Of a stretch of 64,000 nucleotides of DNA, positions 1 through 64,000 are shown in pieces. The stretch is from Mobula hypostoma. Lineage: Eukaryota. The position numbers and the translations under genes are program-made. The stretch is taken from NCBI RefSeq assembly GCF_963921235.1, contig NC_086097.1, positions 40,364,001-40,428,000 on the forward strand, in the 5' to 3' direction. Numbering within the stretch: position 1 is the first letter of the stretch; the number at the start of each line of letters is the position of its first letter. The notes beneath the pieces were generated by a model. That model did no database searches. It saw only the letters and a list, made by a program, of their open reading frames with translations, and was not told the origin of the DNA.

Positions 1-230
1 TAGTGTCTGAGCCAGAAGAGTTAGGTGAGGAGGTACAGAGGTCTCAGAGAATTAGGAGACCACCGGATAGGTTGGCCTATGTAGCACCAGAGGAACAGGG
101 CGTGATAGCTACCATTTCGGGGAGCTATGTCACTGCCTTTTGCATCTGGATCGGGCTTTGTGTTTTGCAGGAATGGTTGGCGAATTATCTCAACATCATG
201 AGGACATGACTAAATTTGGTGCGGGGAAAG
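1..230 (+). mobile_element. 3' end of a Gypsy-type LTR retrotransposon internal region (integrase C-terminal tail and polypurine tract)
   Basis: ORF 3..209 contains QRSQRIRRPPDRL, similar to the RRSxRxRxPPxRL tail typical of Gypsy integrases. A purine tract GCGGGGAAAG (221-230) directly precedes the LTR. Confidence 0.75.
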
Positions 231-831
231 TGTAACGCGCTGTAATGGCTTCTCTGTAATGTTTCACTGCTAAGGCTAATGAAATGGCTTCTCTGTAATG
301 TTCACTGCTGAGGTAACGGTTTCTCTGTAGCAGCAATGTTTGGGTTAATGCTGGAGATAACAGGACTATGGTTATGCATGTTAGCCAATCAGAGATTTTG
401 TTGCTCTGTCTTGTGAATCTGGAAGTAGATTTTTCCTGGAGAGAGATGAGGAGAGAAGACGCGAATGGGGAGATTTGGTAGACCGCCAAACAGGGTGGAC
501 TTGGAGCGAGGGTCCGAAGGGCAGTGATGATCGGAGGAGGTCGATAGTGAACAATCGACTTATCAGTGAGCTCCAACTTTGCGCAACAGACTGTTTAATA
601 AGATTGGGCCCTTTTTTTCTTTTATTTTGTTCCTCTGCTAACCATATAGTCAAAGTAAGAATTATAAAGCTTAATCATTTAATTGCATATTGTGTACTGT
701 TTGTTATTTCAGGGTACTGATTTGTAACAGGGGACACATCGCGCAGCATCCACCCAAATGAGATTCCTTAAGTTTGGCTGGGCCGGGGCTATCACCCCCT
801 ATATTAAGCCGCTAGCCGAAGCAAGAGTTAC

Positions 832-832
<1 letters not shown>
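231..832 (+). mobile_element. 3' LTR of a Gypsy element (602 bp)
   Basis: Inverted termini TGTAAC (231) and GTTACA (827-832), following the PPT. Internal repeats of GGCTTCTCTGTAATG-like units lie at about 247-330. Confidence 0.8.

Positions 833-863
<31 letters not shown>
833..863. repeat. (CA)n microsatellite
   Basis: Direct reading of the sequence. Confidence 0.95.
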
Positions 864-980
864 GTACTGCAATTCACAGTTTTTTTCTCTATTATCATGC
901 ATTGCATTGTACTGCTTCTGCAAAGTCAACAAATTTCATGACTTATGCTGGAGATATTAAACTTGATTCTGATTCTGAGA
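864..980 (+). mobile_element. 3' tail of a Rex1/Babar-like LINE
   Basis: Ends AACAAATTTCATGAC...ATATTAAACTTGATTCTGATTCTGA. The same tail occurs at 12216 (minus) and 54150-54241. Confidence 0.65.
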
Positions 981-1277
981 AGTGAAAAAGGAAATATGAC
1001 AGGCAAGGAGACAGCATGCAGAAAAACTGGTAGTGAGCAAAACAACAGAATCACAAACACCCACTATATAGATAGAGGAACAGCAAGAGGAGAAAGATCA
1101 GAGGCCAAAAAGAATGCCAACTCTTAGATTCAGGGGGATCTAGTGAGGGCGAAGCTTGCGGGTTAATTCTCTGCCTTTAGAGTCAATATTGAGACCACTG
1201 GGCTTGGAATGGATCTGGTTGGTTTGTAATGAAGAACAGATAAATTCAGTCTGTTATATAGCCTCCTAAATACTAGA

Positions 1278-1511
1278 GATACTGCAGATGCTGGAAACCC
1301 AGAGCAGCATGTGCAAAACACTGGAGTAACTCAGCAGGTCAGGCAGCATCTATGGAAATGAATAAACAGTCAATGTTTTGGGCCGAAACCCTTCATCAAG
1401 ACTCATCACCTTCCTGATGAAGGGTTGAGACCTCAAACATTGACTGTTTATTTATTTCCATTGATGCTGCCTGGCCTGCTGAATCTTTGAGCATTTTGTC
1501 TGCGTTGCTCT
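1278..1511. mobile_element. Head-to-head Penelope pLTR remnant (decayed palindrome)
   Basis: CTGCAGATGCTGG...GGCAGCATC...CCCTTCATCAAGACT is followed by its reverse complement CCTGATGAAGGG...GATGCTGCCTGGCCTGCTGA. Homologous to the pLTRs at 7406 and 11231. Confidence 0.8.
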
Positions 1512-2239
1512 GTAGATGGCCTTCTGTTTTGTTATAACTATACTAAGATACATTAATTCAGCTAGCAGGACAAAATCTGTTAACTATAGTAAGTGGTTAT
1601 GATCCAGAATGCATTGTCTGAAAACGAGATGGCTGAAGCCTGAAAAAGCTTTCAAAATAGATATACAAGGAAGCAGAAGAGGATTAATGTCGGCTTATGG
1701 AGAACATCGGTTGAATGGGACTCACTAGATTTCCCTGTTATAAGCAGAAAAAGACTGTGAGTAAAATTACTTTTTTAATGCTATAATGATTTTATAATTC
1801 CACTGATGCTAATCTTACTACACACAGGAGGCTGCAGGTGTATTGCTCTGAAAAAGTTTCAAAAGGATTCCATTACACAGAGATGTGGAACATCTGGTAG
1901 CAATTAAGGGTGCAGTTGATCTATTTGGATGATTTCCCGAAATATTTTTTTTCATTGTTAATTCTGGAAAGACCACAGTAACTAAGAGTTCGATCGATCA
2001 TAAGGTTCATTTGTTTATTATTGGAAATTAACTTATTTTCAATGCTGGTGATAAGTGTGGTGGTATTGGTTAGTTCTAGTATTTTCCTCCTAGAATACGT
2101 AATCTATCCACAGACTTAAAGTACATAGAACATAGGATGGTGCAGCACAGGAACAGGACCACAATGTTGTACCAAAACAAATAAATTTGTAATCAAATAG
2201 CGGACTGAACTAATCCCTTCTGTCTGGAATGGAGATTGG

Positions 2240-2575
2240 AATTAAAATGTTTGGCCATTTCTAACTTTTACCCTGCCTTTAAATTCACTTGGTATATCTC
2301 TGAGACCTTCCTCCTCTTTCTCAAACTGTCAACTGATACATTTTATAAACCAACTGATTCCCACAGTTACCTTGAAAATACCTCTTCCCACCCTATTTCC
2401 AGTAAAAATTCTATTCCCTTTTCTCAGTCCCTTCACCTCTGCCGCATCTGTTCCCAGGACACAGCCTTCCATTCCAGGATATGACAGATATCTTCCACTT
2501 TCAAAAAAAGGTTTCCTTCCTTCCACTATTGATGCTGCCCTCACTTTAATCTCCTCTATTTCCTGAACATTTATG
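2240..2575 (+). mobile_element. Penelope-like RT fragment, degraded
   Basis: SNFYPAFKFTW..FYKPTDSHSYL..SSHP..KNSIPFSQ is homologous to the RT ORF 8223..9182. Confidence 0.85.
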
Positions 2576-2977
2576 CCCAGGATTCTCATGCCAGAAAGCA
2601 GCTAAACACGGGGGAAAATCAAATGGTTTTAGCCTTGGGTTTCTGTACCAATGCAGAGTGCTGTAAGTGTTAGGGGTTCTTTTGGAGTTAGCACAAACAG
2701 CAAGTAACTTCAGCAACAGGCTTCAGTCACCAGCCCTCAGACTCAAATATGAACTGTGGATTAAATCTGAAATGCAGCTCCAAGCAATGGGTTCCTCAGA
2801 CGTGAACCACGGTTAATTGGAAGACCAGACAATGCTGATTAAATCCATTATCTGGGTGTCTGTTGTGTGGGTGCAGAGGGAGGTGCAACAGTGGTGTGTG
2901 TAGTCCATATGAAGCATTGTAAATATGGAATTATCCTCTGATCATTAACATTTAAAATGTTGTGTAGTTTTGGATCT

Positions 2978-3308
2978 TGCTCTCTCTCCCTCTCCTTTCA
3001 CTCCCACTTCTCTTCCCCCCTCCTCTTTCCCCCTCCTCTTCCCCCTCCTCTTTCCCCCTCTCCTTTTTTCCCTCTCCTCTTCCCCCCTCTTTTTCCCTCT
3101 CCTCTTTCCCCCTCCTCTTCTCCCCTTCCCCACTCTTTCCCCCTCCCCTCTTTCGCCTTCCCTCTTTTCCCTGTCTTCCTCCTTCCCCCCTTTCTCCCTC
3201 CTTTTTCTCTCCCCTCTTTCTCCCCTTCTTTCTCCACCCACTTTCTCCCCCTCTCTCTCCCCCTCTCTCTCCACCGCTCTCTCTCACCCCCTCTCCCCCT
3301 CCTCCTCC
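2978..3308. repeat. Polypyrimidine/polypurine low-complexity tract
   Basis: About 330 bp that are almost entirely C/T on the plus strand. Confidence 0.95.
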
Positions 3309-4061
3309 AAAAGACTGTCAGCTTATTTGTGAGTGTGTGTGTATCAAATGAAAAAGACAGTGTTTCGTATCTATCAACTGCGTCTCTCTGATGACTGTTC
3401 ACGCAACAACAGTAGGTACCTGTTGAAGTACTTATCCTTATCAATTGGAAATCAAAACCTGTGGAATTCTGTTAGAAAAGTAGAAAAGCGGGAGAAACAC
3501 TCAGATCCGGAGAGATCTGTGGCCCGAGAAACAGCAAAAGAGAATGTTTGGATGCTTTCCAAGCTCTGATGAAAGTCTGATCTTAAGTGTTAGCCTTAAC
3601 ATGACCTTAAATGTCTCCCTCTCTCTCCCTTTACAGCTGCTACCCTACCTGCTGTGTGTTTCCAGCATTTTCTGTTCTAATTAGTGTGTTGCTGAACTCA
3701 GTAATGATCTGCCACTTGGACTAATGCCAGGTTTTGGCTTGGGAACTGAAGCAGCCCATGTGTTTTACAGTTCAATAGGTGACACAGATATCAATCCAGA
3801 TTACATTGCTGTTCTTCTGTTATTGTTACAGTGAAACAAAGTTTATTGTATTTCTCTGATGATATTAATCTTATGTGTTAATTTCCGTTTGAGAATCTTC
3901 AGCAGGTTTTGAAACGGGAATTCCTTGATGAGACCTGATGGTATCCTAGAAGAAACAATGCTGAAACATTCGCTTAGTTTTATGAAAAGTGAAGTCCTAT
4001 TGTTCTCAGAGCACTTTCTTACAAAGCTGCATCTTTCTGATTTGTTTGACTTGCCACACTA

Positions 4062-4490
4062 TTGTCGTCGTGGTGGCTATCCCTCAAGGTCGAGGATGAT
4101 GGTCTTTGTTCTGTTGATCTACTTATGGGCTCTCAAGTGGCTTATGAGTCCAATCTTGGCTTTGAAAGTTCTTCCGCATTCAGACAGGTAGTTCCAGATG
4201 GCAGATCGGGCTTTGGTTGTTGCTGCTTCTCTTTCCATTTTCTTCTCTTTTCTTCTAATTCTGCACATCTGTGGGCTTCGAAAGTTGCTGTTCCTTCTCA
4301 GATGATGGCTTTCCAGAGTTTCCTGTCCTTGGCATTGGTTTCCCAATTATTGATGATGATGTTACATTTCTTCATGTTGGCTTTTAAGACGTCTATGAAT
4401 CTCTTCTGTTGTCCGCCTCTCTTACGTTTACCTTCTTTAAGCTGGGAGTAGAAGATTTGTTTCAGCAGATGTACCTTTCTGATTTGTTTG
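4062..4490 (-). mobile_element. RTE-clade LINE 3' end
   Basis: Translates FYSQLKEGKRKRGGQQKRF..WETNAKDRKLW and then (frameshifted) SECGRTFKAKIGLISHLRAH, a C2H2-like motif. A short 3' UTR follows. A similar fragment lies at about 54510-54620. Confidence 0.75.
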
Positions 4491-5992
4491 ATTTGCCACA
4501 GTATAGACACCTGTTGATTAGAACCAATCTGGCTGCCTCGCAGAACCTGCCTCTGTTGACAAAGGGTTGACACATATTGATAAGAATAACAATTATTCTT
4601 GAGGTCCATGTGCAACATAACAAGGATTGCAGTTCAACAGATACTTCAAATATATTTTCCAAGGAAATGGTTACTTGCAAAGCTGTAATAAAATGATAGT
4701 TTAAAGTAAAAGCTAAAATAGAACTACCACTCTTTCTGGGAGCATAGTTTGATTTTTAAGTGTCAATAAATTATTTTTCCTTGCCTTTGTATCTCAGTCC
4801 TTTGAAGCTGATTACATTCTATTTCCAATAGATTGTATTGAATAGCGTTCTTATAAAATATTGATCATAAATCTATTAAAGCAGTGCAGTAATTTCTTAA
4901 TTATTAAATCAAAATGAGCCTTGATCACAGGAGGAAAAGTCAAGCAAGTTGAAATCTCAGCTGTTGCTGAAGCTCATGTAATGTTGACATTGTTCACAAA
5001 CTCTCACTGCTGTGGGCTCCTGTGTTAAGAGTCTTTAATTCTTCTCATTATATTCTACTCTTGCTTCGCACCAGCTTTCCTTTTGCCATTAAATCTCTTG
5101 TCTTCCCTCCTTTCCCTGCCTTTGCATTGCTTAAACCTATTAAACCCTATTCTAGTCCAGATCTATTGAAAAGTCAGTGATCCGACCTCAATCAGCATGT
5201 GTCTGCAGCGTGGCAAGTGAAACAAACCAGAAAGGTGGGGCTTTATGAGGAAGTGCCTCTGAGAGTCGCAGGACTTCCCTTTCACGAAGCTCATGTATGT
5301 TTTAGGGTCTTTCCACCATCAGTACTTCTAGGGATACTGTCAATCCTTATCAAACTTATCTCTGATGACAAGTTAGGTGGGGATGGGCTGCCATGAACTT
5401 TTAAAAACCTGTTGTGTCTGAAGGGACCACCTTCCTCAGAAAAGCTTTCATAATGAACCGTCATTGGATTCAGGGATCACAACATCAGGTGAAGTTGACA
5501 TAACAAGAGCTCCTGTTAGGAGCAGAGGCAGTGTTGGGTGGGTGGCAATAATAATAATAAGTCTTGAACTGTGAAGGAAAATGGGTTTGGGGCACGAATT
5601 GCTTTTCAATTCTTTAATAACTTTATTGAATCAGGCATTGTAAAGCAGCCAGGCATATTTGCTATGAATATCCATCATAAAGCAAGTGCAGTTGAGGGAT
5701 GCATTAGATGTAATAAATACACATTATGGACTTCAATCTAAATTAGATTTCGAACGGTGCATGACAAAACACACTCACAATTTCATTGGAGCTACCCTTG
5801 CTTGTCTGGAGCAACTTTAATGCAAATATGGTGCAAACTTGTTGGAAATAGATTGTCTTTTCCAGTGAAGTCAAATAACAGAGCAGAAGGGACTTCTGGG
5901 AGATGTTGAGTTATTATCTCACACAAGGTTTAGTGAGATGGTATGAATTGCAGGTGTATAGAGGTGCATGCTGACACTGGTATTGGAAGGAG

Positions 5993-6073
5993 ACTGTCTA
6001 TGGGGGAGTGTTCTTGGGAACTGTCTATGGGGGAATGCTTTTGGGAACTGTCTATGGGGGAGTGTTCTGGGGA
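5993..6073. repeat. 27-bp minisatellite, 3 copies
   Basis: Unit ACTGTCTATGGGGGAGTGTTCTTGGGA starts at 5993, 6020 and 6047. Confidence 0.9.
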
Positions 6074-6994
6074 CATCATATGTTTCAACTAATTTCTGAT
6101 ATGCTTAATATTTTCTTTTTAAATTGGTACTTTTTGCTCCAAAATTGAGACTATTATTTCAATTGCTGCATCATTACTCTTCAGAATTGAAGAGACATCA
6201 GCAGTCCACTTTCTATTGTCTCCTTAGACTTCATTGCAGCTCAATTAGATATTCTCCCCAGGATAGAGTGAGTAGTGTATTTAACCCTTCCTCTGGGTAC
6301 AGTAGTAGAGTGCTTTGGTGTGGTGTAGTATTAGAGTTTCTTTGTTCAAAATGCTGACATTTAGACCATATGTTAAACTTTTGTCGATCTTGTGCTTCCG
6401 CTGTTTGTGAAACTTCCCATGGCTAAAGCTGAGGAATAGTCAGAAGCCTTTTTTTGTGTCCAGTCACTTTTCACATCTTTTCAACTCCTCTGAAAATGTA
6501 TTTTCTTTTCAACTATCTCATGTCCTGAGATTTACACAGTGGTCAATAGATTTGTATATATGTAAATCAACTGCGATCCTAACTGGGAGGTAACATTTTG
6601 GCAGTGAAGAGCAGAGGGCATGTTAAGTGATGTCATTTATTTTCCATTTCTTTTTAAGAGCATTACCTTTCCTTTGAAGCCTCCAATAAAGCAACTATCA
6701 ATGGATCACACTTATTTATATTTATTTATTTAGGGACTCAGTGCCTCTTTGTTCAGTTCCACAAAACAATTCCATAGGTGAAAGATATGGTATAATTTCA
6801 GGTGAGGTGCAGGATATAAATGCCTCGTGCGAACAGCCGCCATCTACAGTTACACTTTTAATCTCTCAACTTTCCATTGCCAGGCATCTTACCCATTGAC
6901 AAAGTCAATGTTCAAGCTAAATTTATTATCACGTGCACAGGTGTGCAATGAAATCCTACTAACAGCAGCAGGTGAGGCATGTAGCATCATATAG

Positions 6995-7305
6995 ATAGAA
7001 CATAGAACAGTACAGCACAGTACAGGCCCTCTTGGCCGAAGATGTTGTGCCAATCTTTTAATGTACTCTAAGATCAATCTAACTCTTCCCTCCCACATAG
7101 CCCTCCGTTTCTCTTTCATCCATATTCCTATTGAAGAGTCCCTTAATGTATCTGCCTTTACCACTACCCCACGAAGCGTGTTCCATGCACTTACCACTCC
7201 CGGTCATCCACCACCCCCCATACCTTCCACCGATCACTCTAAAATTATCTCCTTTCATATCAGCCATTGGGAAAAAAGGCACTGGCTGCCACTCTATCTA
7301 TGCTT
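6995..7305 (-). mobile_element. CR1 LINE 3' end
   Basis: (TTCTATG)n-type tail plus VSAWNTLRGVVVKA, the CR1 ORF2 C-terminus. Confidence 0.8.
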
Positions 7306-7506
7306 CATACACTGGACAACAATTTTTTCAAAAGTGTTGCTTCCTCAGAATTATTTTTGTTTATGGTAGACCACTTGAAGCTGAACACAAATATAATATC
7401 AGACTTGCAAACACGAGGAATCCTGCAGATGCTGGAAGTTCAAGCAACACACATCAAAGTTACTGGTGAACGCAGCAGGCCAGGCAGCATCTCTAGGAAG
7501 AGGTAC

Positions 7507-7542
7507 AGTCAACGTTTCGGGCCGAGACCCTTCATCAGGACT
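7507..7542 (-). ncRNA. Minimal hammerhead ribozyme in a Penelope pLTR
   Basis: The minus strand reads AGUC CUGAUGA AGGG UCUCGG CCC GAAA CGUU GACU: stem I, core, stem II and palindromic ACGU stem III. Confidence 0.8.
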
Positions 7543-7822
7543 AACTGAAGGAAGAGTTAGTAAGAGATTTGAAAGTGGGAGGGGGAGGGGGAGATCCAAA
7601 ATGAGAGGAGAAGACAGGAGGGGGAGGGATGGAGCCAAGAGCTGGACAGGTGATTGGCAAAAGTGGTATGAGAAGATCATGGGACAGGAGGCCCAGGGAG
7701 AAAAAAACCCAGCGGATGGGCAAGGGGTACAGTGAGAGGGACAGAGGGAGAAAAAAGAGAGAGAGAGAAAGACTGTGTTTATAAATAAATAACAGATGGG
7801 GTACGAGGGGGAGGTGGGGGCA

Positions 7823-8116
7823 TTAGCGGAAGTTAGAGAAGTCAATGTTCATGCCATCAGGTTGGAGGCTACCCAGACGGAATATAAGGTGTTGTTCCTC
7901 CAACCTGAGTGTGGCTTCATCTTTACAGTGGAGGAGGCCATGGATAGACGTATCAGAATGGGAATGGGACATGGAATTAAAATGTGTGGCTACTGAGAGA
8001 TCCTGCTTTCTCTGGTGGACAGAGCGTAGGTGCTCAGCGAAACAATCTCCCAGTCTGCGTCGGGTCTCGCCAATATATAGAAGGCCACATCGGGAGAACC
8101 GGACACAGTATATCAC
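7823..8116 (-). pseudogene. Penelope GIY-YIG endonuclease domain
   Basis: IYCVRFSRCGLLYIGETRRRLGD..EH...HF...LEEQHLIFRLGSLQPDGMN. Confidence 0.9.
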
Positions 8117-8222
8117 CCCAGCCGGCTCACAGGTGAAGTGTCACCTCACCTGGAAGGACTGTCTGGGGCCCTGAATGGTGGTAAGGTAGGAAGTGTAAGG
8201 GCATGTGTAGCACTTGTTCCGC

Positions 8223-9585
8223 TTACAAGGATAAGTGCCGGGAGGGAGATCGGTGGGGAGGGATGGAGGGGATGAATGGACAAGGGAGTCGCGTAGAGAG
8301 TGATCCCTGTGGAAAGCAGGGGGTGAGGGAGGGAAAGATGTGCTTAGTGGTGGGATCCCGTTGGAGGTGGCGGACGTTACGGAGAATTATATGTTGGACC
8401 CGAAGGCTGGTGGGGTAGTAGGTGAGGACAAGGGGAACCCTATTCCTAGTGGGGTGGCGGGAGGATGGAGTGAGAGCTGATGTGTGTGAAATGGGGGATA
8501 TGCTTTTGAGAGCAGAGTTGATGGTGGAGGAAGGGAAGCCCCTTTCTTTAAAAAAGGAGGACACCTCCCTTGTCCTGGAATGAAAAGCCTCATCCTGAGA
8601 GCAGATGCAACGGAGACGGAGGAATTGCGAGAATGGGATGGCAATTTTGCAAGAGACAGGGTAAGAAGAGGAATAGTCCAGATAGCTGTGAGAGTCAGTA
8701 GGTTTATAGTAGACATCAGTGAATAAGCTGTCTCCAGAGACAGAGACAGAAAGATCTAGAAAGGGGAGGGAGGTGTCGGAAATGGACCAGGTAAACTTGA
8801 GGGCAGGGTGAAAGTTGGATGCAAAGTTAATGAAGTCAACGAGCTCAGCATGCGTGCAGGAAGCAGCGCCAATGCAGTCGTCAATGTAGCGAAGGAAAAG
8901 TGGGGGACAGATACCAGAATAGGTTTGGAACATAGATTGTTCCACAAAGCGAACAAAAAGACAGGCATAGCTAGGACCCATACGGGTGCCCATAGCTACA
9001 CCTTTAGTTTGGAGGAAGTGGGAGGAGCCACAGGAGAAATTATTAAGAGTAAGGACTAATTCCACTAGACGGAGCAGAGTGGTGGTAGAGGGGAACTGGG
9101 TCGGTCTGGAATCCAAAAAGAAGCGGAGAGCTTTGAGACCTTCCTGTTGGGGGATGGAAGTATATAGGGACTGGATATCCATGGTGAAAATAAAGCGGTG
9201 GGGGCCAGGGAACTTAAAATCATTGAAAACGCAAACAACAGGAATTCTACAGATGCTGGAAATTCAAGCAACACACATCAAAGTTGCTGGTGAACGCAGC
9301 AGGCCAGGCAGCATCTCTAGGAAGAGATACAGTCGACGTTTCAGGCTGAGACCCTTCGTCCTGAAGTGTCACGAGCATAGGTAGGAAGGGATTGAACAAG
9401 GGCGGATAAAACCGTGTCAAGGTATGCAGAAATGAGTTCGGTGGGGCAGGAGCAAGCTGAGACAATAGGTCTGCCAGGACAGGCAGGTTTGTGGATCTTG
9501 GGTAGGAGGTAGAAGCGGGAAGTGCAGGGTGTGGGAACTATAAGGTTGGTAGCAATGGATGGGAGATCTCCTGAGCGGATAGAGT
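8223..9585 (-). pseudogene. Penelope reverse transcriptase, interrupted and frameshifted
   Basis: Motifs FYLLPKIHK..GRPIVS, MDIQSLYTSIP, QTKGVAMGTRMGPSYA, LRYIDD and FLDL..VYYKPT. Confidence 0.92.
9230..9362 (-). mobile_element. Short Penelope pLTR fragment inserted into the RT of the same family
   Basis: GCAAACAACAGGAATTCTACAGATGCTGG...ACCCTTCGTC interrupts the RT coding sequence and breaks off inside the hammerhead core. Confidence 0.8.
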
Positions 9586-9690
9586 CCCCCCTTCTCTCTG
9601 CTTTCCGCAGGGATTGCTCCCTACGTGACTCCCTTGTCCATTCGTTCCCCCCATCCCTCCCCACCGATCTCCCTCCCGGCACTTATCCTT

Positions 9691-10516
9691 TGTGACAACA
9701 GACCAAATTATCAGAAGATTGATGCCGATAAGAGGACAATGGGGGAACATTCAAAATGCTAATAAGAGAGAGGCGAGAGAGATTACCGAAAGGAGACACA
9801 GTTCCGAGTATTGTCAGAGACCCGTTGCTTTGAACCCGAACTGTTTGAAGTTTGATGGACAGGCGATACCCCAGCAGGGGGATAAAAGGAACAGGTTCGC
9901 TAAGGCAAGACACACGACACCACGAGGTAACGAGACCCTGGAAGCGGTGTGCCCCCACAAGTTGGTGGATGTTTTGGAGGTCTGAAGCGGGACCAGCCAT
10001 AGACGCACAGGGTGGAAAGGTGCGGTCGGGCGGGAACCCGGTGTGTGTGTTTCCGCCCTTGCCTGGGTGCCGGGTTCACCGCAGAAGAACGATCGTATCT
10101 GGAACGGAGGGGTCACAGTTGGTGACCTCAGAAGACATTACAAAGGGCTCGCCCGAAAACTAACTGCGAGGAATATCGAAGGTCTGATTGGAATCCGATT
10201 TGCATATTCATTCGTTCTCTCTCCCTCCCCAACGGCACAACAGCGATTACTGCGAACTGAACTAAATTGAACAAACTCTGTGTCACTTGAGACTGATCAT
10301 TTTACCCCTAGACTGCGATAGAGCTTAATTGATACTATTATCCTAGTTCTGTGTACATGTGTGTTTTATCATTGCTAACCTGTTGCATTTATATCTTTAC
10401 TATCCTTACTGTGTTACTTATTTCTTTAATAAAACTTTCTTAGTTTCAGTAATCCAGACTCCAACTAAGTGGTCCATTTCTGCTGGTTTGGCAACCCAGT
10501 TACGGGGTACATAACA
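9691..10516 (+). mobile_element. Solo LTR (826 bp) related to the Gmr1-like element at 45151-49892
   Basis: TG...CA termini and a 4-bp TSD CCTT (9687-9690 / 10517-10520). The Penelope sequence resumes in register after it. Its 3' end is the near reverse complement of 45151 onward. Confidence 0.9.
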
Positions 10517-10630
10517 CCTTGTAAGCGGAACAAGTGCTACACATGCCCTTACACTTCCTCCCTTACCACCATTCAGGGCCCCAGACAGTCCTTCCAGGTG
10601 AGGTGACACTTCACCTGTGAGTCGGCTGGG

Positions 10631-10924
10631 GTGATATACTGCGTCCGGTGCTCCCGATATGGCCTTCTATATATCTGCGAGACCCGACGCAGACTGGGAG
10701 ATGGTTTCGCTGGACACCTACGCTCTGTCCGCCAGAGAAAGCAGGATCTCCCAGTGGCCACGCATTTTAATTCCACATCCCATTCCCATTCTGATATGTC
10801 TATCCACGGCCCCCTCTACTGTAAAGGTGAAGCCACACTCAGATTGGAGGAACAACACCTTATATTCCGTCTGGGTAGCCTCCAACCTGACGGCATGAAC
10901 ATTGACTTCTCAAACTTCTGCTAA
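10631..10924 (+). pseudogene. Penelope GIY-YIG endonuclease domain (inverted copy)
   Basis: IYCVRCSRYGLLYICETRRRLGD...QPDGMN, a paralogue of 7823..8116. Confidence 0.9.
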
Positions 10925-11230
10925 TGCCCCACCTCCCCCTCGTACCCCATCTGTTATTTATTTATAAAAACACATTCTTTCTCTCTCTCTCTCTCTCCTT
11001 TTTCTCCCCCTGTCCCTCTCACTATACCCCTTGTCTATCCTCTGAGTTTTTCCCCCCTTCCCCCTTTTCATTCTCCCTGGGCCTCCTGTCCCATGATCCT
11101 CTCATATCCCCTTTGCCAATCAACTGTCCAGCTCTTGGCTCCATCCCTCCCCCTCCTGTCTTCTCCCATCATTTTGGATCTCCCCTTCCCCCTCCCACTT
11201 TCAAATCTCTTACTAGCTCTTCTTTCAGTT

Positions 11231-11266
11231 AGTCCTGACGAGGGGTCTTGGCCCGAAACGTCGACT
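11231..11266 (+). ncRNA. Minimal hammerhead ribozyme in a Penelope pLTR
   Basis: AGUC CUGACGA GGGG UCUUGG CCC GAAA CGUC GACU. Predicted cleavage is after C11262. Confidence 0.82.
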
Positions 11267-11809
11267 GTACCTCTTCCTAGAGATACTGCCTGGCCTGCTG
11301 CGTTCACCAGCAACTTTGATGTGTGTTGCTATAATTTCAGACTACTTGTATCACGCAGAAATTTGGAGAAATAAGACATTAACTTTTAGTTAATGCATGT
11401 GTTTAATTGCATGATGGTGCCAACACTTTATTTAAAAATAGTTCAACTAAGCTAAAAATGTTCAGCTGATGACTTTTGTTTGTACTCAGTGTCTGAGGCT
11501 TCTCGATTAAGCACCCAACGATAATCAGCTAGCATTGATGGATTCCAGTAGCCCTGCTACTGTTTCACCATGAGCACAAGATCCTGGTAAAACCTTTCAT
11601 TATGCTCATCACTGATAGTGTCAAGGTTTGCAGGGCAGAAGTTGCAATGGGAATGCAGAAAATGAATCTCTAGTGACACGTTTGCACTTTATAGTTTTGT
11701 ATGCTTGAAGCATGTTGTCAACCAGCTGCACGTAGTCTGCTGCTCGATAGTTGCCAAGAAAATTTTCAACAACATCCTTGAGTTCCTTCCACGCAATTTA
11801 CTCCAGTCC

Positions 11810-12102
11810 CACTAGAAGTTTTTTGAATTGCCTGTCATTGATTCGTTGTCGGTAGGTCGCATCTGAAATTTACTAGTTGGCGAATGATTTCCCTCCACGC
11901 CACTCCGACATATTGGGAAATCATGAACGTGGCAAGTTACAGCAGTGGGTTGCCATTGCCTTCTACCGGGTGAGTTTTTTTTAAAGCCATCACCAGCTGT
12001 TAACCCAGGACAGATGGAGAGTGTGCAAGGGAGCTGGCCGGATTCAACTTGGGACCTCTCGGCCCGAAGTCCAGCGCTGATGCCACTACGCCACCAGCCA
12101 GC
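11810..12102 (-). mobile_element. tRNA-derived SINE with an RTE-derived body
   Basis: The minus strand has an A-box-like TGGCGTAGTGG, a degenerate B-box (AGTTGAATCC) and the RTE/BovA-like GAAGGCAATGGCAACCCACT. The 3' end is approximate. Confidence 0.7.
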
Positions 12103-12215
12103 AAACCTGTTTAATTTGTGTACCTTCCTTAATCTTAGCATCTATTATTATGATTTGAATTTTGAATTATAACAAATAAAGGCAATTTCAAAAAAATGAT
12201 GTGTGATAAGGAAAT

Positions 12216-15180
12216 TTCAGAATCAGGTTTAATATCACTGGCATATGTTATGAAATGAGTTGACTTTGAGGCAGTACAATGCAATACATAATAATAGAGA
12301 ATAAAAACAGAATTACAGTAGTGCAAAAATAGAAATAAAAAGTAGTGAGGTAGTGTTCATGGATTCAATGTCCATTCAGAAATCAGATGGCAGAGGGGAA
12401 GAAGCTGTTCCTGAATTACTGAGTGTGTGCCTTCAGGCTTCCGTACTTCCTTCCTGATGGTAGCAACGAAAAAAGGCAAGCCCTGGCTGTTGGGGGTTCG
12501 TAACGATGGATGCCACCGTTTTGAGGCATCACTCCTTGAAGAAGTCCTGGATACTACACAGGCTAGTACCCATGATGGAGCTGACAAAGTTTACAACTCT
12601 GTAGCCACCTCCACCCCCATACCAGGCGGTGATGCAGCCAGTTAGAATGCTCTCCGTGGTACATCTGTAGAAATTTCCAAGTGACATACCAAATTTCCTC
12701 AAACTCCTAATGGAATGTAGCCATTGGCATGCCTTCTTGGTAGTTGTATCGAGATGTTGGGTCCAGGTTAGATCCTCAGCGATATTGACATCCTGGAACG
12801 TGAAATTGCTCACTCTTTCCAGTTTTGATCTCTCTATGAGGACTGGTGTGTGTTCCCTCATCTTACCCTTTCTGAAGTCCACAATCAGTTCTTTGGTTTT
12901 ACTGACATTGAGGTTGTTGGTGTGACACCACTCAACTAGCTGATATATCTCACTCCTGTACTCCCTCTTGTCACCACCTGAAGTTCTGCCAACCTACTTG
13001 TATCATTAACACATTTATAGATGGCATTTGAGTTCTACCTAGACACACGTTCATGGGTATAGAGAAAGTAGATCATAGGATAAGTGCACATCCCTGAGGT
13101 GTGATTGTCGGTGAGGTGGAGATGTTATTTCCGAGCTGCACAGATTGTTGTCTCCCGGTTAGGAAGTCGAGGATCCAGTTGCAGAGGGAGGTACAGAGGC
13201 CCAGGTTCTGGAGCTTTTTGATCAGAACTGTAGGAATGATGGTGATAAGTGCTGAGCTGTTGTCAATAAACAGCATCCTGACATAGGTATTTGTATTGTC
13301 CAGGTGATCCAAGACCACATAGAGAGCCAATGAGATCACATCCGCCGTAGACCTATTGTGGCAATAGGAAAATTGCAGTGAGTCCACGACCTTGTTGAGA
13401 CAGGAGTTAATTCTAGCCATAGCCAACATCTCAAAGCACTTCATCATCATAGATGTTAGTGCCACTGGGTGATAGTCATTCAGGCAGCTCATCTTGCCCA
13501 GCTTGGGCACTGGTATAAAGCTTGCCTTTTTGAAGCAGGAGGGAAATTCTGACTGCAGTAATGACAGATTGAAAATGTCTTTGAACACCTCCACCACTTG
13601 GTTAGTACAGGTTTTTGAAGCCCTACCGGGTATCCACTGGGGCCTGTCACCTTGTGAGAGTTCACCCTCTTGAAGGACAACCTGATGTCGGCCTGGTGGA
13701 CAGAGATCACAGTGTTACTGAATGCTGCAGGGGTACTCACAGCTGTAGTTTTATTTTCCCATTCAAAGGGAGCATAAGAGGTATTGAGCTCGCCTGGGAT
13801 TGAAGCATCACAGCCATTCATGATATTAGGTTTCACTTTGAAGGAGGTAATGGCCTGCAAACCCTGCCAGATTTGACATGCATCTGATTTCACCTCTGAC
13901 CTCATTCAAAATTGTTCCTTAGCTCTTGAAATAGCCACAAGTCGTACCTAGTTTTCTTGTGCAGACATGGGTCACCAGACTTGAGTGCCTCGGATCTCCC
14001 CCTCAGTAGACCATAAATCTCCTAGTTCATCCACGGCTTTTGATTTGGGTAGGTACAGTATGTTCTAGTAGGCACACACTCATCCACACAGGTTTTAATG
14101 AAGTCAGTGACAGCTGTGATGTACTCATTCAGACTTGAAGCTGGATCCCTGAATACGGTCTAGTCCGCCGATTCAAAGCAGTCCTGTAGGTGCTCCTGCA
14201 CCTCCCTTGTCCAGACCTTCTTGAACGTCGCTACTGGTGCTGCAGTCTTCAGTCTCTGCCTATACTCAGGGAGTAGAGATACAACCAGATGATCAGACTT
14301 TCCGAAGTGCGGACATGGGATGGCACGGCAAGCATTCTTGATGTTAGTGGTCCAGTGTGCTGGCTCCTACAGTATTACAAATGATTTGTTGGTAATAATT
14401 ATTTAGAGACTTTTTCAAGCTGGCCTGGTGAAAATCCCCCAAAATGTTGGGGAAGGCATCAGGATGTGCTGTTTCATGCCTGCTGATTGCATCGCTCACT
14501 TCGTCTACAGCCTGTTTGACACGGGCCAGAGGTGTGATATACACCGCAACCAAGATGATCTCTGAAATCTCCTGCATCAGATAAAATGGATGACACTTGA
14601 TTGTGTGGTGTTCCAGGTCTGAACAGAACTGAAACAGAACTGGGGCAGCACGCACAAAATGCTGAAGGAACTCAGCAGGCCAGTCAGCATCTGTGGAAAA
14701 GAGTACACAGTCAATGTTTCAGGCCGAGACCCTTCATCAGGACCCCTTCCATTGAATAAGGAGGACATTTCATTAATTCTGGAGCGAGAAGCCTCATCCT
14801 TGAGAGCAGATGTGGCGGAGACAGAGGAACAGAGAGAGGGGAATTTCATTTTTACAAGTGACAGAGTGGGAAGAGGTATTGTCCAGGTAGTTGTGACAAT
14901 CAGTGGGTTTATAAATGATATCGGTAGATAGACTGATCCAGCGATAGAGATAGAGAGATTTAGAAGGGGAGGGAGCTGTCAGAAATGGACCAGGTAAATT
15001 AGCAGGCAGAGTGGAAGTTGGAGGCAAAGTTGATGAAGTCGACAAGCTTAGCATGGGTGCAGGAAGCAACACCAATGCAGTTGATGATGATTTTCATGAT
15101 CAGCAGCCCCCAAATCCATAAGATATGCCCAGAAGTTTTCAGCAAGCAAAATCTTTGTTGTCCAGTGTTATTATCGCATA
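12216..15180 (-). mobile_element. Rex1/Babar-like LINE, degraded (APE + RT)
   Basis: Motifs ILGDFHQ..GASTLDH (APE), VFKDIFNLSL..PVALTSMMMKCFE..RMLFIDNSSA..PQGC (RT) and ESILTGCITAWYG. GATTCT tail at 12216. Confidence 0.85.
14645..15085 (-). mobile_element. Penelope fragment (pLTR with hammerhead joined to an RT piece) nested in Rex1
   Basis: The minus strand at 14709-14743 reads GUC CUGAUGA AGGG UCUCGG CCU GAAA CAUU GACU. RT motif IIYKPTDCHNYLD. Confidence 0.8.
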
Positions 15181-15449
15181 CACCATGATCAAGTTACCTC
15201 CTATCATCCTTCACTCCAAAGAGAAAAGCCATAGGTTGCTCAACCTTTTTTTATAATACATGCTTTTTAATCCAGGCAGCATCCAGGTAAATTTCTTTCC
15301 TCCGCACCATCTCTAAAGTGTCCACGTCCTACCTATAATGAGACAACCAGAACTCAACATAATACTTACTCCAAGTGTAGTCTAACTAGAGTTTTATAGA
15401 GCTGTAACATTACCTCAAGGGTTTTGAACTCAATTACCCAACTAACAAA

Positions 15450-16160
15450 GAGATGTGGGAGTTCAGATACATAATTCCCTGAAAGTGGCGTCACAGGTAG
15501 ACAGGGTTGTAAAGAAGGCTTTCGGCATCCTGCCATTCATAAATTAAAATATTGAGTATAGGAGTTGGGATGTTATGGGGAGGTTGAATAAGACATTGGT
15601 GAGGCTAAATTTAGAGTATTGTATACAGTTCTGGTCACCTAACTATAGGAAGGATATCAGTAAGATTGAAAGAGTGCAGAGAAGGTTTACTAGGACGTTG
15701 CCGGGTCTTCAGGAGTTGAGTTACAGGGAAAGATTGAACAGGTTAGGACTTTATTCCTTGGAGCGTAGAAGAATGAGGGGAGATTTGATAGAGGTTTACA
15801 AAATTATGAGGGGTGTAGACAGAGTAAATGTGAATAAGCTCTTTCTACTTAGATTAGGAGAGATAAATACGAGAGGACATGGCTTTAGGGTGAAAGGGGA
15901 AAGGTTTAGGGGGAACATTAGGGGGAACTTCTTCACTCAGAGAATAGTGGGAGTGTGGAATGAGCTGCCATCTGACGTGGTATATGTGGGCTCACTCTTA
16001 AGTTTTAAGAATAAATTGGATAGGTACATGGATGGGAGAGGTCTGGAGGGTTATGGACTTATGCAGGTCAATGGGACTAGTGGAATAATGTTTCGGTACA
16101 GACTAGAAGGGCCGAAGGGCCTGTTTTCTGTGCTGTAGTGTTCTATGGTTCTATGGTTCT
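15450..16160 (+). mobile_element. CR1 LINE 3' part nested in an older minus-strand CR1 (about 15185-16560)
   Basis: ORF 15575..16138 reads LVRLNLEYCIQFWSP..LERRRMRGDLIEVYK..TRGH..FFTQR..WNELP. Tail GTTCTATGGTTCTATGGTTCTA. Confidence 0.9.
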
Positions 16161-17215
16161 AATGAAGGTCAAACAATATATTCCTTCTTAAACACCCTAT
16201 CAACTTGTATGGCTACTTTAAGGGATCTGTGGCCATACCCCAAAGTTCCACGTGTTCCTCTGCACCACTAAGAACCTTATACACTGCTTTTGACCTTCCA
16301 AAGTGTATCGCTTCACATTTCTTTGGATTGAACTCCGTCTGCCATTTCACAAACCAGCTCTGCATCTCATTAATGTTCCATTGCAACCTACGACAATTTT
16401 CTACATTGTCTACACCACCACCGACATTCATGTCATCTACAAATTTGCTAATCAGTCTTGCCCTTCCTCATCTAAGTCATTTATAAAAAAATCACAACAA
16501 GCAGGTGGTCCTAGAACAGATCCCTGCAGAACACCACTGGTTACCGACCTCCAGGCCTTCAAAAGCTGAACTAGACTTAATTTATACAAATTACACATTC
16601 TATTATAGTGCAAAGTGGTCAGGGTGTTATAGTAATTAGAGCTGTGCTGGTTGGTTCAAAAACTGAATGGTTTAAGGGAAGTAGTGCTTTATCTCTTCTG
16701 AAGTTTGCTTATCATGCACTGAATAAATTAGTTAACTTTAATTTGCTCAGTTTTTAGTCACTTCAATTAGCAATATAGAACAGCAAACATTTCCAATACG
16801 TGGTTGGCACTAGAACTTTAATTGGTCTTTGAATAGTAATATATTACCAACATACAGCGACAGCTCTGTGCCCTTGGCAGTCCTAACAGAGTTAAACTGC
16901 GAGAAGTTTACTTCTGTTTATTGCAATAAACTAATCCCAGCATGGAAAGAAAATCTACAATTTATCTAAATTGCAATTATCAGGGGAGCAACTGTATCTG
17001 TTGTACAGAAAATGGCTTTCACAGTCCATTCACATACATAGAAAATTGAAATGTATTACTGCTGGGCTACACTTCTGAAGTGCAGTCTTTCACAGAGTTC
17101 AATGTCAAGTGGAAGAGGGCTTCAGTGTATTTAATATCGACAGGTATCTGAGTGAGAATGCTCCAGACTTAAGCTTTGAGAGGGGTGCCTGGAATGGGCA
17201 GAAAGAAACCAAGGG

Positions 17216-17560
17216 TCTGAATTTATAGTTTCTTTCACAAGCTCAGGATTCCCAAAGTGCTTTACAACCAAGGAAGTACTTTTGAAATATAGACATTATT
17301 GTCATATAGGAAATGGAGAAAGCTTCTACAAGCAGCAATGCAATTATACCAAGATGATCTATTTTGCTTATGTTGGTTGGAAGATATTCATCAAAATAGA
17401 GGAGACAATTCTCGAACCAGAGCCACAGGGAATTCCGTTTATCCACCTGGGAGAGCAGGCAGCGTTTCAATTTAAGTGACTCATATGAAAGCCAGCACTC
17501 CCAACCGTGCAGCACCTTCCTTGTATTGCACTGAAGCATTTGTGCTGATTTTGGCTTAAT
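17216..17560 (-). mobile_element. Ancient DeuSINE (SacSINE1/AmnSINE-like)
   Basis: The minus strand CAGTGCAATAC..GTGCTGCAC..CAGGTGGA..CAAAAGTACTTCCTTGGTTGTAAAGCACTTTGGGAATCCTGAG..GTGAAAG resembles the shark Deu-domain SINE as I recall it; no database check. Confidence 0.7.
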
Positions 17561-19059
17561 GTTTTAGACTACTCACCCTTACTCAGGATGCCAATGTGTA
17601 ATCAGCACTCCAACAGGGGAGAGATCTTCTGCTTCCAGGGCTGCAGAAGCTCTTATGCCTGATAGACTTCAACCTTACAGCAGTGGCAAGTCTTCTCGTA
17701 GTGCCAAAGGAACGTGTGATCACCGCAATGCAAAAGCATAATTCTTCCCCCCTCCTCCTCAATGGGTCGTGTGCTCTTGGTAAATTTCACGGGAGCAATA
17801 TTAAACTTGGAAGGATGTTGTAATGCTGCTCCAGCTAAGCTACTGGCGATCGTGAAGACCGTGGCCACCAGTCAATCTCTGGCGAGGCTCTCCTTAGGTT
17901 AATGCACTGAGTGAAGTACTGAAGCTGGTGGGATGTCACGAGCTTCCCTCTAGTGCTCACAGTTTCAGTGGTTTTAACGACCCGCTCTCCCTTCCATGTT
18001 AGCTGACTTCCTTTCTGAATCAGTGCTCTACTTCTGACAGAAAGGACTGAACAGGCTCTGGGGCTTATCCAGTCTTATCCTTAGGATAGTTAAGGAAATT
18101 TGGAGTCTCTGGAATGGCAGAAGTCTGCCAGTTACATGCCCGGAGGTCCCCAGTTATTGTTCAATTAAAGTGGCTTTAAGTGCAAATCACTAACTGAGTA
18201 TTACAAATCAAGCGGAGTGCACTTTGAATGCCTTGCTACTCCATTGATGTAAAATGTGTTGGGAACACAGTGATATGTGTTTCCTTAAAATAAATATATC
18301 CATTTTTTTGCAATTTACAAGATTTTGAGTGATTTCTTAAAGGGGAAAACAGGACTATTTATAAACAATACTGTGTAAGTAAACTTTATATATTTTGTTG
18401 ACGCGAAAACAGCCAGAAATCATATGCCATCTGCTGACAACATTGGCAAACTACAGCTCACAAAGCTTATTTCCCATTCCATTGTTTTAAGTTGTAAATA
18501 GTTCTTTTAGATACTTAGAAAAGTTCAAAGTTCAAAGTAAATTTATTATAAAAGTACATATATGTAATTGTATACTACTCTGAGATTCATTTTACTGACA
18601 GCATCCATGATAAATACAAATAAACACAACAGAATCAATGAAAAATCATACAAAAGACAAACAACCAATGTCAATGTGGTTGTCTGGACAACAATTGCAG
18701 CATTTTTGAAAACTATATACATATCTATTAAAAAGATAAAGTTAGAAGTATAAATTATACTTAATGGCAAAGCACTGTAGCATTTTTTCTGCTATCTACT
18801 CTGTTTCACAGACACATGGCTCCCTCTCAACTTCCCTCACACAGCGATCCAGTCCAAGGGCTTTACAATCCACTTCATGAACTGGATAGCTGTGTCAAGT
18901 AAAGCATCATCACGTGCTTTTGATAAACTTGTTGTGATGCATAGACATAGTTGTCTTGTCCCATTCCTGCTCCTCTGACCTGGAACGTCTGGGAGTGGAG
19001 TGCTGACCTCTCTACCTTCCACGGGAGTTCGCCGCCTTCGTCCTGACTGCAGTCTATAT

Positions 19060-20400
19060 CTCACCTCATATAGACACCAACACGGCTATGAAAAATGGTT
19101 CAAGAATCCGTCAGCGGCCCTAAATGAATATGCCATAGTCACTGCTGACTTCATAAAAACATGTATGAGTGTGTACCAACAAAAACATTCAAAGTCTTCC
19201 CCAATCAGAAGCCCTGGAATGAGCAGGTGATTTGTAAACTTCTGAGGACTAGTTCCATGTGGTTTAGGACTAGTGACCCAGGGATATATAATAAATTCAA
19301 TGACATCCTCCAGAAGGCCATGGCAAGTGCAGGAGCAATTTCAGACTAAACTGGAATCACAGGATGGACTCTCGACAGCTGTGGAAGGGCTTTCACAGCA
19401 CAACTTCCTACAACCTGAGATTGAGTACCTTAAGTGCAAATGACCCTTCACTCCTGGATGAGACCAATGCCTTTTTCGCACATTTGATAGGGAGAACTAT
19501 GACACATGCACACAAAGCCCTCATGTCTCCAGATGACCCGGCAGTTTCAGTCACCGGGGCCCATATCTGGGCATCCCTCCAGATGGCGAATCCAGAAAAG
19601 ACATTTGGTTTAGATGGTGTACCTGGCTGAGTATTAAAGATCTGCGTGGACTAACTGACTGGAGTACTTACAAACATATTTAACCTCTCTCATCTGCAAT
19701 ATGAGATTCCCACCTGCTTCAAAAGGGCATCTATTGTATTATTTCCTAGAAGAGCGTGGTGAATTGTCTCAATGGTCATGTTACAGCAACCGTAAATAGA
19801 GTAAATGCTTTGAGAGATTGCTTATGGCACAAGCCAGCTGCTTCAAATATTACTTTCTTTTCCTCCAGTTGGCCACAACAGGTCAACTGCAGATGCTGTC
19901 TTTCTTGCTTTTCACTCTGCTCTGGACCATCTGGGAAAAAAAGGAACTCATACATCAGGCTATTTTTCAGCAACTACAGCTCAATATAATCATCCCGTCT
20001 ATACTCATCAAGCTTCAGGAACTGGGCCTTTGTACCTCTCTCTGCAATTGGATCCTCTACTTCCTCATCAGCAGACCACACAACATCTCCTCCTCATTCT
20101 CCATCAACTTAGGGCTGTGTGCATAGCCCTAGCACTGCTGTCTGTACCGTTACGCACCATTGAGTGGCTAAGCACGGCTCCAATGCCATTTTCAAATTCA
20201 CCAACAACACTACTACTGTTGGACGTCAGAGGAGATTATGAGTTTGTTAAGTAGAATGAGATGGGTCTTCTGGTTGAGTGGTGTAAAACAAACTCTCACT
20301 CATCATCAGCAAAACTGTGATGCTGATACAGGTAAGTTTTTCATCGCACCTGTGCATAAGTTGGCTGGTGCATATGACAACAAACTTCATTTTGTCTTAG
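19060..20400 (+). mobile_element. Rex1/Babar-like LINE, degraded
   Basis: [42 protein letters not shown]. Confidence 0.8.
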
Positions 20401-21199
20401 GCTCTAATTTTCCAGACTATTGGATGGTAAAGGGAGGATCTAGAGGCTATCCTTTCATCTATTTCCTTTGTTCTCATGAAGGTTCATTACTCTACAGAAA
20501 GCAAAGTTGTTCAATTTTATTAATTCATATTTAAAGGAAGCATAAAGGTAGTGCAAGAATCATTTCAAAGAAAGACTTTGCTTGAAGTAAATCTATTATT
20601 CCATCAGGACCAGTTGTTGTAGATAATTGCCTGAAAAAAATATTAACATGTCTTGTTGAAGTTTTGCATTGAACAATCGTGTTGCAGCAATGACTTCATT
20701 TGAATACTTTATTTCATGGAGAAGATATACTTGAGGTAAGGATGTAACTGTAGATCCACGGAATGAGACAGTAATATCTCATAAACAGATGATTTTTCTA
20801 CTGATGTTTAATGTAGCTAAATGACAATCTAAGTAGATTTTTCATTTCTAATTATCTCTGTAATGTAACCTATTAAATAATTTGTTTATCAAAATAATTC
20901 AGTACCTCCATAATCCAGACTTCTGAATATTCTAAGTGATTAACAGAACAAATTGAAGTCTATAAAGTCTCTTGATCCTAATCCACTGTTCAAAGAGATA
21001 TGGGCTAATCCTTGACTTCATCCACTTTTGCTCACAATCTCTATTGTCATCTGAATTGATCACAAATTAAAACTCTACCATCAATAACTTTGAGTATGTT
21101 CAGTGACCGAGTATCCATAGCCCTCTGAGGTAGAGAATGCCAAGAATTAATTAATATCAGTTTGGAAACTGATGCTTTTTATACTGAGCTACAGGACTG

Positions 21200-21537
21200 A
21201 AGAAGATGGAACCTGTTAGGTGGAAATGGTAAAGGGCTGAAGATGGAGGAATTTGATAGGGGCTATCATATTCTTGTCAGATTCCTCCTTCTTCAGCAGG
21301 CCTTTACCTTTTCCTCCTATCTTCTTCCAGCTTCTCACTTCACCCCCCTCCCCCACCACATACCTTCTCCCTCACCTGGCTTCACCTATCACCTTCCAAC
21401 TTGTACTCCTTCCCCACCCCCCACCTTCTTATCCTGGCTTCTTTCTCCTTCCTTTCCTGCCCAAAACATTGACTTTTTATTTCTCACAGTACATGCTGCC
21501 TGACTGACTGAATTCCTCTAGCATTTTGTATGTGTTA
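21200..21537 (+). mobile_element. Decayed Penelope pLTR fragment
   Basis: Pyrimidine-rich pLTR-like body ending GCCCAAAACATTGAC..ATGCTGCCTGACT..GCATTTTGTATGTGTT. Confidence 0.6.
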
Positions 21538-22034
21538 TTTGATAGGCTGATGTCTTTCTTTTGTGCTGTAAGAAAATAACGAAGATATCTGACCACAAAA
21601 TTAAAAAAGACACATTGCCTTTGCATCAGTGTAATAAAAATAAATAAACTATTCCACTCTAAAACTCTTAGTACAGTATTGAAGTCTGTCAGTGGTCAAA
21701 TCCACTAAATTACATTAAAAATTGTATATAGTCCCTCAAACATGCATTTAGCTGTAAGCCAAAAACAGCTGTGTAAAAGGTAGAGGCAGTCTATTTTGTT
21801 AAGAAAACCTACTTAGTTTATTTGTTTGCTATTAATCAGCATTGTTAACATTGTTACTAATGGAACATAAAGGCACTCCAGCTGTTAAATTCCATTTGAA
21901 AAATGTTCTGCTATAACTAGAACTGATCCACTTTACTATCCATTTCAGTAACTACTTACTAAACCCTCTTTTTGAGCTGCAATATGGTGGTTTAGCTAGT
22001 TAAGGAGCACTTAGCTGAGCAAATTAGACAAGTA

Positions 22035-22835
22035 GGGGCAGAGCTATGATGGCACTTGACAGCTACTTCCTCAAGCTCATCTGAGGAAACAGCTTAATTT
22101 CTACCTTTAACGTCTCTCTTTTTCCTTTTCAAGGTGGATGGGCTTCTGCAAAAGACCCTGAAAGAGAGCTAAACTCAAACTACAGTTCTTTGCGACCGGC
22201 TGTTTATCGATATCGCAAGGACGTGGCCTACACGACAAGTGCTGAGGCTTTGTTGCCCTGGGGACGAGCAGATTCTATGCCACTGCCACCGAATGAAGCA
22301 TCGTGGGAGAAAACCGAACAGTGGGTCAGCTGCCGTGGGCTCTGTACTTGGATCATGCTATCTCTCTCTCTCTCGCATCAGTGGGGGAGTTTGTTGCCCA
22401 TTCGCGTGTCAGAGAACTTGTGGGGGAGAAAGCAATGTGCTAGGCTTTAATACGATAAATCAGTGAGTTGTTTGACTTTGCTGGTCTCCCCTCTCGTTGT
22501 GAAAGGGTTCCCTTTATTAGGGAGAAAGAGAGCCTGTGGTATGTCGAATTGTCGGGTGAACGATTACTGCAGATCATGGTCTTTGTTATTGCATGATTGG
22601 TTGGTGGAGGGTGCTGATGCTTTTTTTTACTGAAGTAAGTGGGGTGTGGGAGGGTTGCTGCCTTGCCGTTGCTTGTGCCTGGGTGTCTGGGGGGCTTTGG
22701 GGTTCTAACATTTTTACTGTCACTCATTCTTTGGGGCACTCTTCTGTATTTGTGAATGTCTGCGATGAACAAGAATTTCAGGTTGTATATTGTATATATT
22801 CTCTGATATTAAATGGAACCATTGAACTATTGAAC
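22035..22835 (+). mobile_element. Non-coding ~0.8-kb repeat with a LINE-like (ATTGAAC) tail, copy 1
   Basis: Colinear with 59975-61052, sharing CAAGCTCATCTG, TATTAGGGAGAAAG, GAGGGTTG..GCCTTGCCG and CTCTGATATTAAATGGAAC. Confidence 0.75.
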
Positions 22836-22997
22836 AAAAATTTTGCTTGATCCTTCTTTCGGATGATGCGGTGCGGGAGCAAAGAGTGCTCGAGGTCGAT
22901 GGACGACTGGAGATCGGAGGATCGGAGGATCAGCCATTGTAGGTAGGCCGAGGAAGATCGGGACTACCTAGACATTACCTGAGGAGGAAGGTAAAAC

Positions 22998-23043
22998 TGC
23001 GCAGGCGCGGGTGACGTCAGCAGCGAACGCGGAGTTTAAAAAG
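22998..23043 (+). promoter_or_regulatory. Putative internal Pol II promoter of the CR1 (NRF1-like, CRE and TATA-like sites)
   Basis: TGCGCAGGCGCG (22998-23009), TGACGTCA (23012-23019) and TTTAAAAAG (23035-23043). Confidence 0.45.
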
Positions 23044-23246
23044 AGGCCCACTTTCAGGTGCGGGCAGCGTCGGTGTGGGCAGCAGAGTGTGCGGGAGCAG
23101 AGTGCTGGGCTTTGGCTCAGTGGGCTTCAGCGTAAGGGGGTCTTCGGTGAGGGGTAATCAGTGAGCCTGAGTACGTGCTTGCTGAGGAAAAAAGGTAAGG
23201 TTGGTAGGTACCTTTTCATTTATTCTGATTAATCTGGGATCAGGTA

Positions 23247-24290
23247 ATGGGGGAGATAGTTAGAGCAGTGGTGTACTCCGTATGCAGTATGTGGGAGGTC
23301 AGGGTCAACGCAGTTGTCCCTGATGACCACACCTGCAGAAGGTGCATCCAGCTGCAGCTCCTATCAGAGTGAGTTAGGGAATTGGAGCTGGAGCTGGACG
23401 AACTACGGATCATTCGGGAGGCAGAGACAGAGATAGATAAGAGTTATCGGGAGGTCGTCACACCGAAAATACAGGAGGTAGGCAACTGGGTGACTGTCCG
23501 GAGATGGAGGAGGAGCAGGCAGAGAGAGCAGAGCACCCCTGTGGCCATTCCCATCAACAATAAGTATACCGTTTTGGATACTGTTGGTGGGGATGACCTA
23601 CCAGGAACAAGTTGCAGTGGTCCTGTCTCTGGCACCGAGGTTGGACCCTCGACTCAGAAGGGGAGGAGGGAAGAGAGGACAGCAGTAGTGATAGGGGATT
23701 CTATAGTCAGGGGGGCAGATAGGAAATTTTGTGGGGGAGATCGGGAGTCTCGGATGGTATGTTGCCTCCCTGGTGCCGGGGTCCAGGACATCTCAGATCG
23801 GGTGCAGGTTATTCTCAAGAGGGAGAGCAAGAATCCAGATGTTGTGGTCCATGTAGGGACCAATGACGTGGGTAGGAAGAGTGAGGGGGTCCTGCGTAGT
23901 GAGTTCAGGGAGTTAGGTGTGAAGCTGAAGGGCAGGACCTCCAGGGTAACAATCTTAGGATTGCTACCTATGCTACGTGCGAGTGAGGCGAGGAACAGAA
24001 GGATTATACAGATCAATACGTGGCTGAGATGATGGTGCAGGAGGGAGGGCTTCAGGTTTTTAGATAATTGGGCTTTGTTCCAGGGAAGGTGGGATCTGTT
24101 CCGACGGGACTGTTTACACCTGAACTGGAGGGGTACTAATATTCTTGCAGGAAAGTTTGCTAGTGCTGCTTGGGGGGGGTTTAAACTAAATTTGCAGGAG
24201 GCAGGGATCCAGAATGTGAGAGAGGATAGCGAGATGAAGTATAAAGGACAGGTGGGGTTACACGGTTCCAGAATATTAAATGTGAAGTAG
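23247..24290 (+). pseudogene. CR1 ORF1 (zinc finger/leucine zipper and SGNH esterase)
   Basis: From ATG 23247: YSVC..TCRRC..LELELDEL, VIGDSIVRG, CLPGA, HVGTND and DCLH. In-frame stops at 23370 and 24030. Confidence 0.9.
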
Positions 24291-24481
24291 AGAAAGGTGA
24301 GGTGGAACGAGTGATAAGGAGGATACATATGCAGAAGGATGGTCTGATGGAGCATGGAGTTAAATGTGCAGAAAGAGTAAATTTAAGAAGGACAACAAAA
24401 TTCAAGGGGCGTATAGCCCGGTGAGAGTTCGGGGAGCTGGGTTATGCACAATAGGCAGCGATTTAAACAGAGAGAGGAGAA

Positions 24482-27299
24482 ATGGGTTAAAAAATTCTAT
24501 ATCTGAATGCACAAAGTGTCAGAAATAAGGCGGATGAGCTTGAAGCTCAGGTGCGAATGGGTAACTATGATGTTGTTGGGATAACGGAGACATGGCTGCA
24601 GGGGGATCAGACCTGGGAATTGAATGTACAAGGGTATACGTGCTATCGAAGGGACAGAAAGGTAGGCAGAGGAGGTGGGGTGGCCCTGTTGGTGAGGAAT
24701 GAGATTCAGTCCCTTGCAAGGGGGCACATAGAATCAGGAGAAGTAGAATCAGTGTGGATAGAACTGAGGAACAGTAAGGGCAAAAAGACCCTAACAGGTG
24801 TTATCTATAGGCCCCCAAACAGTAGCATGGATATTGGGTGCAAGTTGAATAGGGAGTTAACAATGGCATGTGGCAAAGGAAATGTCGCAGTAATTATGGG
24901 GGATTTCAACATGCAGGTGAACTGGGAAAATCAGGTTTGTACTGGACCCCAGGCTAGGGAGGTTGTAGAGTGCCTACAGGATGCATTTTTGGAGCAACTT
25001 GTACGAGAGCCGACCAGGGATAAGGCCATTCTGGATTTAGTGTTGTGCAATGAACAGGATTTGATAAGTGATCTTGAAGTAAAGGAGCCATTAGAAGGTA
25101 GTGACCATAATATGATAAGTTTTTATCTGCAAATTGAGAGGGATAAGGGCAGATCAGAAGTGTTAGTATTGCAGTTGAACAAAGGAGGCTATGGAGCCAT
25201 GAGGGAGGAGCTGGCCAAAGTTGACTGGTCGGATATCCTAGCAGAAAAGACAGTGGAACAGCAATGGCAGGTATTCTTGGGAATAATACACAAGGTGCAA
25301 AATCAGTTCATCCCCCGGAGAAGGAAGGATTCAAAGGGGGGAAAGTGGCCACAGTGGTTGACAAAGGAAGTTGGAGATAGCATAGCGTTAAAAAAGAAGT
25401 ATAACAGAGCTAAGGTGAGTGGGAAGACGGATGATTGGAAATGTTTAAGGAGCAACAGAACTTAACTAAAAAGGCAATACGGGGAGAAAAAATGAGGTAT
25501 GAACGCAAGCTAGCTAGGAATATAAAGGAGGATAGCAAAAGTTTTTTTTAGGTATGTGAAGAGAAGGAAGATAGTTAAGAACAATGTTGGGCCCTTGAAG
25601 AATGAATTGGGAGAAATTGTTATGGGAAACAAAGAAATGGCAGACGAATTTAACAAGTACTTTGGATCTGTCTTCACTAGGGAAGACACAAGCAATCTCC
25701 CAGATGTATGGATGGGCCAAGGACATAGGGTAACAGAGGAACTGAAACAGATTGACATTAGGAAGGAAGCAGTGATGAGTAGACTGATGGGACTGAAAGC
25801 TAACAAATCCCCAGGTCCAGATAGCCTGCATCCTAGGGTACTACAGGAGGTGGCTCTGGAAATTGCAGATGCATTGGTGATCATTTTCCAATGTTCCTTA
25901 GATTCAGGATCAGTTCCTGAGGATTGGCGAATGGCTAATGTTATCCCACTTTTTAAGAAAGGAGGGAGGGAGAAAACAGAGAACTATCACCCTGTTAGCC
26001 TAACGTCAGTAGTGGGGAAGATGCTAGAGTCCATTATTAAAGATGAAATAGCGGCATATCTTGATAGCAGTGATAGGATTGGGCCGAGCCAGCATGGAAT
26101 TACCAAGGGCAAATCATGCTTGACTAATCTATTGGAGTTTTTCGAGGATGTAACCAGGAAGATAGACGCGGGAGATCCAGTGGATGTGGTGTACCTTGAC
26201 TTTCAGAAGGCATTTGATAAGGTACCACATAGGAGATTGGTGGGTAAAATCAGAGCTCATGGCATTGGGGGTGGGGATATTGACATGGATAGAAAACTGG
26301 TTGGCAGCTAGAAAGCAAAGGGTAGCAGTGAATGGGTGTTTCTCGGAATGGCAGGAGGTGACTAGTGGGGTGCCACAGGGCTCGGTATTGGGACCAGACC
26401 ACAGCTGTTTACGATTTATGTCAATGATTTAGAGGAAGGCATTGTGAATAACATCAGCAAGTTTGCTGATGATACTAAGCTGGGTGGCAGTGTGACATGT
26501 GATGAGGATGTTAGGAGAATTCAAGGTGACTTGGATAGGCTGGGTGAGTGGGCAGAAACTTGGCAGATGGCGTTTAATGTGAGTAAGTGTGAGGTTATTC
26601 ACTTTGGGAGCAAGAACAGGAAGGCAGATTATTATCTGAACAGTGTGGAGTTAGGTAAGGGAGAAATACAAAGCGATCTAGGAGTACTTGTTCATCAGTC
26701 TCTGAAGGTGAATCAGAAAGTGCAGCAGGCAGTGAAGAAGGCTAATGGAATGTTGGCCTTTATTACAAAGGGAATTGAGTACAAGAGCAAGGAAATCCTT
26801 TTGCATTTGTACAGGGCCCTGGTGAGACCACACCTGGAGTATTGTGTGCAGTTTTGCTCTCCAGGGTTAAGAAAGGACATCTGGCTGTGGAGGAGGTGCA
26901 GCACAGGTTCACTAGGTTAATTCCTGGGATGTCCAGACTGTCTTACACAGAGAGGTTAGAGAGACTGGGCTTGTACACGCTGGAATTAAGAAGATTGAGG
27001 GGGATCTGATTGAGACGTATAAGATTATTAAGGGATTGGACAAGATAGAGGCAGGAAATATGTTCCAGATGCTGGGAGAGTCCAGTACCAGAGGGCATGG
27101 TTTAAGAATAAGGGGTAAGTCATTTAGGACAGAGTTGAGGAGGAACTTCTTCTCCCAGAGAGTTGTGGAGGTGTGGAATGCGCTGCCTCAGAAGGCAGTG
27201 GAGGCCAATTCTCTGGATGCTTTCAAGAAGGAGCTAGATAGGTATCTTATGGATAGGGGAATCAAGGGTTATGGGGACAAGGCAGGAACTGGGTATTGA
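24482..27299 (+). pseudogene. CR1 ORF2 (APE endonuclease and RT), several frameshifts
   Basis: YLNAQS, ITETW, MGDFN, SDHN; KSPGPD, PVSLTSVVGK, YLDFQKAFDKVPH, SGVPQGSVLGP, KFADDTK. Confidence 0.95.
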
Positions 27300-27740
27300 T
27301 AGTAGATGATCAGCCATGATTTCAGAATGGCGGTGCAGGCTCGAAGGGCCGAATGGTCTACTTCTGCACCTATTGTCTATTGTCTATTGATGAACTGATC
27401 TAAACTGGTGATGTTCAAATTAGTCTCAGTAACCCTAGTTTAGGAAAATGAAAATTGTCCAGCCTTTCCACTAAATTGCTACCTTACACTTCCAAGCATT
27501 AATGTGAGTGTGTTGCATACTTAACTGTGTGAAAACAAGCACTGGATATTAGTTGGCATCAATATTGCCAATGAAAAATGTGTGGACAACTAGAAAGTAT
27601 TGAGAAACACATCAGTTGTTGCATTTTATAATATACAAACTTCGTAGATTATGTAAGCTGAGGTCTAAAATGTACGTCGTACTAATAGAAGAAATGTAGA
27701 TTGGAACTTATTGGGGGTTTATCAATCCCACCTACCACTA

Positions 27741-27945
27741 GGCAGCCTAGTGGTGTAGAGGCATCAACCTTGGACTTCAAAGCGGATGGTCCTGTGTTCG
27801 AATCCAGCAGCAGCAGTACCTGTGCAGAAGAAAGGCCTGGTAATCTATTTCCATATATTGCTATGAAAACCCAGTGGACAACTACATTATCCATAGGGTC
27901 GTCATCAGCTGACAACGACTCGATGACACTCAACAGCAACAACCA
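27741..27945 (+). mobile_element. tRNA-derived SINE with an RTE-type 3' tail
   Basis: A-box-like TGGTGTAGAGG, B-box GTTCGAATCC and tail ACGACTCGATGACACT(CAA)n. TSD ACCACTA at 27734-27740 and 27946-27952. Confidence 0.75.
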
Positions 27946-28564
27946 ACCACTACACCTGTCAAGATAATAATGAAGTTTCTCCTGATGAGTTCCTTATATT
28001 AAAAAAATACTCTTTCCTTCGGAATCATTGAAAGGACATCTGGCTTTAGCCCTGCGGAGCCAACAGAGGATCCGCAGGCAGTCAGAAAACCAAACGCAAG
28101 GGACCACCCCAATAAAACAGGAGGCAGCTATTTCCAAGGAAGAGAGGGAGACGAAAAGCTGTGAAGAAGGAACGTTGGAAAAACGAAAGATTATGGTGAG
28201 AAGAAGTCTAATAAATAAATATAAAAATTTCAAAGGCAGACAGAAAGAAACATTCTGTTCAAGCAGTGTGTGAATGAGACCACAGGGAGAAGTTCACAAA
28301 ATGGGCACAAGGGAGTATCAGCCATCAAGTGTACCATCAATCCTGGGTCTGTTGACTTCAGCACAGAGTTGCCATACCAACTCTCACAGCTATTTAGCAC
28401 TAGCAGTGAAGAATCGTTTCTCCCCAGACACATTTGTGAGGCAGGTATGTGTGCGGGGGAGAAAAAGCTAATAACAGGGATAAATATTCTGGTAGTGACA
28501 TGAGAAGGGAATTTGTTGGTAAAGGACTGGTGAGGGAAGATCTCATATTTCTTAATGCAGCTTT

Positions 28565-28818
28565 AATTTATTTACTTTTATTTATTTAGAGACACAATGC
28601 TGAACATTCCCCTCTGGCCCAATGAGGCACAGTACTCTCTAACTCATGTATTTAACACTTGCCTAATCACAAGACAATATACAATCACCAATTAAACCAC
28701 TAACTGGTATGCCTTTGGACAGTGGGAGAAAACCCACGCACTCACAAACTCCTTAGAGACGGCACTGGAATTAAACTCTGAACTCCGACACCCTGAGCTG
28801 TAATCGCATGGTGCTAAG
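28565..28818 (-). mobile_element. V-SINE-like element, degraded
   Basis: The minus strand GGAGTTTG..GCGTGGGTTTTCTCCCACTGTCCAAAG..TAATTGG resembles the V domain. (TAAA)n tail. Confidence 0.6.
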
Positions 28819-28924
28819 GTAAATGTTTCTACCTTTATAAAGCACAACATCCTTTTGGTTACTGAGAGTAAACTTCTTCGAAGGCTGAATTCAGAATTTA
28901 TTTGAATCTTACATCTGTCCTTCA

Positions 28925-30460
28925 ATGTGAGGAAGTAAAAAACTTTGTGTTATGACTCCATGCAATGTACAGACATGTGAATTTTAAAAGTCTAATGGCT
29001 TGTAGAAAGAAGCTGTCCCATAGCCTGTTGGTCCTGGCTTTTATGCTGTGGTAGTGTTTGCCAGATGGAAGCAGCTGAAACAGTTTATGATTGGAGTGAC
29101 TGGTGTCCCTGATGATCTTCCAGGCCTTCTTTCTGCACCTGCTGCTGTAAATGGCCCCAATGGAGGGAAGTTCACATCCACAGTTGCACTGGGGTGTCCA
29201 TACCACTCTGCAGTGCCCAGTGATCAAGGTCGGTGCACTTTGTGTACCAGTCGATGTATGCTCTCAGTGGTGCCCCTGTAGAAGGTCTTGAGGATTTGGG
29301 GACCCATGCCGAAATTCTTCAGTTGCCTGAGGTGGAAGAGATGCTGTTGTGCTTTTTTGCCACAAAGCCAGTGTGTACAGTCCAGGTGGGATCATCAGTG
29401 ATGAGCATACTGAGGAACTTGAAACTACTCACCCTCTCAACTGCAGACCCATTGATGCTGATTGAGGCGAGCCTGTCTCCATTCCTCCTGTAGTCCGCCA
29501 TTAGCTTTTTTGTTTTTTGGACATTGAGGGGGAGGTTGTTATCTTGGCACCACTGTTTCAGAGTGTCAACCTCTCCTCTATAGGCTGTATCATCGCCGCT
29601 AGAAATGAGGCCAATTAAAGTTGTGTCAGCTGCAAATTTAATCTGAAGATCGGTGTGTGGCAGGACAGTCGTGGGTGTAAAGGAAGTAGAGGAGAGGACT
29701 CAGGACACAACCCTGGGGGGGCACCTGTGTTGAGGTGACAGGAGGTAGAGGTGAGAGAGCCCATCCTTACCACCTGTCGGCGATCCAGTAGGAAGTCTTG
29801 GATCCAGCTGACTGAGCTCTCTGAGCTTCCTGTCGAGCCTGGAGGGAATTATGGCATTGAATGCTGAACTGTAGTCCAGGAACAGCATTCTCACATAAGC
29901 ATCCTTCTTCTCCAGCTGAGTGAGGACGGTGTGTAGTGCTGTGGCTATGGCCTCATTGGCAGACGGTTCCATCAGTAGGCAAATTGTAAGGGTCCAGAGT
30001 GGGTGGTAGCATGCTGCAGATGTAGTCTTTAACCAGCCTCTCAAAGCATTTGCTTACAATTGAGGTGAGTACTTCAGGGTGCCAATTGTTCAGGCATGCA
30101 ACCTTGGCTTTCTTAGGTAGAGGGACAACGATGAATGACTTGAAACAGGAGTGCACTACACGCTGGAGGTGGGAGAGATTAAAAATGTCTATAATCACAC
30201 CAGCCAGCTGATCAGCACACACTTTGAGGACATGCCCTGGGATGCTGTCCAGCCCTGCTAACTTGTGGCTATTGACACGTTGGAATGTTCTATGTACCTC
30301 AGCCTCAGAGATGACCGAGGTGCAGGTCTCGTCGGTGGCTCTCCTCAGGGGTTCAGTCCTACCAACTTCAAATTGAGCATAAAAGACATCTAGCTCGTCC
30401 GGGAGTAAGGCAGCAATGTTGGCTGCACTGCTGCGTTTCCTTTTCCTCATCACCGACTCA
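28925..30460 (-). mobile_element. Rex1/Babar-like LINE RT/3' part
   Basis: [55 protein letters not shown]. Confidence 0.85.
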
Positions 30461-31899
30461 ACCTACAAATTAATGTTTAGGGAGTCCTGCACAAGGACTC
30501 CCAAGTCTCTTTGCACCTCATATTTTTGTATTTTCTCTCCATTTAGAAAATAGTCAACCCTTTCATTTCTTCTAAGAAAGTGCATGACCGTACACTTCCT
30601 GAAACTGTATTTCTGCCATTTCTTTGCCCGTTCTCCTAATCTGTCTAAGTCCTTCTGCAGCCTCTCTACTTCCTCAAAACTACTTACCCTCATGCTCACC
30701 TTCATATTGTCTGCAAATTTTGCAAAATTTCCATCAATTCCATCTTCTAAATCATTGAGAAACAACATAAAAAGAATCAGTCCCAACACAAACCCCTGTG
30801 GAACACTACTAGTCACCGGCAGCCAACCAGAAAAGGCTCCATTTATTCCCACTCTTTGTCTCCTGCCAACCAGCCACTGCTTTAACTATGATAGAATCCT
30901 TCATGTAATACCATGGGCTCATAGCTTGTTAAACAGCCTCATGTGTGGCAGCTTGTCAAAGTCCTTCTGAAAGTCCAAATACACAACATCAACTAATTCT
31001 CCTTTGTCTATCCTGTTTGTTATTTCTTCAAAGAATTCCAACAGATCTGTCAGGCAAGATCTTCCCTTGCAGAATCCATGTGCCCTATTTTATAATGTAC
31101 TGCCAGGTACCCTGAAACCACATCTTTAACAATCAACTCCAACATCTTCCCAACCACAGAGGTCAGACTAACTAGCCTATAGTTTCTTTTCTTCTGCCTC
31201 TCTCCCTTCTTGAAGAGGGGAGTGACTTTTGCAATTTTCCAATCTTCCAGACCATTCCAGAATCTTGTGATTCTTGAAGGATCTTTACTAATGCCTCCAC
31301 AATCTCTTTAGCTACCCATTTTAGAACCCTGGGGTGCACACCATCTGGTCCAGGTGACTTATTTACCTTCAGACCTTTTAGTTTCCCAAAACCATCTCTT
31401 TAGTAATGGTAACTTTACACACTTCATGATCCTTGACACTTGGAACTTCCACCATACCGCTAGTGTCTTCCACAGTGAAGACTGATGCAGTTTGTCCGCT
31501 ATTTCCTTTTTTTTTCATTATTAAGTGCAATCGTGAACAATAGCCAGATCAGAAATGCTGATCAACTCAACTAGTTCCCAAAAAGAACTCTGATAGGCTA
31601 ATCAGATGGTTCACTGCTGCTCAGCGATAGAACACAAAAAAGTCATATGTACAATCAAGAAACATTAAAAAAGAGTAGAAATACTGGAGTCATGATGATC
31701 ATGATGAAGTCTGCTGGAGAGAGACATTTATACACATGCTGTCCTCCATAATTCAGAGAGATTGAAGGATAAGGTTGCAGGGTGACAAAATGTGGCAGGA
31801 GCAGTTGGAACTAAAAATTAATCCCTACTGGGAGAAAACAGCACTTGTTCATTCCGCACTGTTCTCCGGCCATTTAAGGACTCAGTTCAGCAAGTTCTC

Positions 31900-32180
31900 T
31901 TGAAAGTCAGGTATTAACCCTACCTACCAACAACCAAGCATTGCCATCCTGGTCCCCTTCATGATAGCTTATGAAGAAGCACCCTCCCAGAGATGATAGG
32001 TGTTTGTACACTCGACTCTTGATGGCTTGGACCCCATCATCGCAGATGTTTCCAACCACAGCATCTGGAAGGCTGTTCCAAATTCTGATAGCACAGTGAA
32101 GGAAGCGTCTATCCAATGTGTAGGTTCTCGCATCAGGCATAGAAACAACATGAGCAGGCATAGATAAACTTGATCGTGTG
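31900..32180 (-). mobile_element. 3' fragment of another APE-type LINE
   Basis: ARTYTLDRRFLHCAIRIWNSLP resembles the CR1/L2-superfamily ORF2 C-terminus. Confidence 0.55.
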
Positions 32181-34203
32181 GTGCCCCGTCTCTCCTTATC
32201 CCCCTTTACTACTGCTCTTGCATCGCTTTCCAGCAGTCTGATATCCACTTGCCTCTCTTTTACACTTTATGTATCTGAAGATGTTTTGGTATCCTCTTTC
32301 ATATTATTGGCCAGCTTACTTTTGTATTCCATCTTTATCTTCTTAATGACTTTTTTAGTTGCCATCTGCTGATAGTTAAAATATTCCCAATCCTCTAACT
32401 TCCCACCAGTTTTTGCTCTATTGTATGCCCTCACTTTGGTTTTTATGTTGGCTTTGACTTCTTTTGTTAGCCACGGTTGTGTCATCTTGCCTTTAGAATA
32501 CTTTTTCCTCTTTGGTATGTTTATATTCTGTACTTTTGGAATTGCTTTGAGAAATTCTAGCCATTGCTGCTCTGCCATCATCCTTGCCAGTGTTCTTTTC
32601 GAAATCAAATCTGGTCAATTCCTTTCTCATGCCTCTGTGATTTCCTGTAAATTTGAAAGAAGAAGCTAAACTTATATGTATCAGTATTACAGTGGATTAA
32701 GGGAATTAAAAAGGACAAGATAATAAATTGAATCAGCCATGATGAAATGACGGAGCAGACTTGAAGAGCCAAATGGCTTAATTCTGCTCCTATATCTTAT
32801 GGTCTTTTTGGACAACACCCAGTCCAGGATAGTTGATCTCCTAGTGGTCTCAAACACAAGCTGCTCTAAAATGCCATCTCCTAGGTATTATAGATATTCG
32901 CCCTCTGTGAATCTAATGTTAACTTGATTTTTTTCAATCCACCTGCATATTGAAATCTCCTTTGACTATTGTAACATTGCCCTTTAGCCTACATTTCCTT
33001 TCTTTTGTTGTAATTTGTAGAACCACATCCTTACTACTGTCTGGGGGTTCTGTACACAACTCCCATCTGGGGGTTCTTTTTATCCTTACAGCTCCTTATC
33101 TCTATGCACATCGATTCAACACCTTCAGATCCTATTCCATCTCTTTCTAATAATCTGATTTCATTTTTTACCAACAAAGCAACATCACCACCTCTGCCTT
33201 CCTGCCTGTCCTTTCGATACAATGTGTATCCTTGTGCATTAAGTTCCCAGCTATAATCTCCTGTCGGCCATGATTCTGTGAAGCCTACAACATGCCAATC
33301 TGTAACTGTGCTACAAGTTCATTGACCTTATTCCGTATACTGCACACATTCAAATATAACACCTTCTGTCCTGTTTTCACTCTTTTTGATTTAGTTCTCC
33401 TTTTGTCTTGCAACTCATCCTGTTGACTGCAATTTTGCCCTATCATCAGTTGCTCCTTGCTAGGAGTCTCACTTCACATTTCCTCTGTCTGTGAACCAAC
33501 TACCTCATCGCCAGCACTATCACTTTGGTTCCAATCCCCCTGCGAAGTTAGTTTAAGCCCTGGCGAACAACTCCAGCAAACCTGCCTGTAAGGATATTAG
33601 ACCCATCGGGTTCAGGTGTCACCCATCCCTTTTGTACAGGTCATACCTTCTCAAGAAGAGAACCCAATGATCTATTAATCTGAACTCGTGCCCCCTGCTC
33701 CAGTTTCTCAGTCACACATTCACCTTCCAAATCATACCATTCTTACCCTCACTGGCATGTGGCCCAGACAGCAATCCAGAAATTACTACCCTGGAGGTCC
33801 TATTTGTCAGTGTTCTACCTAGCTCCCTAAAATCTCTCTTCAGGACCTCCTCACCTGTATGTGTCATTGGTACCGATATGTACCAAGGCTTCTGGCCGCC
33901 TTTGAGAATGCGATGGACATGATTCGAGATATTCCTGATGCTGGCACTGGGAAGGCAATGGCAACATTCAATCTGGTGTCTCTATCACACCCACAGAACC
34001 TGGTCTTTGTCCTCTGATTAAGAAAACTCCTATCAACACTACAGTCCTATTCACCTTTCTACTCTGGTGACTGCTGACTAGAGACCTGGTGACTGTGGCT
34101 CTCTCCGGTAGGTCATCCCCCTTCATACTATCTGTACTGGCTGTGCATTTGCCCTCCTTCTCCTGACAACCACCCAGTTACTTGTCTCCTGCAATCTAGG
34201 GGT

Positions 34204-34572
34204 GTCTGAAAAGAGGATGCTGTTCAAGTTGCATGCCATCTTGGACAAGGTCTCCCATCCACTACATAATGTACTGGTCGGGCACAGGAGTATATTCAGC
34301 CAGAGACTCATTCCACCGAGATGCAACACTGAGCATCATAGGAAGTTATTCCTGCCTGTGGCCATCAAACTTTACAACTCCTCCCTTGGAGGGTCAGGCA
34401 CCCTGAGCCAATAGGCTGGTCCTGGACTTATTCCCTGGCATAATTTACATATTAATATTTAATTATTTATGGTTTTATTACTATTTAATTATTTATGGTG
34501 CAACTGTAAAACCAATTTCCCTCGGGATCAATAAAGTATGACTATGACTATGACTATGACTATGGCTATGAC
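34204..34572 (+). mobile_element. Rex1-like LINE 3' end with a (GACTAT)n tail
   Basis: ILDKVSHPLH..PRCNTEHHRKLFLPVAIKLYN, then TTTCCCTCGGGATCAATAAAGT and the microsatellite tail. Confidence 0.85.
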
Positions 34573-34599
34573 TACCTCTCTGTAACCCCTGTCTTTAGG

Positions 34600-36632
34600 A
34601 GCTGTTCTAATCCCAACAAGACCCACGGGAGATGACCATGCCAACACTCATCCATCAGGGAAGCCCTCAGAGAAGCCTCTAAGAAACAGTGAAACTGCGT
34701 ATGCATGCCATTGATACCCTTTGGTGCGCTAGGACCTCTTGCTGAGGTTCTGGATCATCGCAGCCCAGAGGTCTGAACCCCAGCTTCCCTGAAATTAATG
34801 TCAACCAACTGCAGGCCTGTGACTGCTGTCCAGTAAGTCTGAACCTCTGGATCAGTAATTTGGTCAGTGGACATATCAGCATAGTGAACCCCTATGTGTA
34901 CGGCTTCAATGGCTGGTCGTGAGAGGCAATCAGCCACGGCAGTATTTTTCCCTTGCTATGTTGTATATCAGTTGTAATCTCTGTCGGCCAGGTGGTGCTG
35001 CTGCCGTGCCGACCAAGGGTCTGATATTTTCACTATCGTGTGCACGAGGGGTTTGTGGTCAATGAACACTGTGAAATGGCGACCCTCTAGAAGAAAATGG
35101 AAATAGTGGACAGCCAGATAGAGACTGAGAAGCTTACGGTCAAACATGCTACACTTCCTTTTGGAGGGACGTGAGCTTCTCTTTCCAGCTGAAGAATGTG
35201 AGCGGCTGCCACATGCCTCTGAACAACTGTTCGTGCACAACACCCACAGCACAGTCTGAAGCGTCAGTATTAATGGCTACAGGTGCATTGGGGAGCAAGT
35301 GCATGTTGCAAAGAGCTTGTTTGGTATCATCAAATGCCCTGGTCACATCTGCTGACTAGTCAAGCACATGATTAGGGGTATGTCCTTTAAAGTGTACTAT
35401 ACAGGGGGAGTACAAGTTTAGCAGAAGTGGTGATACAAATTCATCATACCTAAAAACTCCTGTAGGTTTTTAGTAGTGTGGGGAGGTGGGAAATCCATAA
35501 TAGCAGCTACTTTTTGATGGGAGGGGGGTCGCGCCTTCTGTGGAGATGTGATGGCCGAGGAAGTCAATGGTTCACAACCCAAACTGGTATTTAGCAGGGT
35601 TAACAATCAACCTGTATTGGCTTAGGTGCTCAAAAAGTGTACGGAGATGAGATACCTGTTCAGATTTGGATGCACTGGCAACAAGTAGGTCATTCAGGTA
35701 AACAAAAAGAAAACCTAAATCTTTTAATCCAGAGTCTATCAGCCATTGGAAAGTCTGTGCTGCATTTTTCAGTCTAAACGACATGCATAGACATTTAAAA
35801 AGATAAACAGGGTTATCACAGCCTTTTTAGGACTGTCCTCTGAGCACACAAGAACATAATGTTAGCCCCTAACTAAGTTGCCTTTGGGAAAAAAATTGAA
35901 TTTATGGCTAAATGTGCTGAAAAGTCTTGGACGTGTAGGACAGGGTAACATTCAGAGGTGGTGACCTCAGTAACATGTTGGTAATCACCACATGGGCAGC
36001 AACCATTATTGGACTTATGGACCATAAGGAGAGGTGAAGCCCAAGGACTCTTTGACCAGTGAACAATGCCAAGCCTTTCCGTGTTGGCAACCTCAGCCTT
36101 TGCAATTGCCTGTGTTTCTGGGTCCAGTCTATGTACGCAGACGGAGTGGAAGTCCAGTTGTGGAAATGTGATCTGGCATTCACTGCATGAAGAGTACTTT
36201 AAAAATAAAACAAGGATGGTAGTTTCCCAGGAGAGGCAGCACATGGTCCATTAGCTCCTATGACTTAGCATCTCTGAGTCCAGGCAAAGAGAGCAACTGT
36301 TGGTGCACAACAACTCCAGATCAGAAGGCTGCACGTTCAAATCATGTTCGGAGTCACCAATGTAAGTTTTCACAATAAAAAAACACCTCACACAGTTTTA
36401 TGTTGAAGAAAAACCGTAACAATTCATTTATTGTATTCAGACACTAAACACAAAAAGCGCCATAATAAAGCTTCACGTAAATCATCATAAGAACATAAGA
36501 ACTGATGTTCTTATGATGTATTACATGAAGTTCTGTAACCACGCTTTTTGTGTTCACGTCACACCAGCCTCCAAAAGTGAACCCCAACTCAATGTCAGTA
36601 GTTGTGATTTACGTACGTTTCCACCAATTACA
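34600..36632 (-). mobile_element. Degraded Gypsy LTR element (5' LTR, PBS, RT-RNase H remnants)
   Basis: LTR 36361-36632 with TGTAA/TTACA termini. PBS-like TGGTGACTCCGAACATGATTTGAAC resembles tRNA-Trp. Motifs SPWASPL, FRLKNAAQTFQ, VYLNDLLVAS, TDASDCAVG, DHKPL, ADCLSR. Confidence 0.85.
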
Positions 36633-37362
36633 TTACCCAACTGTGTCACTTCTGTCTGAAATGTGCATGGGATGTCTTGAACTTATTGGGGAGGGATGCA
36701 TTGTTTCACACTGAAACTCAGAGTTAGTTTCTCATTGCCTTGCTGCAATTCATTGCAGCACCAAATGAACTCAAGAAAGAAAAGCCAGCATGGATGGAAC
36801 TCCGGTAAAATAATAGACGATGCCTGTGATTTTCCACATGATGTGAATTCAGTTAAAGCAAGAGAGAAGTCTGGATCATTTGTGATCCAAATCTTTATTT
36901 CATTCTTGAAAGACCACGCCAATTTTTTTTGGCACTTTTGAGCTCAGTGGTCTAAAAATCATTAAGTCACAAGAAAATCATTGAATCTGCTGCCTGGTTT
37001 GCACATGCAGAGTCTGTAATTTGATTCTTAATTCATTTATGAGTCCAGAGCTAATGAAGTCTAGTTTTTAATGTTTATTTGCCCTCGACCAGTGAGTTGC
37101 AGAAATTCTCCATGCCCTTATTTTACCTTTGCCTTTCAGTATATTAAATTAAATTCTAAGTCTCCTCATGTCTTTCCAACCACATAGATTTAAGCAATTC
37201 ATATATCCTCTCCATTCCGACTGCATAAAACCTTCACTATTCCCTCCTCGTTTAGAAGCAGAGCTCTGTGCAAAGATTTCTCCATCAATTCCTGCCTTTC
37301 TCCCTTAAAAATATTTGCAGCTCCTCTCTTTGACTTACATTTTGGCTGCTCATGCAGAGTTA

Positions 37363-37769
37363 CAAAATACACATGGACTAAGATGTTAACTGTCCTGTGC
37401 TATCACCTGTGGGATCATCAGTTGATCTGCCACCTGTCTTCAGGAGTTTCGGCCCGCTTATGATCAAGACTCCCTCGAGGTGGTGGGCCAGCAGTGCTAA
37501 AGCACCACCTCCCACTGGTGAGCTTAAAAACTTGACATCTGCCTCTATCAGAGTTGTTGGTCACTTCCATCCAACAGATAGTCTGCTCTTCAGGTGTCTA
37601 TGCAACTACTGAAGGGTTTGCAAGATATGTATACACTGTCTGACTATCTGCCCCTCTGGACATACTTGGTCCACACCCATGCTGATCCTTTCTCTGCTGC
37701 CTCAGCTACAGCCCTGCTGGTTGACTTGATCTCTCTTCTAGTGAAGCCAAGGTCACACAGCCACTTCTG
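37363..37769 (-). mobile_element. 5'-truncated HERO-like (RLE-type non-LTR) element 3' end
   Basis: 37769-37644 translates QKWLCDLGFTRREIKSTSRAVAEAAEKGSAWVWTKYVQRGR*, which parallels TTDAAERASRWLWLKR at the end of the element at 52-54 kb. The two share a 3' UTR fold. Confidence 0.7.
37403..37521 (-). ncRNA. Non-circularly permuted hammerhead-like RNA with a k-turn
   Basis: CUGAUGA (37421-37415), GAAA (37450-37447) and GUC (37470-37468). Stem I is UUGAUC/GAUCAA and stem III is GGGAG/CUCCU; four further helices are present. Confidence 0.7.
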
Positions 37770-38049
37770 GTTATTCCTCCAATGGCTTGATCCAGATCTC
37801 TTCACATTGTTTTATCCACTTGTCATGTGCCTTGGGATGCATTTAAGATAATTGGGGGAAAAAACAGATCAAAATTGTTCTTATCCAAAATATACTACAT
37901 GGAACGGATAATGGAAACAAAGCTAACAGTAGTCCTTAAAGGGATACCAGTTCATACTTGAAAAGGAAAAGCAATTGCAAAGTTGAAGGAATAGACCAAG
38001 GATTATGTGGAAAGTTCTAACTAGTTCTTCAAAGAACCAATATTCATAG

Positions 38050-38630
38050 GTCAAAGTAAGTTTAGTATCAATATTTGTAAGTGTTGAGATTTACTTACTT
38101 GCAGATGTTTATGGGGAGTATCGATATACAGTGGAATTTATGAAAAACTATGCATTATCTGACAAATTTTGCACAGCATTGGCTGTACAGCCAATGTGCA
38201 AAAGAAGACAAACTGTGCATGCAAATAAAAAATAATACTGAGAACATGTATTATAAAGAGTCCTTGAAAGTGAGTCTGTAGGTTGTAGAATCAGTTCAGA
38301 GTAGTGGTGCAAACAACAGGAATTCTGCAGATGCTGGAAATTCAAGCAACACACATAAAAGTTGCTGGTGAACGCAGCAGGCCAGGCAGCATCTGTAGGA
38401 AGAGGTGCAGTCGACGTTTCAGGCCAAAGGGTCTCGGCCTGAAACGTTGACTGCACCTCTTCCTACAGATGCTGTCTGGCCTGCTGCATTCACCAGCAAC
38501 TTTTATGTGTGTTGTCAGAGTAGTGGTGGCTCATTTTTCCACACCATTTCAGGAGCTTGATGGTTGTAGAGTAATAACTGTTCCTGAACTTGACTGTGTG
38601 GGACCTAATGCTTCTGTACCTCATGCAAGA
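38050..38630 (-). mobile_element. Rex1-like 3' tail interrupted by a Penelope hairpin
   Basis: Homologous to the tail at 57636-58020. Translates YRSIRSHTVKFRNSYYSTTIKLL. Confidence 0.7.
38310..38514. mobile_element. Miniature fold-back Penelope pLTR insertion
   Basis: 79-bp arms at 38347-38425 and 38436-38514 with a 10-nt loop. Perfect 14-bp TSD TCAGAGTAGTGGTG (38296-38309 / 38515-38528). Confidence 0.9.
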
Positions 38631-38909
38631 GCAAAAACAGTTTCTCAATGGCCTCCTTCTATGGTTCTCATTCTTCACAAGATTAGAATATTTGGTTAGC
38701 CTGGGTCATTTGGTTCAGGTCTTACTGATCAGCTACAGGCATTTGCTGCCAGAATTTTATTTGTGAAAGACAGGTTGAAATGAATGTTTTGTAAACAATG
38801 AAAAACAATGGTACTTAGACGCCACACAAGTATCTGTTTATTGTTGTCCTCCTGTCGGGCTGGTTGACTTCACTATACATTTTGAAAATATGGTCACTTT
38901 GAAATAGAG

Positions 38910-39670
38910 ACCAGAAGACCATAAGATATAGGAGCAGAATTATGCTATTTGGCCCATCATGTCTGCTGTACAATTTCATTATGACTGATCCAATTTCCTC
39001 TCAGCCCCAGTCTCCTGCCTTCTCCCCGTACCCTTTCATGCCCTGACCAATCAAAGAATCTCTCAACCTCTGCCTTGAATATACATAAAGACGGGCCGGC
39101 TGGTGGCGCAATGACATCAGCGCCGGACCCGGGACCGGAGGTTTCCCGCTTTGAAACTAGTCGGGTCTGCCCCCGACTACGCTTTCCATCCGTGCCGGGT
39201 TGAGAGTTGAGATCGCAACTTGACCTCGTAAAATAAATGGAAAATACTGCGAAAATGTCTGTTTGAGGATTGGTGCACCACACAGCCTCTCTCTCACTCA
39301 GCGCCTTGTAAAAAAAGCCATGAAAAATCCATCATCACGGACACACAGACGCGCACACACCGACGCGCACCCACGCAGGCACACGTCAAATAAAAAGAAT
39401 ATGCATAAAGACTTGCCCTCCACAGCTTCCAATGCCAAAGAATTCCATGGATTCACCACTCTCTGGCTAAAGAAATTATTTCTCATCTCCGTTCTAAAAC
39501 AATGCCATTCTATTCTGAGGCTGCATCCTCTGATCTTAGACTCTTCTACTATAGGAAACTTCCTTTTCATGTCCACTCTATCAAGGTCTTTCACCATTCG
39601 ATAGGTTTCAATTGAATCACCCCTCATTCTGCTGAATTCCAGTGAATACAGGTCCAGAGCCATCAAACAT
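38910..39670 (-). mobile_element. CR1 3' end interrupted by a SINE
   Basis: LYSLEFSRMRGDSIETY..NFFSQRVVNPWNSL; (TCTTATGG)-type tail. Confidence 0.85.
39093..39396 (+). mobile_element. tRNA-derived SINE with a CA-rich/A tail
   Basis: Head GGCTGGTGGCGCAATGACATCAGCGCCGG and core CCATCCGTGCCGGGTTGA..GCAACTTGACCTCGTAAAA. 16-bp TSD GAATATRCATAAAGAC (39077-39092 / 39397-39412). Confidence 0.85.
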
Positions 39671-41076
39671 TCTTTGGCCAAGCCTTTGGACAAGGCCTGA
39701 TTCGATATTGCGAACTAATCTTTTTTTTCACACTTCAAATTTTCCTGAATCTTCGAATTCAAATGAGAAAAAAGAATAATTTCTTGCTGTGAGGTAACTC
39801 AAGGCATTGTGTTCTGGGAAATCAGTTGGAGTCAGCATCAGCCACAGTTCAGAAACGTGAATTGTGCCTAAGAGAGATGTAGCAAGAGACAAATTTTCCT
39901 AAATTATTACAATTAAATGAATTTACCATGATCTTTGAAGAAATTCATTCCAGCAACCAATATAATAAAAAAACATAAAAAATACCTACACAAAAGACTT
40001 CAACTACCAATTAGTGCAGACTATCGCTTTTTGTATGTGACAGTTGAAATCAATTCCTTGTCTAATTTTACCTTATACGGCCTTGAACATTCTACCTCCT
40101 GTGTTTCTTTGTAATAATTGCACATCATGTCAAGACAAGCAAAAACGTGTTCTTTTTGTGCACAGAAATTGGATGGGACAATGTACCATTTTCCCCTCCA
40201 AATCCTCTGTAATTAGTTTTGAACTAACATAATGAAAAGGACCCAGGGGTTTGTTGTTTGAAATACAAATAGCTTAATTTTTTCTCTTTTGTGCAATTTA
40301 CTTTTTGTCATGAAGGAAATCTCTTTCTGGAGATCACTTTCAAGTTTCTGGAGCTAAGAAACAACATATACGGCATAGTCTTCCTACATCTGCTCTGCAT
40401 ACAGTGAAGAAAATTTTCCTGTGAGTTTATGCACCAATAGTTCTAAATTCTTTGCCTTATTTTTCTGACAATGTTCTCCCCATCCTTCTCATAGCAAAGA
40501 CTGTTTCTTTCTTTCTTGTAGTCATTCAATACCTTACCACAGTCATCATTCAATGATGGTGACTTCCAGCAAGCTAAATGACAACATGAGAATATTTTGA
40601 ACAATAAAATCAGTTCAACTCTCAATTCAACAATCACTGATCAGCACCTATAGAGTTTAACAGTAATCACCAGAGCAGAAAAATATAGAATGGATCAGCT
40701 GCTCAGCCCATCAAACCTGCTCTGTTAATGTGCTGGTGTGTTACAAATTCTCATGCTTTTTCTTCATCTCTCACTTCCCAAGCAACAGTCTAATAGCTCA
40801 CAGCTTTCAGTGCAAAACTTCTCAAATTCATACAGTCCAGGTTATAAAGACCATGAACCTAACCTGATAAGTCATGATCATATTGACAGTCAGGACTTGC
40901 TTGAGAGAGCAGGCAACCCATTCCCGCTGCTATTTTTCAGGGTGTTCTTATGAAACACCCTGGTGTGCTTTCAGCACTGTCTAGCACAAAATGAAATTTG
41001 CAAGTTCAAAACACACCAGGGATCAAACATAAGATCTTCCTGATCTTTGAGTCTTATCCACTGAGGAATCTGTTTC

Positions 41077-44000
41077 TCTTTCAATATTTTTATTAGTTTC
41101 TGCATAGAAGAACACAGAGTACAAGAAGATATATATTATAAGACAAAAGAAAAAAATAAAATAGTACCAAATACATTGTATTAAAAATACAGTTACAATC
41201 ACACAATCCTGTATTCATAAAAATTAAATTAAATTGTAATATTGAAATATAATCATTTTGTTATACAGAAAAAAAGATCTAAACCCACTACCAAAGTCTG
41301 AGCTATTAGGAAAAGCAAGAAAAAAGGGGAAAAACCCTTATCATATAATAAAATATACTATCAGCCACCATCTGCACTTTTACAACAAATCAAAGGTTTT
41401 GAAAATAACACACAAATAGTCCCCACAATGTATAAAAGTCTTGGCTAGATTCAAAAACTGAATAACGGATCTTCTCCAAATTTAAGCATGACATAGCATC
41501 ACCTAACCATTGAGCATGAGTAGGCGAAACAGCATCCTTCCATTTAAGCAAGAGCGCTCTCCTAGCTATAAGAGAGACAAAAGCCAAAATATGCAAATCA
41601 GGTGTCTCCAAAATAAAGTCTTTTCCTCCAACAATACCAAATAATGTGTTCAAAGGGTTAGGCTGAAAATTTACCTTGAAAAGTACTGAGGTAGTTTGGA
41701 ATACTTCCTTCCAGTATCTTTCAAGGCCCGTCATGTCCAAGACATGTGAATCCATGAAGCTTCTCCATTATTACATCTATCACAGAAAGGAGATATATCC
41801 GAATAATAACAAGATAGCTTATCTTTAGACATGTGAGCCCTATGAAGCACTTTAAATTGTAAGAGGGAATGATGGGCACATAACGATGAAGTGTTAACCA
41901 ATTCAAAAATTTCTTTCCAAGTTTCCTCAGAGATTGAAGTCTGCAAATCTTGTTCCCCAAGATTTTTAATTTTGTCTATAGGAGCATTTCTCATTCCTAG
42001 TAACATACCATAAATATTGGATATTGAACCATTATAAAAAGGTTTCAAATTAAAAATTACATCTAATAAGTTCTTATCGAAACTGATAGGAAGTGTATAT
42101 AGTTGAGAACTCAGAAAGTCTCTAATTTGTAAATAACGAAAAAAGTAAGTTTTGGGTAAACTATACTTAGCTGACATTTGCTCAAACAAAAGAAGACTTC
42201 CTCCACAAACAAATCCTGGAAGCATCTAATACCCAATCTATCTCATTCTTTAAAAACTGCATCGGTCATCGAAGGTTTAAAAAAATAGAAAAAATGGGAC
42301 TAGACAAAGAAAATCTCAATAGACCAAAGAATTTCCTAAATTGTACCCATATCCTCAAAGTATAGATAGATAGATAGATAGATAGATATACTTCATTAAT
42401 CCCGAGGGAAATTTGGTTTCGTTACAGCCGCACCAACCAAGAATAGAGCGTAAATATAGCAATACAAAAACCACAAACAATCAAACAACAAAATGCAAAC
42501 TATGCCAGATGGAAAATAAGTCCAGGACCAGTCTATTGGGTGTCTGATCCTCCATGGGAGGAGCTGCATGTTCGATGGCCACAGGCAGGAACGACCTCCC
42601 ATGCCACCCAATGTTGTATCTCGGTGGAATGTGGCCGAAGTCCAACAGTAAAAAGTTCAATATCCGGTCTACAAACACGTTCCTCGATCGTAATATACCC
42701 CGGATTGCACCATCTGTTGTTAACCAGATCAATAAGCACCCAACTCCTTTGCGCTTACCGCTCTCAGTGCACTTCTGGTCAGCCCGAACGGTATTACCCA
42801 CCGAACTCCTCTTCTCCAAAAGTCTTTGTTGTCTCAACCCGGTCCTCTTTCCTCACTTTGTGATCCCCCTCTGCATCCTCTGTGTGTTTTCCTCCGGATT
42901 TCAGCAGGGGTGTCCGCCGCTCTGCTCGCTAAACCAGCCGGCATTAGCTGGTCCCCGGAATACACAATGCGACCTTGCTTCCGTCTCACGTGTCGGGATG
43001 TAACCATTTCCAGCGCTAAAAAAGACCCAAATAAAACTCTGTCTGCCAGCATGTTAGAGAGGGTGCAGCTTCGACGTGTTACCGTGAGAGAAAAAAATAC
43101 AAAAAAATAACGTAGGTTAAAAAGTAAGAAGAAGAAAGTAAGAATAGATCGGAATGGCTGTACCAGGCTGCATGCATGACTGGCACATGCACACTTTTAT
43201 GTTAAAGTATGTATGTTTAACTACCAAATTTTCAGTTAGTTTACTAAAAGATAAAGAGAGTGGGGATCCGAGAAAAGAAATAATAGAAAATTTATTAACA
43301 GAGTTAGCTTCTAAAGAAACCCATATCATACAGTCCTCATGGTTAATACAATAGATCCAAAATTTAAGATTTCATATATTGACTGCCCAATAATGAAACC
43401 TAAAGTTTAGTAAAGCTAAACCTTCATTCTTTGATTTCTGAAGATGAACTTTATTTAGTCGAGAATGTTTGCTTTTCCATATATAAGAAGATATAATAGA
43501 ATCGAGAGAATCAAAAAAAGATTTAGGAATAAAAATGGGTAACGCCTGAAAAAGGTATAGGTAAAATGTTCATTTTAACAGAGTTGATTCGGCCATCAAG
43601 GATAACGAAAAAGGCGACCAGTTTGATAGTGTCCTTTTTACAAAATTCAGTAAGGTAAGAAAATTTTCATTAAATAGGTATTTACAATTCTTGGTAATTG
43701 TTACACCCAAATAGGTAAATTGATTTCTTACAATTTTAAAAGGAAGGTTAGTATTAATTGATAACAAATTATTCAGAGGAAAAAGTTCACTCTTAGGTAA
43801 ATTATGTTTGTATCCTGAAAACTGGCTAAAACAAGAAAGAAGAGAAAGCAGAGGAGGTAGTGATGTCTCGACATTAGAAATAAAAAGCAATAGGTCATCA
43901 GCATAAAGCGAAACTTTATGAACAGTCCCTCTCCTTAGAATACCAATAATATCATTAGATTCTCGGAAAGCAATGGCTAAGGGTTCCAAAGCCAAATCAA

Positions 44001-44998
44001 AGAGCAAAGGGCTTAGGGGACTATCTTGTCTGGTTCCACATTGAAGTCTAAAAGGTTTGGAATTCTGAAAATTAGTAAGGACCCTAACAGAAGGAGATAG
44101 ATAAAATAATTTAATCCATTGAATAAAATCGGGCCCAAAATTAAATTTTTCTAAAGTTTTAAATAAATAATTCCATTCAATCCGATCAAAAGCCTTCTCA
44201 GCGTCCAAAGAAATCACACATTCCGATATCTCCTTAGAAAGGGAATAAATAACGTTTAATAAATGATGAATATTAAAGTGGGAATATCGATTTTTAATAA
44301 ATCCCGTCTCATCATCAGAAATGATAGATGGTAAAATATTTTCAATTCTACAGGCCAGAACTTTAGATAGGATTTTAGTATCAACATTAAGTAAAAAGAT
44401 TGGTCTGTACGAAGAGCATTGGGTTGGGTTCTTATTCTTAAGCGAAATAGAAGCTTCATAAAAAGATTGTGGCAACCTACCCGACTTAAAGGAGTCTGAA
44501 AAAACTGCACATAAATGAGGCATGAGCAGTGAGGAAAAAGTCTTATAAAATTCTGCAGAAAATCCATCAAGATCCGTAGCCTTCCCCGAGTGCAAGGAAC
44601 GTACAGCCTTGGCAATTTCCTCATACGAAATAGGGTGATCCAACTGTTTTCGGTTATCAACAGAAAGTGTAGGAATGCTTAATTGATCTAAAAAATCATT
44701 CATTGCAGTGTTATCTTTGGGAGGGTCAGAACTATGAAGTTTAGAATAAAATTCTTTAAAAATATCGTTTATTTCTAAATGGTCAGTTGTCCTATCACCT
44801 TTGACTTTACAAATTCCTTTAATTTGCCGTTTAGCTATAAAGGTTTTTAAATGGTTAGCCAATAATTTACCTGATTTGTCTCTGTGGATATAAAATTGAC
44901 TTTTATCTTTTAAAAGTTGAGTTTCAGTTGAATATGTTAAAAGAAGATCATATTTAGTTTGAATTTCAACACACCTTTTATATAAAGCAGGACCTGGA
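41077..44998 (-). mobile_element. 5'-truncated L1/Tx1-clade LINE
   Basis: ORF 43570..44862 has YRPIFLLNVDTKIL, SLDAEKAFD, GTRQDSPLSPLLF and LYADD; the C-terminal cysteine motif is CDRC..HMSW. 13-bp TSD AGGAATCTGTTTC (41064-41076 / 44999-45011) at a TTTC/AAA site. Confidence 0.92.
42364..43200 (-). mobile_element. Internally deleted Rex1-like element nested in the L1
   Basis: The 5' region (IVYSGDQL..RGCRGG; LVNNRWCNPG..VGLRP) is joined at about 42630 to the 3' end (RSFLPVAI..., TTTCCCTCGGGAT, (TATC)n tail). Confidence 0.8.
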
Positions 44999-46202
44999 AG
45001 GAATCTGTTTCAAATTGTAATTGGCAGAAGTAAGTATGAATTTCCAAACTGGAAATCCCTCAGTTCTGGTCAACACAAATCAGGTACTTGCATTTTTATG
45101 CAGTTAAGCTATTTGTGTTTCAGTGCTGTATACTCAATTATTGCATGTCATGTTACGTACCCCGTAACTGGGTTGCCAAACCAGCAGAAATGGATCACTC
45201 AGTTGGAGTCTGGAGTACTAGAACTAAGAAAGTTTTATTAAGGAAACAAGCAACACAGTAATCGAAAGGATAATAAATGCAACAGTTCAGTGATGATAAA
45301 CACACATGTGCACAGAATTAAGATAACAGCATCAATCAAGCTCTATCGTTGTCTAGGGGTAAATGACCAATTTCAAAATGACTCAAAGTTCAGTCCAGTT
45401 TAGTAGTTCAGTTCGCAGTAATCGTTGCCATGGCGGTGGACAACGTGGGGGAAGAGAGAGATAGAATAGGAACAACTCATCATTCAGAACGGCTTCACTC
45501 ACAGACCAGCAAGATGGCTCACAGACCAGCGAGATGGCTCACAAACAGCTTTTGGGCAGGTCCTTGGTGATGTCACCTGAGGTCACCGACTGTGACCCCT
45601 CCTCCAGATGCGGTCGATCCTCTGCAGTGAACCCGGCACCCAGGCAAGGGCGGACACACACCGGGTTCCCGCTGATCGTACCTTTCCACCCTTGTCGTTG
45701 TCTGGGACTTCTCACCCACTCGTGAGAAGCGCACCGCTTCCAGGGTCTCGTTACCTCGGGTGGCGTGTGTGTCTGTCTTAGCGAACCTGTCCCTTTTTAT
45801 CCCCCTGCTGGGGTATCGCCTGTCCATCACTTCAAACAGTTCAGGGCTCAAAGGGGGGAGCCGCTCCAGACAGCTCTTCCTCCCACATCCCTTCATTACA
45901 CATCTCCAGACGCTGCTCCATTGTTCCTTATCTCTCCTTCCCCTGAGGGCAGGTGGCAGACCAACTGCTGATGCCACTGATGCTAGCCCAGGCCAGCAAA
46001 CATCTTAATTTTATGTGTATTCTCGTAACACTTCCCCCCTTTAAGGATTTTTACCGGGAGGTAAAAATTACAAACATGACTACATTATCTGATACATACA
46101 CAATATACATCTTTAACAGTTATTTAGCTAATACAGAGAATTTGAAGCTGTCAACACCTTGACAGACAGTCATCACATTTTCTGTTCCTTTTACACGTGT
46201 TA

Positions 46203-47561
46203 TTAATAATCCCTTAGACCAGGCTCCAACTCAGCAAACTTCATAGTGGCCAAAAACACTGATGAATTGCGACCAATGTAACCTCTCATTTGGTTTTGTC
46301 CCGGACCACAACAACAAGGGTCGTCCCATTCCGACTCAATTTTCCCTCGCAAGGGCTTAGTAGGAGGGGGACGGGTATTGACCGCAGAGTTATTGCAAAA
46401 CTTCCTGCAGTACCCCACCATCTCCAAAAGCCTTCTGAGGGCCCTCTTGTCTGTCGGGGTTGGGAGGTCAGCGATAGCCTGCACTGTAGCTTGCATCACT
46501 GCCAGCTGCCCCTGTGTCACCACAATTCCCAGGTAAGTGACATTCGTGTGGCCGAATTCATTTTTTCCAAGGCTCACTATCACGCTGGCTTCAGACAGCC
46601 GTATTAAATTGCCAATACACACCTCTGTGTTCATCAGCCCTTTAGTCACTGAATTACTCGAAAAATATGGGTGTTGTTTGCTTGGCCGCCCTATTGTAAC
46701 CGACATAACCCAACGTCCCAGTTCTTTGCATTTCCTCGGGACAATCAAACACATGGGTGCGAGTCGTTTAATTACTCCTTCGGGGATTAAGGGAGAGACC
46801 TTATCAGTAGACCTGGCCAAAACAATAGCCTTCTCCCATCTGACCGATCCCATCCTAATCTTTTCAAAATGGTTTTTTTCTCTTAGCAGGGGGCCCCTCG
46901 CTTCATTGATTTCCACGCTAACACCGACTAGGTTTGTTAGCATATCAAAAGCCGGTGACCGTCTCAGTTCGCGTCGGTCATGATCAATAACATTTTTCCC
47001 CCTGGGCAGCCGGTAAATCTCTTTCATGATTCCACCAACTGTTTCCTCCAGCACCGCAAAATGTCCACCGGGGGGTACCTCGTGGGCCATGTTAAAAACC
47101 TCATCCCCATAACTCTTTTGCACCACCCCCCACTCCTCATCTGCGGATGCTGTACTTGATTTCCCTTTCTTCCTTAGCACCTCCTTATCCGCACAATAGC
47201 TTGTCAAGGCTGTGTCAGAGAGAGCGGTCTCGGCAAAAACCATCAGCCCCTCGTCTCGCTCCTGCGTCTGCACAAATTCTTTCCCGGCTACTGCTACGTC
47301 CGTCCCAGCTCCCTCACTACCACTTATCTCACTACACCCTGTCTCATACAAGGTTGGCAGAAATGTTTCAGCCAAATTCACCATCGCGGGCGGGGCCTCC
47401 ATGCTGGCAGGCTGACCCGTCAATCTCACGACTGGGAACACGATTCCTCCGGCGATGTCATTACCGAGCAAGACCTCCACGTCTTTCATCGGTAATTCGG
47501 ACCTCACCCCGATCGTGACTAGTCCAGAGACCAGGTTGCTCTGTAAATGTATCTGGTGCAA
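46203..47561 (-). CDS. pol: Condensed, catalytically dead pol-derived ORF (protease C-half, integrase HH, RT and RNase H remnants), 452 aa
   Basis: LLGNDIAGG (protease end), AHEVPPGGH (integrase Zn), KQHPY, EVCIGNL in place of YIDD, VTYLG and MVGYCRKFC. Integrase precedes RT, the Gmr1 order. Confidence 0.7.
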   Translation of the reverse strand: MHQIHLQSNLVSGLVTIGVRSELPMKDVEVLLGNDIAGGIVFPVVRLTGQPASMEAPPAMVNLAETFLPTLYETGCSEISGSEGAGTDVAVAGKEFVQTQERDEGLMVFAETALSDTALTSYCADKEVLRKKGKSSTASADEEWGVVQKSYGDEVFNMAHEVPPGGHFAVLEETVGGIMKEIYRLPRGKNVIDHDRRELRRSPAFDMLTNLVGVSVEINEARGPLLREKNHFEKIRMGSVRWEKAIVLARSTDKVSPLIPEGVIKRLAPMCLIVPRKCKELGRWVMSVTIGRPSKQHPYFSSNSVTKGLMNTEVCIGNLIRLSEASVIVSLGKNEFGHTNVTYLGIVVTQGQLAVMQATVQAIADLPTPTDKRALRRLLEMVGYCRKFCNNSAVNTRPPPTKPLRGKIESEWDDPCCCGPGQNQMRGYIGRNSSVFLATMKFAELEPGLRDY

Positions 47562-48913
47562 AGGGACTGACTCTGTCCCTTCCCTAGCGGTTCGCTTAAC
47601 AGCTCAATACAGCCATTCCAAATTTCCGCTTTTCCTTTCCCCGTCTCCTTCCTTGGGGCAAAGCACCTGGACGCAAAGTGTCCGACTTTCCCACAATTAT
47701 AACAGACGACCCCAGGAGACTTCCTACCAGGCTGCTCCCGGTCTACCTTATCCTTTTCACTAGTCCCCGGCTTACTTTCTGACTTTTCCGGTGGACTCTC
47801 CCCGCCGTCCTGACTACCCTTCTGGTAGCCTTTACTCGGGGCAACCTTCATTTTATGCGTCAACGCATACTCATCCGCTAACTTAGCAGCTGCGGTTAAC
47901 GTGGCTGCCTCTTTCTCATCGAGGTAGGGTCTCATACCCTCAGGGACACAACCTTTAAACTGCTAAATCAGAACCAGTTGCAGCAGTCTGTCATAATCCC
48001 CCTCTACCCCTTTCGAGGCGCACCAACGCTCACAATATGTTTGCATCTCACGAGCAAACTCCAAATACGTGCGGTCCCACCGCTTCCTCGCATTCCGGAA
48101 CCTCTGCCGGTATGCCTCCGGGACCAACTCATAAATCCTGAGGATGGCCTCCTTCACCACCTCATACTTCTGGGCATCTTCCGCGGATAAAGCTGAGTAA
48201 GCTTGTTGGGCTTTCCCTTTCAGTACACTCTGAAGTAAGACAACCCACTTATCCCTCGGCCATTCCTGACTTATAGCTACTTTTTCGAAGTGGAGAAAGT
48301 ACCGATCCACATCGGTATCGTCAAATGGGGGAACCAGCCTAACCTCCTGGGTCGCCCGGAACCCTCCACCTTGGTTCGGCACGAGCCCCTGCTCGGCCCT
48401 TATCTTTAACTTCTCCAGCTCAAATTCCCTTTCCCTCTGTTTCTCCTCTCTCTCCAACTGTCTTTCTCTCTCTTGCCTTTCTACCTCTTTCTCTCTCTCC
48501 CGCCTTTCTAACTCTCTCTCTTTCTGCTGCCTTTCTAACTCTCTCTCTTTCTCCTGCCTTTCTAACTCTCTCTCTTTCTCCCGCCTTTCTAACTCTCTCT
48601 CCTGCCTTTCTAACTGCTTCTCTTCGTGTTCTAACTGCCGTACCCGGAACTCGTGCTCGAGTCTCAGTTTTTCAAGCTGTACCTGTACCGCGTCTCCAGC
48701 AGGTTTTTCAATAGACACCTCCCCCAGCTCACCTTGGGGAAACACACCTTTAGATACATAGTGCTCTACAATAGCTCTGTGTATCTCCTCTCTCCTCATT
48801 GTCGACTTCACCTTAGCAAGATTCACCCGTTTGGCCACAGCTATCAATTCCGATTTCCTGGCATCCTCTAATGCCTCCAAGGTCGGCGCCTTTATAAATT
48901 CCTCAACCTCCAT
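47519..48913 (-). pseudogene. gag: Gag with coiled coil, SCAN-like capsid domain and CCHC knuckle; one in-frame TAG
   Basis: VPPFDDTDVDRYFLHFEK..GKAQQAY..VPEAYRQRFR..LQLVLI*QFKGCVPEG..LADEY..CYNCGKVGHFASRC. The TAG is at 47965-47963. Confidence 0.9.
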
Positions 48914-51649
48914 TTCTGCTGTTTGTCTTTTCTTTCTTTCGGGAATTTTAACCCAATCAATTTACTCCGTCCCAAATTTAGCGTTCAAAATCGCGGACGA
49001 GAACCCCACTTATGTTACGTACCCCGTAACTGGGTTGCCAAACCAGCAGAAATGGATCACTCAGTTGGAGTCTGGAGTACTAGAACTAAGAAAGTTTTAT
49101 TAAGGAAACAAGCAACACAGTAATCGAAAGGATAATAAATGCAACAGTTCAGTGATGATAAACACACATGTGCACAGAATTAAGATAACAGCATCAATCA
49201 AGCTCTATCGTTGTCTAGGGGTAAATGACCAATTTCAAAATGACTCAAAGTTCAGTCCAGTTTAGTAGTTCAGTTCGCAGTAATCGTTGCCATGGCGGTG
49301 GACAACGTGGGGGAAGAGAGAGATAGAATAGGAACAACTCATCATTCAGAACGGCTTCACTCACAGACCAGCAAGATGGCTCACAGACCAGCGAGATGGC
49401 TCACAAACAGCTTTTGGGCAGGTCCTTGGTGATGTCACCTGAGGTCACCGACTGTGACCCCTCCTCCAGATGCGGTCGATCCTCTGCAGTGAACCCGGCA
49501 CCCAGGCAAGGGCGGACACACACCGGGTTCCCGCTGATCGTACCTTTCCACCCTTGTCGTTGTCTGGGACTTCTCACCCACTCGTGAGAAGCGCACCGCT
49601 TCCAGGGTCTCGTTACCTCGGGTGGCGTGTGTGTCTGTCTTAGCGAACCTGTCCCTTTTTATCCCCCTGCTGGGGTATCGCCTGTCCATCACTTCAAACA
49701 GTTCAGGGCTCAAAGGGGGGAGCCGCTCCAGACAGCTCTTCCTCCCACATCCCTTCATTACACATCTCCAGACGCTGCTCCATTGTTCCTTATCTCTCCT
49801 TCCCCTGAGGGCAGGTGGCAGACCAACTGCTGATGCCACTGATGCTAGCCCAGGCCAGCAAACATCTTAATTTTATGTGTATTCTCGTAACAGTCACAAT
49901 GTTTTAATCAGAGCCTGATGCATTTTGTCCGAGCACTACCCTTGTTTATAGGACATCGGCTTGAAACTTTCTGGGTGATTTCAGACATTTGGTATCTCTT
50001 TAACCTCCATAAACATTTTTACCCAGCCTACGGATGTTCTATGAACATTAATGGGTCATGTATTGGCACAACCAGGTTCTTCTAATGGTTAAGGTGCTCT
50101 TGGCAGATTGAACACATCTTCCTTCTAATCTGCATCTATCGATGGAGTTATAAATAGTAACAGTGTATTTGATATCACATATAAAAAGCAAGGCTTCAGG
50201 GAGATTATACTTGGTATAATGCAAACTCTTCTGCAGTTCTAAAGGTGTGTTGGATACCCCAATATACCCCTGTCATTTTATAGATACATTTGACTGACCT
50301 CATGTGTGTAAATGTTGCTTCCCTGTCAAATATTATAAATCACTTCTCAATTTGCCTATCTGTACATATATAATTTTTGACTAAATTATAAAATGTAATA
50401 TATTTCCATTTACTACTTCAGATTTAGAACTAATAATCTAGAAAAGTAATTCAGTCAATGGAGTAATTAATAATTCACTGTGATATTAAGGGCTCTATAC
50501 TTTAACCGGATGCAGTGGTACCTCTGATTTCAGCTGAGTGAAATACACTGATTACTTGGATCTTTCATGATATAAATCAAATATGATAACTGTTTTGCAA
50601 TTAAGCAATTGCTATGGATTCTTAAAGAGTCAAGTTCTTAAGGAAGTACAACAGGTTCTAAATTTATTTTTTTTTACTCTGACAGGAATACTGTATTTAT
50701 TGTAATCACAAATCCAAAGCCAAATCCATTTTTTAAATGCAAAAGAAAATTTCAGCACTTTCCAAATTTAAGGAAATCCAGCTCTAGTCAAGAAATAATC
50801 AGTCTGGACACATCAGGTATGTTCTGCCATATAAAGCATAGTCTAACATTTGTATTGCATTCAGACATTGTTCAGCATTAATGTAGTTGCTTAAATAAAG
50901 TAGCACAGTTTCCAATTGTTACTTTTCACTCTGAGCATACATTTCAATCTGTAACAGTGAAAGAGGCTAAGGAATATTAATCAGAAGAATTACTTTCCAC
51001 TTGCCTGGATAAGTGTATCTTCAACAGCTCTAAGGTGCTCCAAACCAGCCAGTACAAAGCCAAAATATTCACTCCTCACATGCCAATGCAGAATTGCAGC
51101 AGTGTATATCTTTCAGGAAGTTCCGAGTAGCCACTCATCATAGTCATCTGACAGAACCTACAAAACTGCATGATCTCTACCACATAGAATTTTAGGGCAA
51201 TAGGTATTTTGGATCAGAACCATCGGCATGTCCCCCTCCAAGCCACCCATCATCCTGACTTAGAATTAACATCGCTGAGCCTAAAGCACCAGAGAGCTGT
51301 GTTATTTATTACCATCTGTAAACAGCTTTTAGTGATGGACAGTGAATGCCAGCCTTGCCTATAATCCTCAGATACTATAACCAAATAAACAATGTCAATC
51401 AACTCCTAACACACAGTACACTTGGTTATTCTAAAAGCTGTCGATTTGATTAAGATTTGTCTTGTCTGGTTCAAGCAAGATGTACAAAACTGGTCAGGTT
51501 ATTATAATCGAAACTTACCTGGTTCAACTAGGTTCTTTAAACTACAGTTGCTAGAAGAATAATTCAGAAATATTTTCATATCTGAGAGAATATTATTATT
51601 AACCTGCACTCCTGCACCTATTTTCTATGTTTCTATGTTTCTATGTTAA

Positions 51650-52246
51650 GACGAGGGAACACACACCAGGCCTCATAGAGGATTCAGAAGTGGAAAGAGT
51701 GAGCAATCTCAAGTTCCTGGGTGTCCGTATCTCTGGGGATCTCTCCGGGGCTCAACACACCGATGCAGATCCAAAGAAGGCACAACAGCAGTAAAATTTC
51801 ATTTGGAGTTTGAGGACACTTGGTACACACACTCACAAATTTCTACAGATGTACCATGGAGAGCATGCTAACAGGCTGCATCACCGTCTGGTATGGGGGA
51901 GGGGCACTGCACAGGATCGAAATCAGCTGCAGGAAGTTGTGAACTCAGTCAGCTCCAGCATGGGCAGCAGCTTACCCGGCATCCAGGACATCTTCAAGGA
52001 GCGGTGCCACCCATCACCCAGGACATGCCCTCTTCTCATTGCTACCATCAGGGAAGAGGTACAAAAGCCTGAAGAGGCACTCGCAACAATGCAAGAACAG
52101 CTTCTTCCCCTTTGCCATCTGATTTCTGAATGGACGTGAACCCATGAAAACTACCCCACTACATTTTTTTTCTCTTTTTGCACTATTCGATTGATTTAAC
52201 TTTTCTAATACATATGTATGTATATACCATAATTCACAGTTTTTAT
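51650..52246 (+). mobile_element. Rex1-like LINE 3' part (tail continues at 54150-54241)
   Basis: Homologous to 12216-12880 (ERVSNLKFLG-type and CITVWYG-type sequence). Split by the HERO-like insertion. Confidence 0.75.
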
Positions 52247-52571
52247 CAAGTGACCCGAAGGTGGCTAGAGCAGGGATCCAAGTGAGGACTGGCAGGAAGT
52301 GGAGGGCAGAGGAAGCTGTTCAGGAAGCAGAGGTGAGGCTGCGTCACAGGAGGCTGGTGGGAGTGGTCACACGAGGCCGAGCTGGGCTAGGATCCTGTCC
52401 AACTCCCCAAATGGACACCAGAGGGAAGGAAAGGCATCGCCTAGTTCAGGAGGAGGTGAGATCAGTAGTGGAGGAGACGAGAGCCTGCAAGGCGGTGGGA
52501 ATGAAGCAACAGGGAGCTTGGACAAGATGGGAGAATGCAGTTGAGAGGAAAGTGACCTGGGCTGATCTTTG

Positions 52572-53242
52572 TGTCAAGGTCCAGTCCATGAAGTATGCAT
52601 TCCGGTTCACCGTCCGGTCCCTGGACTCAGAACTCCGGGTCTTCCAGCTGTCCCTTGTTTTGATTGAGTTAAGCATAGGCACCTGATTCCCATCTTGGGT
52701 CTTGGAATATAAGTAGCCTCGAGGATCCCAAGCCAAGCTCTAATAACCCAAGCCTTGAGGATCCCAAGCCAAGCTCCAAGAACCCAAGCCTTGAGGATCC
52801 CAAGCCAAGCTCCAAGAACCCAAGCCTTGAGGATGCCAAGCCAAGCTCCAAGAACCCAAGCCTTGAGGATCCCAAGCCAAGACCAAGACCCCGGCTTCCA
52901 TGCCTCAAGACAAAGACTCCAGCCTGCAGCCCCAAGCCTCTAGGCCCCAGCCTCATCCTATCCTGTAGTCATGTCATGTCCTGGTTCTGGGGCCTGAGCC
53001 TGAGGCAAGACCCAGGTTCTGGGTCCTTGTCCAGTCTTTGGCTCGGAGCCGAAGCCCAGGCTCTTAGTGCATAGTTCCTTATCTGGGTTCCCTGGCTTGT
53101 TCATGCCCTAGCCCAAGTCTGCGTTCTTGTCCCTGCTCCTTGTCTGTATCCTGTCACATCCCTACTCTAGTCAAGTCTTGTTCCTTGTACTTTGGTGTCT
53201 GTGTCTCGCATTTGGGTCTGCTACCAGCACCCCATTGTGATA
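52572..53242 (+). mobile_element. Solo LTR inserted in the HERO-like ORF
   Basis: TGTCA...GTGATA termini and TSD CTTTG/CTTTC (52567-52571 / 53243-53247). The host ORF resumes after it. TATA-like AATATAAG near 52706. Confidence 0.75.
52721..52885. repeat. 36-bp tandem array, about 4.5 copies
   Basis: GAGGATCCCAAGCCAAGCTCCAAGAACCCAAGCCTT-type units start at 52721, 52757, 52793, 52829 and 52865. Confidence 0.92.
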
Positions 53243-54012
53243 CTTTCGAAAGCTGAACCACACTTGTATCCAATTTCTCATCCAGACAGTGTACGATGTG
53301 CTTCCAAGCCCATCAAACCTGCACACATGGGGCAAGGCAGAGTCATCTGCGTGCCCACTGTGATCCAAGCGAGGAACCCTGCAGCACATCCTCAGCGGCT
53401 GTGCAAGGGCACTTGATGAGGGACGGTACAGATGGAAGCATGATCAGGTCGTGAAGATCATCGCTGAAGCCATCAGCGCAGGAGTTGAGTGGGTGAAGTG
53501 GTCTCGACCCTCCAAGCAGACCATTGCCTTTGTCAGAGCTGGGGAGCAGCCAGTACCTGCCAAAAGAACATCTGCAGGCATCCTGACCTCTGCAAGGGAC
53601 TGGCAGCTGTCGATGGACCACGAACGGCAGCTGAAGTTCCCCAACCATATCGCAGCCACCACCCTGTGACCAGACATTGTCCTAGTGTCTGAGTCTACTA
53701 AGCAAGTGGTGTTGCTGGAGCTGACAGTCCCATGGGAAGATCGCTTGGAGGAGGCCTTTGAAAGGAAGCTCTCCAAGTACGCAGGACTGGTCAGCAACTG
53801 TCAGCAGGCTGGATGGAGAGCGAGGTGTCTCCCAGTGGAGGTTGGTTGTAGGGGATTTGCAGCCCGTTCTTTAGTTAGAGCCTTCAGCATTTTGGGCATC
53901 GAGGGAGAGAGGAAGAGGAGATCCATCCGCAGTACCACCGATGCGGCAGAGAGGGCCTCAAGATGGCTGTGGCTCAAAAGAGGGGAGCCATGGAGTCATA
54001 AGTAGCTAGCCA

Positions 54013-54130
54013 TCTGGACACAAGCTGGGGTCTGATCAGCCCCGGCTGGGTCACCTGGAGGAGGTTGTGTGATGTTGAAAGACCCAAAAAACCCGATGAT
54101 TCCAGGAACATCACTAAACATGTGTCCAGA
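54013..54130 (+). ncRNA. Structured HERO-like 3' UTR: same fold as 37403-37521 but with a mutated hammerhead core
   Basis: Helices UCUGGACACA/UGUGUCCAGA, GGGUC/GACCC, CCUGGA/UCCAGG and UGAUGU/ACAUCA, plus hairpin 54023-54047. Confidence 0.65.
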
Positions 54131-55669
54131 AGCATCAGTTGATGTATGTACACAGATTATTATGTATTGAAATGTACTGTTGCCACATAACAACAAATTT
54201 CATGTCATATGCCAATGATATTAAACCTGAAACTGATTCTGAGAAAATGTCTTGTGTACATTAATGAAACTATTAAACTGTTCTATTCAGCATTTTAATA
54301 TCATTGACAGTGATTTTAAAATCTGGTTATTAATGGGAATTGGATTTGATTTACTCATCAAAAACATTTTGTCTTTCGCACTTGAAAACATTATTGATCA
54401 TTTCAACCAGGCTCTAGCGGGTTACCATTTTTTGTTCATCATGGAAATTGCTTTTAAAGGAAAAGAAAATAAGTAAATTATATATTCTACGTTTCTTTTC
54501 AGACAGCTCCTTGCCTCTGTTGATGACATGACTCTGGTTGTGAGGTGACTGATGAGGCCAATGTGGGACTCACAGATGGAGCAAAAGTTACCTGATGGGA
54601 CAGGTTGGCGGTGGTTTGTGAAATAGCGTACTCCTTTACTCCTTACAGTGGGTTTCTGAGCATTGTTGAAACATGGATTCAAGGTCCACTACCCTGTACC
54701 GATGTATTGGCTCATGAAGAGTTTTATATTTGTGGATTTTAAAAGGAACATTTACTGCAACCTAATTATTTCAATTTCAAACAGATTATACACAGTTTCT
54801 CTAGATTCAGAACAAGATTTCCTCATGAATTCTTCGTGATAAGCAGAGAATCTTAAATTTCTAATGGTACTGCAATATTTTCAAAAGGTGCACTATATAG
54901 TTTGTTATCCGTACATTCAGGCTGGAATGCTGTTGGGGTGGATTTGGCTGGCTGATTCATAAAGATGTGAGAAATGGTTATGATGCAGTTTCATGAAGAA
55001 TGATGTTGATATAAAATTCTTTTCAGATTTGACAAAATAAAAGTTATTGCTTAACTTCAGGAGTGTCTTAATTCCACTACGTCAGCAGTATCAGACCTAC
55101 AGGCATTCAATGTTATGATCGTCAATGTTTAATAACATATACTGTCAGACAAACCAAGCTGCTATCTTTCTTTACCATTCCTGCTGTTTGCTCACTGAGC
55201 ACCCCATACCAAAATACATCCCCAAAAGTAATTACTCAACATATAAGAACAGAATTAAAACTTACATTAAAGTGTGGAGAGTTAAATTCAATCTGAATTA
55301 ATTTGTTAGTAATGTTGCAGAACAAAATTTATAGTATTGGTTTGTGTTTTTATAGAACACAAACCAATGCCATATCATATTGATTTGTCTTTTGATAGAA
55401 GTCTTTTTTTTAATGCTGTTGAACCTTCAAGTGAACTGGTTGCGTAAGTCTCATGGTAACAAGGTTTTATTGTCATCAATTGTCAATGTTTTGGCTCACG
55501 CAGCAACACAAACATCATGGTTCCATCAACTGTTGCAGATTGAAATTGGTGCTAGAAGCAATCTGGAACTCAAACATATTAAAGACCATTGATTGTTCTC
55601 ATCAGAGAAGCCAGTGATTTTTGAACATGTACACTTGTAATGGTAGGTGTGCTGATTCTGAATTTGAAT

Positions 55670-56480
55670 CTGAATTTGAAATTGAGTTGACTTTATTTCT
55701 TACATCCTTCACATACTTGAGGAGTAAAAATCTTTACGTTATGTCTCTGTCTAAATGTGCAATGTGCAATTTATAGTAATTTGTGAAAAATAGTATGTGC
55801 AACAGGACAGTCGATATAACATAGAAATACAATTGTCCATCAGTGTGAATTAATCAGTCTGATGGCTTGGTGGAAGAAGCTGCCTGTTGGTCCTGGCTTT
55901 TATGCTGTGGTACCATTTCCTGAATAGTAGCAACTGGAACAGTTTATGGTATGGAGTGACGTGTCCCCAGTGATCCTTCGGGGCCCTTTTCACACACCTG
56001 CCTCTGTAAGTATCCTGAATAGTGGAAAGTTCACATCTACAGATGCACTGGGCTGTTCGCACTACTCTCTGCAGAGTCCTGCAATTGAGGGAAGTACAGT
56101 TCCTATACCAGGCAGTGATGCAGCCAGTCAGGATGCTCTCAATTGTGGCCTTGTAGGAAGTCTTTAGAGTTTGGGGACTCACACCAAACTTGTTTAATTG
56201 TCTGAGGTGAAAGAGGTGTTGTTGTGCTTTTGTTACTACACAGCCGGTATGTACAGTCCACGTGAAATCCTTGGTGATGTGTATGCCAAGGAACTTAAAG
56301 CCGTTCACACACTCAACTCCAGATCTGTAAGCCTGTCTCCATTCCTCTTGTAATCCACAACCAGCTCCTTTGTTTTTGCAACACTGAGGGAAAGGTTGTT
56401 TCCTTGACACTACTGTGTCAGAGTGATAACTAATTTCTGCAGGTGCCTCATTATTGCTTGAGATTCTTACACTTAACTGC
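55670..56480 (-). mobile_element. Rex1-like LINE 3' part
   Basis: FKFLGIHIT..KAQQHLFHLRQL..IESILTGCITAWY..SIKARTNR. Confidence 0.85.
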
Positions 56481-56889
56481 CAATAACATAACATTCAATT
56501 TGTTACTTATTGTTCTGACTCAGTATTTTGGTATGTTAATTGTGTACCTAGCTCAGAAAGTAATTATTATATGGGCAAGCATTGAAAAATAGTTGCTTTT
56601 TTAGAAGGCAATAGAAAATGCTTTTTTGCTGGATACGAAAAGATGCTGCAAAATTATAACAATAATTAATTTCTAATCAGTACGGAAATATTTAAATGCA
56701 GCATTGTTGCTAACCTTATGCACCAGGAGTTGATGCATTCATGTAGATGGGCCAAAAGGCCAGCATGAACATAGTGGGCTCAGGGGTTTGTTTCAGTGCT
56801 GTACATTCCATGATCTTACATCATGAGATACAGGGATATCTCAACTGTATGTATATTTAAACTTCTTATTAAGGCTGTACTTCAGAACT

Positions 56890-57365
56890 TGTTGGAGAAG
56901 ACCAGTATCATCCTGGTACCTAAGAACAATAAGGTAAAGTGCTTTACCCTGGTGACTGACATTTACCACCATGAAGTGCTTTGAGAGGCTGGTCATAGCA
57001 TGCATCAGCTCCAGCCTTCCAGATAATTTTAACCTGGTGCACTTACCTACTGCCAAACACCAGTCAACCACAGATGCCATCTCCCTGTCCCTACATTCCT
57101 GGGGTATGTTGACAGTAAAGACACCAATATCAAACATGTTTTTATTATTGAATACAGCTCTGCCTTCAATACTGTAAACCAAACAAGCTCACTTCCAATT
57201 TCCTAGACTGGGACTCCACTTCACTTTGCAACTGGATCCTTGACTTCCAGACCGACAAACCACAGGCAGTAAGGATAGGCAGCAACACTACTACCACAAT
57301 TATCCTCAACATTGGTGCTCCACAAGGATGTGTAGTCAGTCCCCTACTCTACCTCCTATACACAG
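56890..57365 (+). mobile_element. Rex1-like RT fragment
   Basis: MKCFERLV..STTDAIS.., followed by GAPQGCV-coding sequence. Confidence 0.75.
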
Positions 57366-57635
57366 CACAGATGAAGTCTCATGGATATTAGTGTAGTTTA
57401 TTAGTGTAGTGTAGTTAGTGGGTTGCTTTACTTGTCAGATTTTAAAAGTTAGTAAATCGGTAAAAAATGCATGGAGTCATTTCCTTTATTAGCCAATGCA
57501 AAGAATGCTAAGAGCAGAACAGTTTCGCTGAAACTACATGTAACGTTAGTAATGCAATGCCTCGATAATCCATGCATTTCTGATCACCATTTATAGGAAA
57601 GAGCTGATTGTACAGGAAAAGGTGCAGAGAGGATT

Positions 57636-58735
57636 TAAAGTCAAAGTAAATTTATTTTCGATGTATATATTACCGTACACCACCTGGAGATTCATGTTCT
57701 TGCAGACATTTAAAGGAAAGTAAAGAAATTTCAATAGAATTTATGAAAAACTATACATAAGCAAAAATTGTCAAACAGCCAATGTGCAAAAGAAGATAAA
57801 TTGTGCAAATTAAAATTTTAAAAATAAATAATACCGACAGCATGAATTTGTGGGTCTTTGAAAGTGAGGCTGTAGATTGTGGAATAAGTTCAGAGTTGAG
57901 GTGACTTAAATTATCCATGCTGGTTCATGAGCTTGATGTTTGAAGGGTAATAATTGTTCCTAAACCTAGTAGTGTCAGACCTAAGGCTCCTGTATCTCCT
58001 GCCCCGTGGTACTAGTGAGAAGAGAGCATTCTAGTGGCAACACTCCATATAAATGTGCTCAATGGTGGGGACATCTTTGCCTGTGATGGTCTGGGCTGTA
58101 TCCACCACTTTCTGTAGACTTTTCCATTCCTGGGCATTGATAGTTCCATACCAGGCTGTGATGTAACCAGTCAGGATATTCTCCATTGTGCATTTATGGA
58201 CGTTTATCAAAGTTTTAAATGATATTCTGAATCTACACAAACTTCTGAGAAAGTAGAGGCACTTCCATGCCTTCCTATGACGGCTCTTCTATGCTGGTCC
58301 CAGGACAGAACGTTTGATATGATAATGCTAAGGAATTTAAAGTTACTGTCCCTCTGCCCCTCTGATCTCCTAATGAGTACTGACTCATGGACCTCCGGCT
58401 TCTTCCTCCTATAGTTAATTACCAGCTCTTTGGTGTTTCTAATGTTGAGTGAGAGATTGTTGTTGTAGCACCACTCAACCAGATTTTCAATCTCACTTCT
58501 ATGTGCTGATTCATCACCACCTTTGACTTGGCCAACAACAGTTGTGTCATCAGCAAACTGAAGTATGGCAATGGAGCTGTACTTAGCCTCACAGACATAG
58601 GTATACTGAGTAGAGAGGGAGCTATGCACACAGGCTGGTGGCGCACCTGTACTAATGGTGATTGTGGAGGAGATGTTGTTGCCAATCCGAACTGACTGGC
58701 GTCTGCAAGTGAGGAAATCGAGGATTGGTTTGCAC
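57636..58735 (-). mobile_element. Rex1-like LINE 3' part
   Basis: [36 protein letters not shown]. Confidence 0.85.
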
Positions 58736-59123
58736 AGGGAGGTTGGAGTATGCTATGAAAATGTTGCCAGGGCTGGAAAATTGTAGCACTGAGAAAGTTT
58801 AGCATAAGCTGTGCTCATTTCTACAGAACAAAGGTGGCCAACTGGAGACTAAATTAACAAATTAGGAGGCAGCCTTTTGGAGTGAATAGGAACAAAATAT
58901 TTTCTTAATTAGAGGAGTCAATTGCTGGAAGTGTTCAAGAGTAGAGAATTAAAAATTTCATCAGGTGATAGCAGGGTTCTGGAACTCACTGCTGGAAAGG
59001 TTGGCATATGCAGAAGTTGTCTTCAAACTTATTCAGCAGATAGATGTCTGCTTAAAGAACCATTCCCCACAGAATCACAGACTGAACAATAGATGATGGC
59101 ATTAGATTTGGTATCCCTTTCTG

Positions 59124-59510
59124 AGACACCGCTCCCTAAAGATGTCCTGGGCACTTTATAGGCTAGTGCCCAAGACAGAGCTGACTAGATTTACAACCTT
59201 CTGCAGATTCTTTTGGTCCTGTGCAGTAGCCCCTCTGTACCAGACAGTGATGCAGCCTGTCAGAATGCTCTCCACAGTACAACTACAGAAGTTTTTGAGC
59301 ATATTTGTTGACATGCCAAATCACTTCAAACTCCTCATAAAGTATAGCAGCCGTCTTGCCTTCTTTATGACTACATCAATATGTTGGGACCAGGTTAGAT
59401 CCTTAGAGATCTTGACACCCAGGAACTTGAAGCAGCTCACTCTCTCCACTTCTGATCCCTCTATGAGGATTGGTATGTGTTCCTTCGTCTTACCCTTCCT
59501 GAAGTCCACA
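59124..59510 (-). mobile_element. Rex1-like fragment
   Basis: VDFRKGK..VERVSCFKFLGVKISKDLTWSQH. Confidence 0.8.
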
Positions 59511-59974
59511 ATCCCCTCCATACCATTGTCTCTCTGCCTTATAGACACACCTTCTAATCCTCCCACCTTAATTCCAGATACACCTGATACCTTTCTGTGT
59601 GCTCCACTGTCACAAAACCCTTGAGCAAAAAGCGCAAGACCTATCAAGCAATATTTAATGCCTTGGGCTTCCTGAAACAGTGAGCAAGCAGATTCTCAAT
59701 CAGCATCTGTCATCCAAACTTACACTGCCCGTTACTCTACCATAATAGATTCCATATAGTTTCCAGGCCTTTTCCTCTTATCTGTAATAAAGCCGCAACA
59801 TGAACGTAGAACAGTACAGGAACAGACCATTTGGCCCACAATGTTGTGCCCAACTGCTAAAAGGCAAATCCAAAACACCCAAACACTAATCCTTCCTACC
59901 TACACCATGTCCACACCCCTCCATCTTGCTTACACCCTTGTGCCGATCCAAACATCTCTCAAAAGCCTCTAATG

Positions 59975-61052
59975 GAGGCTTTTCCAGAGGGGTGGAGTTA
60001 TAACGGCACTCGGTAGTGACTCCTTCAAGCTCATCTGGGGAAACAAATTAATTTCTATGTTTGATGTCTGTCTTTTTCCTTTTCTGGGTGGATGAAGTTC
60101 TGTTGATGACCCTGACCTGGACTTACACTAAGATTTTGGTTCTTTGCAGTGGTGGAATCCGCTCCTGGGGGCTCACGACCAGCTGCTTTTCTAGATCTCA
60201 GTGGTGCGGCCTAGAAGATGAGTACACCTGCAGGGTTCTGAGATATCCCGGCCCTGTGATTCTATGCCAGTGCCACCAACGGAAGAAAATAGAGTATCAG
60301 GAGTAGCAGATTGGCTGTTAGAGGCTCTGTATTCATGAATCGCACTCTCCCTTTCTCTCATTGGTGGAGGAGAGTTTGTTGCCGATTCTTGAGTTGGAGA
60401 ACTTGGGAAAAAAGCAACATGATAGATGTTATCATTGCAAATCAGCGAGTTGTTTTGTTACATTCCCTCTCACTGTGGAGAACTCCTTTTTTACCCTTAT
60501 TAGGGAGAAAGGGAGGACCTGTGGTATGTTAAATTGTTGGGTGAATGATAGTTTTTTGTTGTACTGCCAATAATGGTCTTTATTGGGGGCTTTGCTATTA
60601 CAAACCTGGTGGGTGGTGATGCATTTTTTCGCAGAAGTGGGTGAGGGAGGGTTGTTGCCTTGCCGCTGCTTGTGCGTGGGAGGTGAGGGGGTAGCATGGG
60701 CTTTGGGGTCCTAACATTTTTGTTGTCACTCATTTTTTGGGGGACTCTTCTTTTTTCATGGATATCTGTGAAGAAAAAAAACTTCAGGATGTAAATTGGG
60801 TTTGGGTTTGGGTATTTGAACCTCCACAAATTCCGCGTGAGAATTTAAACTGGAGGTGACAGTGTTTTTTTTTTTACGAGGTCGAGTTGCAAGCTCGACA
60901 TCAACCCGGCACGGATGGAGAGCAGGCTCGGGAGCGGTCTGTCACTGGATCGAACTCGGGAACCTCCATTCTCGAGCCCGGCGCTGATCTCACTGCACCA
61001 CCAGTGGAAATTGCATGCATTTCTCTGATATTAAATGGAACTGTTGAACTAT
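59975..61052 (+). mobile_element. Non-coding ~0.8-kb repeat, copy 2, carrying a nested SINE
   Basis: Colinear with 22035-22835. Confidence 0.75.
60799..61007 (-). mobile_element. tRNA-derived SINE with a (CCCAAA)n tail
   Basis: A-box-like TGGTGCAGTGAG and B-box GAGTTCGATCC. Core shared with the 39093 SINE. TSD AAATTG (60793-60798 / 61008-61013). Confidence 0.85.
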
Positions 61053-62549
61053 TAATGTATTTCCCTCTAATGTTATACCAGGCCACGCATTCCAGGCATC
61101 CACGACCATCTGAATAAAATACTTGCCCCTCACATTCCCCTTGAACCTACCCTCTCTCACCTTCATTGCATGCCCTTTGGTATTAGATATTTCAACCCTG
61201 GGAAACAGGAGAAAACAAACCAAGTTTATCCAGACTCTTGTGATACCTCATGCCCTCTAAATCAGGCATCATCCTGGTAAACCTATTGCGCACCCTCTCC
61301 AAGCCTCAACATCCTTCCTAAAGTGGGGTGACTAGAACTGTACACAATGCTCCAGATGTGACCCAACCAGAGTTTTATAAAGTTGTGACATAACCTCTTG
61401 ACTTTTGAGCTCAGTGCCTTGACTAATAAAAGCAAACATTCCATAATCTTTCTTAACCACCTAATTGACTTGCATAGCCACTTTCATGGAGCTATGAATT
61501 TGGACCCCAAGATCTCTCTGTCTGGCACCACTGTTACAGATTTTGCCCTTAACAGTGGACTTTCTCCTTGCTTTTGCTCTACCAAGGTGCAAAACCTCAC
61601 ATTTATCTGGGTTAAACTCCATCTGCCATTTCTCTGCCCAAATCTGCAACCGATCCAAGGCGTGTTGTATTCTTTGCCAGTCTTCTACATTATCCACAAC
61701 TCCACCAATTTTGATATCCACAAACTTACTAACCCCTCCATCTACATTTTCATCCAGGTCATTTATATACATCACAAACAGCAGAGGTCCCAGCACAGAT
61801 CCCTACAGAGCTCCACTAATCACAGACTTCCAGTTTGAATAAGTCCCTTCAACCACTACACTCTGTCTTCTGTGTGCGAGCCAGTTCTGAATCCAAGCAG
61901 CCCATTTGCTGCAGAACCCATGTATCTTAATCTTCTGGATTAGCTTCTCATGAGGGACATTGCAAAGCGCCTTACTAAAATCCATATAGAGACCATCGAC
62001 TGCCCTACCCTCATCAATCTCTCTCATCATCTTGTCAAAAGACTCAGTCAAGTTGGTAAGGCATGACTTGCCACATACAAAGTCATGCTGGCTCTCCTGA
62101 ATTAGGTTGTGGGTTTCCAAATGCTCATATACCCTATCTCTAAGAATTTTCTCCAGTAATTTCTCCACAAATGATGTGAGATGCACTGGTTTATGGTTCC
62201 CAGGATTTTCCCTTGTTCGCTTCTTAAATAGAGATACAACATTATCCACTTACCAGTCCTCTGGGACCTTGTCTGTGGCTGGAGAGGATACTGATCAACA
62301 TACATTAACAAGGGTGAGATATTATATTGTTAAAGTTTATCTGGCAAAGACTCAGAATAAGAATCAGATTTAAGATGATTGACATATGCTGTGAAATTTG
62401 TCATTTTGCTGCAGTAGTACAGTGCAATACAAAGAAAACGATGAATATCGATATTCATAGTTGACCAGAATTGACCATAGATGTTGCGTCTGAGCTGTCT
62501 AGGTACACAGGCCTAGGCAGTACAATATGGAAAGCAATCTGTGGCTCAT

Positions 62550-63261
62550 AAGACCATAAAACCATAAGATATAGAAGCATAAGTAGGCCATTCAGCCTGT
62601 TGAGTCTGCTCTGCTATTCAATCATGGGCTGATCCAATGCTTCCAGTCATTCCTATTCCCCTATATTCTCCCCATACCCTTTGATGCCCTGGCTAATCAA
62701 GAATCTATCTATCTCTGCCTTAAATGCACCCAATGACTTGGCCTCCACAGCCACTTGTGGCAACAAAATCCACAGATTTACCACCCTCTGACTAAAGTAA
62801 TTTCTCCGCTTCTTTTTTCCAAATGGAAATCCTTCAATCCTGGTCATGCCCTCTAGTCCTAGACTCCCTACCATGGGAAATAACTTTGCCATATCTAATC
62901 TGCTCAGGACTTTTAATATTTGGAATGTTTCTATGAGATCTAGGGAATACAGCCCAAGAACTGCCAGACATTCCTCATACGGTAACCCTTTCATTCCTGG
63001 AATCATTCTTGGAAATCTTCTCTGAACACTCTCCAATGTCAGTATATCCTTTTTAAAATAAGGAGACCAAAACTGCACACAATACGCCAAATGTGGTCTC
63101 ATGAGTACTTATTTTGAGCCTCAACATCACATCCCTGCTCTTATATTCTATACCTCTAGAAATGAATGCCAACATTGCATTCGCTTTCTTCACAACCGAC
63201 TCAACCTGGAGGTTAACCGTTAGGGTACCCTGCACAAAGACTCCCAAGTCCCTTTGCATCT
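62550..63261 (-). mobile_element. CR1 3' part
   Basis: RPHLAYCVQFWSP..FSQRVVNLW; VKKANAMLAFISRGIEYK. Confidence 0.88.
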
Positions 63262-64000
63262 CTTTCTTTTTCCAATATTTTTATTAAATTTCATATACAC
63301 AAATACAGAATTCATAAGGATACTTATTATAAATCAAAATAAGGTAGCACAAAATGCACTATACATAAATCACACTGATACAATCACGGTATCCCATATT
63401 CATAATCAATCAAATAAAATTAATTGAATTATGAAATACAATAATAGGGTTAATTATATCATTTTAAAAAACCTACAGCCACTACCAAGACAAAGCTGGT
63501 TGGTAAAAAGCAAAAGGATAAAAAGAGTACTTTACCATATAGTGTTTTATAATAATAGCCCAGATCTATATTTCAATAACAATAACAATTCAAAGATTTT
63601 CAAAATAGTTCAGAAAGGATCCCCATTGCGTTTGAAAATCTTAATTAGAATCAGAAATCGAACAACGAATCTTCTTTAAATTTAAACATGACATAACATC
63701 GCATAACCATTGAGTATGTGTGGGAGGGCAACCTCCTTCCATTTAAGCAAGATCGCCCTCCTAGCCATAAGAGAAATAAAAGCCAGCACCCGCAAATGAG
63801 AAGGCTCCAAAATTCCTCAACAATACCAAATAAGGCGCTCAAAGGACTGGGCTAAAATTAACTCTAAGAAGTACAGAAAAAGTTCGGAATACATCTTTCC
63901 AATATTTTTCAAGGCTCGAACATGACCAAAACATATGAATTAATGAAACCTCCCCATTATTATATCTGTCACAATGAGGAGATATATCTGCAAAACAACG
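63262..64000 (-). mobile_element. L1/Tx1-clade LINE 3' end, running off the window
   Basis: Homologous to 41077-41800, with AATAAAAATATTG at the 3' end and C-terminal cysteine/HMFW-type coding sequence. Confidence 0.8.

What the first reader, a model, noticed from the sequence alone, without database searches (positions are those of the whole stretch)
37403..37521. Non-circularly permuted, pseudoknotted hammerhead-like RNA in the 3' UTR of a HERO-like retrotransposon
Seen: the minus-strand RNA (119 nt) reads UCACCAGUGGGA-GGUGGUGCUUUAGCACUGCU-GGCCC-A-CCACCU-C-GA-GGGAG-UC-UUGAUC-AUAAGC-GGGCC-GAAA-CUCCU-GAA-GA-C-AGGUGG-CA-GAUCAA-CUGAUGA-UCCCACAGGUGA. The hammerhead core motifs are all present and in register. 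GUC is followed by a perfect 6-bp stem I (UUGAUC/GAUCAA) leading into CUGAUGA, and GAAA leads into stem III (CUCCU/GGGAG) ending in GUC. The strand order is GUC, GAAA, CUGAUGA, which is not a circular permutation of types I-III, so the helices must cross. Stem II is replaced by a junction of three abutting helices supplied by the upstream strand: an 11-bp outer helix, an ~8-9-bp hairpin and GGCCC/GGGCC. Established: hammerheads are known in Penelope elements and HDV-like ribozymes at R2/RTE 5' ends. Natural non-circular hammerhead permutations have been reported, but I cannot check whether this architecture is among them. Inference: this is a self-cleaving or ligating RNA (predicted scissile bond after position 37468), or a hammerhead-derived scaffold bound by the element protein for target-primed reverse transcription. 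The inserted copy extends past the predicted cut site, so cleavage would have to be conditional or reversible.
Basis: partly seen in the sequence, partly recalled or inferred. Interest (0 to 1): 0.92.

Follow-up and report, generated by a model that had tools for sequence, protein, structure and literature searches.

The report
Rewired hammerhead ribozyme in LINE tails
The untranslated tail of a group of jumping genes (LINE retrotransposons) folds into a hammerhead ribozyme whose strands are joined in an order not described before; six distant relatives keep the same fold, so it is real and probably functional, though cutting itself remains untested.

Summary
The sequence is as written at 37403-37521 (minus). 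It lies in the 3' UTR of a 5'-truncated copy (37356-37770) of a ~3.6-kb single-ORF LINE with a restriction-like endonuclease. At least 582 genome copies carry a 26-mer spanning the predicted cut site.

The fold is supported by comparison, not by motif matching. Relatives with 36-62% protein identity carry the same architecture just after the ORF. They are a second family in this window (54011-54132, +), three families in metagenome contigs and one in a contaminated MAG contig. CUGAnGA, GAAA, NUH, A15.1-U16.1 and G10.1-C11.1 never change. In stems I, II, III and a fourth helix, 129 of 132 cells pair and 17 of 22 positions show two-sided compensation.

The closest known kind is the type-SGC permuted hammerhead (Eckert et al. 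2023). All four SGC helices are present. However, the chain is opened between CUGAnGA and the 5' strand of stem II, and closed by an 11-14-bp clamp helix plus a variable hairpin. This connectivity does not fit any of the six block orders that paper defines.

Cleavage is untested. Genomic copies show no trace of it, so integrated templates were uncut. I read it as a new hammerhead variant serving as the LINE's 3' UTR module.

The parts
37356..37770 (-). 5'-truncated copy of LINE family A (full length about 3.6 kb)
   Evidence: Copies elsewhere in the genome align to 37356-37770 at 93-99% identity, with a constant 3' end and variable 5' ends.
37644..37769 (-). Last 41 codons and stop codon of the LINE ORF
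   Evidence: Translation from the sequence. The same tail ends open frames of up to 618 aa in other copies. Those frames carry RT, zf-RVT and PD..E.K endonuclease motifs.
37403..37521 (-). Hammerhead-fold RNA of family A (119 nt)
37510..37521 (-). Clamp helix IIa, 5' strand (RNA 1-12)
   Evidence: Pairs with 37403-37414. It is 12 bp in the family majority. C4-G116 changes to U4-A116 in other organisms' contigs. 11 of 11 positions are compensatory across five families.
37490..37509 (-). Variable hairpin IIc (RNA 13-32)
   Evidence: 8-bp hairpin. It is replaced by closed hairpin domains of 18-53 nt in the other families.
37485..37489 (-). Stem II, 5' strand GGCCC (RNA 33-37; G33 = G10.1)
   Evidence: Pairs with 37451-37455. 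3 of 5 positions are compensatory and 30 of 30 cells pair.
37478..37483 (-). Bridging helix, strand b CCACCU (RNA 39-44)
   Evidence: Pairs with 37430-37435. 36 of 36 cells pair and 4 of 6 positions are compensatory. It sits in the same place as the stem I/II interaction helix of type SGC.
37469..37474 (-). Stem III, 5' strand GGGAG plus U16.1 (RNA 48-53)
   Evidence: Pairs with 37442-37447. A15.1-U16.1 is invariant and 4 of 5 further positions are compensatory.
37468..37468 (-). C17. The predicted scissile bond lies between 37468 and 37467.
   Evidence: Placed by position in the hammerhead core. The triplet is GUC here and GUA or AUA in the other families. Cleavage was not tested.
37462..37467 (-). 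Stem I, 5' strand UUGAUC (RNA 55-60)
   Evidence: Pairs with 37422-37427. 36 of 36 cells pair and 6 of 6 positions are compensatory.
37451..37455 (-). Stem II, 3' strand GGGCC (RNA 67-71; C71 = C11.1)
37447..37450 (-). GAAA (G12 A13 A14 A15.1)
   Evidence: Invariant in the six family representatives.
37442..37446 (-). Stem III, 3' strand CUCCU (RNA 76-80)
37430..37435 (-). Bridging helix, strand a AGGUGG (RNA 87-92)
37422..37427 (-). Stem I, 3' strand GAUCAA (RNA 95-100)
37415..37421 (-). CUGAUGA (C3-A9)
   Evidence: CUGAnGA is invariant in the six family representatives.
37403..37414 (-). Clamp helix IIa, 3' strand (RNA 108-119)
37356..37402 (-). 3' tail of the element after the hammerhead fold
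   Evidence: Copies end at about 37356 (...GTAACTCT) or 37364 followed by CAATTC. The tail is conserved together with the fold in family f3.
54011..54132 (+). Hammerhead-fold RNA of a second LINE family (B). This copy carries private changes in the core (CUAAACA, AAAA, GUG).
   Evidence: Covariance-model hit of 35 bits, E 2.8e-7. Natural copies L124 and L126 have CUGAAGA, GAAA and GUA. Genome-wide the GAAA form has 1277 exact 33-mers and the AAAA form 183.
53670..54005 (+). End of the family B ORF (endonuclease domain) and stop codon. The fold starts 5 nt after the stop.
   Evidence: 45% identity over 103 aa to the family A ORF. Sequence.

Best explanation
This is a genuine hammerhead-fold RNA with a strand connectivity that has not been described.

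**What it contains.**
- The complete hammerhead core.
- Stems I, II and III.
- The extra helix that ties stems I and II together in type-SGC hammerheads.

**How the connectivity differs.** The chain is a circular permutation of type SGC. The SGC termini are joined by a 2-7-nt linker. New termini are opened between CUGAnGA and the 5' strand of stem II. That opening is held shut by an 11-14-bp clamp helix and a variable hairpin, which form a four-way junction with stem II.

**Where it sits.** It makes up most of the 3' UTR of a clade of single-ORF LINEs with a restriction-like endonuclease.

**Most likely role.** It is a slow or protein-controlled self-cleaving/ligating ribozyme. Its folded, uncut form is the 3' UTR module that the element's reverse transcriptase holds when it starts target-primed reverse transcription. 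Cutting after C17 (window 37468) would detach the last ~112 nt, or about 85 nt in family B. Cutting would therefore remove an RNA from the pool that can integrate, rather than being a step towards integration.

**Shown:** the sequence, the fold (by covariation), its position in the element, and the fact that integrated copies come from uncut RNA.
**Inferred:** catalysis, protein binding and the regulatory role.
For: 1. **Same architecture in six families.** They are A and B in the window, f1, f2 and f3 in metagenome contigs, and f4 in a contaminated MAG contig. Their proteins are only 36-62% identical. A and B have no detectable nucleotide similarity.
2. **Invariant core.** CUGAnGA, GAAA, A15.1-U16.1 and G10.1-C11.1 are unchanged. 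The cleavage triplet is always NUH (GUC, GUA x4, AUA).
3. **Covariation.** In stems I, II, III and the bridging helix, 129 of 132 cells pair and 17 of 22 positions have two-sided compensatory changes. When the 3' partner is slid by 1-3 nt, only 40-64 of 132 cells pair and 1-6 of 22 positions are compensatory. In the clamp helix, 53 of 55 cells pair and 11 of 11 positions are compensatory across five families. A C-G to U-A swap also appears in contigs of other organisms.
4. **Consistent position and orientation.** My three-block descriptor hit 8 of 38 metagenome loci. All hits were on the ORF strand, all downstream of the ORF and all in order S-G-C. There were 0 hits on the reverse strand. Of 15 loci that reach the ORF end, 8 are intact, 3 are decayed, 1 is cut by the contig end, 2 are partly deleted and 2 have nothing.
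5. **Conservation focused on the fold.** Between A and f3, nucleotide similarity in the 3' UTR is limited to the fold plus tail (37525-37367, 83%). The 118 nt between the stop codon and the fold are not alignable.
6. **Match to type SGC.** All four helices are there: a 5-bp stem II, a 0-1-nt spacer followed by a 6-bp bridging helix, and a short stem I to stem II linker. This follows the text of PMC10085705 and the oligo table in its supplement. In that paper all four helices were needed for cleavage.
7. **Precedent for RT recognition.** R2 reverse transcriptase recognises a folded 3' UTR element to start TPRT (PMC12222951, passages). In family B the fold starts 5 nt after the stop codon and ends about 21 nt before the 3' end, so it is essentially the whole 3' UTR.
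8. **Precedent for a dispensable retroelement hammerhead.** In a Penelope-like element the hammerhead needs the element's protein to cut. Cutting is not needed for insertion, and uncut RNA is the substrate (PMC11167929, passages).
Against: - No cleavage assay and no RNA reads were available. All 23 listed runs are contigs and none is on record as RNA.
- Genomic copies show no trace of cutting:
  - 0 of 29 copies selected on the last 111 nt start at the cut site.
  - Genome-wide, 567 copies have C before the 25-mer that follows the cut and only 15 have another base, 11 of them T.
  - Of 16 copies with a non-T base after GUC, 15 simply continue as the element.
- In four of six families G10.1 is not covalently next to A9. 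Whether the core tolerates a helical junction there is unknown. The SGC paper assumed this block cannot be interrupted.
- Stem III has a U.C mismatch in family B, and its outermost pair fails in f2 and f4.
- The clamp helix of f4 could not be traced beyond 3 bp.
- The alignment behind the pair counts was made by hand. It is anchored on the invariant core, but MAFFT and the covariance model misplace the crossing helices.
- The six families are about four independent lineages, because A is close to f3 and f1 is close to f2.
- Conservation of the core nucleotides would also be expected if only the shape mattered.
Confidence: 0.55

Rival explanations
1. It is a hammerhead-derived scaffold without catalysis. 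The RNA keeps the hammerhead shape only because the element's reverse transcriptase recognises that shape at the start of TPRT, and it never cuts itself in cells.
For: Integrated copies all come from uncut RNA. Opening the chain at A9/G10.1 may be incompatible with catalysis. In R2 a folded 3' UTR element is the RT handle. 183 of 1460 family B copies carry AAAA instead of GAAA, although that site is a CpG and may simply have decayed.
Against: Every nucleotide known to be needed for hammerhead catalysis is kept in six families whose helices have been rewritten. The cleavage-site nucleotide is never G. A pure protein handle could drift at some of these positions. The closely similar SGC architecture cuts in vitro.
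Confidence: 0.27
2. It is an RNA-processing ribozyme whose cut product is the retrotransposition intermediate. For example, the cut would define an RNA end used by the reverse transcriptase, or produce a nick that is crossed by template jumping.
For: Ribozymes at LINE 5' ends do process co-transcripts (R2 HDV-like ribozymes; PMC3774820, search listing only). One copy (L049) ends at ...GGGAGTCTT next to the predicted cut site.
Against: The cut lies 112 nt inside the element, and copies run through it without indels. 567 of 582 copies have the exact junction. There is no excess of copies starting at the site (0 of 29; at most 15 of 582) or ending at it (at most 1 of 16 non-T cases, plus L049).
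Confidence: 0.08
3. It is an ordinary member of the published type-SGC hammerhead class.
For: Blocks are in the order S, G, C. The same four helices are present with similar lengths and spacers.
Against: In type SGC, CUGAnGA runs directly into the 5' strand of stem II with at most 1-2 inserted nucleotides. Here that strand lies upstream of block S in all six families. The nucleotides after CUGAnGA pair with the 5' end of the motif instead. The host context also differs: a LINE 3' UTR rather than circular-RNA-like metatranscriptome contigs.
Confidence: 0.04
4. It is a chance resemblance: a structured 3' UTR that happens to contain hammerhead-like words.
For: Core words plus two abutting stems turn up in 2% of simulated windows. 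Rfam hammerhead models do not match.
Against: The whole architecture recurs with compensatory changes in families that share no nucleotide similarity. It always lies on the ORF strand just after the ORF.
Confidence: 0.01

Closest known systems
Type-SGC (HRIMA-1 and variants) non-circularly permuted hammerhead ribozymes, Eckert, Friedrich, Weinberg & Weinberg, NAR 2023 (PMC10085705; sections 13, 14, 15, 18 and supplement passages read)
   Same: The 5'-to-3' order is cleavage-site block, GAAA block, CUGAnGA block. The core nucleotides are the same. A short linker runs from the 5' strand of stem I to the 3' strand of stem II. Stem II is 5 bp. A 6-bp helix joins the other sides of stems I and II. 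The helices cross, giving at least two pseudoknots.
   Different: The 5' strand of stem II and the following bridging strand lie upstream of the cleavage-site block instead of after CUGAnGA. The SGC termini are joined by 2-7 nt. New termini emerge from an 11-14-bp clamp helix. An extra hairpin of 18-53 nt completes a four-way junction. It is found in LINE 3' UTRs of an animal-sized genome rather than in circular-RNA-like metatranscriptome contigs. It has not been assayed.
Classical hammerhead ribozymes, types I, II and III
   Same: CUGAnGA, GAAA, NUH, A15.1-U16.1, G10.1-C11.1, and three helices abutting the core in register.
   Different: It is not a circular permutation of these types. The helices cross. 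Stem II is one arm of a four-way junction. It matches none of the Rfam hammerhead models.
Hammerhead motifs of Penelope-like retroelements (PMC11167929, passages read; Cervera & de la Pena 2014 seen only as a reference)
   Same: A hammerhead conserved inside a retroelement. In that system cutting is not needed for insertion, uncut RNA is the substrate, and the protein assists cleavage.
   Different: Those are type I motifs in the terminal repeats of elements with a GIY-YIG endonuclease. This is a permuted fold in the 3' UTR of a LINE with a restriction-like endonuclease.
3' UTR recognition elements of R2 LINEs (R2Tg pseudoknot, PMC12222951, passages read)
   Same: A compact pseudoknotted RNA near the 3' end of a LINE with a restriction-like endonuclease. 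It is the most conserved part of the 3' UTR.
   Different: The R2 elements are not ribozyme-like. No sequence or Rfam relation was found. Binding of this fold by its protein was not tested.
HDV-like ribozymes at the 5' ends of R2, RTE and L1Tc LINEs (PMC3774820 and PMC3383444, search listings only)
   Same: A self-cleaving ribozyme fold built into a LINE transcript.
   Different: A different ribozyme class. Those sit at the 5' end and cut at the element boundary, whereas here the cut would be internal, in the 3' UTR. No known ribozyme family matched anywhere in the full-length family A element (L052 1-4600), and my three-block hammerhead scan found only the 3' UTR motif.

Membership tests
Hammerhead ribozyme (fold and core) | Conserved CUGAnGA, GAAA and an NUH cleavage triplet | tested here: met
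   Invariant in the representatives of six families. The triplets are GUC, GUA (four times) and AUA.
Hammerhead ribozyme (fold and core) | Stems I, II and III abut the core in register, with A15.1-U16.1 and G10.1-C11.1 | tested here: met
   Stem I pairs in 36/36 cells, stem II in 30/30 and stem III in 27/30. A15.1-U16.1 and G10.1-C11.1 are present in 6 of 6 families. The alignment was anchored by hand.
Hammerhead ribozyme (fold and core) | Helices supported by covariation | tested here: met
   17 of 22 positions show two-sided compensation, against 1-6 of 22 in slid controls. R-scape was not available.
Hammerhead ribozyme (fold and core) | Site-specific self-cleavage that is abolished by core mutations | not testable with these tools
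   No assay was possible and no raw RNA reads were offered.
Hammerhead ribozyme (Rfam models) | Match to a curated hammerhead covariance model | tested here: not met
   No hammerhead hit at E<=10 on 37250-37700, none at gathering score on the window, and none at E<=1 on five relatives. This is expected for a pseudoknotted permutation.
Type-SGC hammerhead (Eckert et al. 2023) | Block order S, G, C | tested here: met
   All 8 descriptor hits, plus the window copy, are in order S-G-C.
Type-SGC hammerhead (Eckert et al. 2023) | Block C uninterrupted: CUGAnGA is followed, within 1-2 nt, by the 5' strand of stem II | tested here: not met
   In all six families the 5' strand of stem II lies upstream of block S. 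The nucleotides after CUGAnGA form the clamp helix. In f1 and f2 only G10.1 stays attached.
Type-SGC hammerhead (Eckert et al. 2023) | A helix joining the free sides of stems I and II, and a short linker on the other sides | tested here: met
   The bridging helix is 6 bp, pairs in 36/36 cells and has 4 of 6 compensatory positions. The linker is 2-6 nt.
LINE with restriction-like endonuclease (R2/R4/NeSL/HERO group) | Single ORF with RT, then a CCHC knuckle, then a PD..(D/E)xK endonuclease | tested here: met
   RVT_1 scores 31.9 bits in L052. RVT_1 and zf-RVT score below the curated cut-offs in L051. The CCHC and PD...E.K motifs are visible in the translation. R2 proteins in the PDB match at E 8e-6.
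HERO clade specifically | Placement within the HERO clade in an RT phylogeny with reference elements | not tested

The most novel reading that the evidence does not exclude
It is an active ribozyme in a seventh hammerhead connectivity: type SGC reopened inside the CUGAnGA/stem II block and clamped by a four-way junction. It would also be the first self-cleaving ribozyme built into the 3' UTR of LINEs. The element's own reverse transcriptase would hold it uncut for TPRT, while unbound RNA cuts itself. One RNA fold would thus serve both as the RT handle and as a switch that decides which transcripts can integrate. With some two thousand copies of two families in this genome alone, sense-oriented copies inside host transcripts could also cut host RNAs.
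Probability: 0.4. Interest if true: 0.93.

Novelty: new variant of a known kind. Interest (0 to 1): 0.86.

Why it matters
- **RNA structure.** Natural hammerheads would not be limited to the six orders of three uninterrupted blocks. The chain can leave the core at the A9/G10.1 step if a helical junction holds it. This widens the search space for ribozymes, which current descriptors and Rfam models miss.
- **Transposon biology.** It places a ribozyme fold at the spot where LINEs with a restriction-like endonuclease are recognised by their reverse transcriptase. That gives a testable link between RNA catalysis and the choice of TPRT template.
- **Engineering.** These small single-ORF LINEs are relatives of the R2 systems now used for gene insertion. 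A compact, conserved 3' module is directly usable in such tests.
- **Genome annotation.** Thousands of copies per genome carry a potentially self-cutting RNA that no current library flags.

Tried and rejected
- **Rfam.** Nothing relevant on the window, on the region at E<=10, on a full-length element or on five relatives.
- **tRNA head.** ARAGORN found none on 37000-38200, so this is not a SINE.
- **RNA ends.** No RNA holder is listed among the 23 runs and all are contigs, so read ends at the cut site could not be examined. The contigs laid show no begin or end pile-ups, and contigs cannot show such ends.
- **Earlier findings of this scan.** Nothing was found by sequence or by words.
- **Viral contigs.** No relative of the ORF.
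- **Prokaryote genome contigs.** Two contaminant loci. One is useful (L142). L141 is too short.
- **Alignment tools.**
  - MAFFT on the 11 sequences misaligns the blocks.
  - The covariance model R1 finds families B and f2 but misses f1. It also shifts the crossing helices.
  - For these reasons count of structure pairs was not used and the counts were made on a hand-anchored segmentation.
- **A reading I dropped: fold kept, catalysis lost in family B.** The window's family B copy has CUAAACA and AAAA. 13 of my 21 sampled copies have AAAA. That sample was biased by the query. Genome-wide GAAA outnumbers AAAA 1277 to 183, and natural copies have CUGAAGA.
- **Alternative 9-bp pairing in family A (11-19 with 37-45).** It is not conserved in the other families, by inspection of the segments.
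- **A second ribozyme in the element.** My three-block hammerhead scan found only the 3' UTR motif.
- **Early inference that many copies start at 37770.** This was an artefact of using the truncated window copy as the reference.
- **Literature.** Searches found no paper describing a hammerhead in a LINE 3' UTR or this connectivity. Subscription journals, Repbase and Dfam were not searchable.
Full report
**1. The observation**

In RNA numbering (1 = 37521) the complementary segments and motifs are:

| Element | RNA positions |
|---|---|
| Outer helix | 1-12 / 108-119 |
| Hairpin | 13-20 / 25-32 |
| GGCCC / GGGCC | 33-37 / 67-71 |
| CCACCU / AGGUGG | 39-44 / 87-92 |
| GGGAGU / ACUCCU | 48-53 / 75-80 |
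| UUGAUC / GAUCAA | 55-60 / 95-100 |
| GAAA | 72-75 |
| CUGAUGA | 101-107 |
| C54, just before stem I | window 37468 |

The nested minimum-energy fold is -46.3 kcal/mol with z = -2.2. Rfam 15 gives nothing at gathering score on the whole window. At E<=10 on 37250-37700 it gives only two noise hits, and neither is a ribozyme.

**2. The surroundings**

The segment belongs to a repeat that spans 37356-37770 on the minus strand. The 181-nt query had 1563 first-look candidates in the window's 3.48-Gb genome, and the 40 that were scored are 98-100% identical. Copies share the 3' end (about 37356, or 37364 with a CAATTC ending) and differ in their 5' ends.

- The first 126 nt are the end of an ORF. 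In other copies the same 41-codon tail closes open frames of up to 618 aa.
- These frames carry the C-terminal part of an RT, a zf-RVT/CCHC knuckle and a PD...E.K endonuclease motif.
- They match R2 proteins in the PDB at E about 1e-5.
- Full length is about 3.6 kb. Some internally deleted copies keep both ends.

The element is therefore a single-ORF LINE with a restriction-like endonuclease, and the RNA lies 123 nt into its 288-nt 3' UTR. The 'HERO' label was not tested. The L1-like RT at 43570-45009 is a different element.

**3. Chance**

A descriptor of the three hammerhead blocks in any order finds this site and no other in the window. It requires CUGAnGA with an abutting stem I of >=6 bp, U-H, and GAAA with a stem III of >=5 bp. 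It also occurs in 4 of 200 Markov-simulated windows. With stems of 5 and 4 bp it occurs 0.305 times per window. Motif matching alone would not carry the claim.

**4. Family and close relatives**

Among 74 distinct copies, the window copy differs from the majority inside the 119 nt at one place only. Position 114 is U in 73 of 74 copies, which makes the outer helix 12 perfect pairs.

Contigs of four other coded organisms, laid at 80% likeness, show the following inside the 119 nt:
- C4-G116 replaced by U4-A116. Both changes are fixed in runs X9 and X10, and the U.G intermediate is seen in X11.
- One wobble-preserving change in stem II.
- Three changes in linkers.
- One single-base deletion in one contig.

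No change was listed in the core, stem I, stem III or the CCACCU/AGGUGG helix. For comparison, 6 differences were listed in these 119 nt, 33 in the 179 nt upstream and 0 in the 39-nt tail. The tool left 44 further rows unshown, so this contrast is only indicative.

**5. Distant relatives**

Searching metagenome contigs with the 618-aa ORF gave 38 loci at 32-84% identity in the best segment.

- The three-block descriptor hit 8 of them. All hits were on the ORF strand, downstream of the ORF and in order S-G-C, with no hit on the reverse strand.
- These hits fall into three families: f1 (L083, L085, L087, L089), f2 (L086, L106) and f3 (L088, L098).
- Of the 15 loci that reach the ORF end:
  - 8 have an intact motif.
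  - L092, L093 and L120 are decayed copies.
  - L084 is cut by the contig end inside the motif.
  - L095 and L096 are partly deleted.
  - L091 and L104 show nothing.
- A covariance model built from A and f3 found f2. It also found a second site in the window itself, 54011-54132 (+), at 35 bits and E 2.8e-7.

The second window site is the 3' UTR of another LINE family, B. Its endonuclease domain is 45% identical to that of A. It has at least 1311 first-look candidates. The window's B copy has private core changes, but natural copies such as L124 and L126 read CUGAAGA, GAAA and GUA. Genome-wide the GAAA form of a 33-mer occurs 1277 times and the AAAA form 183 times. That site is a CpG.

A protein-profile scan of prokaryote genome contigs found one more family, f4. 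It lies in a contig of a MAG that must be host contamination (L142).

**6. Covariation**

I segmented one natural representative per family, anchoring on the invariant core.

| Feature | Result |
|---|---|
| CUGAnGA, GAAA, A15.1-U16.1, G10.1-C11.1 | Invariant in 6 of 6 families |
| Cleavage triplet | GUC, GUA (four times), AUA |
| Stem I | 36/36 cells paired, 6/6 positions compensatory |
| Stem II | 30/30 paired, 3/5 compensatory |
| Stem III | 27/30 paired, 4/5 compensatory |
| CCACCU/AGGUGG-type helix | 36/36 paired, 4/6 compensatory |
| Total for these four helices | 129/132 paired, 17/22 compensatory |
| Control: 3' partner slid by 1-3 nt | 40-64/132 paired, 1-6/22 compensatory |
| Clamp helix (five families) | 53/55 paired, 11/11 compensatory |

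The segment between the clamp helix and stem II is a closed hairpin domain of 18 to 53 nt in every family.

Families A and B share no detectable nucleotide similarity. Between A and f3, similarity in the 3' UTR is limited to the fold plus the tail.

Caveats:
- The segmentation is mine.
- A is close to f3, and f1 is close to f2.
- The clamp helix of f4 could not be followed beyond 3 bp.
- Stem III of B has one U.C mismatch.

**7. What it is**

Eckert et al. 2023 (PMC10085705; sections 13, 14, 15, 18 and supplement passages read) divide the hammerhead into three blocks:
- S: stem III 5' strand, cleavage site, stem I 5' strand.
- G: stem II 3' strand, GAAA, stem III 3' strand.
- C: stem I 3' strand, CUGAnGA, stem II 5' strand.

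They describe a natural, experimentally validated type SGC. It has a short stem I to stem II linker and an extra helix joining the other sides of stems I and II.

The present RNA has the same block order and all four helices, with similar sizes. There is one difference. The 5' strand of stem II and the bridging strand that follows it lie upstream of block S, connected to stem III by 2-7 nt. The nucleotides after CUGAnGA, or after G10.1 in f1 and f2, pair with the 5' end of the motif instead.

It is therefore a circular permutation of type SGC, opened inside block C and closed by a clamp helix and a hairpin that form a four-way junction with stem II. Eckert et al. assumed that blocks cannot be interrupted, so this form lies outside their six types and their searches. 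My searches of the paper library found no description of it, and none of a hammerhead in a LINE 3' UTR.

**8. How it probably works**

*Shown:*
- The fold is conserved.
- It is essentially the whole 3' UTR in family B: 5 nt after the stop codon and about 21 nt before the 3' end.
- Integrated copies derive from RNA that was intact at the predicted cut:
  - 0 of 29 copies begin there.
  - 567 copies have the exact junction, against 15 with another base before it, 11 of them C-to-T changes.
  - 15 of 16 copies with a changed base after GUC simply continue.
  - One copy (L049) ends next to the site.

*Inferred:*
- After cleavage the two pieces would stay held together by 29 base pairs (clamp, stem II, bridge and stem III).
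- That favours religation or a silent nick.
- R2 reverse transcriptase starts TPRT by binding a folded 3' UTR element.
- In a Penelope-like element the hammerhead cuts only with the element's protein, and cutting is dispensable for insertion.

My best reading is a slow or protein-controlled ribozyme whose uncut fold is the RT handle. Cutting would then withdraw RNAs from integration. The main rival is a catalytically silent scaffold. The data here cannot separate the two, because the core would be conserved under either.

**9. Verdict**

The closest family is the type-SGC hammerhead, but one defining feature of that type (an uninterrupted block C) was tested and is not met. I file it as a new variant of a known kind.

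My confidence in each level of the claim:

| Claim | Confidence |
|---|---|
| It is a conserved hammerhead fold | about 0.9 |
| It self-cleaves at the predicted bond in vitro | about 0.6 |
| The full proposed role | 0.55 or less |

Noticed in passing
window 53670-54153 (+): A second, unrelated-looking LINE family (B) ends here with its own version of the hammerhead fold. This copy has private changes at G5, G8, G12 and position 17. The family majority is canonical.
   Followed up: yes
G000-wide, family B 33-mer around GAAA: The GAAA form occurs 1277 times and the AAAA (G12 to A) form 183 times. The site is a CpG, so this may be decay after insertion. A minor subfamily with a dead core was not excluded: six AAAA copies share another variant.
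   Followed up: partly
L055, L063, L074, L081 (own genome): Internally deleted copies of LINE family A keep the first few hundred and the last 295-841 nt. This recalls non-autonomous derivatives that need both RNA ends.
   Followed up: no
window 37356-37364 and the 3' ends of L001-L050: There are two 3'-end forms of family A (...TATTTTGTAACTCT and ...TATTTTCAATTC) and no poly(A). A UGUAU-like word lies near the 3' end in families A, B, f1 and f3.
   Followed up: partly
L049 (own genome), copy ending at window-equivalent 37466: One family A copy stops at ...GGGAGTCTT, right at the predicted cut site, and is followed by T-rich unrelated sequence. It could be a product of cut RNA, a deletion or another insertion.
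   Followed up: partly
window 38344-38514: A palindromic repeat of about 170 bp. Its two arms (about 38344-38428 and 38427-38514) match, in both orientations, sequences in at least nine other fetched loci. It looks like a MITE.
   Followed up: no
window 43570-45009 (-): A 479-aa open frame with a strong RVT_1 match (E 4e-33). It is an L1-like LINE unrelated to the finding.
   Followed up: partly
L142 1617-1698 and 29-99: The contaminant contig with family f4 also holds a tRNA gene (65.5 bits) and a weak match to the UnaL2 LINE 3' element (E 0.71).
   Followed up: no
L088 918-1763: In this f3 copy the hammerhead fold directly follows ORF residues 138-378, so the endonuclease part is missing. 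The copy is an internally deleted element that kept the fold.
   Followed up: no

Follow-up and report, generated by a model that had tools for sequence, protein, structure and literature searches.

The stretch at 54013-54130 of the window (the whole 64,000-nt piece of DNA that was analysed) is best read as a dead copy of a hammerhead ribozyme of unusual topology, carried in the 3' UTR by HERO-like RLE retrotransposons; we give this reading a probability of about 0.7. Its fold is conserved, helices A, B, C, D, I and III covarying among related elements. The window copy does not possess an intact catalytic core: G5, G8, G12, C15.2 and position 17 are all altered. Judged by their letters, copies with an intact core very probably cleave themselves, the predicted cut lying at the equivalent of the bond between 54069 and 54070.

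Architecture of the motif

The motif lies seven bases past the stop codon of the retrotransposon (TAG at 54003-54005 on the plus strand, read directly from the window letters). From 5' to 3' its strands follow in the order helix A, hairpin B, helix C, helix D, N-G-A, stem III, U-H, stem I and a linker, and then helix C, GAAA, stem III, a 3-nt bulge with G-A, helix D, stem I, CUGANGA and helix A (Table 1). The modules, helices and altered core letters (54069, 54086, 54116 and 54119) quoted in the first-pass annotation are all present in the window letters where it had placed them. Position 17 (54069) is G in the window copy and A in the majority of related copies; G12 is replaced by A at 54086, C15.2 by A at 54090, G5 by A at 54116 and G8 by C at 54119. 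The last change also disrupts the C3-G8 pair of hammerheads, as described in the accessible text of PMC3088659. Outside the core a single pair of the window copy is broken, 54065-54092, as judged by hand.

Minimum-free-energy folding recovered helices A, B and D and missed C and I, which is expected because both are pseudoknotted. A descriptor composed of the helices and the two GA steps, free of catalytic letters, matched exactly two places in the window; 25 block-wise dinucleotide shuffles, searched on both strands, gave no match. Since it had been derived from both loci, only the shuffles serve as a control. Of the two findings that the first-pass annotation had named as overturning it, a chance resemblance is contradicted by the shuffles and a lack of conserved pairing by the alignment of related copies. 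It had also described the order and spacing of the modules as matching 37403-37521 one for one. The order is indeed the same, but the locus lies on the minus strand and the spacing agrees nearly, not exactly: its hairpin has 20 nt in place of 25, its linker 6 in place of 5, and 2 nt instead of 1 precede stem I.

Table 1. Parts of the motif, its host element and two copies with an intact core. Positions are those of the window unless a locus is named.
Feature	Position	Strand	Remarks
End of HERO-like RLE non-LTR retrotransposon ORF, 5'-truncated and broken	52246..54005	+	CCHC knuckle and PD-(D/E)xK endonuclease region
Helix A, 5' strand	54013..54022	+	Pairs with 54121-54130, 10 Watson-Crick pairs; clamps the two ends of the motif
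Hairpin B	54023..54047	+	Palindrome UGAUCA in loop; candidate kissing loop
Helix C, 5' strand	54048..54052	+	Pairs with 54081-54085; first G is the equivalent of hammerhead G10.1
Helix D, 5' strand	54054..54059	+	Pairs with 54101-54106
k-turn-like motif, non-bulged strand N-G-A	54060..54062	+	Between helix D and stem III
Stem III 5' strand, U16.1 (54068) and position 17 (54069)	54063..54069	+	Stem III is 54063-67/54090-94
Stem I, 5' strand	54070..54075	+	Pairs with 54108-54113
Helix C 3' strand, GAAA block, stem III 3' strand	54081..54094	+	
Bulged strand of k-turn-like motif (3-nt bulge, G-A, one base) and helix D 3' strand	54095..54106	+	
Stem I 3' strand, CUGANGA block, helix A 3' strand	54108..54130	+	
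Rest of the 3' end of the element	54131..54155	+	Depth drop and loose ends at 54154-54157
Same motif in a different HERO-like family, core intact	37403..37521	-	Predicted cut after 37468
Natural intact copy	L001 3438-3559		

The host element

The element spans 52246-54155, and its earlier assignment to the HERO-like RLE elements agrees with protein matches to fish RT-RLE proteins: identity to them over the final 111 residues reaches 95% (257 hits among 566 candidates). Pfam returned no family for this 111-aa endonuclease piece. Protein comparison also shows a close relationship to BAC82598.1, BAC82599.1 and AAN12398.1 of pufferfish, which we assume to be HEROFr, HEROTn and Zebulon; P0003 is 63% identical to a Takifugu protein, presumably HEROFr. 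The protein sequences thus support a HERO-like RLE retrotransposon, while the clade name hangs on these assumed identities. Zebulon reportedly occurs as partial tandem arrays. Like HERO elements (HEROFr, HEROTn, HERODr) and pufferfish Zebulon, the relatives of the window element have a single ORF in which the reverse transcriptase is followed by the CCHC motif and the PD-(D/E)xK endonuclease, with full lengths of about 1,100-1,160 codons (L001, L003, L009 and L031). In the papers searched no ribozyme has been attributed to HERO or Zebulon. HERO elements belong to the R2 group and are not site-specific, according to the accessible text of PMC3636483.

The window copy of the ORF is truncated and broken, with two in-frame stops within 53250-54002, and the remnant shows 91% and 86% DNA identity to L001. 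An unrelated insertion of about 670 bp containing a short tandem repeat (about 52572-53243) splits it. Its endonuclease end (53670-54002) is 93-95% identical to proteins of Limanda, Entelurus, Merluccius, Conger and Clupea and 90% identical to a Mobula protein; if the window comes from a cartilaginous fish, such a teleost-like sequence suggests horizontal transfer. In eight related proteins (P0058, P0067, P0070, P0076, P0082, P0090, P0094 and P0103) the ORF continues through helix A and hairpin B, and in most of them it reaches the predicted cut, ending in EGV or similar, so that the motif doubles as coding sequence in its 5' half. The exact DNA pattern of the guessed core was found nowhere in viral_contigs, where protein alignment gave no relative either; in genome_contigs the same alignment found relatives on three short contigs, probably contaminants.

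Conservation of the fold

Relatives were collected by a protein-based search that is blind to the RNA and yielded 79 metagenome loci (from the best 80 of 256 confirmed stretches) together with 3 from genome_contigs. A sequence-only model was then built from 28 hand-picked clear motifs, so the resulting alignment shows conservation where the motif exists and not how frequent it is. The model matched 55 of the 80 loci searched, 26 of the 55 being in its own seed, and the motif always lay after the endonuclease in sense orientation. In the more distant relatives L022, L028, L033, L042 and L057 the gap between the ORF match and the motif downstream of it is longer by several hundred bases.

The claim that the helices differ in sequence and still pair was borne out by this material. 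Across the structure-free alignment of 28 copies the 41 proposed pairs were formed in 91.9% of 1086 cells, and 36 of the 41 showed two-sided change, among them 9 of 9 pairs of helix A. The covariation score was reached by 0 of 500 shuffles and slid registers gave 33-42% pairing; the shuffles ignore the relatedness of the copies, whereas the slid-register controls do not. A second count set the registers by conserved letters alone and kept 21 of the 27 regions with all anchors after removal of near-duplicates. In these 21 non-redundant copies stem III was paired in 102 of 105 cells (cross-locus control 0.77), stem I in 115 of 126 (control 0.51) and helix D in 116 of 126 (control 0.54).

Helices A, B and C follow each other with no spare nucleotides between them in most of the copies listed. 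The centre of hairpin B is a 6-nt palindrome in 26 of 30 copies, and three different palindromes occur. UGAUCA and UGGCCA exchange by a double change; less weight attaches to GACGUC, which three copies have and which overlaps the stem. The copy at 37403-37521 is one of the four without a palindrome. Between helix D and stem III the A of N-G-A and the following G are invariant in the 28 aligned copies, and the third bulge base is U in 16 of the 21 anchor-based copies. The k-turn anchors were all matched without mismatch in 27 of 81 regions (the 79 loci and the two window copies), with some subfamilies deviating. L010 and L016 do not have the k-turn-like G-A steps.

The hammerhead core

All 14 core letters were present in 36 of the 42 other near-complete copies (the count covers 41 locus hits and the two window copies, with partial matches left out); three copies had one change, one had two and two had three. 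In the family majority CUGANGA directly follows stem I, and GAAA leads into stem III through A15.1-U16.1 and C15.2-G16.2. The U of the NUH triplet between stems III and I is invariant, and position 17 is A, C or U but never G in 27 other rows. This agrees with the NUH rule of hammerheads, by which G is excluded at position 17. A G10.1-C11.1 pair next to G12 is also present, with its G supplied by the 5' strand of helix C (25 of 28 copies; the first pair of helix C is G-C in 23 and G-U in 2). The best-supported helices are therefore compatible with a hammerhead core.

The motif would work like a type-SGC hammerhead, of which it looks like a rearranged and apparently undescribed variant. Helix C would act as stem II, and a four-way junction of the core with helices A, B and C would replace the bond between A9 and G10.1; the fold would thus be type-SGC-like but opened inside block C. 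The k-turn would bend helix D back and so tie stems I and II together, and the RNA would be cut after position 17. At the gathering score Rfam gave no match in the window, and for two intact copies no ribozyme family appeared up to E 10. Nor was a hammerhead in HERO elements, or one of such topology, described in the literature that was searched (titles, abstract openings and term counts of mostly open-access papers).

It might be thought that the fold is instead a non-catalytic docking structure for the reverse transcriptase, its hammerhead-like letters being protein contacts or an ancestral relic. The motif sits at the 3' end, which is where RLE proteins bind their template, as is established for R2, and insertions retain it whole. 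A canonical stem II directly after A9 of CUGANGA is also at background level: its cells pair in 45.5% of cases, or 35 of 84 in the anchor-based count, and only 2 of 28 copies form the first pair. Three observations nevertheless make docking alone improbable. Helix C supplies the pair that a hammerhead has beside G12; the three core blocks are in exact register with stems I and III; and the variation at N7 and at position 17, from which G is excluded, is of exactly the sort that catalysis permits. Docking and cleavage can, moreover, coexist.

Comparison with known ribozymes and elements

Among the closest known systems are the type-SGC non-circularly permuted hammerheads, HRIMA-1 and its variants (Eckert, Friedrich, Weinberg and Weinberg 2023, PMC10085705, like the other papers of this section cited for the accessible part of its text). 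As in type SGC, the blocks stand in the order cleavage site, GAAA, CUGANGA, the linker between stems I and II is short (about 2-7 nt here in the rows listed), and an extra helix ties the far ends of these stems. Helix D would correspond to this 'I' helix, an equivalence drawn from the description in the text of that paper and not from its figure. Unlike type SGC, the strand with G10.1 and the 'I' strand here lie 5' of the cleavage block, a different helix follows CUGANGA, and a four-way junction, a k-turn-like motif and a palindromic loop have been added. In type SGC block C is one run of stem I, CUGANGA and stem II; here it is interrupted, and for this reason we do not file the motif as a member. 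Eckert et al. assume an uninterrupted block C and consider six permutations possible (PMC10085705). The break between A9 and G10.1 violates this assumption, so that activity of the present arrangement has no tested precedent that we found.

The pseudoknot (PK) pistol-like hammerhead (Zhan et al. 2024, PMC11300833) shares a standard core, a G10.1-C11.1 pair by the A9-G12 pair and a pseudoknotted periphery. Its G10.1 follows A9 on the same strand, and it has the order helix IV, stem I, core, stem III, so the connectivity differs from that found here. The hammerheads of Penelope-like elements and retrozymes (Cervera and de la Pena 2020, PMC7229834) likewise reside in tandemly arranged retroelements. 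They cut the transcript into unit RNAs capable of being circularised, and they are also known as dimers. They are, however, type I three-way junctions in GIY-YIG or non-coding elements, whereas the present motif is pseudoknotted and belongs to an autonomous RT-RLE LINE. R2 with its 5' HDV-like ribozyme is an RLE non-LTR retrotransposon in which a self-cleaving RNA processes the transcript, as is predicted here, but that ribozyme is of another class and lies in the 5' UTR; in its accessible text the review PMC13708176 mentions HERO once and hammerheads not at all. The sequence between stem III and helix D has the signature of a standard k-turn, a 3-nt bulge followed by tandem G-A and A-G pairs (PMC5435971), and a kink is predicted accordingly.

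If the motif cleaves, it would be a hammerhead topology outside the six permutations that Eckert et al. considered possible in the accessible text of their paper (PMC10085705), and the link between A9 and G10.1 would be replaceable by a junction. Non-circular permutation, until now almost exclusively metatranscriptomic, would then be present at high copy number in animal genomes.

Loss of the core in the window copy

Contigs of three DNA runs from related organisms (X1, X3 and X9) and of one RNA run (X16, 14 contigs) were aligned to 53600-54200. The runs aligned contain at most 0.52 of the words of the stretch and probably do not include the window locus itself; X15-X20 contain small shares. 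The share of depth with the majority letter in X1, X3 and X9, respectively, was 98.8, 98.6 and 91.9% at position 17 (54069), 91.9, 95.1 and 60.2% at G12 (54086), 99.4, 99.8 and 98.4% at C15.2 (54090), 99.7, 99.9 and 99.7% at G5 (54116) and 99.8, 99.96 and 99.4% at G8 (54119). In X9 about 40% of depth is without G12 and only 8% has the partner CpG change at 54085; the deficit may reflect reference bias or a large group without G12 in the X9 organism.

The first-pass annotation had offered two explanations for the altered core, decay of one copy or a subfamily that has lost catalysis, and had asked whether a consensus would restore the core. The majority letters do restore GAAACACCC and CUGANGA but not GGGUGUC, which is GGUUGUA in X1 and X3 and GGGUGUA in X9. 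The cleavage triplet of the majority in these genomes is GUA and not GUC. Both mismatches that it had counted in stem III are present as well; that at 54065 (U-C), however, is the majority state in X1 and X3 (94%) and hence a subfamily trait instead of a change of the window copy, while 81% of X9 has G there. Since the majority letters restore the core, with 99.4-99.96% of depth retaining G5 and G8, a major dead subfamily is not supported in the three related genomes. Decay of one copy fares better in that the changes are private; their placement does not fit random decay. Among the changes listed, all five private ones are at the core (H17, G12, C15.2, G5 and G8) and none in the helices outside it.

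With the core fixed beforehand as 14 of the 118 motif positions, the probability of five out of five is 1.1e-5. The totals per kind of change imply one further G-to-A difference in X1 and two in X3, which could fall within the motif; if two do, P becomes 2.1e-4. Leaving out the CpG site gives 1e-4 to 4.5e-4, allowing only unpaired bases to change gives 0.008, and simulations over the whole stretch, with or without CpG weighting, give at most 1.5e-5. Compared with L001 all ten differences of the window copy within the 118 nt fall in the core, stem III or the bulge.

The leading explanation, although it does not quite reach even odds, is stepwise selection after insertion against cleavage of a host transcript, aided by CpG decay at G12. 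A single core change should stop cleavage, so that to account for five, selection needs further changes added stepwise or by chance. It also counts against selection that no host gene was found and that the orientation of repeats in the window is without significant bias (12 plus and 16 minus as merged, P 0.57); base skews across the window indicated no significant strand for a host transcript. If the enrichment at the core holds across copies, it would be a direct footprint of selection by the host genome against an active ribozyme, and the dead window copy is in any case a natural negative control for assays.

Chance, combined with the copy being picked for its oddity, is a distinctly less probable cause of the five changes, and ordinary neutral decay with a clustering noticed only because it is odd is a little less probable again as an account of the whole finding. 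The family is very abundant in the related genomes (summed depth over the motif is 300,000-540,000 in X1, against 5-28 for the longest single DNA-run pieces listed), so that rare patterns will occur in some copy. The G12 position belongs to a CpG, and the CpG sites of the ORF likewise deviate by about 9-11%; P rises to 0.008 if unpaired bases alone can change, and the bulk copies have no clear excess of change at G5 and G8. Against plain decay stand the per-copy probability of 1e-5 to 2e-4, the presence of only two complete motifs in the window and the inactivating kind of every change, G being the only inactivating letter at position 17.

A rare lineage with a dead core, confined to the species of the window, ranks just behind chance as the cause of the changes. 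In its fuller form, a low-copy or species-specific lineage that has a dead core and an intact scaffold, spreads in trans and is favoured because its uncut RNA is copied in full, it is about as improbable as docking. Helices A, B, C, D and I of the window copy are identical to those of L001, though the flanking DNA is only 86-91% identical, and the window ORF mixes letters of different subfamilies, which may mean that the copy comes from another lineage than the X1, X3 and X9 majority. Copies of other families seem to combine dead cores with sound helices (three core changes and 0 of 19 pairs broken in L061, three and one broken in L055), but these pair counts take the best register and accept G-U as paired and so understate changes in the helices. 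In the three DNA runs the share of depth without G at G5 or G8 is at most 0.04-0.6%, and the ORF part differs from the majority at only 4-8 of 393 positions, less than drift of a freed core would require. Least probable of all as a cause is a mutational or assembly artefact.

Possible use by the element

Insertions of the family to which the window element belongs end at about 54155, some 85 nt beyond the predicted cut, yet hold the whole motif; the template must therefore cross the cut. We consider it an even bet that this is explained by two cuts. In head-to-tail or partial-tandem copies two cuts would release a unit-length RNA, whose ends would stay paired by helices A, C, D, I and III. The paired ends might then be ligated, as for retrozymes in the accessible text of PMC7229834, or jumped by the reverse transcriptase.

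A survey of 52 of the 55 model-matched loci (L007, L015 and L034 were left out as partial) showed that, of the 38 loci with at least 300 nt of downstream sequence, 11 continue directly into a same-strand HERO ORF, head to tail. The motif also occurs upstream of the ORF in L003, L009, L013 and L019, and L043 is a circular contig. These loci are assemblies and may collapse repeats, but a head-to-tail junction must nonetheless exist in the reads. As a hint only, the contigs of L015 and L045 stop precisely at the predicted cut, and that of L009 begins one base beyond it; by eye, about 14 contig ends in all lie inside the motif. Against the proposed unit RNA it can be held that insertions do not end at the cut and that 4 of the 5 loci with at least 400 nt before the ORF start have no motif there (L020, L021, L025 and L064, L019 being the exception). 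By eye, the near-full-length insertions L021 and L064 seem to begin at the start of a conserved 5' UTR block, which in tandem units comes after the 3' end of the element; their start would lie about one unit from the 3' end and not at the predicted cut.

If the motif cleaves, the HERO clade gains a step of RNA processing at the 3' end and a testable route to circular RNA. HERO elements are R2-like, and relatives of theirs are being developed for gene insertion. More doubtful than any of its leading parts is the joint proposal that HERO-like LINEs carry a hammerhead opened inside CUGANGA, with a four-way junction, k-turn and kissing loop to close it, that unit-length circular or end-clamped templates lead to partial-tandem insertions, and that hosts silence copies by targeted loss of catalytic letters with the scaffold left intact, of which the window copy would be a clear case.

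Other features of the window

The copy at 37403-37521 follows a short ORF remnant that ends near 37650 (48% identity over 25 residues). Elsewhere in the window an insertion resembling an LTR retrotransposon consists of minus-strand ORF remnants, gag-like and pol-like, between two identical direct repeats of 881 bp with TG...CA ends (45150-46030 and 49012-49892). The last 90 nt or so of either repeat have 79% similarity to the 3' end of the family-B HERO motif and run opposite to the ORFs. Crude splice-site scans marked 54503-54544 on the plus strand, 350 nt beyond the 3' end of the element, as a candidate exon of 42 nt whose acceptor is good.
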